Positions 1 to 64,000 of a stretch of 64,000 nucleotides of DNA are shown one piece after another. A model generated the notes under the pieces. That model was not told the origin of the DNA. It saw only the letters and a program-made list of their open reading frames with translations, and did not search any database. The position numbers and the translations under genes were made by a program. This DNA is from Ophelia neglecta (taxonomy: Eukaryota): assembly GCA_965285935.1 (NCBI GenBank), contig OZ260663.1, forward strand, positions 35,092,001 to 35,156,000. Reading direction: 5' to 3'. The first letter of the stretch is position 1. Each line of letters begins with the position of its first letter.

Positions 1-344
1 AGTTCTTCTGAGTAATGCACTGTATAAATGTTTATTCTCAAGTCAAAATTTGACCAGAAAGTCATCTCCCTTATACCAAATAGTCACGTTTGAATGATGT
101 CAGTTTGGCTTTCTCCTTTTCGGACTCGCCATTTGCTATCATTCGATAGAAAAACTAGAATTGGTTTAAAATAGCACATACCTTATAAGGTGAACAGACT
201 GACTGGACTTGAAGACTTAAAGTTTCCGATTATTATGGGCCTGTTTAACATAGCAATATTGAGTACAGATTTCGCCTTGACCGCCCTGTATCCACTCCCG
301 TTTTCCGACAGGGTCGAAATATATCAAGCAGTCTTGAGATTGAA

Positions 345-450
345 GTATCTGTGCCTGTAGCTACAGATTAATGTCGATTTCTGTCCGATTAATTGACTAT
401 TCTCGATTAACGATTTGGTTTGTCCGCCAGGTTTCCATTCCCGTTTTATG
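345..450 (+). repeat. Dispersed repeat family, copy 1 (others ~6035-6135 +, ~36390-36500 -, ~42885-42990 +)
   Basis: Shared blocks GCCTGTAGCT, ATTG(G)ACT(A/T)TTC and T(A/T)TCCA(C/T)TC..GTT by eye alignment. Confidence 0.6.
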
Positions 451-3200
451 TATGGGCAGGCTATTTTCGTTAATCAAAATTATTCATATTTGAATCTTCC
501 TTGATTTGACCGGATTACAAAGATTTTGGATAAATGATAGAATATTCTTGATTAGCGATTTATTTTCATCTGTCAATCTGCAATTTGCATAATATTCTTG
601 GAAATACAAATTCACTTGTTCTTGAATACTATCTACCTCGGATCCATGTGTTCTACTGGTTCTAATTGTATGACGTTTCTGAACCAGTCACTTTGTATGG
701 CAGTTTATGCCCCCTTTTCTCTTGAGATTTTTTTTTTCTTTTCCTGACTTGTCACATATACTTAGCAAAGCGAGGATACAGGCAAATACACATCTTCCAC
801 ATCTTGTAAAATGGTACGCATCTCCAAGCGGCCCTCTGTAAATATTCCCAAAAGACACTATGATATATGAGTGCGATGACACTATAAAAATCTGTTTAAT
901 AGGAGTCATTTGAGAATCTGAATAAATCGATGAAATGTCACTTTAACGATTTCCAACCAGATATATAAGTCAAGATGTATTCATTTATCTACGTATACAA
1001 CAGAAAGATAATAAATCATCATGCTGATTATTATAGACTGGCCGAGATATCTCGAAGGTTATCATCAGCTCGACATCTTTTGTATGTGTGGCTAAGGAAT
1101 TAATCGTTCACAAAATACCTGTTTGTCTAGAAAAAAAAAATGATAACCAATTTGTAAACGTGGATAATATTTACTATACGTTTGAGTTAACCAGAACGCG
1201 GTCATTATACAGAAGCGGAATATATACCAAGTATTCTGATCACGTTATGTTCATTCTCTTTTCGAATTCATTTTCAGGGATCTTCGGCTGTATCATATGA
1301 TTAATAACTATTTAGAACATATCAGTTTTATATACAATGTGTGATAACAGATAGAAGCTTCTATTTAAATTACAATTCATGTTTTAGTGTACAAAAGAAC
1401 TAGGCACAGCAGAGACTTTAAGGTTGATACATCAGTCATATTAACAACTTGTTTAACCTAACAGCCTTGCCCTGAACACTACAAAGCAGTCCTGATTTGC
1501 ATTAATGCTGCATCACCTAGACATAGTGACTTTCCAATTGAATCATCTCAATGTGAATGAACGTGTGCATCTGCAACTTAGGATAAGATATCAGTATAAA
1601 ACACGCGGACGGCGATAATGCCGCCAGCCTAACAATGAACTGGATTATACACTCGGAGAATAGCTCGTAACCTGTGTTCTTTTGTGAAAAGGCAATATTA
1701 GAGTTCAGTCGGGCCTCTACAAACCCACAGGAGATTCATTGGTTGTACTCCTTAAAGCGTTCACTATCGGTAGTACAACTTAACGGTTGTTATAGTATTT
1801 CTGTTAATTATCTTAATGGTAATACTGGCCACGCCTAATTATTCGTTCAAAGGTTTTCTAAAGTTATAAAACCGAGAATGCGATACCTTCAATAGCTATA
1901 TTAAATTTACTGTTTTTTTTCTAGCAAAAGCTATTTTTATAACAAAGGTTTAACCTGCAAACAAATTTGAAAATATTATTAAATGTTAGACCTTAAATAA
2001 TGTAGAAATTGGAAAACGAGTAATTGAGTATATCGGGAGGGAAATGGTTAAGATTCAAGGTCAAAGTGGGCTCGAACTAAGAACCAAGATCGATGATCCA
2101 TAACCAATTATCATGCTACGCGTGCAAATTAGGCGCATGCGCATTCGGGACCAGGTTATCTGTAAACGTGAAACTTCTTAAATAAGTAATCTATAAACAA
2201 AAACAAACCTGAAGGAGCATCCTGTTCATGATTCTGGTCAAACTACCACCCATTTAAAACATGTTTTGAGTGTGCTAATGAGAAATAACACAAAATAAAG
2301 CTATTTCGTTGAAAACATATCATGTGAAGATCAATCAATTACGCCACTTTTTAGAATATCCGGGCAATGATTCAGCTGGAATAATCTTTAATTTTGTCTA
2401 CCATGAAGGGGTAGTGAAAAGAAAGTCAATTGTGAGTCGTATAAACAACACAGATGGTTTTTATTTCACTTGTGATACACTGAGCGATGGATGTATTTTA
2501 AGTAAAATAAAATAAACAACTGGAAGAATTAACACAGTGTCCTTAGCAGGCAATTAACTAGATAACCGGAAGATAAGTACTACTATGTAATTAGTGGTGG
2601 TGAAATAAATCATTAATAAGTTCCGGTCTCCAGATACTATCCTTACGCTGGAAAATATTCCTTGTTAGCACCATATATGGTTTTGACGAATAAGAACAAA
2701 TATGTCTGTAGTCCGTAGTTGCACTTATCAGCAAACGAATAATGACTATTACATAATAGTGGGTTTGCTAATCACGCCTACCATCAAAAGTGCACATACA
2801 AAGGCTTTTATTGATGTGTGTGTTATTTTAGTTATAACAATGCCATGTACTTCTGGTGACAATGTTAACTTTATTTATTGAGCCAAACAATGTTTTTCTT
2901 TTCGGTAATTAACATTAGGTACACTGCTGTCCCGCCTTGGCACCATGGCGAATTCAAACTGCAATAGGCGCATTGCGATTTGGTCACAGCTGATATAAGT
3001 GATCCCAGTTAGATATAGATCTTCTATTATTCGTTTTAATGTTCAACAGGCGAAATCCTTCGGATTTATAGGAGTTCTTTACCCATGATAGACCAATTAA
3101 TTTCGTGTATATATGTCCCCCGTTGCTGTTATACCGATTTCCACAACTGTTAAACTAAGGTGTTTTAAACCACAATCACCTTAGTCCATTTACCAATTTT

Positions 3201-3606
3201 CTAATTAGTATCATTAACGTCGCTAAGTTCTTGTCGTCCTGACATAGATTGACATTGTGCATCACTGTCGAATTCATGATAAAACGGCGGCAGATCGTTT
3301 AAAACGTCTATTTCATGTCTCACACACCGAGGACTTTTGTATGCATGGTCTTTACACTTCAGGTTCCCATTGGGGCACTTGAGCAACAAATGTTGACCAA
3401 ACTCTGGTTCCCTGTTGGGTGATTTATTTGTTTTTACTACTCCTAATGCTTGGTCGGCGTTGTCGACAGGTGTTCTGCGCAGCTGCTGTAGCTCCCAGAC
3501 ATGAGCGTAGCCATACTCACTTCCGCACACTATCCGGGCTTTGTCGGAACCGGGATCTTCTCTACATGGCCCCAGCACTACAGCACCATGGGGCCGTCTA
3601 TGTAAC
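3201..3606 (-). CDS. Gene A cytoplasmic tail exon
   Basis: Acceptor ATTCATAG. RLHRRPH...SEYGYAHVWEL...FGQHLLLKC...DTN* aligns with the gene B tail. Confidence 0.88.
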
Positions 3607-6600
3607 CTATGAATAAGACAGAAAGCATCAAATCGCGGTCTAAATACAAACAATGCAAGTCGTATACTCATTATGAACAATCCAATGTTTATCTTTTGTA
3701 ATGAAGGTTTGAATAATTTACAATCTACATATTTGGTTAATCATCACCTTTTCTGGCAAGTGAGAGCCAGGCCAAGAAGTAAGATGCCAAGACCTATACC
3801 CAGCGCAATCCCTATAACTACGGCTACAATCAGGCCTGTAACACATAAGACATGTCAAAATGAACTCTAAATAAAAAGGGATATTAAGTGTTGTTTATTA
3901 TTTAATAAATTGTGTTGCAACCTGTTTGACATATCTACTCATCTTAACCAGCATGGTTAATTTTTACATAGCATATTTTCTTCTTTCATCTAGACAGTAA
4001 AGGATCACTCAGTGTGCCCTTGCTATCATAAAACCAGCAAAATGCATATGACTTGATATAATGATACACCTGCTGTATATTACCAAATGATAAACTTTTC
4101 CTAACAAACATTTGGACACTGACACTTGGCATGAGCAACGAAGTACACCATTGAGAAATACACACCTAATGGAAGGGTGTTATTAGTCGGAGTTCTTCCA
4201 TGGCTTTGGGCTGTTACTGAAAAAGAACGTGTTATGAAACGTCGCTGACAGTATCAATTATATTCATAATATACTTTACACATTAGTCAGCACGAAAAAA
4301 TGCCGAACAAATTATATCTACTTGTTTTAATGATTATTTAAATTGGTCTTGAGGTGTGTTTTTTTTATAAAGGCAGTGCTCAGGGAGAATTTGAAGAAGT
4401 TTGGCTAAGTTTCGCAAGAAAGGAACATCAGATTTGTAGAACAAATATGAATTTAAAGACGCGTTTGTCTTCCTTGTGGCTAGTATTCGGTAAATCTTAT
4501 AAATGAATATAAACAGTTAGGAACTGTAGGAGTTTTGTGACACCTGTCTCTCGATATTATGGAAGGAAATTCAAACACCATAAACCAATATTACCCCGGA
4601 TTAATACAAAACCAACAATTGTGCCTAAATTAATATGGTGATCACCGCGTGTAGCTATAGTCGCCTCAAAATGTATACGGGCGAAACGTTCATTTCGTCC
4701 ATACAATTGATTATGAACTCGAAATTCTATGAACCTCATGAAAAGTCTAGTGTGCACACCAATCATGGAACGGCAAATGGTAGTTAGCAGATGAACTGAA
4801 CATAAACAGCAACTACATGGAATTCAATAAAGATTGAATTATGGAGTAAAGTTAGCTTACAGGCAGTATCAGAATATAGAAGGGAGGAACTGTCGCAATG
4901 TTTTTAGTGGATGCTCAGCAGAGAAGAGTCGGTTCTGCTCGATTGGGATATCTAAGAGAGGCACGTCTTTCTGGCCCGTTATAGTAGATCTTAAGCGTTT
5001 CGTCTAAATTGGTTCTGTGAGCGATGCCCTCTGAGCAGTATCAGCTCATACACGATCAAACCAGTGTTAGTTGGAGGCGCGGAAGCTAGCGTACGGCCAA
5101 TGAATGGCTGTGCTTCTAATGATAATAAATTGGCAGATGGCAAACAACATAAATATTTATATCCCAACTTGAGGCTTTCGAAAACTCTGACTTGTTCTCT
5201 GCGAGCCCTGTACCATGCTGAGGGGCGCTAATGTTTAACTTCATGTGTAGTCAAGGCACGTTAAAGTTCACGTTAAGCGTGAGGGTTGGCCGCTATTTCG
5301 CCCACAAGGCGAAATACATTCTTCCTGAAATGAAGTAGATTTATTCTTTCTTGTACAATCCGCTTCAACGCAATTCCTTCTAGGAGGAAAAGCTGGACAA
5401 TGACGACACAGAGCATCTGGCCCTTTTACATATCAGCAGGTTGGTTTTCATTGGAATAATCTTTCATATTGGCGATGCCCATCAGGGGCATCACAATACA
5501 CATTTGACCTATCATGACCCAGGTATGACACCTGAAACTCAAAACAGCATAATGACGACGGGGTTTCTAAATTGGTGTCAATTCTCACAGAGTCACTCTT
5601 CCACCTGTTTGTTTCATTCAAGATCGAAGATGCGAACCCTCTGCCAGATTATGTACTCAAAACAACTCCAGTGGGCCCTAAACGCTGCGACTTGAAATGT
5701 CGTTGAAACTCCAAACAACATCACACCAGAAGTGTGTGAACACCAGCTGGCCGTCAGGCAGAGAATATGTTATAAGCTGTGCATGTTTGGCTTCAAGGGT
5801 TTCAAATATTGCATCTATTATCATATCTGACTTTCTGCGTTCCTTGAAAGTTCGAACCTGGTGTTATGGCAAACCACCCTTTGCATTTATGACTTGTGAA
5901 ATCAGGAGCTGTCTGTCCTAACATATACCTGTAGTATATTGTTTTTGATGCGATAGGAGAGTCGAAAACTTTCATTAAATATTTGGTTTTGACGCCCTTA
6001 GTTAATGCACATAACAAAACGTTTTAGAGCTTGATGTGAGTGGTCTACGGCTGCTGGTTCCTGATGATTTTAAACAGGTTATTGGACTTTTCCAAGTTAA
6101 TGATGTTCCTTTATTCGCCTGCTATCCACTCCGGTTCCTTAAGGTTAATGTAAAAATCATCTGTACCTTATACTTATGTTATTTATGATTTTCTACCTAT
6201 ATCTTTTATAAATGTAAAGTGTTTGTGATAATGATAAACCACACTGTAGAATCAAATATCTTTCTCATCCATGGCTGCACTCTATTCCGGCAGTAAATCG
6301 TGATTCTCTTGGATCTAGCGGCGGCTTTATTTATATGCTCGGATTAGCCTTATGAGGAACAGCCCAATTACTCTATTTTCCTACTGTATTTTCCGTAGTA
6401 CATAGGTGTCTATCACTTTCAATGCGTAGTTAGGACTCGCCACTCTTTGCTATGATACCGGAACTCGAGTGACGTAATAGTATGTCTGGACGCTGGGAAG
6501 CAAAATGATAAGATGTCTATCAACCCTGCTGGTATATGGTTTGGGACATGACTCCCTGACATAACCATAGGAGCACAGCAACATTAGGTCAAAGTGCACA

Positions 6601-9600
6601 AGTAGTCATATCATATACTAAGGCGTTCTTTAATCGGATAATGCCTTTGTCTTCTTAGTAGCGTTTCTCCAGTTCTGTCTATGACAGGTACAATGGGACT
6701 ATTACAGTCAATTTTGCTAGACGCCATTAACAATAAGTTTGGACCGGTATTTTGATTACCTAGTACCATACGGTGTTGTTTGTAAACCATCCGCAGCAAT
6801 CTGACAGAAATGAATGATTTAACTGACGGTCCATCGCACTACACCAATCTCGCGGTATAGGCTACAGGAGCCGGCGTAATATTGGCTTTTGATTTGAAGA
6901 ACGACACAAGCTAAGTCTTATGAATAACATGAATATTATACCTGATGAGCAGTTGCGGAAGTCGCCTATCCACTCGTTTCCGTTACAGATGAGATGCCAC
7001 ACTTCTCCCGTGTGATTACACGAGATCGTCAGACGATCGCCTTTCCGCTCGGCCCAGCCGTAATCCGGGGCTTTCATATTTGGACAACCTATGGCTTAAA
7101 AAACAATGATTGTGCAAAATCAGTAGACTTAAACAAGAAATGCGTCAGTTCTGGACGTAATTCTGGTTGATAATTATTGTTATCAAGTCCATAGTGTGTG
7201 AGTAATGATTGAAACTTTAAGTAGGGCTTAAACGTGTTGTCCATCATCATTGAAGCTTTCAGCGAAAAACTATCAATAATCATTGCCTGAGTGAAAAATG
7301 ACTATGATTTATTTGAAGCTCCATAGCAAGCTCAGGCTATACTAAAGTATCAGCCGTTTGAACACGGAGAAAGGTGCTAGATTTTGGCCAGATAGACTAG
7401 TTCAATACAAGTGCGGGCTAATGTTCGGATTGAGGCCAGCGAGAACACATTATGGCATATGTTCAATAGTAGTTTGAATTATTTTTACCTTGGCAGCATT
7501 GTTTACGAATAATCTAAAAATCGTGTTGTTAAAAAAGGTACTAAGTCGGCTTTGTTGTAATATCATGAATGTGTCGATGGGGAGGGTTGTAATTTACATC
7601 GGGCTGTTTTAAACGGGTGATTTACGATAGGAGTAGTCGCGCAAATGTATCACACGTTGCTTCTGAGCACTTTAATTCATGACTTATGATGATGAACGGT
7701 GCTAACGGTTGGGCCCTCTGAAAAATGGCCTGGGAGCAGCCAGTCGATATCTCCTGGTAGATGAGGTAGCAAAGTCAAAAGATAAGTGTAAACAGACGAC
7801 CAAGACAGGCCTTAATACAAGGCACACACGATTTTCTTCCTCAATATGTCCAGTGTGAATGATGGTGTATGTCATACACGCCATGACGGGTATAAGAAGT
7901 TCTGATTATCTAATAATACTGTGCTGTTACAATGTTAATATATGTGAAACTTACCTTCATATTTTAATAGAAAATACGGCGAGGCGTCGGCATACAATTG
8001 CTGGCCGCTGCCCATAACCTCAACCTGCACTTCGTGTGTTTCCGACAGATAGATCGGTTTGTACCGTCGAACTCCGCCACAAACCGTGATATCCGTGTTG
8101 GTAGCCGAGTCTTCCCGAACAGTGGCGTACATTTTGCAGATATGACTGTCTGTATGCTGCGACCCTCCTGCGAAGTCTATAAGAGTGATATTTATCTTTT
8201 GTCCACGTGGCACGGAGATCACCCATGGACATTTACTTGAACCTAATCCAGTCTCGTCTGTTATTATATTACTGATATAACCAACTTCTCCGGTCAAAGT
8301 TGCCTTTCCATGTTCACAGCGTTTAGGCCTACCATCTGCCACTGGAAAGTAAAAAATGTCATCACTGGTTTGGATTGTAGCACAGTATCTAGAGTGGCTT
8401 GGATCGTTGAGCTAGACGGCGATAACTCAATAGTTGAAGGTTCGAATCCCAGACAAGAATCCCAGGCAAGACATTGTATGAATCATTTAACTTCTAACAT
8501 ATAAATTTACAGAGAGAAAAAGGGAGGCGGTGAAATTTATAAATAATTAATTATTAACTGATTTCATCAAAACTCTGTCTTAGAACTCAAACGGTTCCCT
8601 ACAGAATGATTGAGAAAGGCTTTGGGAAGTGTATAATAATAACAGCACCTGTCGTAACTTGATTATGTGGCTTATCATAGTTCAGTTGATACCGTCAAGC
8701 GGGAATAATAGTGGTATCCTTGATAACCTGATTACGATTTATCACCCAAGTACCATGCAGCAGACACAAATATAGCTGATTTGACTACTTCTCAAAGATT
8801 ACAGTTTAAATAATATGTATAGTACATTATTTGGTAATTAACATCTGCCCTTTTTAAATATAGATGTATTAAGAAAAGTTTGAATGGTTTTTACGATCCG
8901 AAAATAGTAGTCACAATCTGTACTTTGAGTCAACAGACTGTGTTAGTGATTTTTAATTGTAGAAATATTGGGGTCATTTAATTATCTCAAAATTAAAATT
9001 GCTATGGCTTGTAGCATTTGAAACTGCAATAAATTTGATTGCGTCAAATCACCAAATCGAAAGATACGTCTGTATATTTTGCGATCCCCTAGGTCACATT
9101 AAACTAAATAGATACTGTTGATACTGGTGACCAGAACCTTTCAAATTGATGCCAAAATATGAATATGTTCGCCGATGATCATATTGTGATTCATCGGGTT
9201 TCCGGAAAGTAAGAGAATAGCGATATTCCTGTTGAGAACTTTCTTAAATACATTTTAATTCCGCAGCCTCTCACCTTTAACACAGTTATAGGTGGCTTCC
9301 ATATATGCCATCAGGTCCTTAGGACATGGCTGAACTTTGTGCAGCTCGGTGTCCGGGACATCAAACTGACACTCATGGCGACCTGAACACTTCCGGTCTA
9401 CATACTGCAATATGTCCACAGAGCAGCCAATGTAGTATTCCCGCGTAAGACAGCGTCCCACGCGCATCCGGCCGTAACGCGCAGACTCCATCAACACTAC
9501 CTCGTCGTGTCCACACGTGGCGTTAAATATTTCCCAGCAGTACTCGCGACACTCTGAAAACAATTTAAGCTTTATGAAATTGTTTTAAGCTGTTTTCATT

Positions 9601-10414
9601 TTGTATTCAGCAACAAAGGCAGAGTTCAATGCGCAGGCTTCCAATGTTAACGCATAACGAAAATGTGTAAGACAAAGGCGTCGATAGTGTGGTCGCACAC
9701 ATTGAATAATACAAGAGATTAAAAACTGGAACAGTGTTTACATTTATAAACTTTCGAAATCATCTGGGTTATCATACAAAAAATTATTAGCTATGTGATA
9801 GTGAATATAAGCATTTTTATATAACTGTTAATAACGGTTAACCAATTGAAATATTTAATCAACATAATTTTTCTAACGTTATTGTATAACCATAATAACA
9901 GGGAGGCCTGCTTCAAGTTTATCATTTGCAATTTTCGATTTCATCTTTATGGAAAAATGAGCCTCGAATTATACGCTTATGTCAACGTGGGTTTAAGGCA
10001 CATCAGCAAATCAGTCTCGACCTCAAAGATCACACACAAGTGTCAAGGTCGATAGACTGCAGCAGGGAACAGTCATTATTTGGACACAATAATCATTAGA
10101 AACTATTACATCAGAACTACTACCTGCTATATTGATCAATACATATTTACCTTAAGGTTTTTATTTTGATCCGGCATGACTTTTAGGGCTTTAATGGTGC
10201 CTTTTGGAAAAGAGTAGGATTGTATACTAGTATATTGAATGCGTTATATATTTAAAAAAGGAATATGCCTACGTAAGAAAATGTGTTTTCCATAACAAAT
10301 CTGAATAGCCCAGTTTATTGCCTGAGGCGAAAACTCACCTGCCAGACTAGCCGATGCCAGAAAGACTGCCTGAAACAGCATTGGCCATCTAAATAGTGCA
10401 GCTGCTGTTAACAT
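3201..10414 (-). CDS. Gene A: SUEL lectin-CUB-sushi-like single-pass membrane receptor, 479 aa; complement(join(3201..3606,3748..3835,4166..4216,6942..7094,7955..8341,9275..9553,10339..10414))
   Basis: Seven exons with GT-AG boundaries and intron phases 1,1,1,1,1,2 sum to 1440 nt of open frame. The exon series matches paralogues B and C. Confidence 0.9.
3748..3835 (-). CDS. Gene A transmembrane exon (GLIVAVVIGIALGIGLGILLLGLALTCQKR)
   Basis: 88-nt exon, the same length in all three paralogues. Hydrophobic helix, phase-2 donor. Confidence 0.9.
4166..4216 (-). CDS. Gene A stalk mini-exon (VTAQSHGRTPTNNTLPL)
   Basis: Acceptor TTTTTCAG, donor TTAG|GTGTGT. Homologous to gene B ASAKSHGSTPFVSNSLPL. 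Confidence 0.82.
5400..6000 (-). mobile_element. Degenerate Ty3/Gypsy pol relic in a gene A intron
   Basis: DSPIASKTIYYR, VAAFRAHWSCFEY (cf. KTAFRT.xG.FE), VSYLGHD (cf. VxYLGH) and PDALCR (cf. ADALSR) occur in order. Confidence 0.5.
6035..6135 (+). repeat. Dispersed repeat family, copy 2
   Basis: TGGTTCCT..TATTGGACTTTTC..GCTATCCACTC shared with 42885-42990. Confidence 0.6.
6942..7094 (-). CDS. Gene A short sushi/CCP-like exon (AIGCPNMKAPDYGW...SCNHT...ICNGNEWIGDFRNCSS)
   Basis: 4 Cys with a Trp before the last Cys. 153 nt, as in gene B. Confidence 0.88.
7955..8341 (-). CDS. Gene A CUB domain exon
   Basis: GYIS..CPWVISVPRGQKINITLIDF..C..CGG..FLLKYE. Acceptor TTTCCAG, donor GAAG|GTAAGT. Confidence 0.92.
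8393..8457 (+). mobile_element. Degenerate tRNA-like SINE head in a gene A intron
   Basis: AGTGGCTTGGATCG (A-box-like) and GGTTCGAATCCC (B-box). No complete cloverleaf. Confidence 0.45.
9275..9553 (-). CDS. Gene A SUEL/Gal_Lectin (rhamnose-binding-lectin-like) domain exon
   Basis: YC..C..SARYGR..C..C..KCSGR..C..PCP..Y..C pattern. Acceptor TTTTCAG, donor AAAG|GTGAGA. Confidence 0.92.
10339..10414 (-). CDS. Gene A signal-peptide exon, coding part MLTAAALFRWPMLFQAVFLASASLA (start could be M12); exon probably begins at 10599
   Basis: Hydrophobic N-terminus ending CTGGCAG|GTGAGT (phase 1, same ending as the gene B signal exon). Acceptor TTGTTCTCTTTCACAG lies just upstream of 10599. Confidence 0.75.
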
Positions 10415-11181
10415 AATGTCCCCCTAGCTTCTCGCCAGAAAACTACAGTCGGTTGAAACACTGGTTCTAGAGTCTATCGACTAGATACTCAGCTCAAATT
10501 AGAGCACTTGAGTTCTGGCCCTCTTCATCTGTTTGTATCTAACTTCTTATCCTGGGTTCCGTCATTCCCGATTCAGAAATGTGTTATCTCTATGCTGCAC
10601 TGTGAAAGAGAACAATGAAGGTGGTTAATGCGTGCCAAGGGAGTAATTACCGCCTGCGGCTGAGATTATCCTGATAGATGGTATTTGACAGATAGACGCC
10701 ATTTGACTTGGTCGGGCTTGTACTTAGTAAGTTAACAGCAATTCATTGTTTTCTGTTGCGATTTATCACAAACGTCCTTGTATATCTTTTCTTAAGAAAG
10801 TTGGTGTTTATTGAACTTTGATTTACACTGGAACTACCAAAAAGGTAAGATGGCCTCTGCTTGTATGTGATTTGGTCCAAGACTCACTTGGAAATATACC
10901 CATACGAATGAAGATTTATTACAATGGGAGCCAATTTGAAAGATGGTACACGGTTCCATTGTAAATTATGTTCACCAAACTCCACGATCATTCCGGGCCT
11001 AGTGTATTCTACCACATGGAATCAGCAGTAGGAATGACAATACGTGAGTGTGATATTCTACGAGTGCCACATTTTACACGAGTGTGACCTACCGGCGAAT
11101 AGCCAGTTTAAAAAGTGCGTAACCAGATGAAGGAAGCGAATTATGTAAGATGTGTGACTTTACGGTGGTATTTGATAATGA

Positions 11182-11345
11182 TGGGGGGGGGGGGGGAGGG
11201 GGGGATTGCCGGGACGGGCAGGGCGTGGAAAAACAGGGGATGGGGCACGCGAGGTAACAGGGTAGGTGACACAGGGGCAGCACGGCGGGGGGGGGGGGGG
11301 GGACTGTAGCTGCATGACATGGGATGATAAGGCAAGGGGGGAGGG
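11182..11345 (+). repeat. G-rich low-complexity tract
   Basis: Multiple G-runs, including two of about 15 G. Confidence 0.7.
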
Positions 11346-12379
11346 GTGTTGTCTGAATATCTTTATCTTATTTTCTTGCGGAGATAAAGCCCTGTTGCCT
11401 GGCATATACTGAAGGCAACCCTGACTTTCATAACAGTTGCTTCTAAAAGAGGATAGTTTGTCGTCTACTCATGGCAGTTTTTTTTTAAATCTTTTGGTCT
11501 GTTAGTCTGCACACTGGAGGGTCTGGCCACTGTGTGTCTGGACCGGAATTTTTGTTTTCAAGTTGCTTTGGCGAAAGTTTCTGTTTCTGGTCTGGTGGCT
11601 ACGGGAAAGGGAAGCAACCACTATGACTTGGTTTTGGAGAATGACGCATGAATGTGTCTTTCTTGGGATTAGGGACACCATGACTGGGCTTATTATTCTG
11701 GTATGAGCCACATTATCATATTCAAGTAATCATGAAAAGAGGAGTGTTACAATATCATAAATAGGAGTAAGGTGTCAGATATGCCTCCGAGGTACAATGA
11801 ATGGGAAGATGTTTTTCTAAAAGAAAATGTTGTTGATGTTAATGCATGGTCACTTCCGGGCTCGGCCTGTCAACCAGTATTGAGCATGTCCGCCAATAGG
11901 CATTCTCGTTTCTAATGAATGTCGGAGCCCCCATTCTCCCTCCCCCAACATTCCTTGACGTGCTGTCTAATGGTGCCTCCCTTACCATCTTTGCTTTAGG
12001 ATGAGCTGAGGTGACTGTGAAGCAATTTTCGCTTGCTGAAAAATTCGGCAAATCATCTTTCACATTTTATTTGCAATATATATTTCGGTCGCTGAGGAAG
12101 TGATTTACTATGGTAAACATTCCTGCTCGAGAAAATGTCCTGATTGGTCTTTTTAATAGGGCAGTGATTGAAATATATTCTACAGTAACTATTTGATTCA
12201 CAGAGCTCACCGTAGGTAATGCTTGGAGCGCTGAATCTATAAATTATTTATTACCCTTAGTTATAAACATTTCTGTACATTGTAGTAGAATAAATGTTCA
12301 AATGTGGGGGGCAGTCGTCAATAAAACTATGTAAATTGTCGTCTGGTAATAGTATTGATTGTTCTTTCTTGTGATGTAT

Positions 12380-13120
12380 TCATTGTATCGAGTGGACTCG
12401 CGAGAAATAATATGATACAAATTGAGTGTCTCCCATTTCTATTTTAAGTCTGTAGGCCACCTGTATTCGTAGCAGAACTATTAGCGCTGCGTCACCAGAG
12501 AATAAACGAATAACTATCCCATCACCCACGTGACACCCTGCCCCAGTGTGTGTCAGAGCAGCAGCCCCATACAAACAGCCCAGTAGATAGCTGAATACAG
12601 CGTGCCTGGTGTGTACAGTATTTTAAAGGTCATCATTGGAATTGCAGTATAAAAACATTTTTATTATTAGGTTTTGGCTGGTACAATACTGAAGAATCCG
12701 CCTGTCACTTATAATTTGATCAGGGCAACTGAATAGTTGAATCCTGTATTGAATCCTTAACAACGCCAATTAAAGAACAGTGAATGGCGTTTTCCCTGGA
12801 CAAAGGTACTTTTTTTATGGATAACATTTTCTTGATATTGTCTGACGACGACATAACCGTCGGCCTTCCGTTATTGGCGTGATCGGGCAGTTTGCAGGAC
12901 GACTATCACAATGGACGTTGTTATATTAAGCGTGATTTATACACGTTCCGGAAGGCAACAGTAAGTTAATATCTATTGGGAGTTTCCGATATATTACAAA
13001 AGGACAGAGGACGGATAGAATCCGTTCATTCCAGTGATCAGCGACCATGCTGTTAAGATTCTTTAAAAATACATGTAGCACGCCATCAACACCAGGTAGC
13101 GCCATACTAGCATCCAAATA
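12380..13120 (-). mobile_element. Degenerate CR1/L2-type LINE RT relic
   Basis: Motif remnants in the expected order: ALPGVDGVLHVFLKNL (cf. APGPDGI..LK), PANCPITP (cf. PANYRPISL), IRLFSGDAAL (cf. IRLFADD). Confidence 0.55.
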
Positions 13121-13726
13121 TAAAAAAAAAACGTGCTAATGGTATTAGCCTTTAAATATATGCTGATTAACAGCCTGCAATAGGCATATGATTGATGATA
13201 AACTGGAGAAGCAAAATCATACCTAGAATAGTCCAATGAATCTGTTTATTATTACGTCATTAGGGACCGGCAGCCACAGGCGAACATGCATCAACTCCCA
13301 GTTCTCAAAGAACAAATAAAATTGTAATACAAATACAAAAATAAAAACATAATACTGACATTACTTTTTTCCATGATGTGAGTCAGTGCACAAAACGAAC
13401 GTGTCGGCGGTCATCGCTAGGCCGAGATCAAACATACACTCGGAGGGTCCATCTTGGTCTAAGCTCTCTAATAATTTTAGAGACTAAAATGAAAAAGTAG
13501 TGATTTGGCCGGATATTATCTAATTAAAGCAGTGGGAATGGGGCGGGGAACGGTAATTCATTGGTAAGATTTTTGGGGAGGGCAGATAAAATGATTCTCG
13601 CTGACCGTTAGCCCCCCCCCCCCCCCCCCCCGCTCCCTAATGACCTGTTGTGATAGGCTCTTGCCCGTACTATACTGTGTTAGACTACTTATAAAAAGGA
13701 GAAAACACGAGTGGTATAGAATAGTT

Positions 13727-13980
13727 ATCCCATTTCTGCTAGTACACAAATGACTTGTGCGATAAAAAAATATAAACCCCAATTCAGCTAGTACGCGAAT
13801 GACTTTTGCGACAAAAATATTAACCCCATTTCAGCTAGTACGCAAATGACTTGTGCGATAAAAATATTAACCCCATTTCAGCTAGTACGCAAATGACTTG
13901 TGCGATAAAAATATTAACCCCATTTATGCTTGTACGCAAATGACTTTCAATCCCATTTCTACTTGTACGCACGACTTTTT
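13727..13980. repeat. 47-bp minisatellite, ~5 copies (AACCCCATTTCAGCTAGTACGCAAATGACTTGTGCGATAAAAATATT)
   Basis: Unit starts at 13822 and 13869, with degenerate flanking copies. Confidence 0.9.
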
Positions 13981-16619
13981 GCCTCATCAAGATTTAGATA
14001 TAAAACCAACATAAAAATGACATCCATAGCGACCCTGATCAGAAGAGATTACATCTAGTAAGGAAAAACGATAGCTGCCTCATTTCTTATAAATTGTCGA
14101 CCGCCTTGCATATATGTCTTAGCGACTGACACCAAACAGGAACACGATAAAACCTCGAAGGAAGAAAAAAGGCAAAAGAGTGCTTTGCAGCAGACGGACC
14201 ATACATTATCTGCAAAAATGTGCGACCCATGACTAGGAAACAAGTCTCCAGGGAAATATTCCGATACTTTGGGCTTGGGAATTGAAGTGTTCCAAAAGAA
14301 ACGACGACAATTGTACAGGCAGGATCAGGAATAAATTAGCTTTATGCCTTCTCTGGAATACGTATCTTTCTTTAAAGTGGTAAGCACATAAGTAATGCCA
14401 AGTCATAAACATCGGATAAAAATAATAATGTTTCAGCATGTATGAAGAAATAAATATATTTGTTAATTATTAAACGTTTATGATTTTGAAACATATGACT
14501 AAGGCAGACTTATTATGGTGTAACCTCTCTATTGCCAAAATCGCTACATAATTCGACAAGAGAAACAAAACTATCATTAATCTTTTGATAGACCAGTGTA
14601 GAGCAGGCATAGAACAGTTTGCAGTCGTGTTTAAATGCAGTAATGAAAAATAGTCTATGTACCGTAACCTGGGCATGCGCCGTTGAAACAGGAAAGAATT
14701 TTGTTTTTTACAAAGCTTTAAACATGAGTTATAAATCAGTTGTTTCCTCTGTCTTCAAAATGCAGACGGCTTACAGAAGTTAGATGTAGTTGTGTTTGGA
14801 ATTTCAACTTGTCCTAGAATACACTTTATCTGCTCATGACTGTATAATAATCGCGTTTTTTTTACAAATTTCTGGCCCACCCCGAAGTTAACCTAGCTTC
14901 TGCAGCTACAATGGAAAATAGAATATACAAAAATAGCCTCTAACAATATCAATATTTGAAGATGAACAAGCTGTCAGTGGATAACGTGCAGTTTTCGTAA
15001 GACTTTGTTATTGTTTACCACAAGTAAAAAGTATAACTAGAAACACAAATAAACGAAAGAAAACGTCTAAACGCGTAAAGCCTGGGCAGATTGCCAGACG
15101 AGCTTGTACGACTGTATTCCCTTTGCTTGTTAAGATAACATAATCATTTCTTCCTGTAGTTTTCCAGGAAGGCCTCTCCCAAAACCATGTATCATGTTTT
15201 CAAGTCAAAGTTGTGCCAAATGAAAAGGATATTCATGAATGGCACCAGGAATTCTCTGGAGTACCATGTTACTAGTTAGTTACAATTGTTGATAATTGAC
15301 AATGAATGCGCCAAGACCAAGTTAAGAACTATTTATCAAAGGAGTGGGTACGAGTCAGCAACCATACTGTTGATGGGAGCATTAATTTGTGCAATTGATG
15401 CATTCAGATTGATTATTCTTTAAAAAAAACTAGCATACCATAATTTTAGTTATCTTAAACTATGTTTGATCGATGTATGCACAAAATAATAAAATGGATG
15501 AGAATGAATTATACGTTCCATTCTTTTATTATCGAGTCATTTTAAGACAAAAGTTGTTTGTAACAATTGTAACAATGAATAACGTGTCTTCATGCAGAAT
15601 CATTTTAGGCACACACTGATTTTAAACTCAAACTCTTCTTCGATATCATGGCTTATCTCATCCATTTTCGGATGCAAACTCTTATTAAAGGTATGAGTTA
15701 CAATGCTTAACTTTAATCAAGATTAAATAACCATTGATACCTACTTTAATGACTTTGCCGATTCGCCCTCCATGAAACAGTAGCGGATATGAACAGTATC
15801 CATTGTAAAAATCAATGTTCATTCGTCCTGATCCGGTTTCAGGAAGCGGCTATCCACCTTTGTTATTTTTCTCCTGCTCGCATTCTCCACAAACATTTGA
15901 CTAATAGACACTGAGCAGAGCTTTCCCAGACACACGATGCCCATAGCCTTGAATTCGTGGGAGCGGCCGCTGGTGCACTGGGCACAGCAAATAGTGGTGG
16001 GTGTTCCTTGTTGCAATGAACGCTAATCGCCTGGAGGCGATAAAATTAGGATCATGAAGGAAGCTCGGTGCTCGCCTAGCCCTTATGCAATACCCCATGA
16101 TGTATTACCTTCTTTGAGTCATATTAAGTACGTTTTAAGGCTGAAATTATAACTGACGATTCATTAACGAGAATGGCTACTTATCGAGAATAAAACCGCA
16201 ATTGGTATTTGCCACGTATTTGAGCTATCTTTCCTTAGTTTTCTTCATCAAGCCTTGAGAAACATCAACGTTGCTTCAAACAAAAAGCAATGAGCCGAAG
16301 ATTGTCTGCGTGTAATGTCAATATCAAAATAAATTAGAAAACATGAGAGCACGCGTGTAGATGGACATTATATCCATATTTTATACAAATCGCAAAATAC
16401 ACATTCAATATATAAGTGACTGTCTTTGTGCGACATCAGTCATTCGATTATAAAACGCTAGTCTTTGCTAACTGTCTCAGTATTTCATCGGCTGTTGGTA
16501 CCAGGCTCGCTTCAAATGCTTATTTTTTTCTAGAGAAACTAGGGTGTTTGTAGCGAAATTATCCTAGCTAAGCTTGGCTGATAATTGCAAGTTGCTTGAC
16601 TGGCCATAAACATCTAATT

Positions 16620-17200
16620 CAGATAGCATTTCTGAGTATATTGTGTGCAAAGGTCATTTTTTATGTTGGATAGGCGCGTTACCAACAGCCGATTAAGCAC
16701 TGAGAACAAGCTCTTTCCGGTCCATCTGACCTTGTAACCCGAATAGCCTGACCTAGTAGCATGCTTCCGGTCATATATCTTCGTTTCTTTGAGCCTCATT
16801 GATGTCCTGAAATGGTTTAGATTTGAAATGGACAGTTGGTCTTTTATCCTTCTTGTGCCCTCTACTAGAACTGGGGCATCTGTGCTCAACGGAGATCTGC
16901 TCGAGTTCATAACCGCTGAATTTCGCAGATATTAAGTCGCCCAAGTGCTGCCGAAGGTTCCGATACCATTACAACGTGGCACGGCTGTTTGGAACACTAT
17001 TTTCATTGCACTTTGTCCATTATTTTTCAAAAGACAAGAGTTTGTTTTAACGATCGCATGATTTAATCTTCGGACTGCTTTAGGAAACCGACATGAAGAC
17101 AACAGCATCTTCTTCATCAAAAGACGCACTATGCAACTATCTATCAAAGTCAAACAGTAACAGGCGAATGCGACCTGGCACCATTTAGCTCACTCCAGTG
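16620..17200 (-). mobile_element. Very degenerate LINE RT relic
   Basis: RFPKAVRRLNHAIV (cf. DFxKAFDxxxH), followed by STDAPVLV..QLSISNL..LKETKI (cf. YADDxVL..LQ..KTKI). Confidence 0.35.
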
Positions 17201-17439
17201 CGAATTATAGATCACTACAACTATGTCCATAGATCGACATGTTTATAACGAAAGAACTCAACGTGTACTTAACATATAGTCGAATCAAACTGGGGGCATT
17301 CCATTGTTTACACACGATATGTATTTGACTGTGTTTTATCGTTACGATATCCATTCCCGTTATTAGTACAAGAGAAATATTTCTCGTAGAGAGGAAGTGT
17401 TAGAAGGGGAGAGGTGCCATGAGTCGGGATATGACACAT

Positions 17440-17830
17440 TACTTCCGGGAAACCTCTCGTAATTGATTAATCACATCGGCAAGGGAACGCTTGGTTCTCC
17501 CCTAAAATCCGGAGATGGGTTGTTCCGTAGCATTGCCATCTCAATAACCTCTAAGTAAATGAACCCTAGCCAGTGCGCAGCTTCCCGCGCGCAACTTCCG
17601 GTAACCCCTCCAACCAATTCCAGTGCCCCTTACTGGCTATATCCGGGGCGTCAATACACATGACATTCTAAAGACAAGATTATAAAGTAGAGTTGTAAAG
17701 TTCTTCTCATAAATCGTATGATTCTCGCGAATAATGGGTACTTACCTTACCGTAATATAAGTGGCAGTTGGTTAAAACACAAAAAGACGTGCATCGCTTT
17801 ACTGAAGCGAGGTGCACGGAACGAAATAAA
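17440..17830 (-). promoter_or_regulatory. Possible gene A promoter or non-coding first exon
   Basis: Minus-strand TTCAGT Inr-like at ~17803, tandem GTAAG donors at ~17746-17751, and a CpG-rich patch with ACTTCCGG (ETS-like) motifs at 17441 and 17594. Confidence 0.3.
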
Positions 17831-20800
17831 CAAAATTGTCTTTTTAGCGTACCTCAAGCCACAGTGTTATTAGATTTACCCACGCACACTATTTGCTAAG
17901 TTAGACAAGCCCTTTCGTTTCAACGTATGAAATAACGTCAATGAACCTGGTCCAGTATTTGTTTAAATACACGTTAGGTTGGCCATCATCCACATCTTTA
18001 CCTGAGACAGAATTGATATTCATTCAAGGAGGATTTATCCATTGAAATTTACAATACCCAACTAGTAAAACAATTCTATATATAAATAATAAACTCTTAA
18101 TAATTATAAACAATGTACTATGTATGTTTGTAGGTTCTCAATTTTTGCTCATATTATTAAATACTCATACTAGCCTATAAAATCTGTTTCAGATTCACCA
18201 TTGATCATGAGAACTGCGTTATTTGGCAGCCTGCTTTGTCGGAGATCTTCAGAACGACTATTCTATTTCGTTCTCAGCGATCATATAGTATAAGCAAGTT
18301 GGAGATTATCAAAAGCATAATATGTGTTTATCATGGAAGGCAGATAAACAGATCAACCCCCGGCATTACCGTGAGCAGCATGGTTTACATGACTGTATAC
18401 AGTTGGCCTGTTTTGAATCTACTCTCAGGATGGTATTATGATGTATACGCTGCAGTTCATATGTCATCACCCCGGCATATTGCGGAGATATTATCACGAC
18501 AGAAAGCAGTTTATCATATATTCTACCTGTTGCCTACGGTATGTTCTAACCCACGGTCTGGTGTTTTCATATTATATTGCATCTTTCTGCTCCTAAAATT
18601 AACCTTTGCATCTTTACCCTCGAAATTGGACACTCAAAGTTTTAAGCATTGATACTACTTTTAAAGATGTTCGGGGAATGTTATTATCAGAAACCATTGA
18701 CATGTTGTGTAATGGCAACACAAAATATAATGTGTCATATTCCAAATCACGTAAATATAGATAAACCTATAAGAAAGAGAAATCGAGCTGTTTAATCCCG
18801 TCAACTTGGTGATGATCTACTTAACCAGGTCAATTATTTACACCATCATGATCAACAAGACATAATTACTAAATAATAACTTCCTGTCCAGTAAAATACA
18901 GTTGAGCATTGTCCATAAACATTTCACAGGTGAACAATGAAAATAAAATAATCAATATCTGGAGAGTGTGTACAGACACGGTTTTATCGTTTACCTATTT
19001 TATGAACAAATGTTCAGTTGCACGACTGAGACCACATTGAGCATTGGCGTCGTTTAATCACCTACTTCATAGTGTTGTCACAAGGTGTGTTGTGGAGGGA
19101 GGTGGAGGGGGGGGGGGTAAGACAAAGAACACATGTTTCAAACGTATTATGTTCGTCTTAGAGGACTTGGGCCACCATGAGCAGTGTCCTCTCTATACAT
19201 TCTGTTTATATAGGTTATTGTATATGTCTTTTCGCATTTAATTTGAGTAGTAAATGTAACCAATGACCTTATCATTATTTTAACAAATATTGTATTAAGT
19301 GAACAACAGTATTCATATATCACGCATTAAACTGCGAGTTAATGAACTCGGAGATTATGGTTACAAATGGTTTCACAAAGTGCGCGACATCGCGTTTCTA
19401 CTGCCCTAGGCTAAAACACGTATCCCGACCCTCACATTCGCACACTGGGTGCGAATGCGCCACGCTTCAGGATGCGGTGAACACAAGCATTCACACCCTA
19501 GCTTAAGATTCGTATAGATACACCTACGTTCATTCGGAACCAAGAATTCTGGACGGTAGAGAAGATACTAATTCAATGAAGGGCCGTATTGTAGAGTCAT
19601 GCGTTTTACATCCTTCTCTGGCCGTGCTTTTGTTGATACAATTTCGTATTAAATCTCAAAATTATGAGAGAGCTCAGTCCATCAGTCTAGGGCATAATTC
19701 ATCTCTGTTCTGAGTTGAACACCAGAAGTCTGTTAAATACTCCTTATTGCGAGTGATATTAATATTAATTTATTATTATTAATTTAACAAGTTTACTTAC
19801 TGTTGGGGCACTGGGAATTGATATTTATGGACATGTAGCTGGTAGTTCCTGGTAATTTTGTATCGATTTAATAAACTATCCTTTGTTTTATCTCCCAGGG
19901 CTTCTAATGTCGCTTTAGACTTGTACTCGTACCTCGGGCCTGGATTCATAGATTGGTACACAGGTTGGGGTAACCTCGTGACTTTATTCGGATGTATTCG
20001 TAAACATATTGGTTTTTAAATAGGTGCAGACGTATCGCATATTAAGGTCGGGTTGGTACTTTAAATAGGAGCAGGGTCTCGGCTAGTTGTTCGGATCTAG
20101 ACTAGAATAGGTCTATCTTTAAACGCTGCTGACACCAAGAAACCACAGTACAGTTCGTTAATATTGGCTTATCTGATACAAATGGTCCATGTCTGATTCA
20201 TGTCTGCTCTAATGCGAGAAGGTTTTTTGTCATGACAATTTTAACTGATATCTTTATACTGTGAGTCATTATTGGTGGCAACAGAAAATAATTAACAGTT
20301 TGAGCTATTTAAATAAAAACAAATTAGCCAATAAGTTTCTACTACAACATATCCATCTACTTAGTGATTCGAGTAAAACACAGTTTAGCATCCAGACTCT
20401 ATGACCCTGAAGTAAATGTTAAGAACTCTGCAGGTCATATATAGTTGTTTTCTCCATAACCAGCCGTACTAATGGGAACAGCAGGCGCATCAAAATGATG
20501 GCAAAAAGTAAAAAGAAGCATTGCTAATTGCGCGGCTACAGTCGGAAATTCGGTAAAAGGATGCAGAATATTAGTTCCGGTGAACATTTTCTCTGCCATC
20601 ATTAGGAGTTGCACAGTCAGACGCCGGAGCTTTAAAGAGAGACGAGCCCTTTTATGTTTAATTTGTGACCGGTTATTACTGGGGAAAGCGCGAAATGCTG
20701 GAGAGCCCAACCGTCAAACAAATGACATTAAAGATGGACCAGCCTTTAAGATCTGGTTTGCGTGCTATGCATGCATGCAGTCTTAAATATTTTGTACCAT

Positions 20801-22339
20801 GATCAACATTGAATTAAACATATCACTTGAGTCATAAACATTGAACGTTTTTTTCCTTAAGGAGAGCACTGTGGATTGACTACCGACGCACTTCCGACAT
20901 GAGTGTGATAATGGTGAAATCTACGATCGCTAGCCGTAGTAGTTAACCATATTTTCAACATGGTTTATACGTTTAACGGTGACCACGCAGTAACAGGTGT
21001 TGTCACGTTCCAAATGCGGAGCTTTTGATCGAACTTAATTCCCTGCTTCATACTGGTGCCGTTTGACGTATACTAGTGCAACGTAGATTTAACACAGAAC
21101 AACCAGAAATGTCCATTTTCTCCATGGAAACAGATTAAAAGATATTCCCGACCAGCCTTCTAACAATTATTAAGCGTTTTATTACCATTAAAGGTTCGCA
21201 CAAAATTGGTTAAATGCCGATTATTGCTGGTTTAGACAAGAAACCCCGATGTACTGACAAGCATTAAAAGACAGAACAAATGGAATCAAAGGCACGGCCG
21301 CCGAAAGATAAAGCATCTGACTCGAACACGGGTAAACATCAAATCTTTATTGCCTCAATAAAAAAATAGACAATATAAACCCAAAAAAACACTTTTTGGG
21401 CAGTGGATTGAGGGTTCTGTGTGATAGATTTTTTGGCTCTATTAGGCATCGTTTTGGTTAGACGAGGCCACTATGTGACATTTAGACATGCTGAAAAGAT
21501 GTTTACCTACCGCAGCAAGATATCGTAGGTCCAGTCATTTTTATAATGGGGCTGCATCGCAGCGGTTAAGTTTACCAATAGTGAAAAGAAACCATATTAG
21601 ATAGGGGGATAGACAAATACTGTCCTTAAACTTTTGAGGAGATAACGAAAAATCTTCTCACAATCATGTCCTAATGATTAAACTATGTACTAAGATCAAG
21701 CCACATTTATTCATACAAGTGGTGATATAAGTCTCAGGATGACAATATACACTTTTTTGAGTTTTCATCGGAACTTCTCTATAGGTGACGCGGAGGATCG
21801 TTTAAAGGTGTAAATACAAGTAGCAATGATCAAGGGATGAGTCGAAGTTCGGGTAGGTCTGCCCAATGGTTATTTAATCTTCACTAAAAAAAAGTCCATT
21901 TGAACACAGAATGCGTGAGCGGCTGGGCTTTGCCGTCAGTTCTCTTGCGAATTGGTAAAGTTCACATGGAGTTGTTTCTCTAAAGCAAGAAATTTCTAGT
22001 CTACAATACCCCCCCCCCCTCCCACGCACCCCACTTGCAACCTCAAACTACCTTTTGCCAGGTTGCTCTAGCATTGGAAAATGGTCATTGCTGATCACAG
22101 CCAAGTGGCTCCCTTTTACCCCGAATTGTCACTTATTACTTGCAAGTTGAAATTGATAGTTCCAAGAAACAGTGCGTTATATGGTAACTGGAAATAACTG
22201 CCCCGCTGGCACCGTGATCAGGGTTCCCATAACTCATTCCCGGACGTTTCTGGAGCAACTCCCAACAGTGTTCGTGGTTCGCGCTATAGTTTTACACGCG
22301 GTCGCTCTGCGGCGGTCCTGACTTTGCCAAGCGGCAATT

Positions 22340-22572
22340 GCCTGATGTCATCTTGCGTATAAAACCATGCGTCCGCCTTTGAGCAGACGACTTTTCTCAT
22401 TTGTCGTTGGCAATTTCTACCGAACAAAGGTGTCAGCCTAGGACATTCTTTGGATTAGGTTTAATACAGAATGCTTAAAAGATGGACAACAATGAATGTA
22501 TACCTTTTGCTGGATATTGGAAACCAAGTGATAAACATTGGTTTGATTTACCAGGTGATTCCGGATTAAACG
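22340..22572 (+). promoter_or_regulatory. Putative gene B promoter (TATAAAA at ~22358, TGATGTCA upstream) and non-coding first exon
   Basis: CpG-richer patch with a TATA box and candidate donors at 22554 (CAG|GTGATT) and 22572 (G|GTAGGC). The gene B signal exon has an acceptor, so an upstream exon is needed. Confidence 0.4.
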
Positions 22573-25500
22573 GTAGGCAAGATCTTCTTGAAAACACATT
22601 TTAAACTTTATGTAACCGAAGGAATGGTTTAGGGCCCTTCCTAGCCTACACTAACTACAAAAGGTGCTTCCCAGATATTAAAACCAATCCTTCAAAATTA
22701 TATATAGTTTTTTACAAAAGGGGCAGTATTCAACTCATTCAACTTTGCTTAGTGTACAGATGTTGGCGTCCCGGGATGGCGTCAATGTTACCTGCAAAAA
22801 GTTCGCATGCTTACAAGATAGCGAAAATATTACAAACCGAAGTGTGTTGAAAATATAATACTTATGGTAATGACCAAGTTGAGGTACCACTCATTTAAGT
22901 TTCTCACCGTAGGCGTGAGAACAAAGAAAAAAAAATTAAACAAACATATGTCAGCATTATTATCCATCCCTAATTCGAATAAATGCTCATTTTGCAATGG
23001 TTAAAAACCAATCCATATTATGAGTGATTCCTAGAATGTTATTTCTACAACTTTTTAGACTACTCTTTTAATTAAATAGTAGATGAACTTTGCAGAAGAG
23101 AGGTCTGGATACAAGGCGAACAAGACAAAAATTGTCACTGGGTACGTCGACTGTAGTCTCGTATTTGAGTAAATCCCATCAACTGATCATTATTGCTCGC
23201 TTGACTTTAATAAGAGGTTCGGAATAATCCAGACGGAGACGGTCATAACCTTTGCAATTATCATTGGTCCTTTGGCTTAAAACGCGTTCTCTTATAGCAT
23301 GTCTTGTTTGCATGGAAAGGGCAGTACGTGCTTAATTGTTTAAGGTTTAATACCAGAGTACTACTGTCGGATTGATCTTTACCACCACCGATATAAAAAG
23401 GCTGAAATTAGAAATGGCAAATAAAAAAGAAGAATAAACAGATGGCTTTGTCTGTATGAGGTGTGTGTAAGAAGCTCTTGAAATTAGCATTAAACAATCA
23501 CTATTTACCAACAGAACGTACCACACGGCCATACATTCAGCTCTTCCGGTCGGCGTGTAATGCAAAAGTTTTGAGTCTTAAGGAGATTTCGGTATAAAGC
23601 ATTGGTCCCAGAAACCAGAATCAAATATTTGCTTCTGACCACTGATGTAAAATGGTCGTGATAAATGCACCCTGAAAAAGAAAGCAATGACGTCTCAAAC
23701 CACACTAGGTAAGATATCTATAAATAATATCACCAGCCTTCAAAGAATAATAAAATTCAACCCTCGGAAGGAATATTGTAAGAAAATATTAACGAGTCAG
23801 GCCAGCATGACACGTGCGATAATTCAAAAACTACCTATCAAAAACCCTGTGTAACTTGATATTAATTTAAATCCCATAATGGAACTCTGGAGAACACCAA
23901 AATTTGTATAAGATTCAAAAGAAGGTTTATCATCAAAGGAAACAATGCTTTCGCGGAAAATAGTTTCGGAACCAGTCCGGGGATAAACCCTTATTTTAGT
24001 ATCATTACATGCTGATAAAAAAATGCCATGCCGGACTTGCCTGTCTCTTTAAAATGTAATCCTAATCAAATCTCAAAACACTAACCTGGACAAAACGACT
24101 TTACTATTGACGTTAAGCACATCTGCTCTTAGAAATTTTAAATCCACTTTTACACTGGGATCGAACTTGATATAATTTTTAGTGAAAGGAGCTACTAAGT
24201 ACCATGTTTTGCCGGAAAGAAATAATGCTCATAATTACTCACATCGTGCGCTTGATAAATTGCTTGTTTATAAAAACCACCCCATGCTGACATAAGATTA
24301 AAGCATGTTAGAAATAAGTTACATTTTAGCTGATTGCCAAGATTTCTTTGTCTAGGGAAATCTAGGAGATTTCTTAGTTCCTTATTGATGATTTCGGGTT
24401 GAAACATGCTAATCGGAAGCAATGCAAAAGCTGTTTGGAAGACAGATACAAAGAGACTTCCTAATCATATTTCGGAACATTTCACGAATGAGTAGCAGAG
24501 AAGAATTGAGTGACGACCGATGTCATTATTTTCTCTTATAAGCGCGGAAGCCACGCCTTGGTGGGCGTAAAGGTACGTCCGGCATTGATTCCAGTCGACA
24601 GACTTGAAATAAATGGTTCACAAAAGGCTGAACAATGGCATGAGGGGACAAGCTTGTCATTGACCAACCTTATTTGATCGAGAAAGGCATTCTAAACATG
24701 CATATGCAATATCAAATAAGTAGAATCACCCTGACTTAATAAACAGAAAGACAAACACTCTGACTGTAAAATAAAAATAGATAACGTAAAATTATCTAAA
24801 AGTATCCAATTGTTCACCTCCATTCGCGCGCTAGACCAGTATTTTTTATTCTGGGAACTGGGCGGGCACGAACGTGTCAACGATAAAGATATCAAGCATA
24901 GAGATGGGTGTGAAGGTCAAAATGAACTTAACCACCGTAATTGCATGCTTATTGACATCCAGTAACAATATTTACACATGACAGATGCCAGGAACGTAGA
25001 TCCCTTACAAACGTTTTCCAAGGTCTCTTTCCTGATTACAAATTCAGTTTCAAACGAGTCATTTTCTGAATAAATTGCTTGGCACGGAGGTGCTGGACAA
25101 TTACCATTGACTAGTACTGAATGCATACTGTAGATAGGAGAGAAAAACGAGATACACAGATACATAGAAAAAACGTTGGGTAGGGTTGTGTCAGGGTAAG
25201 GGATAGCGCATATACTTGGGCTTTAAAAACTTGAATTATGCATTTTTATCTCGTATCACGTATTGTATATCAGTTAATACATTATGCCTAAACTGAACTA
25301 TTATGCCATTATTATAAACATATTGTTCTTTAGTAAACTTGATTTTATAGTTTGTCTTGTGCAGTCCGTCTCCTCCTTACTACAAACAAAACTTTCATCG
25401 TTTCTAACTTTACCTTATACCCATACAGATTGGATCTCGCAACTCCTTTTTCCGTAAGAATCAAAACGTTTTATAGTTATTTTCACGGGTTCAGCACATA

Positions 25501-26070
25501 AAGAGACATTAAATAAGTTAAAGGGAATATTGAGCATGGCCTAGACTTACTATGTATAAATCGTTCTCTTCCTCAAGTGCATGTTCAATACATTGATTTT
25601 GATGCTGGCTTCGCCAGACACCTTTGAGTTGGTAGGTCGATTGCTTCGAATAGAATGTTTGTTCCTCAAAGGAGAAGGAACAACAAGGGGGTAGACAATT
25701 GGTTGAGGGGTGCGTTTAGTCATATGTTGTTCTTTTCAACAATATAATATCCTTAAATCATCAGCTAGAAGTCCTAAATATTTGTAACTTACATTTGCAG
25801 TACCTTTTCATTTCTTTTATCCGTAATATTTCAGAAATAGGACTGTGTTCCATGTATGTGAAATTGCTCTAATGGATAAGAATAAGGCGGACGGCTTGGT
25901 AACACATCGCCGGCGAAGCCTTGTAGAGATGGTGCCCTGGGTATGAAACTATCGCTGATTATTCGGGTCCTTATAACTAAGTGGTGATATATGGATTTCC
26001 CGCGAAGAACACGTCCTTGAGAAAACAGTCTTTAGAACATAGTCTTTATTATCGAAATCCTGCCAAGACA

Positions 26071-26113
26071 ATGATACTAATATTTTCACTTCTATCATGC
26101 GCGTTACTGGCAG
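26071..26113 (+). CDS. Gene B signal-peptide exon, coding part MILIFSLLSCALLA; exon probably begins at 25835
   Basis: ACAATG context with an upstream in-frame stop. Donor CTGGCAG|GTAAGG is phase 1. A pyrimidine-rich acceptor ends at 25834. Confidence 0.78.
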
Positions 26114-29100
26114 GTAAGGATTTATTTTTGTACCATATTGAAACGAGTAACGTGTAGTTTTTCATTCGTAAATATTGAGGCCCTAGTAATAACACGAATA
26201 AACCTTGTACTGATAAACACCAGGTATGTATAAGAATCATTTTATATATAATGTGATATTGTAAAATGTCCAATACATATTATAACACGACATCTGTTGC
26301 TGCATGCGTGAATACAGAGTCATATCATTATCTGTTAATAAAGAGTTACTTAAATACCTTCATTAGAGTTCTAGGGAAAGCAGCAATCACATCGCGTTTC
26401 ATAGTGACCTTCTAAAAATTGTTTGGCTTTGGTGCTAGCAGCGTCGCCTATGTATTCGCCCTGTGCAGTGACTGTGAACAGTCACTGATACATTGTAGTT
26501 AGAGGTCATGCCGCGGTGTGTGACGGAATCATCAGGGGAAACAAAAATGTATCCCTAGTGAGCTCAGTTAGAAAAATCATAAAAGCTGTAAACTGCCCAC
26601 TTAAAAAACCATGAATTTCAAAGAGGTTTAATTGGTTATAACTTGCGTCCCATCCTTCTTAGCGGTCTGAACCCACGGTTTGTCCCTGATGTATATGCAC
26701 CGCGTATACCAATGATATCATTTGACACCCGGCTTAAATATGACCAGTTCAATTTAAGATACAAACAGTAACATAGGAATAAGCAAGTATTAAAGAGAGT
26801 CTCTTGTCCTCAAAGTAACTGTTAGGCATAACGATCTGAGGCAAAACGTCTTTGTGGGTGGAATTTCGTGTGAATGACCTCAATGATAAAGACAGTTAAT
26901 ACATACTTCAGGTCTGTAAATGCACGATCAAAAGCATATTGATCATTTGTCAAAATATCTTAGAAACGGCAAACATTGTTAATTGTTAGAAAATAGCTTT
27001 GCCAAAAGCCATTCAATTCGATTAAAAATCTTAAAGGCCAGAGCCAGAAATAACCTAGTTTGAGCCAATACTTTTCGGGTCAATACAAGGTCAAAGAATA
27101 TTGACTGGGGGCTAACCTCTCAAATCATCTTTTCTCCTTGACCAGAATACTGATTGATGGGCCTGCAAGTGCCTTTATCATATAAAGCATTAGTCGGATT
27201 CCGTTCATGTCTTCTTCAGTACATAGACTGCTTCATGATTTTCTACTCTCATTTGGCCTTCGGCATGGAATGCAGGTGAAGTTAAACCAGGGCATCAAAA
27301 TAATATTATTTGTCTTTGTAGCGACAACGTGGTTTTATTTTGTAATATGAACATATAGAGAATCAGGTGGGATGGGTTTATTGTCATTGAGCTGTGCTGT
27401 CAGGTAGTTCTGGGTAGACCGGCTTTCGGGTCCTTTAATTTAGGAAATGCACCTTTTTTCCCAATAACAGGAGAACGGAGTGCAAAATTTAAAGAAAATC
27501 ATTCAAAGCTGTTGTAAAAATGCTTCTTCAGATAGTAAGGAATACTGCTGGGAGGCATTCAACGCCACTTGTGAACAGAACGAGGTAGTGTTGATGGAGT
27601 CTGCGCGTTATGGCCGGATGAAGGTAGGACGCTGTCTGACGCGGGAATACTATATCGGCTGCTCGGCAGACATCATGCCCTATGTGGACCGGAAGTGTTC
27701 TGGTCGCCATGAATGTCAGTTCGATGTCCCAGAGACAGAGCTACACAAAGTCCAGCCTTGTCCAAAAGACTTGATGGCTTACATGGAAGCCACTTACAGC
27801 TGTATAAAAGGTATGCCTTATGCTGTATCAAAGGAGTTCATTGCATGGGTTTATTTGTTGCTGATCCAAACAACAAGCTTTACAAAAATTCTAATTTGTA
27901 ATCCCCCACAACCTCCACCCCTAGCTCCCGCCCACTGCACTTTCTGGCCTCGGGTATTACATTTAACACCCGAGATTGTTTAGGTTTACTCCATTAAAAT
28001 CAATAGTAAACAATTCCTTTCTATACTTTCCTTTTGTCTTAGCTACGTGTTTTGAAATTACTTTCAGTGGCACATGGGAAGCACAATAATTGTGATCGTG
28101 AACAAATGATCTTGACAGATAAACTCGGATATTTAAGCAGTATAATATCGGAGAAGAAAGGTCTCGGATCAAGCGACTGTCCTTGGGTCATATCTGTGTC
28201 ACCAGGACAGAAAATAAATATAAGTCTTCTAGATTTTTCTGTGGGAGGAACGCATACTGTTAACAGCCATATTTGTAATATATACGCCATCCTTCGGGAA
28301 CATTCGGCTACCAACACGGATATCACGGTCTGTGGCGGACTTAGGCGGAGTAAGTCGATTTACCTGTCGGAAACAAACGAGGTTCAAGTGCAGATTATGA
28401 CCAATGGTCAAAGGACAGATTTGGATTCCATGCCATACTTTTTGCTGAAGTATGAAGGTGAGTTATGTCCACATATTTTATAATCGAATATATTGCTTTT
28501 GGTAAAAGATAGTCGTAGTTTGTGTACAACATTTAAGGGAAGGAACGTATTACTCTTGGTTGAATTAAACGCAGAGTGGCAGAAACAGAAGTGAACAAAA
28601 TTGGTTAATCTTTTATTTAGTTGCCATTAGCGAAGGAAACACTTCAAATAAAGAGTGGCCGCAATCCCAACATTATGAAGTGTGGATGAGAATGTTAATT
28701 CATGAATTTTTTTAACGCCCCTACTGTTCACATGATACGTTAGTCGTCTACCGTAATAAATATTAACTCAATTAATAATAAATACAGGTTAATTACTTGA
28801 AGCTTGAAAAAATAATAAACATGCCCGAAGACTATCTACTTACAAAATCTTTTCAGTTGGTTTATATACTTCCTCGTTCTGCCTTACGTTTTCTAAGAAC
28901 AGGACAAAAGTAAATTTCGCGCCAATGTGGCAGCAGTAATCGCCTGGAGGACAGACTTCCGCCAAGCGGCAGGTTAACGGGCGAAGGCCGCCACTGTATG
29001 CTTATTTATGTTAGGTTCTTTGGGAACATGGACGACGTATTCGGCATGCTGTTTATCGTGATTGTCTTTTATAACACCTTGTGACGCCAGACGATCATCT

Positions 29101-31167
29101 TGGGGGCAGAACGCCTATTTGTGGGATCCCAGTTTCCGGCGGTCCCCCCGAAGTGACTCTGGCAGTCTCTGCTGATAATGTCCCGGATGCCAAATAAACA
29201 GCAGCATCCTTCGTCGGCTATGTCAGTATGCTGTGACAGTAGGAATGGTATATGAGAATCGCGGAATTTTCGAAAAGCATGATGCTATCTTAATGCTAGA
29301 CATGGCCAAGTGCAGCTGAGAGCATCGAAACAGCAATTTAATGTGACGTTTTTAAAATATGCAACATAACGGGATATGTCTACGTGGTAATTAGTAAATG
29401 TTTGTTTTATTTTTCTGATTAACTAGCGATCGGCTGCGCCGACCTGAAGGCCCCTGCTCACGGCTGGGTGGAGCGGAAGGGAGAGCGAATGACCGTCTCC
29501 TGTAACCACACCGAAGAGGCATGGTATCTGGTCTGTAACCAAAACGAGTGGATAGGCGACTTCAGGAATTGTTCACCAGGTAAACTTGTCTTGCACAGCA
29601 ACAAACTTAACTAACCCGACTTATATGAAACCCAACAGAGGAGAAAAGGACATTGCCATTGTATAGGTCAGGTTGTAATTCAGACTTAAAACTTAATGCT
29701 CGTGAGTTACTAAAACCTAAGTAACCGATTGGCCATTACCAAGCCATACGTCACTGATATAATGATGTGACGCACCTTGACGTCCATATATGACGCGTTA
29801 TTTGTCACATAAGTGCTTACTAGTGAGCCATAACCAGCCTCGTACTAGAGGCAGGAATGATGTGCTTACGATTCAACTTCCAAAGAACGGGATGGGATAC
29901 TGTTTTTCTGATGATGTCCTTTAGTAAACCCGCCAAGCCATCCACATGTCAATGTCCGTATCTTATGGTGCAACCTCCCCTTACACCTGCTAGGTTGGTT
30001 ATCAGACAAACCCTGACGTATCATCTTATTCACCCCAGCTCCTCGACCCCCCCCCCCCCACAGACACCACACACACACACACACACACACATACACCGCC
30101 CCCGCCCCAACCTTCCCCCTATCCCAACTCGGGCACGTCAGGAAAACTTCCTATAATGGGAACTTTAATTGTAGCAAAATCTTCAAATAATAATAAATAT
30201 TATTACCTTTCGAGAAATTTGATAACATACATTTATTTGTTTCAGCAAGCGCCAAAAGCCACGGTAGCACCCCCTTTGTGAGCAATTCACTTCCATTAGG
30301 TAAATTTCATAGCACCATGATTAAAATACAATATGCTAGCTAGGAAGAAAGTCTTTAAATTGGCCTTATTAATAACAACCACCCCGTGAGGTTTAATGGT
30401 CACCCTGACGTCAGGTTTGTTTGTTTCCTTCGCAGGCCTAACTATAGCCGTTGTAATAGGCGTAGCCCTTGGTATGGTGTTAGGCATACTATTACTAGCG
30501 TCAGTTATGACGTGTAAAACAAGGTTAGTATCATAGAGCTTGTGGAGAACGTCTGCAATATCATGTAGGTATGGGTAATTATACGTTAGTAAAAAGAGGT
30601 TTTAAAAATTGCCTATTTATGGCAAATTATCAAGAAACATAATAATTTATATCCCATCAATAAATGTTTGAATGTGATTAGTAGGTTCATCTGCTGCTTT
30701 TGAAATTTGCAAAATGTTTCAAAATTAATAACACTAATTTTCTTTCTCTTTGGAGACTTAAAAGAAGGCCGCATGAAACTACAGCCCCAGAGGTATTTAT
30801 GGCAGACGATTCTGAAAAGACCCGTATAGTGCGCGAAAGCGACTATGGGTACGCCCATGTATGGGAGTTACAGCGGCTTCGCAACGCGCATGCGGAGTGT
30901 GATGCTCGAACCATTGGAACGGTGCTATCAAACACAGCTCACGAGGCACACTCTCAGTTTGGCCAACATTTATTGCTCAAGTGTTCTAGGGGGAATTTAC
31001 CATCTTCAGAGCATCCGGGAGGAAGCCCACTATGTGTTATTCATGATAGGACTGTACTACATGGTGTATCCCCGTTTTTTCATGAGTTCGAAATTGAAGC
31101 CCACGACCCTAACGTTCCCGAAAAACGCGTACCAGACACTGCTATGGAAGCCCACGACACTAACTGA
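26071..31167 (+). CDS. Gene B: SUEL lectin-CUB-sushi-like single-pass membrane receptor, 472 aa; join(26071..26113,27532..27810,28068..28457,29427..29579,30246..30299,30436..30523,30756..31167)
   Basis: Seven exons, 1419 nt of open frame, same intron phases as gene A. About 85% (SUEL) and 60% (CUB) aa identity to A by manual alignment. Confidence 0.9.
27532..27810 (+). CDS. Gene B SUEL domain exon
   Basis: Acceptor CTTCTTCAG, donor AAAG|GTATGC. 279 nt as in A; 8 Cys and YGR. Confidence 0.92.
28068..28457 (+). CDS. Gene B CUB domain exon
   Basis: Acceptor CTTTCAG, donor GAAG|GTGAGT. CPWVISVSPGQKINISLLDF. Confidence 0.92.
29427..29579 (+). CDS. Gene B sushi/CCP-like exon (AIGCADLKAPAHGW...SCNHT...VCNQNEWIGDFRNCSP); absent from the ORF track
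   Basis: Acceptor AACTAG, donor CCAG|GTAAAC. Homologous to the gene A exon. Confidence 0.9.
30046..30095. repeat. Poly-C plus (CA)n microsatellite in a gene B intron
   Basis: Direct reading. Confidence 0.85.
30246..30299 (+). CDS. Gene B stalk mini-exon
   Basis: Acceptor TTTCAG, donor TTAG|GTAAAT. ASAKSHGSTPFVSNSLPL. Confidence 0.82.
30436..30523 (+). CDS. Gene B transmembrane exon (GLTIAVVIGVALGMVLGILLLASVMTCKTR)
   Basis: 88 nt. Acceptor CGCAG, donor AAG|GTTAGT. Confidence 0.9.
30756..31167 (+). CDS. Gene B cytoplasmic tail exon
   Basis: RLKRRPH...SDYGYAHVWEL...DTN*. The acceptor is GAG by homology; an in-frame AAG 9 nt downstream is also possible. Confidence 0.85.
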
Positions 31168-34100
31168 TTTCGAGCGTTTTGAGCAGGCTCTGTAGTGTCC
31201 AGTTTACTTTTTCTCTTGCTTTTCAAATTAAATCGGACAATCAGGGAAACTGCAAATTTAAATTAATGGTGAGTCAATACACAGTATGGTGATTCAAGAA
31301 CAATATTTACTCAATAAAGTTAAACAAAGATGATTGGTTCTGCAAAGGACAATTGGATCAACATAAAATTAACCATCGCTGCATACATGTGTGACATTGT
31401 GTGACTAATATTCTTAAACTTATCATTTTTCGTTGCTGTCTGTAGGTGGAGTAACAGAAGTGCCTACCAGACAGCTCAATAAAAATCGAACAAAATATTG
31501 GCTTAACGAAAAAAAAAAGGAAATTTCTGTTTATTTTTTTAAATATTATAACATACATGTTCGAGTTAGATTTGCAGTGAATGAGTATTAGGCGTTTAAG
31601 TCAGAAAAAACTGAATACTGAACTTTAAATTATCAGCTAGCTTTGTGGTCCATTTTCCATATTCCTAGCTTAACAATAGAACTGGCATAGCATTGGCCGA
31701 CGGGTAATGATTCAATCTGAATCAGAACAGGATCACTGTATGGGGACCGCAGAAACTCTAAATCAGATACCGAAAATGATTAGTCGTTTGTCAATGAAAC
31801 CTGTTATAGATGCACACCCTGGCATCCATTCTCGGAGTATTAAATTAGTGTTCACTGTGTGTGACCAGTTCTTGATCAATTACATCTGTCAGATAATCAC
31901 AAAAACCGTAAATCACTATGGTCTTAATATAAAACACACCAGCCAGATTAGGAACTGGGTTACATGTCCACGCAAGGAAAATGAAATTTCATTTCTTGTA
32001 ATAAAATTTGAGTTTTTAATTGTGTTTGTTTTGAGAAAGGTGTTTTTTACTAATTGGTCAGTGTAAACATAACTGTTTGGTTTCACGAGCAAGCCAATGT
32101 GCCATTGAATGTGTGATTTGCTAACAATTTTTTACAGATATTAATAAGCACATATTCAAGTTTGAAAAATGAATATACATCTGTTCGGGAGAATAATTGT
32201 TTACGAAATTGCCCATTTATTTCAACTAAGAATTGTTAAACGAATAGTTATGGGTTTTTGTAGCCAATATAGTAAATATGTCATATTCGTTTATTTTTTC
32301 TCCATGGGTCATTAATCACAGTTAATATTTTTGGGAATTTGTTTGCACACACAAAGGCTCCAATTTCACAAAACTGACAGATAGTGCCGAAAATAATTCC
32401 AAGCGACTGTTGCGGAAAATTGTTATGTCAGTTTAACCGCCCACGTGTTGTATTTACAGCCACGTTGACAACCTGCTCTGAGTAGCAAGTTTGCCGACCA
32501 CCCTGGTAAAATGAATTTAGTGGTCACTTACGATAGCAGACCGTTGAATACTGTCTTGGTGTATTTATAAAAAATAGCTTTCAAAGACAATGCTTAGGAC
32601 AGGAAAATAATTAATCATATTTATTTTCATACTAAAAATTATTTTAACGAAATCTGTATGGTTTCCTCGTCGTTATGATCGTCATATGAGTTAATCGATT
32701 ACTCTCTTATTTCGTTATCATACGAATCTCCTTACCCAATATGTACAAATAATTTCGAAAAAAAAACCTCGAATGAGATCAATCAATAAACTCTTATGCC
32801 ACTTCCAATGTAAATATAACGACTATTATTATTTAGGTAATAAAGACTAGCCCGTGGTAATGAAGTTTTATCCCATTTTACAAGGCCATAAATTTAATGT
32901 AAGAGTTTTTTGTTTTTACTTTCTCTCCTGTACAATGCAATTGCATGTTTGTTTGTCTTTCTCATTATTATACAACGAATCAGTTGCCTCCCCAAAGATG
33001 GATGCAAACTAAAGATTCGACAGAGGAACAGGACCGATATTGTGCCTCTTTAGAAATCAAAATGTGACAAGCAGTTTTAAAAAGGCACAGTATGAACTAT
33101 TGGCCTGCGTCATAGGATTTCACAAACCTTCTTAAAAGGTTGTAGAGAACAGGAAGACCCTTGAATAGAGTCAAAATCATGCCAGTATGACCAATCCAAA
33201 ATGTAAAATATATTCTTAATCCCAAAGGAAATATAGCAAAGGATCAACAATTGTTTACTAGGTATACATTCAAGTGTATCCATAGACGCACAAAGTCGGC
33301 TTTGCTGTCTTACCATTGTCTATGAACTGTTAATGTGTCTCTCTCCTTCTCTTATCAGGCAATCCTCTGAATCGCCAGTATATTAGAGTGCCCGAGAAAA
33401 GGCCGAGTTTTGACATTGGAATAAGGTGAACGAGCGAATATAATTTCTATTGTTTAAACACCGACTAGGAAACCACTTGGGTGATCGAAACCGTGACATC
33501 TGAGATCCACTGTGGGGATTCTTCGAGCAAGTTTATACTCACTCTATTTCACAACCGATCCCAGTGCGTGTACTTATGAAATGACTGGCTTTGAGGCCAA
33601 CAAAATGGGCCATTGATTTGTGGTTTGGTTGCCTGGTCTTTCAGATCTAACCAATGAACTTAATCATTTAACTAGCCCCTAGCAGTGCAATAATTGCCGC
33701 TTTCGGCTGCTCTTTCACTGACACCAAGAATTTTCGTTTTTCGCAGCTTGCTTTTCTAGCCCCATTAACAAGGCTCAAAGAATGACATTCATTTTCATAT
33801 CAAACCCATGTTCATACAATTTTTCAGTTATTCTTTATGTTTTAGCTTGTCTGCCTGTTCTTTACAGTGAAGTATTTCATCGTCTTCCTAGTGCTTAAAT
33901 CTTCCAGTTACCCTTAACACAGGCCTAAAGAGTCTCATGTATTTAATTCTTTTAAGGAGATCCCTAAAGTAAATTTTCTTGAAGTCTACACTCGTAATAC
34001 CATATATACCCTTTTATACGTTATTGTCGTACGCAGTCTTAGTACGAACATAATGCCAATCTATATGCCCTCTGTTCACATTGTTCAATTTTCATATTTG

Positions 34101-36389
34101 TAAACTCAGAGCGAAGCATGGCACAGCATTAACTGAAACATGGACCTCTTCTAGTTCCCTGATCACAACAACAAATTTAGCACACCAAGTTACTGGCTTG
34201 GCCATGGAGCAATAAACAACCGTTGATGCATACCGAAATGCACTTTTTCCCATTTATTGTTCGACAGATCTCGGTGGGGCCATTCCTTTGCAGGAGAACG
34301 AACCGGAGAGACTACATTCATGCGAAAATAAGTATCAATCAATAGCCGAAAAATGCCAAAAAGCCTTATACGACAACAAATGAATGAGGTAAAACACGAA
34401 TCCATGGGCTATTATTCCCAAAACTGAAGCTTAGTATGGCATACCGATGTCCTTCTCCTCTGTCCTAATGTATATATCATATCCATGACCAATGCAAACA
34501 GAAACAGAAGGTGTTTTGCATGTTTTTTGTTCTCTGGCTAGTCTGATAAGCCTGCCGATAATGTCTTGGCAATTCTTTGAACTGAGCAATAGTGGAAATG
34601 TCCTTTTTTTTGTGAATCAAGAAGAAGCAAGACCCCAGTTTGTAGAAACCTCAACAAATGAATGAACTAGGGGTAAGGGTGAATGATAATGCGCTGGAAT
34701 ATACAATACCGGTAGGTCTACCCTTTTCGTGGCCGTAGGGTTCTTCTTGTGTCCCGCGACACCGATAACCGATTTCTTTATTCCCGACCTGGCCCCTTCA
34801 GCTTTTCAATTAAGGTCTAATTTCCACCTAAATCTAGATGCTATAACACACGTCTAACCCCTAAGGACAGGGATAACTAAATGAAGGACCCTCGCCGGTA
34901 ATGCTCATGGGCAAGACTAAGTTCGCTGTTCTATTAGACCGGGGGAAATAGAGTGGACTCTAGGGAGAAGATGTAAAGTATTAAATTTCTAAAAACCTTA
35001 CTAGTAGACATTTCATAGAATTCGCGTGCCGTGTACATTGTGACTGTCTGGTTCAAGATGATGCGTCCTTTATGCCCTGACTCGCATCATGGAAAACTGA
35101 CCAGTTGTTTTTTCCTTTCTTATTTGCATGACACGTTCTTTTTATTGTTTGGGATCAGTGGATGTATGTATCTATTTCCGATTACATTGTTCGTCGGGTA
35201 TACACTCTTGTTTTTCATGTTGTGTTTATCCAGAAATTCTATAAGACTCATAGACGTTGCTAGGGCACACATCATCATGGTCCTGGTTTTTGACCCACAT
35301 CATGGACTTGTTACCACTGTTATAAAATAAAATGGGTTGTCAAATCGTTTGACTTAATTTCGGAATCGTCTCCAGCCTAGTTACGAATATAGACCTGGTG
35401 ATTGATGAGTTATTTAGCTGGCGGGTCCTTCTAATAATAATAGAATGTTTGGAACACTGATGTTGATGTGTCTGCCGGATATCTAATACCGTTTTTTTTT
35501 CTAACCATTTATTGATTATTAGGTCGTAAGCTGATTTTAGAAGTCTCAACTTGATTCTATATGTGGCCGGCCCTATGAATTTTCGAGCCCATATTGTTCA
35601 TCGCTGTTCATATAGGCCTATATCTAAACTGTTGTTGTTAATTCAATATCCAGAGATTTCGGATATTTTATGCTCGATGATATTTCTGCCCGAACTTCAA
35701 GGAATGGAAAGGTTGCTATAGTGATCGCGGTCTTAGCAACTGCAAAGTAATTGCTAGGCCTTTGGTTATGTTGATGCACTGATCACCTTCAATCCAAATC
35801 AGCCCATGAAGCTCGATTTATTTTCTAGTTGATAAAGTAACCCTGAACAACGGATTACTCAAAGTCATGGAGGAGCCCGTTATCAATGTGGGCGCGAATC
35901 CAGTGCACGTCCACTATGAAACTAAAGTATGGATCTAGTGATGTTCTATTATGACTTGGTAAAGCGATATTGGTACTTGTGGTTTGAATGGAAATGCCCA
36001 CATTGTATGTTGTTTGTAATATCTGTGAACATTCAGTCTACCATTAATCTAGTCATACCTAAGTGTTCCTATGATCATTCCGTGAAGCTGGCATTTGTAA
36101 ATTTTATCTATGGGCATAATACTTATACCTTCCACCGCGTCGCTGAAATGAACTCTAAGGATTATCCGGGGAAGTTCAAATGTGTGCTATTAAAATCGCT
36201 ATCAACTTCAAGACTTGACCTACAAGTTTAATATAACAGTCTAAAATTAGTTTGCTATGTTTGAAGGCATTCATATATTATAATGCACATAATAGAATGA
36301 ATATATGAAACCCTTGAATAATCTTTGAATCATACAGCCAATCAATGTATATCGTGTGCTTCTATTGGTCGATCTAGACGGCATTGAAA

Positions 36390-36500
36390 ACAACGGGAGT
36401 GGATACCCAGCAAACAAAATACATTGATTAATCAGAAATAGTCCATTCCACCGGACAGAAATGTGCAGAATTCGTCAGCTGTAGGCCCAGAAGCATCAAT
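36390..36500 (-). repeat. Dispersed repeat family, copy 3 (inverted)
   Basis: AACGGGAGTGGATA..TTAATC..AATAGTC..CGGACAGAAAT..AGCTGTAGGC matches the reverse complement of 345-450. Confidence 0.6.
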
Positions 36501-39500
36501 CCACATTTGTCTTTCGACATAAGCTGGTTAAGAAATTATTGTTAATTGTTGCATTTTAAGGAAAACGTAATCTAATGTGCTGAAAGTGACCTAGTTCATA
36601 TAATATGTGAAAACAGCATGTACCTCAATGCGATGAGCGTGTGTCATTTACAGAAATTTACAAAAAAAGTCCTATGCCATATATTAAATGCTGGTAAATG
36701 TAAGTGGTTTCGTTGTGTTATCCTGCCTTTTTTTTTTCAAATATCTGACATCATATCAGGCTTGCCCAATTTCTTGCTCTTCAAAAGCATTATTATTTCT
36801 AAAAACCACAGGCCCATGTGGGATTTTGTCTACAGATAAAGTATTATAATACTCACACTTGTCATTATATAAAATGCAGTCATAAAATGTCAAGAAGACC
36901 GTCTGTCTTGTTACATATACAATATGACTAATATAATGCCACTCACTCAATCGTATGTACGATGCTCCCAACCTCCATGCTGAATGAGGCTTGAAGTAAA
37001 ACGACCGGAAAACGCATCCTTGGCTGGAAGATCCTTCCGCCCCCGTCCACACTCTATGCATCCCGGTTCGATTATCCACACCTGAACGCACTCTTTAGGA
37101 AATGATGGTTAATCGAGCGTGCTCTTCAAGTTGACGAATATGTGAGATAACTCTGACAAGTGAAAATGCAGAATCTAGAAATGAATTCAATTTGCGAATC
37201 GATTTCCTGCCGATGCGCATGCCTAGGATATAAAAATAGTTCACTTAGTTACATTTTCATTGATTTACTCAAAAGAATGATAGTCGATTGCTGTTGTGCT
37301 AAATATGCTTAATGCACGCGATAAAACTATAAACATGTAAGCCAAAAGTTTTTGCAATAATTAAATAAGCTGCGAAGAAAAGGAAAATATTTATTTTTGT
37401 AAACAATATGCTTGCTGATTAAAGATGAATTTTAACTTATTTGCTGATATCAAAGTTAGTACCATGCTTACAGGTTGGTTTACACCAACACTTTGAAAGT
37501 ACTGGAATGCAGTACAGTCTTTTTAGTGCCCATTGGTGGCCCTTTGATGAGCTGATTACAAACAGGGAGACAAGGAACCACTTGCAAATAACATGGACTA
37601 AAACGATTATTAAACTATTCATATAAGTCGTCTATATTTACGTTTGAGAGAGATGGCGTTGGTATTGACCAGATATTTATATGTTTTATCTCATTAACTA
37701 TAAACAGATATATAGAAACATGTTTTAAAAATATCGCAAATCACACCTACCAGACATGCACCGTTGGTCACGATTTTCAGGCCGAAGACAGAGGCTGCTC
37801 TCGACTAAGATGTTCGTTACATGTGGAGTATAATGTACATCTTTATGGCAATGGTGTTTGAACTCATGGCCGATTGACCATTCTAGGTTTTCCTTGTGAA
37901 TACTATAGGTCTTTAGAGATACAACAAGGAGTATGAATTATACCTCCGAACCAATGCTATTGCTCGCTAGTTTAGCAGAATATCCCCGTGCAGTACTCTA
38001 AACCCTCCCCTCCCCATCATGCTGATTAATTTGGTGATAAGATCGACTTTTTCGAAAAACGTCTCTGGTGAAAATTCATTACCATTGCTTTGAAGACCTG
38101 TGCCCCGAGATTGCAGATGCATTTAACTCTTTTATAGAACTCTGGCAATAAATTTATGGTTGGCAGGCTATCTGTGTGCATATAGTTAAGAAGGGCTGTG
38201 GCTGGATTCGTAAAGATTGCTGGACGAATGAGAAATGGGCCGTGGGCTTACCATAAATAAGTATCTATAGGCATGATATGGCCGTATAGCCGGAGTCAAA
38301 AAATACGTAGATTACCACAGACTCAGTAAAGAATGTTTTGATGCTTTCTTGATGAAGGTCGTGGCTTCCTTTAGCTCCAACAAGTGGTGGTTTGAGACCA
38401 TCCTTCCATACATTAACTTTTATGTCAAACATACCCTCGTTGGGTAAATTGAAAACAAGAAAGATAACCCCACTTGGAATGAAATGTTTCCACCTTAAAT
38501 GAGAAATAATTTGACCAGGTATTTACATAATAAAGTTAACACAAGAATATTAATTTGGGTTTCGTCTTAGCCCATTCCTTGGTAATGGCCTATTTCATCA
38601 ATTGGTCCGAGATTGGCAAAAAGTCTACTATAAACATCGTGTCTTTCTTCTCCAAAGAATGAAACCTAGCGGATGTGAGAGTCACGTATTCTCACATGTG
38701 ATAAACAACAATTTAAGGTGAGTTATTGTACTAGAACAAAGCATCGGGGTATGGTATTACGCTAAACCTTGTAAGCCGATGGTACATTTGCAAAAGACAA
38801 CAATAAACTACATTTATTAATTAATGTCTGGCGTAAACTACGGTTGAAGCCCCTATCGCTCATACTTAACTCCCATAATCAGCATTAGAGTCCAATAATA
38901 AGGACCACTGACTTTGTAATCATCCAGGCGTGAGCTCCATATACAATATTACCAAAAACAGAGCGGATAGGGTCATAAAGTTACCGTAATCAGACAAATA
39001 AAGAACGTTGGGGCTTGGTTCTTAAGAAGGAGATTATTAAGAGGTTAACGAGCACATGACCAATTTCATCATTCATTTCCGGTTTGTAAAATATATAATA
39101 TACAGCACTGCGTCAAGATCTACGCCAAGCACCTTTCACAGAACATGGTACTTGTACTTATGGAATTGCTTGCTATTGTTGCTTAATGTGTTATCTTCAC
39201 AATCAAAATTTGTTGAAATGGGAATGTTTCTCTTTAGAATGCCCAATAAAAGCAACTATATGGCAAAAAACATGTTTTAAGGATTATAAAATATCATACT
39301 ATATTCGGCACGATCGGTAGCAGCAGAATTTAGTTCGCTTAGTTGGGATCGGGGAGGATTGTCCTTGTTTCTTTGTTTTGGGTTGAAAATAAAACCGGAG
39401 GATCCTGGGCATGCCGGTTCTAACCCGGGAGTACCCGTGGTCACCCCGTGTAGTAAACATGGCAAGCTAGGGGAGCCGGAGCCCATGCAATGGATGAATC

Positions 39501-41669
39501 GTATTTCTTATCGGTGGAACCTTTGACGAAAAGAATGTTCAAGACTTTCCCATAATCATTAAAAAAAACAGTTAAATAGATGGATAACAAATTTCGAAGT
39601 CATGGCCACAGTGATACCCAGCATTAAAAACTAGGTAATTAAAATAGATTCAACGTCAGATCTGTGCAAATTCTTCAACGACTGGGATTTTCTAGCATGG
39701 ATACTTGGGTACCAGGGCAGCTCTGTGCTTAAGGAAGATGTTTACATGGTAAATGTGGGCCCTCGTAGCCACGCCGCAAGTTATCTGCCCGAGGTTCGGA
39801 AGCCGAACTTTCCCAGTTCACCTAATGGCGCTGTTTCCGACGCAATAAAGTTCTGATACGTAATTTTGGACAAATGAGCAATCGATTCGTCATAGCCGAA
39901 TGTTTTTATAAAAAATATCCACATAAAATTGAGGTTTTGACCGACTTCGAAATGCTGATTCTCGTAGTAGTCGTCCCTGGTAGAACTAAACGGCGAAGCT
40001 GAGCGCGCGTTCATCACACAGCTTGTACAAAAATCTTGCTGAATTCCAACACAATGCGATCGTTATTCAAAACTAATGCCATTCATCAGCAATGAGAATT
40101 TGAGAAAATTGTCAGAAATCCGAATTTCAAGCGATAACCCTTTAATAGAATGCTTAACACAAAACTCCAATTTTCATCTTTTGCAGGCGTAAAACCAAAG
40201 TTTCAAGATGTACACAGTTTTCACAAGCTTCAAATGTTGTTTTCGTCCTATAACAGGTTTGGGAATTCATGTGTAATGCTTTCTATTATATAGTGAAAAA
40301 GCGAAAACTGTGTTGTCAAAATACACAATCTGATAAACAGTGATCTTTCGCACGAATTACATTTTATCCGCTGTTTTCTGACAGTGCTGAACGACATAAC
40401 AGGTTTTTAAATCGTGGAGTAAATCGTTCGAGAAAGTCGAGACGGGATGTGGAGAGTAATAGAATGAAAGGTTAAGGGCTATCTCAATGTTAGAAAGAGG
40501 AAAACGATTTATGAACGTGTCTGAGGAGAAAATCGGAAAGGTTTTAAACTTTGCACTATATTTACCGTGATTGCGAAGTATTACGCCGCCAGAATTCTAA
40601 AATGTGCATATTCATCCTGAAATTTAGCAGATATGAAATAAAATTGCTTTGCAAGAAAAAAAAAGTTATTTACTGTCGTTGTCAATCGTTAAAAGCTGTC
40701 TATGTATTATAAAAATGAAGATCATATATCATTTAAATGCCTTGGGAAAGCCTAACCAACCACCTGAATGACACATACAGTTGTAGAATAATCCGATCTG
40801 AACGCTATACTTCATAATTAGACCTGATTTAGTTGTTGGGACGTACTTTAGTCATTTATTTTCCAAGTATTACAGTCGAGTAATATATTGTTTTTGTGGA
40901 TACATATTTCAAGTTCACGTTAAATTTGTTATTGCTCTTTGTGTTATAGATATACTGTCACAGAGAAATATTTATCACACAGATCAAAGAGGAAAGAGTC
41001 CTAAATGGGATATCTATCCTAACTGTAAATACAGAATAATTTAACTGGCTTATTAAGTATAAATTGTCTTAATTATTACAACACACACACAATACAACAA
41101 CATGAATAAATATGGTTTACACACCTAAACATCATTCTTTAGTAGGAATTTCTTTAATCATTGCTTGAAATACTATTGAAATACAACCGCAGATTTACCC
41201 CCTATACCTTATAGTTTAATACTAAAGAAAATTTAGTTAAAGGAACTTGCTATTTCAAACGGTTAAAGAGGTATTTGTACGTGGAGGAGGGAGGGGGGGG
41301 GGGAGGTGGCTCGCGAGGATTAGTGTAACTTCTTAAATGGGAAAAAAGAAACAAAAATGAAACAAACGGAGCTGAGATTCGATAACAACTTATTACAAGG
41401 GGAAATAGAACGTTTTAAAAATTTATTAGCATGTGAGCCGAAACTCGACAGGTGTGTCCCTGTTTTAAAATGAAAACTACGGCAGGCCACATAAGTAAAA
41501 ACGGCAAATATGTTCCACCCGACAGGCTTCCCCAGCATCAAGTTGAGAAATAACAATAAACCAGATTATCTTGAACCATCGAGCGCAATTTCGTGTCCAT
41601 AAGACAACCCGACTAGAGTTAAAGAAGGCCTCTCTGCTGGCAGGAACAGCTTGCGTATCTGAGAGAGCT

Positions 41670-42030
41670 ATTATCATAGTCCACTGGGGACATGTCTGAC
41701 CACAGTCCATGTACAAGTCACCTCGTAAGCCATCGGTTTTCATTAGCCTTGTCCACTGGGTCCGATTTCTGTCAAAAGATATTATCCTGAAGGCTGCCAC
41801 CCGCTACCAAACCTGGTAGAATCCAACGTTTATCAATGTTACGCCATTTTCTTTAAGCTCAATGGGTATCAATGTCGCATATTCCCTTGCTGGTGTTGTC
41901 ATAAATAACGCCGATTGCCAGCTGGAGACCTACTCGAGTATGAAAACACCGCTTCCCATTGCGTGGCCTGCCGCTTGAAAAGACAACTCCGCTTCTGTAG
42001 GTTGTATGTCTTAGTCAGGAATCAACTGGC
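41670..42030 (-). mobile_element. Possible LINE AP-endonuclease relic
   Basis: GSGVFIL, INVGFYQ and GDLYM occur in the order expected for GGGVxI, IGxxYRPP and GDFN. Confidence 0.3.
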
Positions 42031-42884
42031 TAAACATAAATATCTGAGACATATCTACATAGCATGTAAACCTATTTTAGCACAGTAGGCTAGTGAATCG
42101 GTAAGGAAGTTTGGGCAGTAATGTGGCCATTGCTTTCTGTACTACGTTCACTCTAACTAACTGCACTCAAACTTTCACTGTCGAAGTATTAATCTGGTTT
42201 ATGAAGAGACGGACCTCATCAATCATTTTTAGCCGTGCCAGATGTTGAGATTATTGCCTATTATGATTCCGCCATACAGATAGAAAGAGCTTGGTCGCCT
42301 AACTTCCTTCTTCACTATCACGTTCCTGCGATATCTTTATTCACTTAAGTCGGCAGTGATGTTACATGTAAAGTTATACCGTATGAAATGCCTTATATTT
42401 TGTGGTGCGATTCCACCCTACATTTGACGTAAACTTTTGCACATATGTATGAGCCATAAACTATCATTTTCTGAATTATTACTCCGCTTTATTTTTGCGT
42501 GTATCTGCAATAAAATGAGGAGCCTTCCAATTCACCGCTCAGCCCCATTATTTCAGAACAATAAAGCAGTTATATCATTAACAGGCGGGCTTTACTGTTA
42601 CTCAGAACAACATATAACTCATACCCGGTCCGCCTTATATGACCATCAGCAAAACCTCAAGTACCCAAGCAAAACACATGATTATGAAAATATCACATTA
42701 ATCATATAATGCCATTCCCTCGCAGCGCCCCTGTACTGAGACAATATCATGACACTTCGAACACGAATACTGTACATATATATTTGAAGCTAAACTGACG
42801 AAGCATCTATCCACTTTATTCAAAAAACTGTCGTAAAAAAGAGCACCATCGCTTGCCGCTGAGGGTTCTTGAGAGGACTTCCGG

Positions 42885-42990
42885 TTTGTGTTGGCCTGTA
42901 GCTGATGGTTCCTTGTTATCCGAACTGATGTATTGGACTTTTCTTGATTTATATTTGATTTGTCTGTCGGCTATCCACTCTCGTTTTTGG
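42885..42990 (+). repeat. Dispersed repeat family, copy 4
   Basis: Shares the blocks listed for copies 1 and 2. Confidence 0.6.
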
Positions 42991-43652
42991 GGAAGTACAG
43001 GTTATTAATAAGCAATGCCGGTGTTGCCCTTCGTTTCGCTTAAACTGTCAACATGTAAATTAAATGTTTTTGAATTTTGTAAATAGCAATGTGGAATAGA
43101 CACTCCAGTTATTCGTGTATTCTGAATCATTGCTATTTCGCCAGTTGATTCATTCCTTAATCAATGTTTGGTGATGAATGGTAGACACATTTTTAAAGTT
43201 CGATTTATCACTTATATTCCATGAAAACTTCAATTTATATAATACATACGTATATTTATTTCAGCACCACCTACGGAGTTTCCATTCACTGAAATGGATT
43301 TCTTTACAACAATACTGCCAATATCCAATTAAAACCAAAATGATCTATCCATTTTTAACATGACTCTATCCGCTCATTTGAGGCTGTCTGTCTTAAGATA
43401 ATGCAGTAAAAGGCAAATGCGCCTGTGATGACCGACAATGGGTATTTGGATTAACCCCTAAACCCCTGGGTTAATTGTATCAGTGAACCACACTTGAGTG
43501 GTCCTTGCCATCATGGAGTTGGCAATCACAGCGTGGTAGCAAATACCCTCAGGGACTCGCAATGTCAGTCTTCATAGGTTGGGATTAGGAGACTTCATTT
43601 AGGAATCAAATATATTAAATGCATGAACCAGATTCTAAAATGAAATTACATA

Positions 43653-46312
43653 CACTAAAAACAGTATGTGACTTTCTTTTCTGCAGAAATTGTATTGAAG
43701 ACAAACTATGAATCTAAATGGTCTTACTTTCCTCAAATTAAAATTTTAATAGGCTTAAATTCGGACAAAGGTAAAGTTAATTGTCATCATATCAATCTTT
43801 AAACTTAACTTGTTTTATGCATAGTTCTGACATACTCAAAAAAGGGCCATGAGCAGGGGCGGATAGGCAAGGTATGTTTCATTTCATTTGAGAACTCGCC
43901 ATTATTGTAGAATTATGGGTGTTTTAAACCCACCAGCCGTTTGAACCGCAAACATCCAAATCCCAACCCATCTATGTCATAGCTGGTGCCCAGATAAGCT
44001 AACTTCCCCGATAGTTCACGTGGATCGGGATAGGGGGTTGGCCTCCGAGGCTAGGCAGTGTTAATAGGCAAGTTGTATCTCCCCCTGGAATCTCAATAGA
44101 GATGGATTCGCGTGTCCCTTATAGGATGGAGCGCGAATTTCAGGGAACCGTGGATCAATAATACAACCCTACCCTTATTCCAAAAGAAGCAATGGATCGT
44201 GAAACCCCCCCTCTGACAGCGTACATACTGTAGAAGGTGCTTCCAATGATACAGAAAACTGCCGATTTAGACCTTCTTACCAGGAAGTTTATCATTTAAA
44301 TTAACACAGCTGAGACAAGATCTGATCGAAAAGACGAGATCCATTTGTAGGAAAGAAGACGTTATCCAGTTGTTGGGGTGTGACACGGTGTGGCCTAGTT
44401 GAACGTCGTCCAATTGTAGTGGTGTGGCATCCTTAGATCTGTTATCTAGTCGTAGGGGAGTGACACGGTGTTTCATAGTAAGCAGTTATCTAGTTGCAGC
44501 GGTGTGACTGGGTTTGTCTTAGTAAGACGTTACCATTTGAAGGGGTGTGACGTGGTTTATCGTAGTGAGACCTTATCCAGTTGTAGGAATGTGACATGGT
44601 TTGTAGGAGTAAGACATTATCCACTAGTAGGGTAATGACATTAGGTGTCGTAGTAAGACGTTATTAAGTTGTAGGAATGTGACATGGTTTTTCGTAGTGA
44701 GACCTTATCCAGATATAGGAATGTGACATGGTTTGTCGTAGTGGGACCTTATCCAGTTATAGGAATGTGACATGGTTTGTCGAAGTGAGACGTTATCCAG
44801 TTGTAGGAATGTGACATGGTTTGTCGTAGTGAGACCTTATCCAGATATAGGAATGTGACATGGTTTGTCGTAGTGGGACCTTATCCAGTTATAGGAATGG
44901 TACATGGTTTGTCGTAGTGAGACCTTATCCAGTTATAGGAATGGGACATGGTTTGTCGTAGTGAGACGTTATCCAGTTGTAAGATTGTGACATGGTTTGT
45001 CGTAGTGAGACCTTATCCAGATATAGGAATGTGACATGGTTTGTCGTAGTGAGACCTTATCCAGATATAGGAATGTGACATGGTTTGTCGTAGTGGGACC
45101 TTATCCAGTTATAGGAATGTGACATAGTTTGTCGTAGTGAGACCTTATCCAGTTATAGGAATGTGACATGGTTTGTCGTAGTGAGACGTTATCCAGTTGT
45201 AGGAATGTGACATGGTTTGTCGTAGTGAGACCTTATCCAGTTATAGGAATGGGACATGGTTTGTCGTAGTGAGACGTTATCCAGTTGTAAGATTGTGACA
45301 TGGTTTGTCGTAGTGAGACCTTATCCAGATATAGGAATGTGACATGGTTTGTCGTAGTGAGACGTTATCCAGTTGTAAGATTGTGACATGGTTTTTCGTA
45401 GTGAGACCTTATCCAGATATAGGAATGTGACATGGTTTGTCGTAGTGAGACCTTATCCAGTTATAGGAATGTGACATGGTTTGTCGTAGTGGGACCTTAT
45501 CCAGTTATAGGAATGGGACATGGTTTGTCGTAGTGAGACCTTATCCAGTTATAGGAATGGGACATGGTTTGTCGTAGTGAGACGTTATCCATTTGAAAGA
45601 TTATGACATGGTTTATCGTAGTGAGACCTTATCCAGTTGTAAAAATGTGACATGGTTTGTAGGAGTAAGACGTAATCCAGTTGTAGGGATGTGACTTGGT
45701 CTGTCGTATTGAACGTTTTCCAGCTGCTGGGGTGTGACATGGTGTTCCGTAGTGAAAGGTTATCCAGTTGTTGGGGTGTGAAATGGTGCGTCTTAGTAAG
45801 ACATCATTCAGTTGTAGGGATGTGACATGGTGTGTCGTAGTTAGACGTTATCAGTTGTAGGGGTGTGACATGGTGTGTCGTAGTTAGACGTTATCAGTTG
45901 TAGGGATGTGACTTGGTACGTCGTAGTAAGACGTATTCCAGCTGTTGGGGTGTGACGTGATGTTCCGTAGTAAGAGGTTATCCAGTTGTTGGGTTTGACA
46001 TAGTGTGTCATAATAAGACGCTATCCAGGGGAAGTGAGATTTTGTCGTAGTCAGGCGTTGTTCATTTGTAAGGGTGTGATGTACTGTGTCATAGTAAGAC
46101 CTTATCCAGTTGTAGCAGTGGTACGTGTTTAAATAAGTATCTTATTCCATTGCTGGATCTTAAAAGGCTTAGGCATCATCTTATTGGACTCTCCGATTTT
46201 AAGCCTATTACAATTTTACTTTGAAGAAGGTAAGCCCATTTGTCTAGAGAACACTAATAGTTTGTCTTCAATACAATTTCTGCAGGAAAGAAAGTAACTT
46301 ACTGTTTTAGAG
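43653..46312. mobile_element. Non-autonomous CACTA/EnSpm-like element with ~115-bp imperfect TIRs, carrying a tandem array
   Basis: 43653-43767 (CACTAAAAACAGTA..CTGCAGAAATTGTATTGAAGACAAACTAT..AATAGGCTTAAATTCGGA) matches the reverse complement of ~46192-46312. TA flanks both ends. Confidence 0.7.
44357..46120. repeat. 44-bp minisatellite, ~40 copies (GTGACATGGTTTGTCGTAGTGAGACCTTATCCAGTTATAGGAAT)
   Basis: Unit starts at 44591, 44679, 44943, 45251 and 45559 differ by multiples of 44. The core is homogeneous and the edges are degenerate. Confidence 0.95.
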
Positions 46313-48949
46313 TAACGTCACCTCGTTACATGCCTATACCCCCGAGGAAGCCTGGTATGATTATTATCATATCTGTTTGTGCTTTTGTCGAGCTAATAAT
46401 AAATTAATGTCGGTTACCTCTTCAGTGATTACTTGTTACTGCGTTTCTATTTCGGTCGGAAAGTTTTCATCCCTCGAATTACTGCTTGCAATGCGACCCA
46501 AACAATATACAGAACAAAACGCTAGTTGGTGAAAAAATTATTTTTCAAAAAATTTCGTTTCACATTGACTTTAGGAAGTTTCAGCCAATCGTCCATCCTG
46601 CAGGGCGGAGTATTTTTTTTATCAAAGGTGATTAGGAAGTGAACGTACAGAATGTTATCATTCCATTGAGTCGATTGCGCTAGCATGTGCACTGCATACC
46701 ACTGTGCGTTTGTGCTAGGGCTCATTCCCGTGGAATTTACTAGTCGGTATTAATAACGTTCCGAACATGCTTTTATCCATGTTGAAAATGAGTCCATACA
46801 AAAAAAGTGTAGTAATTTACTCGTTTAGTATATTCTTGAGAATATGGGAATGAGAATATAGATGGTAGCATTGCACAACTTTCAGTTGGCCCTTTTGACG
46901 GTGTATTGACGTGAGCGCTCTGCGTGGAAGCTCATTGGTGGACTGGCCTTGGGGAGTTTTCCCAAATGAGAGGAAACAACAGGCGTGACTTCCGGTATGG
47001 CCCCGTGACGCCAGAGTTCAGGTGTATGATTTGCCAACTCTTTCACTTTTTGTCTTTATTTGTATGTCTAATCATCTTTACTGCCGTGATTATTTCCGGT
47101 TTCATGGTATGTTTTTATTATTAAACAGACTTGGTGTTATCTTTACGAAACAACATGCACGTACACACTTCTAATATTTTTGCTAAATTCTCACTCCTGA
47201 TTATCTGTGACTGAATGTAACATTGGCAAGTTCTGATAATTGCCTTGTAAAGGAGACTCAAGCATCGGTTCTAGAAACATTACACATTTTGGGCATGTGA
47301 CTGATATCCCCACCAGTCCGTGAGCTTGGTCTATAGTATACAAGATAGTCCAGAATCGACTTGTCCGACCACTAGAATCAGAATACTACTGAGTACAGAC
47401 AATTATTCAACATGCAGTGTCACTACTTTAACAGTAGTAGAGACATTTATCTTGTTACAAGGCTCAAACATTGGAAGTTGTCAGGTTAGGCAAGTTAGAA
47501 ATGTAGTTGGATCATACTTTTGGCTTACAGTCCTCACTCATCCTACTATAAACTATTTAACTTCTACCTCTATAAAGATCAAGGGACAAAGGTCGGCTTG
47601 TGACCACTGATGAGTTCTTCTATGTGTGTTCATGACTCATTTCGTTAATGGTGTCAAGTGTGACTGTTTATGTGATCCGAGCGTATATATATGTTATCAA
47701 ACCAAAACTTTAAATGTCGAAACCAAGCCTACTGGGCCAAGTTAAGTAACGTTAAAGTGAACTTTCTTAACTGGTGGTGCATTGTCACAGTCTAAGTCAC
47801 TGTCGTGCTCTGTTCCGTAGGGTTAAGTGCTTGGCCCATGTTATTTTTAGTGTATCTGCCCCTTCTTCATCGCTAAGCGCGTCTTGTGGTTTGGACATAC
47901 ATGGCTATGCTCATTATCCAATTGATGACCCAGTGATTGTGTCATGGTCCACAGTGAACGGCAGCAGCCTGAGAGAGCACCAAGAGCCCCCAAAGGAATA
48001 CTACTAAAGGAGAAACAGACGACAAGCCTACCGAGGATGTTAATGAGATGAGGAATGGCGCAAGACGTAAATCAAGTGACGTCCAGGAGACGGAAATTCG
48101 GCCAATGACAAACTGATCTCCAGACATCATGGCGACGGACGTCCCACACCCAAGTGGCCCTGAATGGCCGATTTTATCACCAAGCCAGACTTTCCACTAA
48201 GATCTGCTTCTGACGCCGGGTAAGAGAGAATACGTTCACTAGGAGACCAAAACGGCAAAAAAAGTTCAAGAAAACATACAAAACAAAACGCACACTGGGC
48301 AAGACTATGACCCTGACGAAACAAAATAATGGTTAAACGGGACGAACTACGGGATAAAATTCGTTGTCTATAATTACCATATTGGCCCACGCATTAGGTA
48401 TATCGAATAAATGTCAACTACGTTTAAGTCAATGAAATTGCAGAGGATTCGCAAGTTCCCTGAGCTATAAAACAACGTTGCTAAACAACTTTGACGTCCC
48501 AGCAATGAGTAAACACATCTTATTCCCTAAAGAATTACATAGGTTTATTAATGGTCACTCGCAATTTAATGCCACTTCCAAGTCCAGTTCAAGCCTGAAA
48601 ACTGAATAAACGGACATCATATCTGTAGTGATGGGGTTAGGTTACGGTGGAGGAAATACTTGTATAATGTAAAAATTATTGATGATATTGAAAGCGATAG
48701 AATTTGTGCAATGCAAATTATAAGCGCGCACAATCAAACACAATCAAAGCGTTCTCTCTGTATATTAGCCGCAGAAATAATGTAAAACTATCTCGTTTAA
48801 TTATGTGAAAGATGAACTTGAAAGTATAGTCTCTAATCTAAATGAAACTTGGCAAATTATTGTATTTTGATTTTCCACTTGATAAACATCATGGCCCTAG
48901 GGGGTGCGAAAAATAGGTACGAATTTAAATAGTACACTTATGTGTGTCC

Positions 48950-49500
48950 ACTAGGTATGTCAAATGCTGATACCGGATGTTACCTCCAAGGCATAAACTT
49001 TTCGACACCTGTTTCTTTTCCGATAACGTTTCATTCATCACATTATTCCGTCGGTCAATAACAAAAATGCTCGATATCGTTCACCAATACAGACAATTTT
49101 GGCGCCTAAGTTCAACTTAACAACGTTTGAGATGAAGAAGTTTGGCAAACGGAATACTGTTAGAGACCAACGTTTTAACACGGGGCCTGGGCTAATCACT
49201 GTGGCAGGAGATATTTTACATCTTGGAGTCCCACTGGTATCTAATGGCAAAGAGTTGGGAAGCCTCCTAATAGAAAACATAACTAAAGCTCGAACAAAGA
49301 TATATTCCGTCCTCTGGATAGGAGATGCCACCAGACGATTCAATACCATCATATTGTCAAAGTTAGGCTTTCTCTATGGCCTTGACCTGGTGAAAATTCG
49401 CACTCAAGTAATGGAAATATTAGATGTTGAACATCGATGCCATGCTAGGCTAATTCAGAACATGTCAGCCAATTAACCCAGCAGTGTTAGCACCATTAGG
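48950..49500 (+). mobile_element. Degenerate LINE (L2/CR1-group) reverse transcriptase fragment
   Basis: Frameshifted translation GCYLQGINFSTP/FSDNVSFITLFRRSITKMLDIVHQYRQFWR/KFN...HLGVPL...IENITKARTKIYS...LYGLDL...RLIQNM follows the YADD-to-thumb region of non-LTR RTs. Confidence 0.7.
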
Positions 49501-49567
49501 ATTGAGAAAAGTACAGTCGTATCGAGATCTCCAAACTTAAAATACTCAGAGACTTCTTAGATCTGCC

Positions 49568-49672
49568 TATAAACTGGGTATACCGAGTGGTAACAAAGCG
49601 AGCAGTGACTCCACTGCGGAGATACAAAACGTTGCATGACTATTGAGTGCTGTTGTGTTTCTCAAGCCTCAG
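49568..49672 (+). promoter_or_regulatory. Putative PRP promoter (TATAAA at 49568) and first exon (~49600-49672)
   Basis: TATAAA, an Inr-like GCAGT ~35 nt downstream, a strong donor CAG|GTAAGT at 49672, and AGCCAAT at 49468. Confidence 0.6.
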
Positions 49673-50072
49673 GTAAGTGAGATTCTCAGCTCGGATTGAC
49701 CGAATTAGTCGCACTTTGTGCACAATTTCATCTTAAATGTAGACTTTATTTCTCCAGTTTGCATCTTAAGTGGAAACAGCTCTTAAGTGGGGTGAAACTT
49801 ACTGGATTGGTTTAACAAAAGTGCAGTGCAAAAGCCAGCATTTCTTCAGGTGATCACTATACACCACGGTTTTTCATAATTTATGATCCAGGCCAAACTA
49901 ATTAGTCCGGTAATTTTAATAGCTCTTGGAATTCGGATAATTCGTTCATTAAAAATATTTCAAATTAATTCCTCCTTTAGTTTTCCAAATTTCAGCCTTT
50001 TGATTATATTCTCCATTATCGACCATTAAGCGTCCAAAGCCAATTTATTGGCCCTTTGTTGAATTCAGTATA

Positions 50073-50250
50073 CAGTGAAACCTGTCAATTAAGACCACCG
50101 AAAAAAACTGGAAAATGCTGTCTGATTTTGGAAGGGGCCTCTTTAGACAGGTTATTTAATACTGAAAGTATACAGCATGGTCTTCATATTAGTTGTCTGA
50201 AGTGACAGGTGGTCTGATTATAGAGGTGGTCTTTAAAGCAGGTTTCACTG
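50073..50250. mobile_element. Tc1/mariner (pogo/Tigger-like) MITE, 178 bp, in PRP intron 1
   Basis: TA|CAGTGAAACCTG..AAGACCACC ... GGTGGTCTT..CAGGTTTCACTG|TA terminal inverted repeats with a TA target-site duplication. Confidence 0.85.
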
Positions 50251-50705
50251 TATTTTGATTTTCGGCCAGTTCATAGTTTTTTTCTCCATTAAGAAGTATA
50301 TAATGTCACCATTTTTATGTTTCAACCATTGAAATATTTCATTCTTTATTCTACAACTTTTAAACTAAGAAACTTTGATCTCTTATTCATTTCCTATATC
50401 TACACACCTATAGAATATAAATGATTGCTTGTGGGTGTTCTAAGTGTAACCCAACCTATTTAGGTGCTTGTTGAACATTTATCTTAAACACTTTCATAAT
50501 AGCCTTATTCAAGGCAATTTTATTGTCTACAATAATCCTTATACTGTTTCACTAGTAAATGAAAAAGTATGTAATTTTTTAACTGTATTTAAATCACATT
50601 GTATATCCCTTATGACGTCTTTAAATTGTTAACGTGACAGTTTATGCGATGGGTTCTTTTTGTATTTGAAGAAGATTACTGTGAACAGACGTATTCTCAA
50701 AAGAT

Positions 50706-53700
50706 ATGGCTTCGACAGGAGAAGATGGGCCGGTCCGTTCGTTCATGGACGATCCAAAGATTAGCTGGCGTTCAGGAAAGCCGGACTTTTCCGGGGTGGA
50801 CCGAGCTTATATGGAGGGACGCACCCGTCATCACAAGCCAGGTAGCTTGGAGAAAACTATTGAAAACGCAGTCAAAACCTTCGAAATGGAGGCATCGCAC
50901 AAGACTGATATAAAGGTAAGACATTTGCTTTTCAGAAATAATTATTATGACATGATCCTCAATTCTACATGTGTTTTCAACGCCACCATGACAAAATCAA
51001 GTTCCATTGCGGATATAAAAGTGCAAATATCACATTAAATTACTAAGCACCACCATTAACTTTCACAAGGAGTAACAGACATTTAAGGTTCTTGTCAGTA
51101 CGTTTCTCTGTTTATGAGCGATGTGTCTTAACGGTTTTTATTTGAAGATTAACTTTGTTTTGGATCATTTTTATATTTCTTTTTTTTTCTTGTTTTTGTT
51201 GTTGTTTTTTTTTGCTTAATAAGCGAAATAATTTCCGTTATTCAAATAATTCAGAAAATGCCCCAATATCTATGGACACTCGTAGATGTGCTTGACAGCT
51301 GCACTTATCAAGTGTCACGCCAAATTGGCATTATAGTTAGACCCAAATTTAGTCGGGAAGCAAGCATTGTTAAATTATTTTTTTGGCCTAAGGGTTGAAA
51401 TCCGTGCTGGCCAAGACCCATCTCAATTGCCCCGTTAATCCTGAGTAATGTCCAAACACGCTTCTTACCTAGAACAAGAGACTTTTCCTTAATGTATTCT
51501 TTTATTAAATTTCTTTTATCCGGATAAGACAATATCGCAGAAGATCATTTGCTGTTTATCTAACCGTTTGAAAATATCTTGTAATAACCTATATGTGTGT
51601 AGATTAAAAGAGAAATAAGATCCAAGTAGGTGTTAAAAAGGTATATTCTCCGAGCTTTCGACTGATACAGCCGTCATCAGGGTACACAAATTTCAAATGA
51701 GGAAATACAAATAATTTACACCTACATGGACCTTATTTCTCTTTTAATCTATTACTACAGAGGTGAGCATAGCGGACGCAACTTATAGGCCTATATGTGT
51801 GTACACTGAGTAAGACATGCAAAAAGCACCCTAAGCTCGGTTATTTCAAGAGATGGCGAATATTCTAAGACAAAATGCATGGTGTGGAATTGATAACGAC
51901 TGCACCGCACAGTTACCCAACACTGGGTCATTCCGTTTCACCAAAGCATTTTTTTGTAATGAAATTGCAGCGCAATGCATCGTCTCAATTTTGGTCACTA
52001 TATGGCATTTAGCTGGCATGATTGAATTTGTTCTGTCGACATTTGTTAAAGCAATTGCTAAAGGCCGATGAACTAAATCATAAGCCGTAGTCTTATTTGA
52101 GTAAGTAGTTACTAAGATCAAAATAATGTCTTGAGCTTATGTTAAATTTTCGAAAGAAAATAGGATATGGCAGTATGCTATAGTCAATCTATACAGTTTT
52201 ATGGCTTATAATCTATTAATATATGATATTCATTAATCATTATAAAGGCCTTGCATTGTGCACGTTAAAACGGCTCCCATGTAGATGTATAATATGAGGC
52301 GACCATGATCTGGCTTCAATACTTTGAGTGTTCTCTTTTTACAGGATTGGGGTTCTGTTGACCCAGAAAGATTCAAGTTACGGTATAACGGAAGTCGTGA
52401 GTACGGAATAGGTGAAATTATACAAAGGGGAACTTACAATTGCTTTCTTGATGAGAGTCCTCTATATGATTCCAAAGAGAAAACTTTTGACAGCTCCATG
52501 GCCCTGTTCAAAGGCTGTTTTTCTGAGGGGTTTGCCTGGGAAGTCCTGGAGATACAATCTGGTAAGAATCCCCACCGACTACTGATATTCGAGGTTTCTT
52601 AACCCGTTCACGGAGTGTAAGTTACTATTGTATCGAATGTGATTTAAATCGTAGAATCTACCAGCCGAGCTGAACGGCAAACCAGAATCACTCTTTGAAA
52701 GGTAATAAGGAACTAATTCCTGCTTCATACCGAGGGGGGGGGGGGGGGTATTTCAGAGAAAAATATTTTGCCTTATCAGAAATACCGAAAAATCTGGCCA
52801 TGAACGTACTTTGAATACACCGTACCTAAGCAGTTTCTTCATAAAAAAAATCTGGTCCCGAGAAATATTCATCCCATCCCCCCCCCCCCCCCTCCGAAAT
52901 ATCAATATTGGTCGTATAATCTCGCAAGAAGTCCACATGCATGTCTTGAAGAGTTGCAAACAGAAAACTCGCGGCTTTTGTGATCCTTACTGTAGTTCGA
53001 CCAGGCAACGAATTACTTCATCGAGAAGCCCCTTTGACGCCCCTTGCCGGAGTCTGTCGGCCCATTGTAAATGCTCTGTGATTTCGGATGTATACAGTCT
53101 GGAAGAAGGTGGTGGGTTAGGAGTGTGGGAGTGTTCCCCCATACCGCATTCAAATGGTCTTAATGTCCCATGTCTCATGAGCAACAACCCCCCCCCCCCA
53201 CCCAACATACACAAACATACACTTATTTTGATTAACCTGCCCATTCAAGGGGCTGTCGACCCAGGCCTAAAGGAAATTAATACAGAAGCCGAAGGATGTC
53301 GGTCGTATTATTTTACTATGCGACTACATTTTTCTCAGGCAACTAAAGCAAGCCTTTAATAAAAGCAATGTTGGGTTATTTTCTTTTCGGCCTTAAAAGC
53401 TCCCTGGCGCTCTTGTTTAGAGTAATATGAAACAGGCACACTAAATCGTACCAGACCTTAGCTGACTTTCGAAGCTTTTAAAACGAGGCCAGTACTTAGG
53501 CCTAGACTCTTTCAACGACTCTTCCAAACATGATCAGCCTGTGTGTATCCTTATGGTTCGAAATCAGGGGGTTGCTATGTTTAAATGATTTTTTATCAAA
53601 ACATTGCTGTTTTGTAAAATGAAATTCTAACTTAAAGGAGACTTTACAAGAGTAACCTTTTAAGTCCTGTTTGGGAAGGACAATCATTTGCGAAAATAAA

Positions 53701-53983
53701 TTGCCGGGACAAGTTCTTGTACAGTTAGCCTCCAATTTCATGTTTGCCGATAACAGTGTCTGTTTATTTCCCAGGGCCACCGGTTGTATCATTCACTTGG
53801 CGACATTGGGGTCGGTTCGGCGGTCCGTACAAAAATCACAAGCCGACCGGAGAAGTGATCGAGATGTTCGGCAGTAGTGTGGCTACTCTCGATGATCAGC
53901 TGAGAATAGTAGAGGTTGAAATGTTCTTCGACCCTTCTCCAGGACTGGCTAAACTCAATCATGTCAAGTGTCCATTTGTCTAA
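50706..53983 (+). CDS. Pathogen-related protein (PRP) homologue, NTF2/SnoaL-like fold, 211 aa; join(50706..50915,52345..52561,53775..53983)
   Basis: 636 nt of open frame across GT-AG introns (phases 0 and 1). Family motifs WRSGKPDF, GSLE..IENAVKTFEMEASHK, GTYN, GFAWEVLEIQSGPPVVSFTWRHWG, PTGEVIEMFG and C-terminal CPF, recognised from the plant/fungal PRP family. AATAAA at the stop and near 54158. Confidence 0.9.
51588..51803 (-). mobile_element. ~190-bp hammerhead-carrying insertion (Penelope-like pseudo-LTR remnant or mini-retrozyme) with target-site duplication
   Basis: Direct repeat CCTATATGTGTGTA at 51588-51601 and 51790-51803. ~36-bp inverted repeats at 51601-51636 and 51715-51750 enclose the ribozyme. 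Confidence 0.7.
51641..51687 (-). ncRNA. Minimal type I hammerhead ribozyme (Penelope/retrozyme type)
   Basis: The minus strand reads GTGTACC-CTGATGA-C-GGCTG-TAT-CAGTC-GAAA-GCTC-GG-AGAA-TATAC. It has the conserved cores, a 5-bp stem II, a palindromic AGCT minimal stem III and a bulged stem I. Confidence 0.75.
52705..52920. mobile_element. Possible decayed MITE with poly-G/poly-C subterminal runs in the last PRP intron
   Basis: A G-run near the left end and a C-run plus AATATCAATATTGGTCG near the right end. The TIR match is weak. Confidence 0.3.
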
Positions 53984-56220
53984 TAAACACAAGTATCCAT
54001 ATAATGTCTATTAATGTGTATAATATCAAACACAATGTCATTCGTTTTAGTTTCACATCAATTAATCCAATTTAGTTAAAATGCATGTATTCAACAATAC
54101 TGATGAGTTTGGAAGTGGCACTCAATCATATCTTATAAACGGTATCAAGCATGCATCAATAAAGAGGGAGCGGGCTATTGTCGAAAAGTAAAACGATTAT
54201 CCATCAAACTAATAATAGTAAAAATAATATGGCCAATTACTAGAACAGTATATGTTAAAAGTATGTTTATCAAGTGTATCGTTGCAATCAATTAGAGTAT
54301 ATATGAATATATATGCTTTATCTATTGCATTTGAACAAAGGTATGTTTTTCTACCGAAGTATTAGGCGCTACCTGTTTTTAGATTTGTAGATGCTTTACT
54401 TGTCTGATGCTGTGTTCTCTAAGGTTTGATAACCGGAAGTATTTTATTTTGAGGCTTGAAGTTTCGGTGTTGATAAATATAAAGATTTCCTTAGGATTGT
54501 CACCTCGGGCTAATTTCTGAAAAGGGAGGAACGCCTTTCGGTCAATATTAAACGTTTTTTTATCAATACATGTAACAAAATGGAGCAAATAAAGTAGTGA
54601 CATACTAATTTGAGACTTATGTTGGTGCTGGTATTGAAGAAAAAGTAAAGAGAAGAATCATTGTCAGGTCTGACAATTATTATTCAATATGACAATTACA
54701 GTGTCATATGGCGATATTGGTAAGAAGAGCGTTTACTCCATAAATACATCATCAGAATTGACCTAAAATGGCGTTTCTGTCTCATTGTCATCGTTTGTAG
54801 AGAACGTTATGCCAGTAGCCTACTTTTTTACCTTTGCTAAAACTTTCTTCTTTCTGCACTTTTTGTCAGGCCTAAACTCCTTATTAACTCATTGTTGAAT
54901 AACCGATAATCTACCATGCAGCATATATCCTGCTGCCTTGTTCTGCATTGGGGGAACTGGCCTGCATGTATATTAAAAAGACAGTTTAGGGGCCTTGTAG
55001 GTATGGCTCCCGGGAGTGTGTGTCAAATAATCTGACTGGACAGTTCTGGTAGCTGATAGCTCAAAGAAGTGAGCATATAATAACAAGTTGTGAAATCTCA
55101 AGGAGTATTTTTGGAACCCAGAAAATATATATTTCGGTGTTGTTCTTGCACACATCGATATGTTCCTTCACCACTGTCGGAGACGAAGTTCCTGAGAGTT
55201 CTAGCCGCCATCTTTGATCCACTTGGCCTAGCACCAGCACGAGTACAGCTCACTTGGTTGGTACCAGTCGTCATTGTGGGAGACAAAACAAAATCATTGA
55301 TCAATAACTGTTCATTAAATTGGTCCAAATAGGTCATAAACAACATCCGCAGCCCCGAGCACTTCCATACTTAGCTCCCCAATATGACTTGTATCGAAAA
55401 TAATCTTTAAAAACACCCAATTGATATCCCTCGCAATAAGAAGTAGTCAACAGTTTCCCATAATGTCAGCCAGACCCAAAAACAAACAAGCCAAAGGCCA
55501 ATGCGGGACGATAAGGAAATATGCCCTAGAAGAGTCTATGATGGGATGGGCTCTCACAAGAATTATGTAATATGTAAGGGTCCTTGCATTGTCAAAAGAT
55601 ACTGGTCTTCTTAAATAGAGCACCACTTAATATAGTGTTCAGATAATTACTTTAAAGAATATAAATATTTCATATATGATCGGTGATATGATCGTAAATG
55701 AGAGGCTATAGATAAGCGTGTCTCAAGAAACACCACTGAAAAATGTAATGGTTCCATGCATTCTCAAAGGATACCGCTCTTAACTAGAGCTGAATTTTTA
55801 ACAATCTAAACATTTGATATATGATGGGTGACTCTTCCTTAAACTCTTTGTTGTCAGGTTCTTATTGTCAATGCTTTAAAACACACGCAGTAAAATTATT
55901 GCAACATCTCTGAGTAGTCTACTCCTCTCATCCTAGATCAGAAGTCGTAATCAGAAGCTGATAATGGCTTTGTGCCGTAAGATGTATTAAAATTAAGTAG
56001 TGTGAGCTGACAGATACTATAGGAGGTCTGGGCTCTGTGCCACAAGATGCAGAAATTGCTGCCCAAAACTCAAAGATTTTTATTTTAGGCAATGAAGCAG
56101 TATAAGTAGTTTATTGGTGTAATTTTCTCACTTTTAACATGTAGGTGGATGTGAACTCTGAAAGAGAAATAGTAGTATTATATCGACGTAAATTGTAAAG
56201 TGTAGACGTGTTCAAAACCA

Positions 56221-56486
56221 CCGAAGCGTGGCCGACTGGTTAAAAATATGTACTGATAGCTCCCCTGCCAGGCGCCCGGTATCACGGGGGTAGTATCAGG
56301 ACTGGTCAACCCGGGTTAAGTATCATGTGACTGGGTGAGGTGCCTTGCCTGGTGTCTACGGCAGGTACTATATAGTGAGGCAGCACTATAAAGAGGAATT
56401 TGAGCCCACTGTCACAAGTAGGCACCGTGGCCATATGACCATATAAGTGTTCAAAGCCACTTAAAAACCCCAAACAACCAACCAAA
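56221..56486 (+). mobile_element. tRNA-derived SINE with internal deletion of the B-box region
   Basis: A-box-like GTGGCCGACTGGTTAA. Conserved-looking body CTCCCCTGCCAGGCGCCCGG..GGACTGGTC..GTGACTGGGTG..GGCAGCACTATAAAG. Tail TTAAAAACCCCAAACAACCAACCAA. Confidence 0.7.
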
Positions 56487-57839
56487 TCTTAATCACTAAA
56501 ATTCTGTAATGGACCTAGCTGTTAAAAAAGTTCGAAAGGAAAAGCGTTGTTAGAAACTCAAAAAGGAATGAAAAAAAAATGCCAAAGTATAACGGTAATC
56601 GAACAGCAAGTCGAATTAATATTATCTTGGTTACCATGAAATAAATGTTTTGATACCAGAAAATACATACTGTTGGTTTGGCGTCTTATATAGCGAATTC
56701 TTACCAATTAGAATACAAAACTAAGGAATCAGAAGTCAACATATGACGGAGATGAAACACATTCTAAGAGTGTCAATGAAGGAGTAAGGTATTTCTTAAT
56801 TGTGTGACTATAGATGAAACTGACACGTAATACACACGACCAAGCAGAGATGGATGTCAAATGTCCCTGCATACGTAATAGGTTAATGCTATTATACTTT
56901 CTCCATAGCGCAATAAGTATGTAACGTGAACCAGCCACGCTTTTATAGTGATTAGTGTGAACTGAATAAAGACATTTACAACATACAACCCCAGGGTGAG
57001 CTGAGTAGAGCCTTCAAAGCCTTTGCCGCCCTAACTTTAAGGAATTTCGGACCGATTAAATTGAAATTGAATGGATTGTCCCAAGCGATTCATGGCTGAA
57101 TATCTAGTCAGGTTCTAAGGTGGGATTAAATTTTAAATATATGCAATGTCCCTATCAAAAAGTTATAGACATTTTCGTACAATAATGATTTCATCACGAC
57201 ACGATTAGTGTTATTATTGGGCAGTAGTCTGGATGATTGTTTTCATAAGATGGAATGGATTTTTATTGATATACTCAATGAACCATTTTGGAAAACGTTA
57301 GAAGCACGAGAGCCTCATGAGTAGTCAACCTGAATCAGCAATTCATGACAGCAATAGTTTACTACTAAGATGTTAGTTCTATTAAGTTCACAATATGTGA
57401 GTTCAACATATTTTGTCACATTTATTTTTATAAACGAATAATCACATTTTTGGTATAAGACTACGTTATATCCGGGTCTTCTTAAGGAAATAATATTACA
57501 GTTGCTCCTTGAGAATTTCCGGATTCAAAAGATTGACGAAAAATTTGCCCATAAAAACGTTTTTGTGCTGTTCCCCTTTGTTGTTCTACCATATGACAAG
57601 TTTTATATTGATAGGTGATCAGTCTGTTAAAAATAAAACCAGTGTTCTTTGTAGCCAGCACATTATGAATCAGACGTGTTGGTGAAATGCACGCGGATCA
57701 ATTTTCTTGACGTCTAGGAGCATTGGAATATGTGTACGACAAGTGTACAGCAGTGCTTGCAAGAATACATATATTTTAAAATGGGGTTATGAAAATATAT
57801 AATGAGAAAAAGATTTGGTGAAACTGCTTTTTACACTTT

Positions 57840-58230
57840 TCATGTCAGTGGCGTTCCGTATTTATGACCGGCGTTTGTATCGTAGGCGCCCTCTTTCTGG
57901 GGCTGATACGTGTGATATAACACAGTCCCTGGCTCGACGCTTATATTAGCACTGCGCACGCTTCTGGAGCTGGGATGCTCGTAGCCTTCGTAATCATGGT
58001 GACACTTGTGGACATCCGGTCTGATGTCCGGCGGATCCAGACCGTCTTTTGAGCTTATTTGGTCCTGGGTGTACTGATACATAGCTCGTAGACCGCACAC
58101 GTGGGTGTACCCATAGCCGCTGTCACTCACATACGACTTAGTAGTACCAGTAAAAGAATTGATATCCCGTGATTCTAAATTTGTACCGTAAGTAGCGTCC
58201 GCCGCTGCAGCTGATCTCTTCTTTTTCCTC
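57840..58230 (-). CDS. Gene C Tyr-rich cytoplasmic tail exon
   Basis: Acceptor AAACAG. Stop-transfer RRKKKR and motif SDSGYGYTHV. Confidence 0.85.
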
Positions 58231-61200
58231 CTGTTTTTAAAACAAGTAATATAATTACATAAATTATATGGGTACTCTGGTTTGCTGACACTACTTTTAC
58301 AAATCAAATGAGCAAAAAGCAGCATTGACATCACCTTCTACAACTCTAACCATTTTAAATAAGAAGAAACTATGTGTCACAGAGTTTAATCCCTGTTTCG
58401 GAAGGACAGAATGAATTATGGCCAAAGTAGCATTTGCCCAGCTATTATCGCTCTGCAGTCTCCCTGCTACGGCGTATACATACGGCTATTCATCTCCCGA
58501 GTCAATAAACGAGTTTGCGAAATTTTACTTGGGGATCTTTGAGTTCGACTTGCCCTGAGTAAAATATTACTGATTCAAATATAACGAACTGATTAGCAAT
58601 AATTAAACACGACGCACCTTCTGTGACAGGCTAGCACCAGCGAGAGCATGGCTATTCCTATGACAACCCCCAACACTACGCCTGTTACCACGGCAACGAG
58701 AAGGCCTGCGCAGCGGGAGGAAGAACAGAAATGAAAGATCAGCAGAAATACATGACAAAGGTGAGCAGGATTATCAATAAACAAAAAAGTTGGTGGAATG
58801 ACGCAAAGATACGCCTGTGGTATTACTGAACAAATGTGACATTTTGGTATCGTCTTTTAAACACTCGCTAATACAACTTTGATTGATATTTCAATGTATT
58901 GGATTGTAAACTAATATCAACTAGTTTTATAAATTAAGCTGGCATTTAAAGTGATATGAAAAAAGTAAGCTCACCATATGGAAAAGTTTCTTTCGAGCTC
59001 TGTAGCGTCTCTTTGTGATGCTCAATATTAGCTATAACAAAGATATTGGCGCGTGGTTTCATTGAAATTATTGTGAATATAACACGACATATTGGCGAAG
59101 GTCATCCGGACACAATAACCACGCCCTAAATTGAATTCTTGATTTGAAAGAGAAGCGCAGTAATTTTATTTTCGAGCAAGGAAAATAAATCATATGAAAG
59201 AAACATCAGAACATCGAATTCGACTACCAAATTCATTGCGTTATAATTGTTAATAAGCGTTCTTATACTGGTAGACCGACAGAGAGGTGAAATATTGACC
59301 TAGCAATTCATCTGCTTCAGTTCAACTTATCTCTAAGCTGGATTTATTTATCCAAATTTGTAATATGATATATCGATCACGAACGACCATCTCGGTTTGA
59401 ACACAAATGTGATTTAAGCATAAAGGAAAACAATGATGGCGGACATGTATTAAATTCGGGCAATAACCAAGAAACTATTGCTGAAAAGCAAAACCTTTCG
59501 AAGGAATATTTCGTCGGCAAGAGGGTTTCATATTTCAGTCTCATGAGAGATTTTGTTCCTCTCAGCAGCTTATCTTACCGTATGTTGTCTGCATTTTCGA
59601 ACAATTGTTATAAAAACATTTTCTTTGATGTAATATCACTGCAGTATGTGTATTTAATTTAGGACTTGTACCTACCATTTCTGACTGTGCAGTTTTCCAG
59701 CTCTCCAAACCATTCGTTTCCATGACACACAATGTGCCAGGCCTGCGATGTGTAGTTACAGGTGATAACCGCTCGCTCTCGCGACCTCTTCAGCCACGCG
59801 CCAGGGGGCGCGACGGGGTCTGTGCAACCGATAGCTAGCAGAGAAACGAGACATAGTGATAAAATTATGCGATGTCAACTTCAAAGCCTAAAAGCTACTT
59901 TGTTTGGAAACACGTGTTCCAAAATGAAGCTAATATCATCCAGGACACATAATTTGTAATGCTTTGTGCCCTTCTCAGTAATATGACCGTGTTAGATCAG
60001 CTGGTGTTTGATCGAAATAAGAAAATCGAAAGTGGTACCTTTCCAGTCAATATTTTCTGTTTAATCTACGACGAGGCTACACGGCGGTCTTATATTGGAT
60101 AATCTAATGTGCTATCCTAATGACAAACGGACAGTCTGTATAAATGGACATTTTATACAATTTTGTTCTGTAAACATACCAATGCTAAAGGTACATCAAC
60201 TATTACAGGCGTGATATTTGCTTGATATGACAGTCGGTCTAGTGTCTTTTAGAACTCATTCAATGGTGCTATTGATCCATGCTTTTTAAATTAATAATGA
60301 CATCAGAGATGCATTCTTCATTTCTATGGCAGGAGATTTCAATGTGAACATTATCATCGAGGGTACTTTAACTATCGGTTATCAATGATTGTCACGAGAG
60401 AATGTCTGAATAGTTTGCCAAAAAAAATTAATGTGCGGAATGGCAGTAAATTAAGGACAATTTGTAATAACAAACCTCATTTTGCCTAATGCATTCCCTG
60501 GTAAAACGCGTGTCAAGAAAATATGATGTTTTCGGCTTGATTGCTCTAACGTCAGAGTGACTACGTTTTATGATGAGCTGGGCTGGATGTTAATTCTGCT
60601 ACACGTTCTCCTCGTGCGTGCGTACATGTAGTACTTGTAAACTTAGTTATCGGACACATTACCCCAAATAAGCCGTCTAGAAACGACATCTAGGCAGCGT
60701 GGACATTAACATCGAGGCCCCCGTTTATATAAAATTCGTTAATTGTACAAGTTGAAGTTTTAAGTGTCAAATTATCGAGGTTTTGTAATATAATCGTATC
60801 GTGCATACACGGTTTACAACGCCGGACTTGCGTGATGAATATAGCCGGATAGTACGAGTGACTGTCAGTATTGGAGAGCGGTTCATATTTCCAAAGGCAC
60901 TTACCATTATATTTGAGAGCAAAATACACAGGCTCCTTCTCCATTTTGAAGCTCATGATATGCACTTCAATCTTATTAGTCTCAGAGATGTAAACGCTAC
61001 GCTCCCTGATCATACTGCCGCATATTGTAATATCCGAAGCCATGCCGCGTTCCTTTATTTTGGCGTATACGTGACACATGTTTCCGGTCTCGGCAAATCT
61101 CGAGGCGACGCCGAAGTCCAGTAGGGTTATGTTGATTCGCTGTCCGGGTGGGAGCGCGATGACCCAGGGACACCTGTGGGAGCCGTAACCCAGCTCCTCT

Positions 61201-61962
61201 GTGACCACGCTGGCCAGGTAGCCATTGGGTCCCGTCGCAGATAACCCTCCAGGGTAGCTACAGCTCCGCCCTCCACCGTACTGAACTAAAAACAAATCAA
61301 AATACGAAAAACATGACTAAACTGGGACAATTTATATTGATTAATATACTGGCGAATTTGGGTAGAAATTCAATAAATAAACAAAATTTGAAATGAGCAA
61401 GAGTTAGTGGAGAATCTTTCGAAATAGCAATGTCATGGCCAATAAATACATAATGTAACTAAACGTTCCATTGAATATTGCACTGTACAGCTCAGTGAGT
61501 GAAGACATAAGGACAGAACGCTGTTTATAAATACATGTATGTTTTGTAGAAGGGTGGTATCTAGCAGACCTATTGCCATGAGCACCACGTTGGCACTAGC
61601 GCCAATAAAACTTCTTATTTGAGTTGTAAGCCCTATTACAGTATAATAGTGTCCAAGTAAAACACAAAATATGTGCTTACCATTTTTACAGGCATATTCA
61701 GCCTCTAGGTAGGAGAACATATCCTTCGGACATGGCTGTAACTTGTGTAGCTCATCGTCAGGTATATTTATTAAACAGCCATGCCTCCCTGAACACTTCC
61801 TGTCCACGTGCGAAAGAACATCGGCGTAACAACCCACGTGATCGTCTGACGTCACACATTTTCCTCTGTTCATGCGACCATATTTGGCAGACTGCATTAT
61901 CATGATTTGATCCCTGTCACACGTGGCGTTGAATGACTTAGGGAAACAGTACTCTTGCACAC
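57840..61962 (-). CDS. Gene C (5'-partial): divergent SUEL-CUB-sushi-like membrane receptor; complement(join(57840..58230,58618..58705,58975..59031,59676..59834,60905..61285,61681..61962))
   Basis: Six exons in frame with the same phases as A and B. The signal exon was not identified and may lie beyond 64000. Confidence 0.88.
58618..58705 (-). CDS. Gene C transmembrane exon (GLLVAVVTGVVLGVVIGIAMLSLVLACHRR)
   Basis: 88 nt. Acceptor GCGCAG, donor AAG|GTGCGT. Confidence 0.9.
58975..59031 (-). CDS. Gene C stalk mini-exon (ANIEHHKETLQSSKETFPY)
   Basis: Acceptor GTTATAG, donor ATG|GTGAGC. Same position and phase as the A and B stalk exons. Confidence 0.75.
59676..59834 (-). CDS. Gene C sushi/CCP-like exon (AIGCTDPVAPPGAW...TCNYT...VCHGNEWFGELENCTVRN)
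   Basis: Acceptor CTGCTAG, donor AATG|GTAGGT. Cys/Trp spacing conserved. Confidence 0.88.
60905..61285 (-). CDS. Gene C CUB domain exon
   Basis: Acceptor TTTTTAG, donor AATG|GTAAGT. CPWVIALPPGQRINITLLDF. Confidence 0.92.
61681..61962 (-). CDS. Gene C SUEL domain exon
   Basis: Acceptor GTTTCAG, donor AATG|GTAAGC. SAKYGRM..KCSGRH..QPCPKD. Confidence 0.92.
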
Positions 61963-63809
61963 CTGAAACACCGTAAATTTTATTCTAGGCAGCAGGTCAT
62001 AGTGAGCACAAAAATGTTCTACAAAAATATCAAGTTGGCCTACAACAGAGGCCATGCATTATCAAGTCTTTAACACCCGTTTTCGGCCGTGGCTGACACC
62101 TGCACGTGTAATTGTGTTCTGGGTAATTTAATTGACCGACAAGGTTTGTCAGGCCATCATCTGATGTGATTGATATCTGATCCTGAAGCAACCATTCAGT
62201 GGTTGTGCGGCTTATCTAGTTTTCTTTGAGTGTAGATAATACCTAAATATTCCAGGGTGATTTGTATATACATGTATGTGAAAGTGAAAGGTTATGACCT
62301 ATAACATACTTTTGTCCCTTAATTATCTTTTTTGCTTATATATTTATTCTTCACCAAAATATTATACAATTGTACTCTATAGGCCTATATTAATATTTCT
62401 GATAACTTATGTAAATGTAAGGTCGTCCAGTGCTTACGACATCTGCTAATTCCTGACGTTCGTGTATAACTATACCTACTATTTTTTTTTGTTTTATTTT
62501 ATTGTCCTCATCAAGACTCCTTATTATGAAAAATGCAACGTTGGGATATATGATTAAATAGTACAAAAGAAAACGTCCATGTGTTTTCAGGATGTAATTT
62601 ATATCATGAATAGGTTACACCTTTTTGATGGCAGCCTTAACAATGTGACACACCTGCCTCTCAGGAAAATAATGATGTCATTTGTCACCGACTTCCATAT
62701 TACGGTAAGAAATATCATTAAATCCAAAATATGCTTGAGCCTCCTCCAGGGAACTGAGCAGTAACATAAATATTTGTGGTGAAGGACCGCACTAATGCTA
62801 AAATGCATTCCTAAGTGACCTCCTATTTAGTCATAGAGATCCAAGCTGCACGACTACTGTGAACTCACGTTCAATATTTAAATGGCCTTACTGTCATCTG
62901 AAGGCCATTTATGTCAGTAAGGCAATTTCTATTTGTTATTTAGTCATTATTTGGGTGTCACTTAGGCCATTTTTACACTACTTGGTGTAACTTAACAAAT
63001 ATTAATAATATGCAACAGCGTTACTGAGGCCATTTTCATTGTGGATGTAGGCACTTAGGCCATTTTAGAATTAGTGTGACAACTTATGGTTTATTTTGTG
63101 TAATAACCTGAAAATGGTCAAGGGCAAGTTCCTACGTCACACAGGAGAAACCATTGAAGAAACCTTAACTGTAGTGTAAGTCAGTTTCGTGGGGAAAGGA
63201 TTGCTTGTAAAACTAAACATGTCTGTTTAACTCTGACATTTAAAGTGGGATATACAATGCCTTGAACAAAAGATGCGGAAACAGAACAACATAAAATTGT
63301 GTAGGAAAATAAAATAGGCGTACCTATGCCCGAGAAACATCTCACTTTACAAAAAATATTGTCTGCTGGCTGTGCCATAAGAAATGTGGGTGGGGCAGGG
63401 GGAGGAGGCGGGCCTCCGAAACTTTTCTAGTAATGTTCCGACCCCTTGGTGTTTGAAATATATCGAAGGCCCAGGAAGCGATATCCGGTTTCAGCATACT
63501 TATATATATTCATATACTGGACGTGTCCTACTCTTGCTAGTTGTATAAATCATGTTTTAAATGCCAATGGATGTCCTTTAATAGTCTTTTTAATTTTGTC
63601 CCATGTGCATCTATCGTTGTGCATTTTCTTTATCCCCGGATAAATGTTAATCACATTGATACGGAACCAACTACACTTTGGTTTTGTATGTAGATAGTTC
63701 TGAGCTAACAATGAAACAAAATTGTAATTGAATTACATTTAATTTTGCTCTGTTGACCTTCATGGGATACCTCCAAATTACCTCCAGAGTGTCAGAAGCG
63801 GTTTAAGCC

Positions 63810-63946
63810 AGTAGTCCACCATGTTTTTATGAAACAGGGGCAACAATTTAGAACAGTTGATACTCTGCTGGCCATCCACAGACAGACTGTAAGGACCAAC
63901 TGTTCTAAATTGTTGCCCCTATTTCACGAAAGCATGTTGGACGACT
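63810..63946. repeat. Long imperfect palindrome (~55-bp arms, ~27-bp spacer)
   Basis: 63810-63864 matches the reverse complement of 63892-63946, including the perfect core AGGGGCAACAATTTAGAACAGTTG. Confidence 0.85.
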
Positions 63947-64000
63947 CCCATAATTCATAACAAATTATCAATATATTTTATACATGTGTAGTTGATATTG

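Follow-up and report, generated by a model that had tools for sequence, protein, structure and literature searches.

The closest described systems are Penelope-like elements that bear an endonuclease. An inverted 5′-truncated copy together with a tail of 30-40 bp, often at one end only, is described for such elements in PMC8557442, PMC3846280 and PMC8969392; PMC3846280 reports duplications of 8-10 bp alongside this layout, for which it proposes self-priming on an antisense template. According to PMC8557442, a zinc-finger linker between the reverse transcriptase (RT) and the endonuclease (EN) is found in the Neptune and Nematis clades alike. For one Penelope-like element, the purified protein cuts and extends both strands in vitro, with the tail lying between two RT start sites, and the hammerhead ribozyme of the same element cleaves only with the protein (PMC11167929). 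Minimal type I hammerheads of this kind were located in PMC4209133 by custom descriptors.

We analysed an insert in a 64,000 nt-long stretch of DNA from Ophelia neglecta, in the following called the window. The insert, a stub of 188 bp (~190 bp between the duplications), is bracketed by two exact copies of a 14-bp direct repeat, CCTATATGTGTGTA, at 51588-51601 and 51790-51803, the last two bases of the left copy also matching the pLTR end. As a control for this duplication we considered 2550 mismatched pairs of flanks, in none of which a 14-bp match was found. The inverted arms, at 51600-51636 and 51715-51751, are 37 nt long with three mismatches and can be extended to 48 nt at 83%; between them lie 78 nt that are unique. 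The hairpin fold has a z of about -6 on either strand, and none of 200 shuffled sequences folded equally well. An earlier note on this DNA had described both the repeat and the arms (there ~36 bp, with three mismatches) and had read them as a retrotransposed insert with its target-site duplication, which our analysis supports.

For the positions within the pLTR we set C3 of the hammerhead to 0; the predicted cut falls between +28 and +29. On this scale, the sense piece of the insert covers -33 to about +78 and the inverted piece +44 to +116. The sense piece (51602..51713, minus strand) runs from 33 nt upstream of C3 to a 3′ end without tail, matches the copy L019 at 94% and is about 1% away from the family majority. 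It is followed by one filler base (51714) at the head-to-head junction, which is not palindromic, and then by a further piece of this pLTR end in inverted orientation (51715..51787, plus strand), which provides the right arm. The Penelope tail of ~40 nt (51749..51787, plus strand) is in the window only on this inverted piece, and two filler bases (51788..51789) separate it from the right copy of the duplication. A perfect 12-bp palindrome (51784-51795), possibly a snap-back at the junction, spans the end of the tail, both filler bases and the first bases of the duplication. Both outer junctions were covered at the depth of the flanks in three contig sets, in which the empty-site joint was absent; these sets come from one single sample, possibly the source of the assembly itself, and are therefore not independent and uninformative on polymorphism.

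The host intron is inferred at 50916..52344 (plus strand) from a GT at 50916, an AG at 52343-52344 and in-frame flanking exons; the in-frame exons of the host gene are three (50706-50915, 52345-52563 and 53746-53983). The donor is 670 nt and the acceptor 540 nt away from the insertion, whose position antisense in an intron, already claimed in the earlier note, fits these splice signals as far as the letters go. The exons may resemble a "pathogen-related protein-like" gene, the putative PRP of the earlier note, in which the insertion would be in intron 2; Pfam gave no match for the three exons and a homologue search with one of them returned none. Elsewhere in the window, a non-coding first exon may have its end at a strong donor site near 49672, a decayed frame at 49027-49476 resembles a LINE fragment, and the region 45585-46141 is a degenerate tandem repeat.

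The minimal type I hammerhead is on the minus strand (51641..51687), antisense to the host intron. In reading order there are the 5′ strand of stem I (51687-51681), the core CUGAUGA (51680-51674), an extra C, stem II (51672-51660; GGCUG/CAGUC with the loop UAU), GAAA (51659-51656), the palindromic AGCU and C17 (51652), with the predicted cut between 51652 and 51651, just as the earlier note had placed it. A possible drawing of stem I pairs CC with GG and GUGUA with UAUAC, on either side of a 4-nt bulge. An intact core, stem II, palindromic 15-16 positions, a NUH triplet and stem I are hence all present, and a descriptor of minimal hammerheads matched once in the window (51641..51687) and never in 150 Markov-1 control windows. 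The Rfam scan that had been proposed as a check did not detect the hammerhead, as it gave no match at gathering and three at E<=10, none of them to a hammerhead family.

The core of the window copy is the commonest in the family. The structure is supported by a sister family, described below, which keeps stem II, the CC/GG pair and the palindrome with different letters. We excluded as evidence the low divergence of the core (8/432 and 10/566, against 124/3040 non-CpG cells at the other positions) because the copies were found by their similarity to this core. A nearest-neighbour model, outside of which tertiary contacts and help by a protein lie, disfavours the active fold both in the monomer (-5.7 vs -10.2 kcal/mol) and in the dimer (-13.3 vs -26.5 kcal/mol), and gives a pairing probability near 0 for stem I within the whole element. 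Self-cleavage is a prediction, and at this locus the ribozyme could act only with transcription of the minus strand.

The insertion could have been retained for the regulation of the host gene, either by intronic dsRNA (editing or small RNAs) or by antisense cleavage. In its favour, the plus-strand pre-mRNA is predicted by folding to form a 37-bp duplex, and the inverted arms may accordingly give dsRNA in the host pre-mRNA. However, the ribozyme is on the strand opposite to the host gene, and the host pre-mRNA is therefore not cuttable by it; moreover, the copy looks young and its divergence is ordinary for the family. We consider such a role very improbable.

We searched the assembly (762 Mb) for related copies. 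The DNA search gave 77 match rows, and the best 40 of 76 candidates were scored, with identities of 78-98%; a 19-nt core had 34 exact genomic matches, against none for the reversed control. The copies L010, L018, L019, L027, L030, L037 and L041 reach at least 370 nt upstream. In the copy L030/L057 the upstream sequence includes a GIY-YIG domain (PF01541, E 0.0027, below the curated Pfam cut-off) and an RT stretch, with stops, which is 49% identical over 200 aa to an element of the sister family. L030 also has a CxxxxCxxC linker upstream of the pLTR and a stop codon ~140 nt upstream of the hammerhead core, which puts the hammerhead in the pLTR just past the ORF. An RT followed by a C-terminal GIY-YIG was found in the longer, decayed copies and is absent from the window copy itself; among the scored (best) candidates no copy is intact or full-length, which would have its ORF between two direct pLTRs (a partial tandem), the longest being decayed and 5′-truncated. 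For the RT of the sister family 665 homologues were found, of which the 120 listed are 770-1360 aa long, most with PF00078 and many with PF01541; Pfam gave nothing on the sister RT stretch and a PDB sequence search with it gave no match. Because the longest relatives run upstream into RT, zinc-finger linker and GIY-YIG, the insert is, on this sequence comparison, the 3′ end, or pLTR, of a Penelope-like element that bears an endonuclease.

Two predictions of the earlier note agree with this result, namely that the hammerhead is of the Penelope-like pLTR type, since longer genomic copies run into the RT/GIY-YIG frame, and that related copies exist in the genome: dozens were found, with distinct duplications and with GIY-YIG/RT attached in the longest ones. 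Its proposal of a self-standing non-coding element did not hold, as the insert is a truncated end of a protein-coding family.

One candidate, L147, was dropped from the family as a chance match with no family sequence downstream. Some copies were multiplied passively in larger host duplications (L012, L013, L014, L017 and L029; C5 93-103 Mb) or in a 7.4-kb host tandem array (L005-L008; C12 19.02-19.05 Mb); we rejected the C12 copies spaced 7.4 kb apart as a Penelope tandem, given that their flanks are shared. Another copy (L058:4546-5995) is interrupted by 1.4 kb of inserted sequence, which with its apparent 8-bp duplication suggests a DNA transposon.

Other Penelope-like families are present in this genome. 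The sister family (L053:6453-9252, L067-L096) is younger, with many copies 93-100% identical in protein; it forms nested clusters (C8 70.44-70.50 Mb, C12 13.13-13.16 Mb and C5 38.43-38.46 Mb), in which the endonuclease region of the family is itself the site of insertion. In its hammerhead, position 3 is U rather than C and faces G8 in the majority of copies and A8 in a few; PMC4209133 describes a U3-A8 variant. Further families have long open frames of 976 aa (C9:59825526, L082), 878 aa (C8:83079858) and 1197 aa (C8:12039305-12051748), the last in a 3.75-kb tandem array.

A non-autonomous retrozyme, that is a short non-coding RNA which is reinserted as a unit after self-cleavage and circularisation, is another possible origin of the insert; the earlier note had named retrozymes, next to Penelope-like pLTRs, as typical bearers of this kind of hammerhead. 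The type I hammerhead with its palindromic stem III region and the fact that most copies of the family are short and non-coding would suit it, and retrozymes are reported to derive from Penelope pLTRs (bioRxiv 10.64898/2026.07.22.740005). However, retrozymes are head-to-tail arrays of 150-450 bp, according to PMC7229834, and no head-to-tail hammerhead units, which define them, were found among the retrieved family loci: only one locus had two same-strand cores, and these lie at a distance of 7.4 kb as part of a tandem duplication of the host. Furthermore, the 5′ ends of the copies vary from beyond -400 to +63, running into the coding sequence, and the insert has a single ribozyme, from which no monomer could therefore be excised. 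With no short tandem arrays among these loci, and with a hairpin junction that is unique to the site, the retrozyme reading is largely refuted and its probability is in our opinion minimal.

The 3′ ends of the family point to the origin of the two pieces. At 59 loci these ends fall mainly into two modes, with 21 loci at +70..+83 and 34 at or past +116, together 55 of the 59, and with the other 4 elsewhere; the proportions are biased by the use of the tail as query in the second search. In most relatives the stretch to +116 is in sense orientation downstream of the ribozyme, and therefore the right arm in the window and the 39 bp adjoining it are an inverted 3′ end. Family copies are 5′-truncated with variable target-site duplications, whose lengths go from 8 to 14 bp. 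Duplications of at least 10 bp were found at 15 of 51 loci, compared with 0.35% of the 2550 mismatched pairs; here, the 51 loci are those left after the removal of 8 sharing flanks, L037 and L038 look duplicated and were both retained, and the copies exceeding the reference length had the wrong 5′ flank compared.

Thirteen independent copies hold the pLTR 3′ end in both orientations. The tail is at exactly one end in all 13, on the inverted piece in 7 and on the sense piece in 6 (in L058 with an internal deletion), and the junction is different in each of them; shared junctions occur only where the flanks are shared as well (L003/L004 and L099/L143). At a two-state T/G subfamily site both pieces agree in 10 of the 11 testable copies (p ~0.004), the exception being L133. 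The sister element in L053 has the same inverted layout, with 2.8 kb and a 12-bp duplication, and four further copies (L016, L023, L026 and L140) have short inverted segments that come from other parts of the pLTR.

These copies also bear on the possibility of a MITE-like foldback element, with the arms as terminal repeats of a hairpin that is mobile as a unit. A strong hairpin plus a duplication is what such an element would leave, and two substitutions near the tailless end are common to both arms and were seen inside no other aligned copy. Nevertheless, the arms are not terminal repeats, as the 39 bp outside the hairpin (51749-51787) are the element's tail; the 13 inverted copies have 13 junctions, with the shared ones explained by shared flanks; and the duplication length is not constant. 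Terminal inverted repeats and an identical structure at many loci, as in MITEs, were not found, and we consider this explanation extremely improbable.

The insert belongs to the family, is composed of two pieces of which only one has the tail, and has a duplication and a junction specific to its site. We are highly confident that it is a 5′-truncated, hammerhead-bearing pLTR end with a second, inverted piece, likely produced by a protein that cuts and copies onto both target strands. A staggered double cut of 14 nt would give the target-site duplication; one DNA end would prime RT at the tailless start site and run 112 nt through the ribozyme, the other would use the tail start site, which lies ~40 nt further downstream, for a run of 73 nt, and host repair would then join the two copies head to head. 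That both target ends are primed, at two start sites, is inferred from the results in PMC11167929 and from the 13/13 pattern. If the mechanism is copying from both ends, the hairpin is a by-product; the window stub is probably a dead end, and the ribozyme would serve the RNA cycle of the parent element, in the processing of the pLTR transcript, probably as a dimer or with the element's protein. As a counterpoint, 3/37 positions differ between the arms, although the sense piece departs by only ~1% from the family majority, and therefore either two different RNA templates or later mutation that was uneven has to be considered.

Alternatively, the Penelope origin would be kept and the inverted piece would derive from fold-back self-priming on an antisense template or from a later rearrangement. 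Self-priming is proposed in PMC3846280, and template jumps or short inverted bits off the 3′ end are present in L016, L023, L026, L140, L128, L129 and L133. On the other hand, the window junction is non-palindromic with the 78 unique nt between the arms, and self-priming alone leaves unexplained the outer ends on two different start sites in 13/13 copies. We consider this alternative rather unlikely, and retain copying onto both target strands.

The ends of the family copies give further, more tentative, indications. Four of 37 family pieces end at the predicted cut (L002, L133, L142 and L144), the 37 being the pieces that hold the word beginning at +29 (38, less L147, removed as chance). In L002 and L133 it is the inverted piece that stops there, at +29 and at +28/+29, respectively, the former as read from the junction (the automatic extension gave +22), whereas L018 and L126 have internal deletions at +29, which are not ends. 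L142 and L144 start exactly at +29, among 8 copies (7 independent) fetched by a pattern downstream of +50; under a uniform null these starts have p ~0.002, or 0.014 with a 3-nt tolerance, a null that is too lenient because of other pile-ups of ends (-33, -17, -13 and +33..+44). In L142 the first GG also belongs to the duplicated target, and therefore microhomology can place an end at +29; L144 may be similar. Most pieces continue across the cut, and three have their end at +19 to +22. The ends at +29 are hints, from genomic sequence, of cleavage of the hammerhead in vivo, with microhomology as an alternative.

A second group of ends falls next to TCATTT (51695..51700, minus strand), an initiator-like motif, directly after whose A several family copies begin. 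The start is at -17 in six sense copies and at -17/-16 in a further two that are independent, just after TCA, the T runs blurring the exact position. The spacing from TCATTT to the ribozyme is the same in the sister family. These ends hint at the pLTR transcript start, with microhomology again as an alternative. The naming of this type of motif is drawn from PMC3846280.

It is possible, although we would not expect it, that the Penelope RNA cycle, with in-vivo cleavage and double priming, has left a fossil record in the family stubs. The outer ends would then be the two RT start sites, one per target end, used by a dimer; the 5′ ends at -17/-16 would be the start of the pLTR transcript, and those at +29 would be copies of the 3′ cleavage product of the ribozyme. 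If true, the latter would be evidence for in-vivo cutting by the minimal hammerhead, with the cut RNA then undergoing reverse transcription and insertion. A literature search, mostly of listings and hence weak evidence of absence, returned no report of genomic ends at a hammerhead cut. Copy ends at a predicted cut are a cheap genomic test, with small numbers in this genome.

Compared with non-LTR retrozymes, as described in PMC7229834 and bioRxiv 10.64898/2026.07.22.740005, the locus has the same type I hammerhead and is likewise short, non-coding and Penelope-related; it differs in having no tandem array, a single minimal ribozyme and a variable truncation of a coding element. The hammerhead itself shares with the minimal type I hammerheads of metazoan Penelope-like elements described in PMC4209133 the extra nucleotide between A9 and G10.1, the G10.1-C11.1 pair, the palindromic 15.2-16.2 and a monomer without helix III, whereas stem II is here 5 bp, compared with 7-8 there, and stem I can here be drawn as 2+5 bp with the 4-nt bulge. 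With Poseidon PAc of Anolis carolinensis, an element of a different clade, the family has in common two classes of 3′ ends, which lie ~40 nt from each other and correspond to two RT start sites, as well as the cutting and extension of both strands, here a proposal (PMC11167929). For PAc the same source reports no RNA reads ending at the cut and a cleavage that is unneeded in vitro, whereas a few of the genomic copies analysed here start at the predicted cut.

The closest match is to EN+ Penelope-like elements of the Neptune/Nematis type, as PMC8557442 and PMC3846280 describe them. The C-terminal GIY-YIG, the cysteine linker and the pLTR hammerhead are the same, as are the 5′ truncation, the inverted 5′ piece, the tail of 30-40 nt at one end and the duplications of 8-14 bp; the CxxxxCxxC linker of L030 agrees with that of the Neptune clade but is shared with Nematis, and the family may belong to either. 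The window copy differs in being a 188-bp stub without coding sequence, from a family that appears decayed in the assembly. The layout of the insert is therefore one already published for Penelope-like elements and the insertion itself is ordinary transposon debris, of a kind easily mistaken for retrozymes or MITEs.
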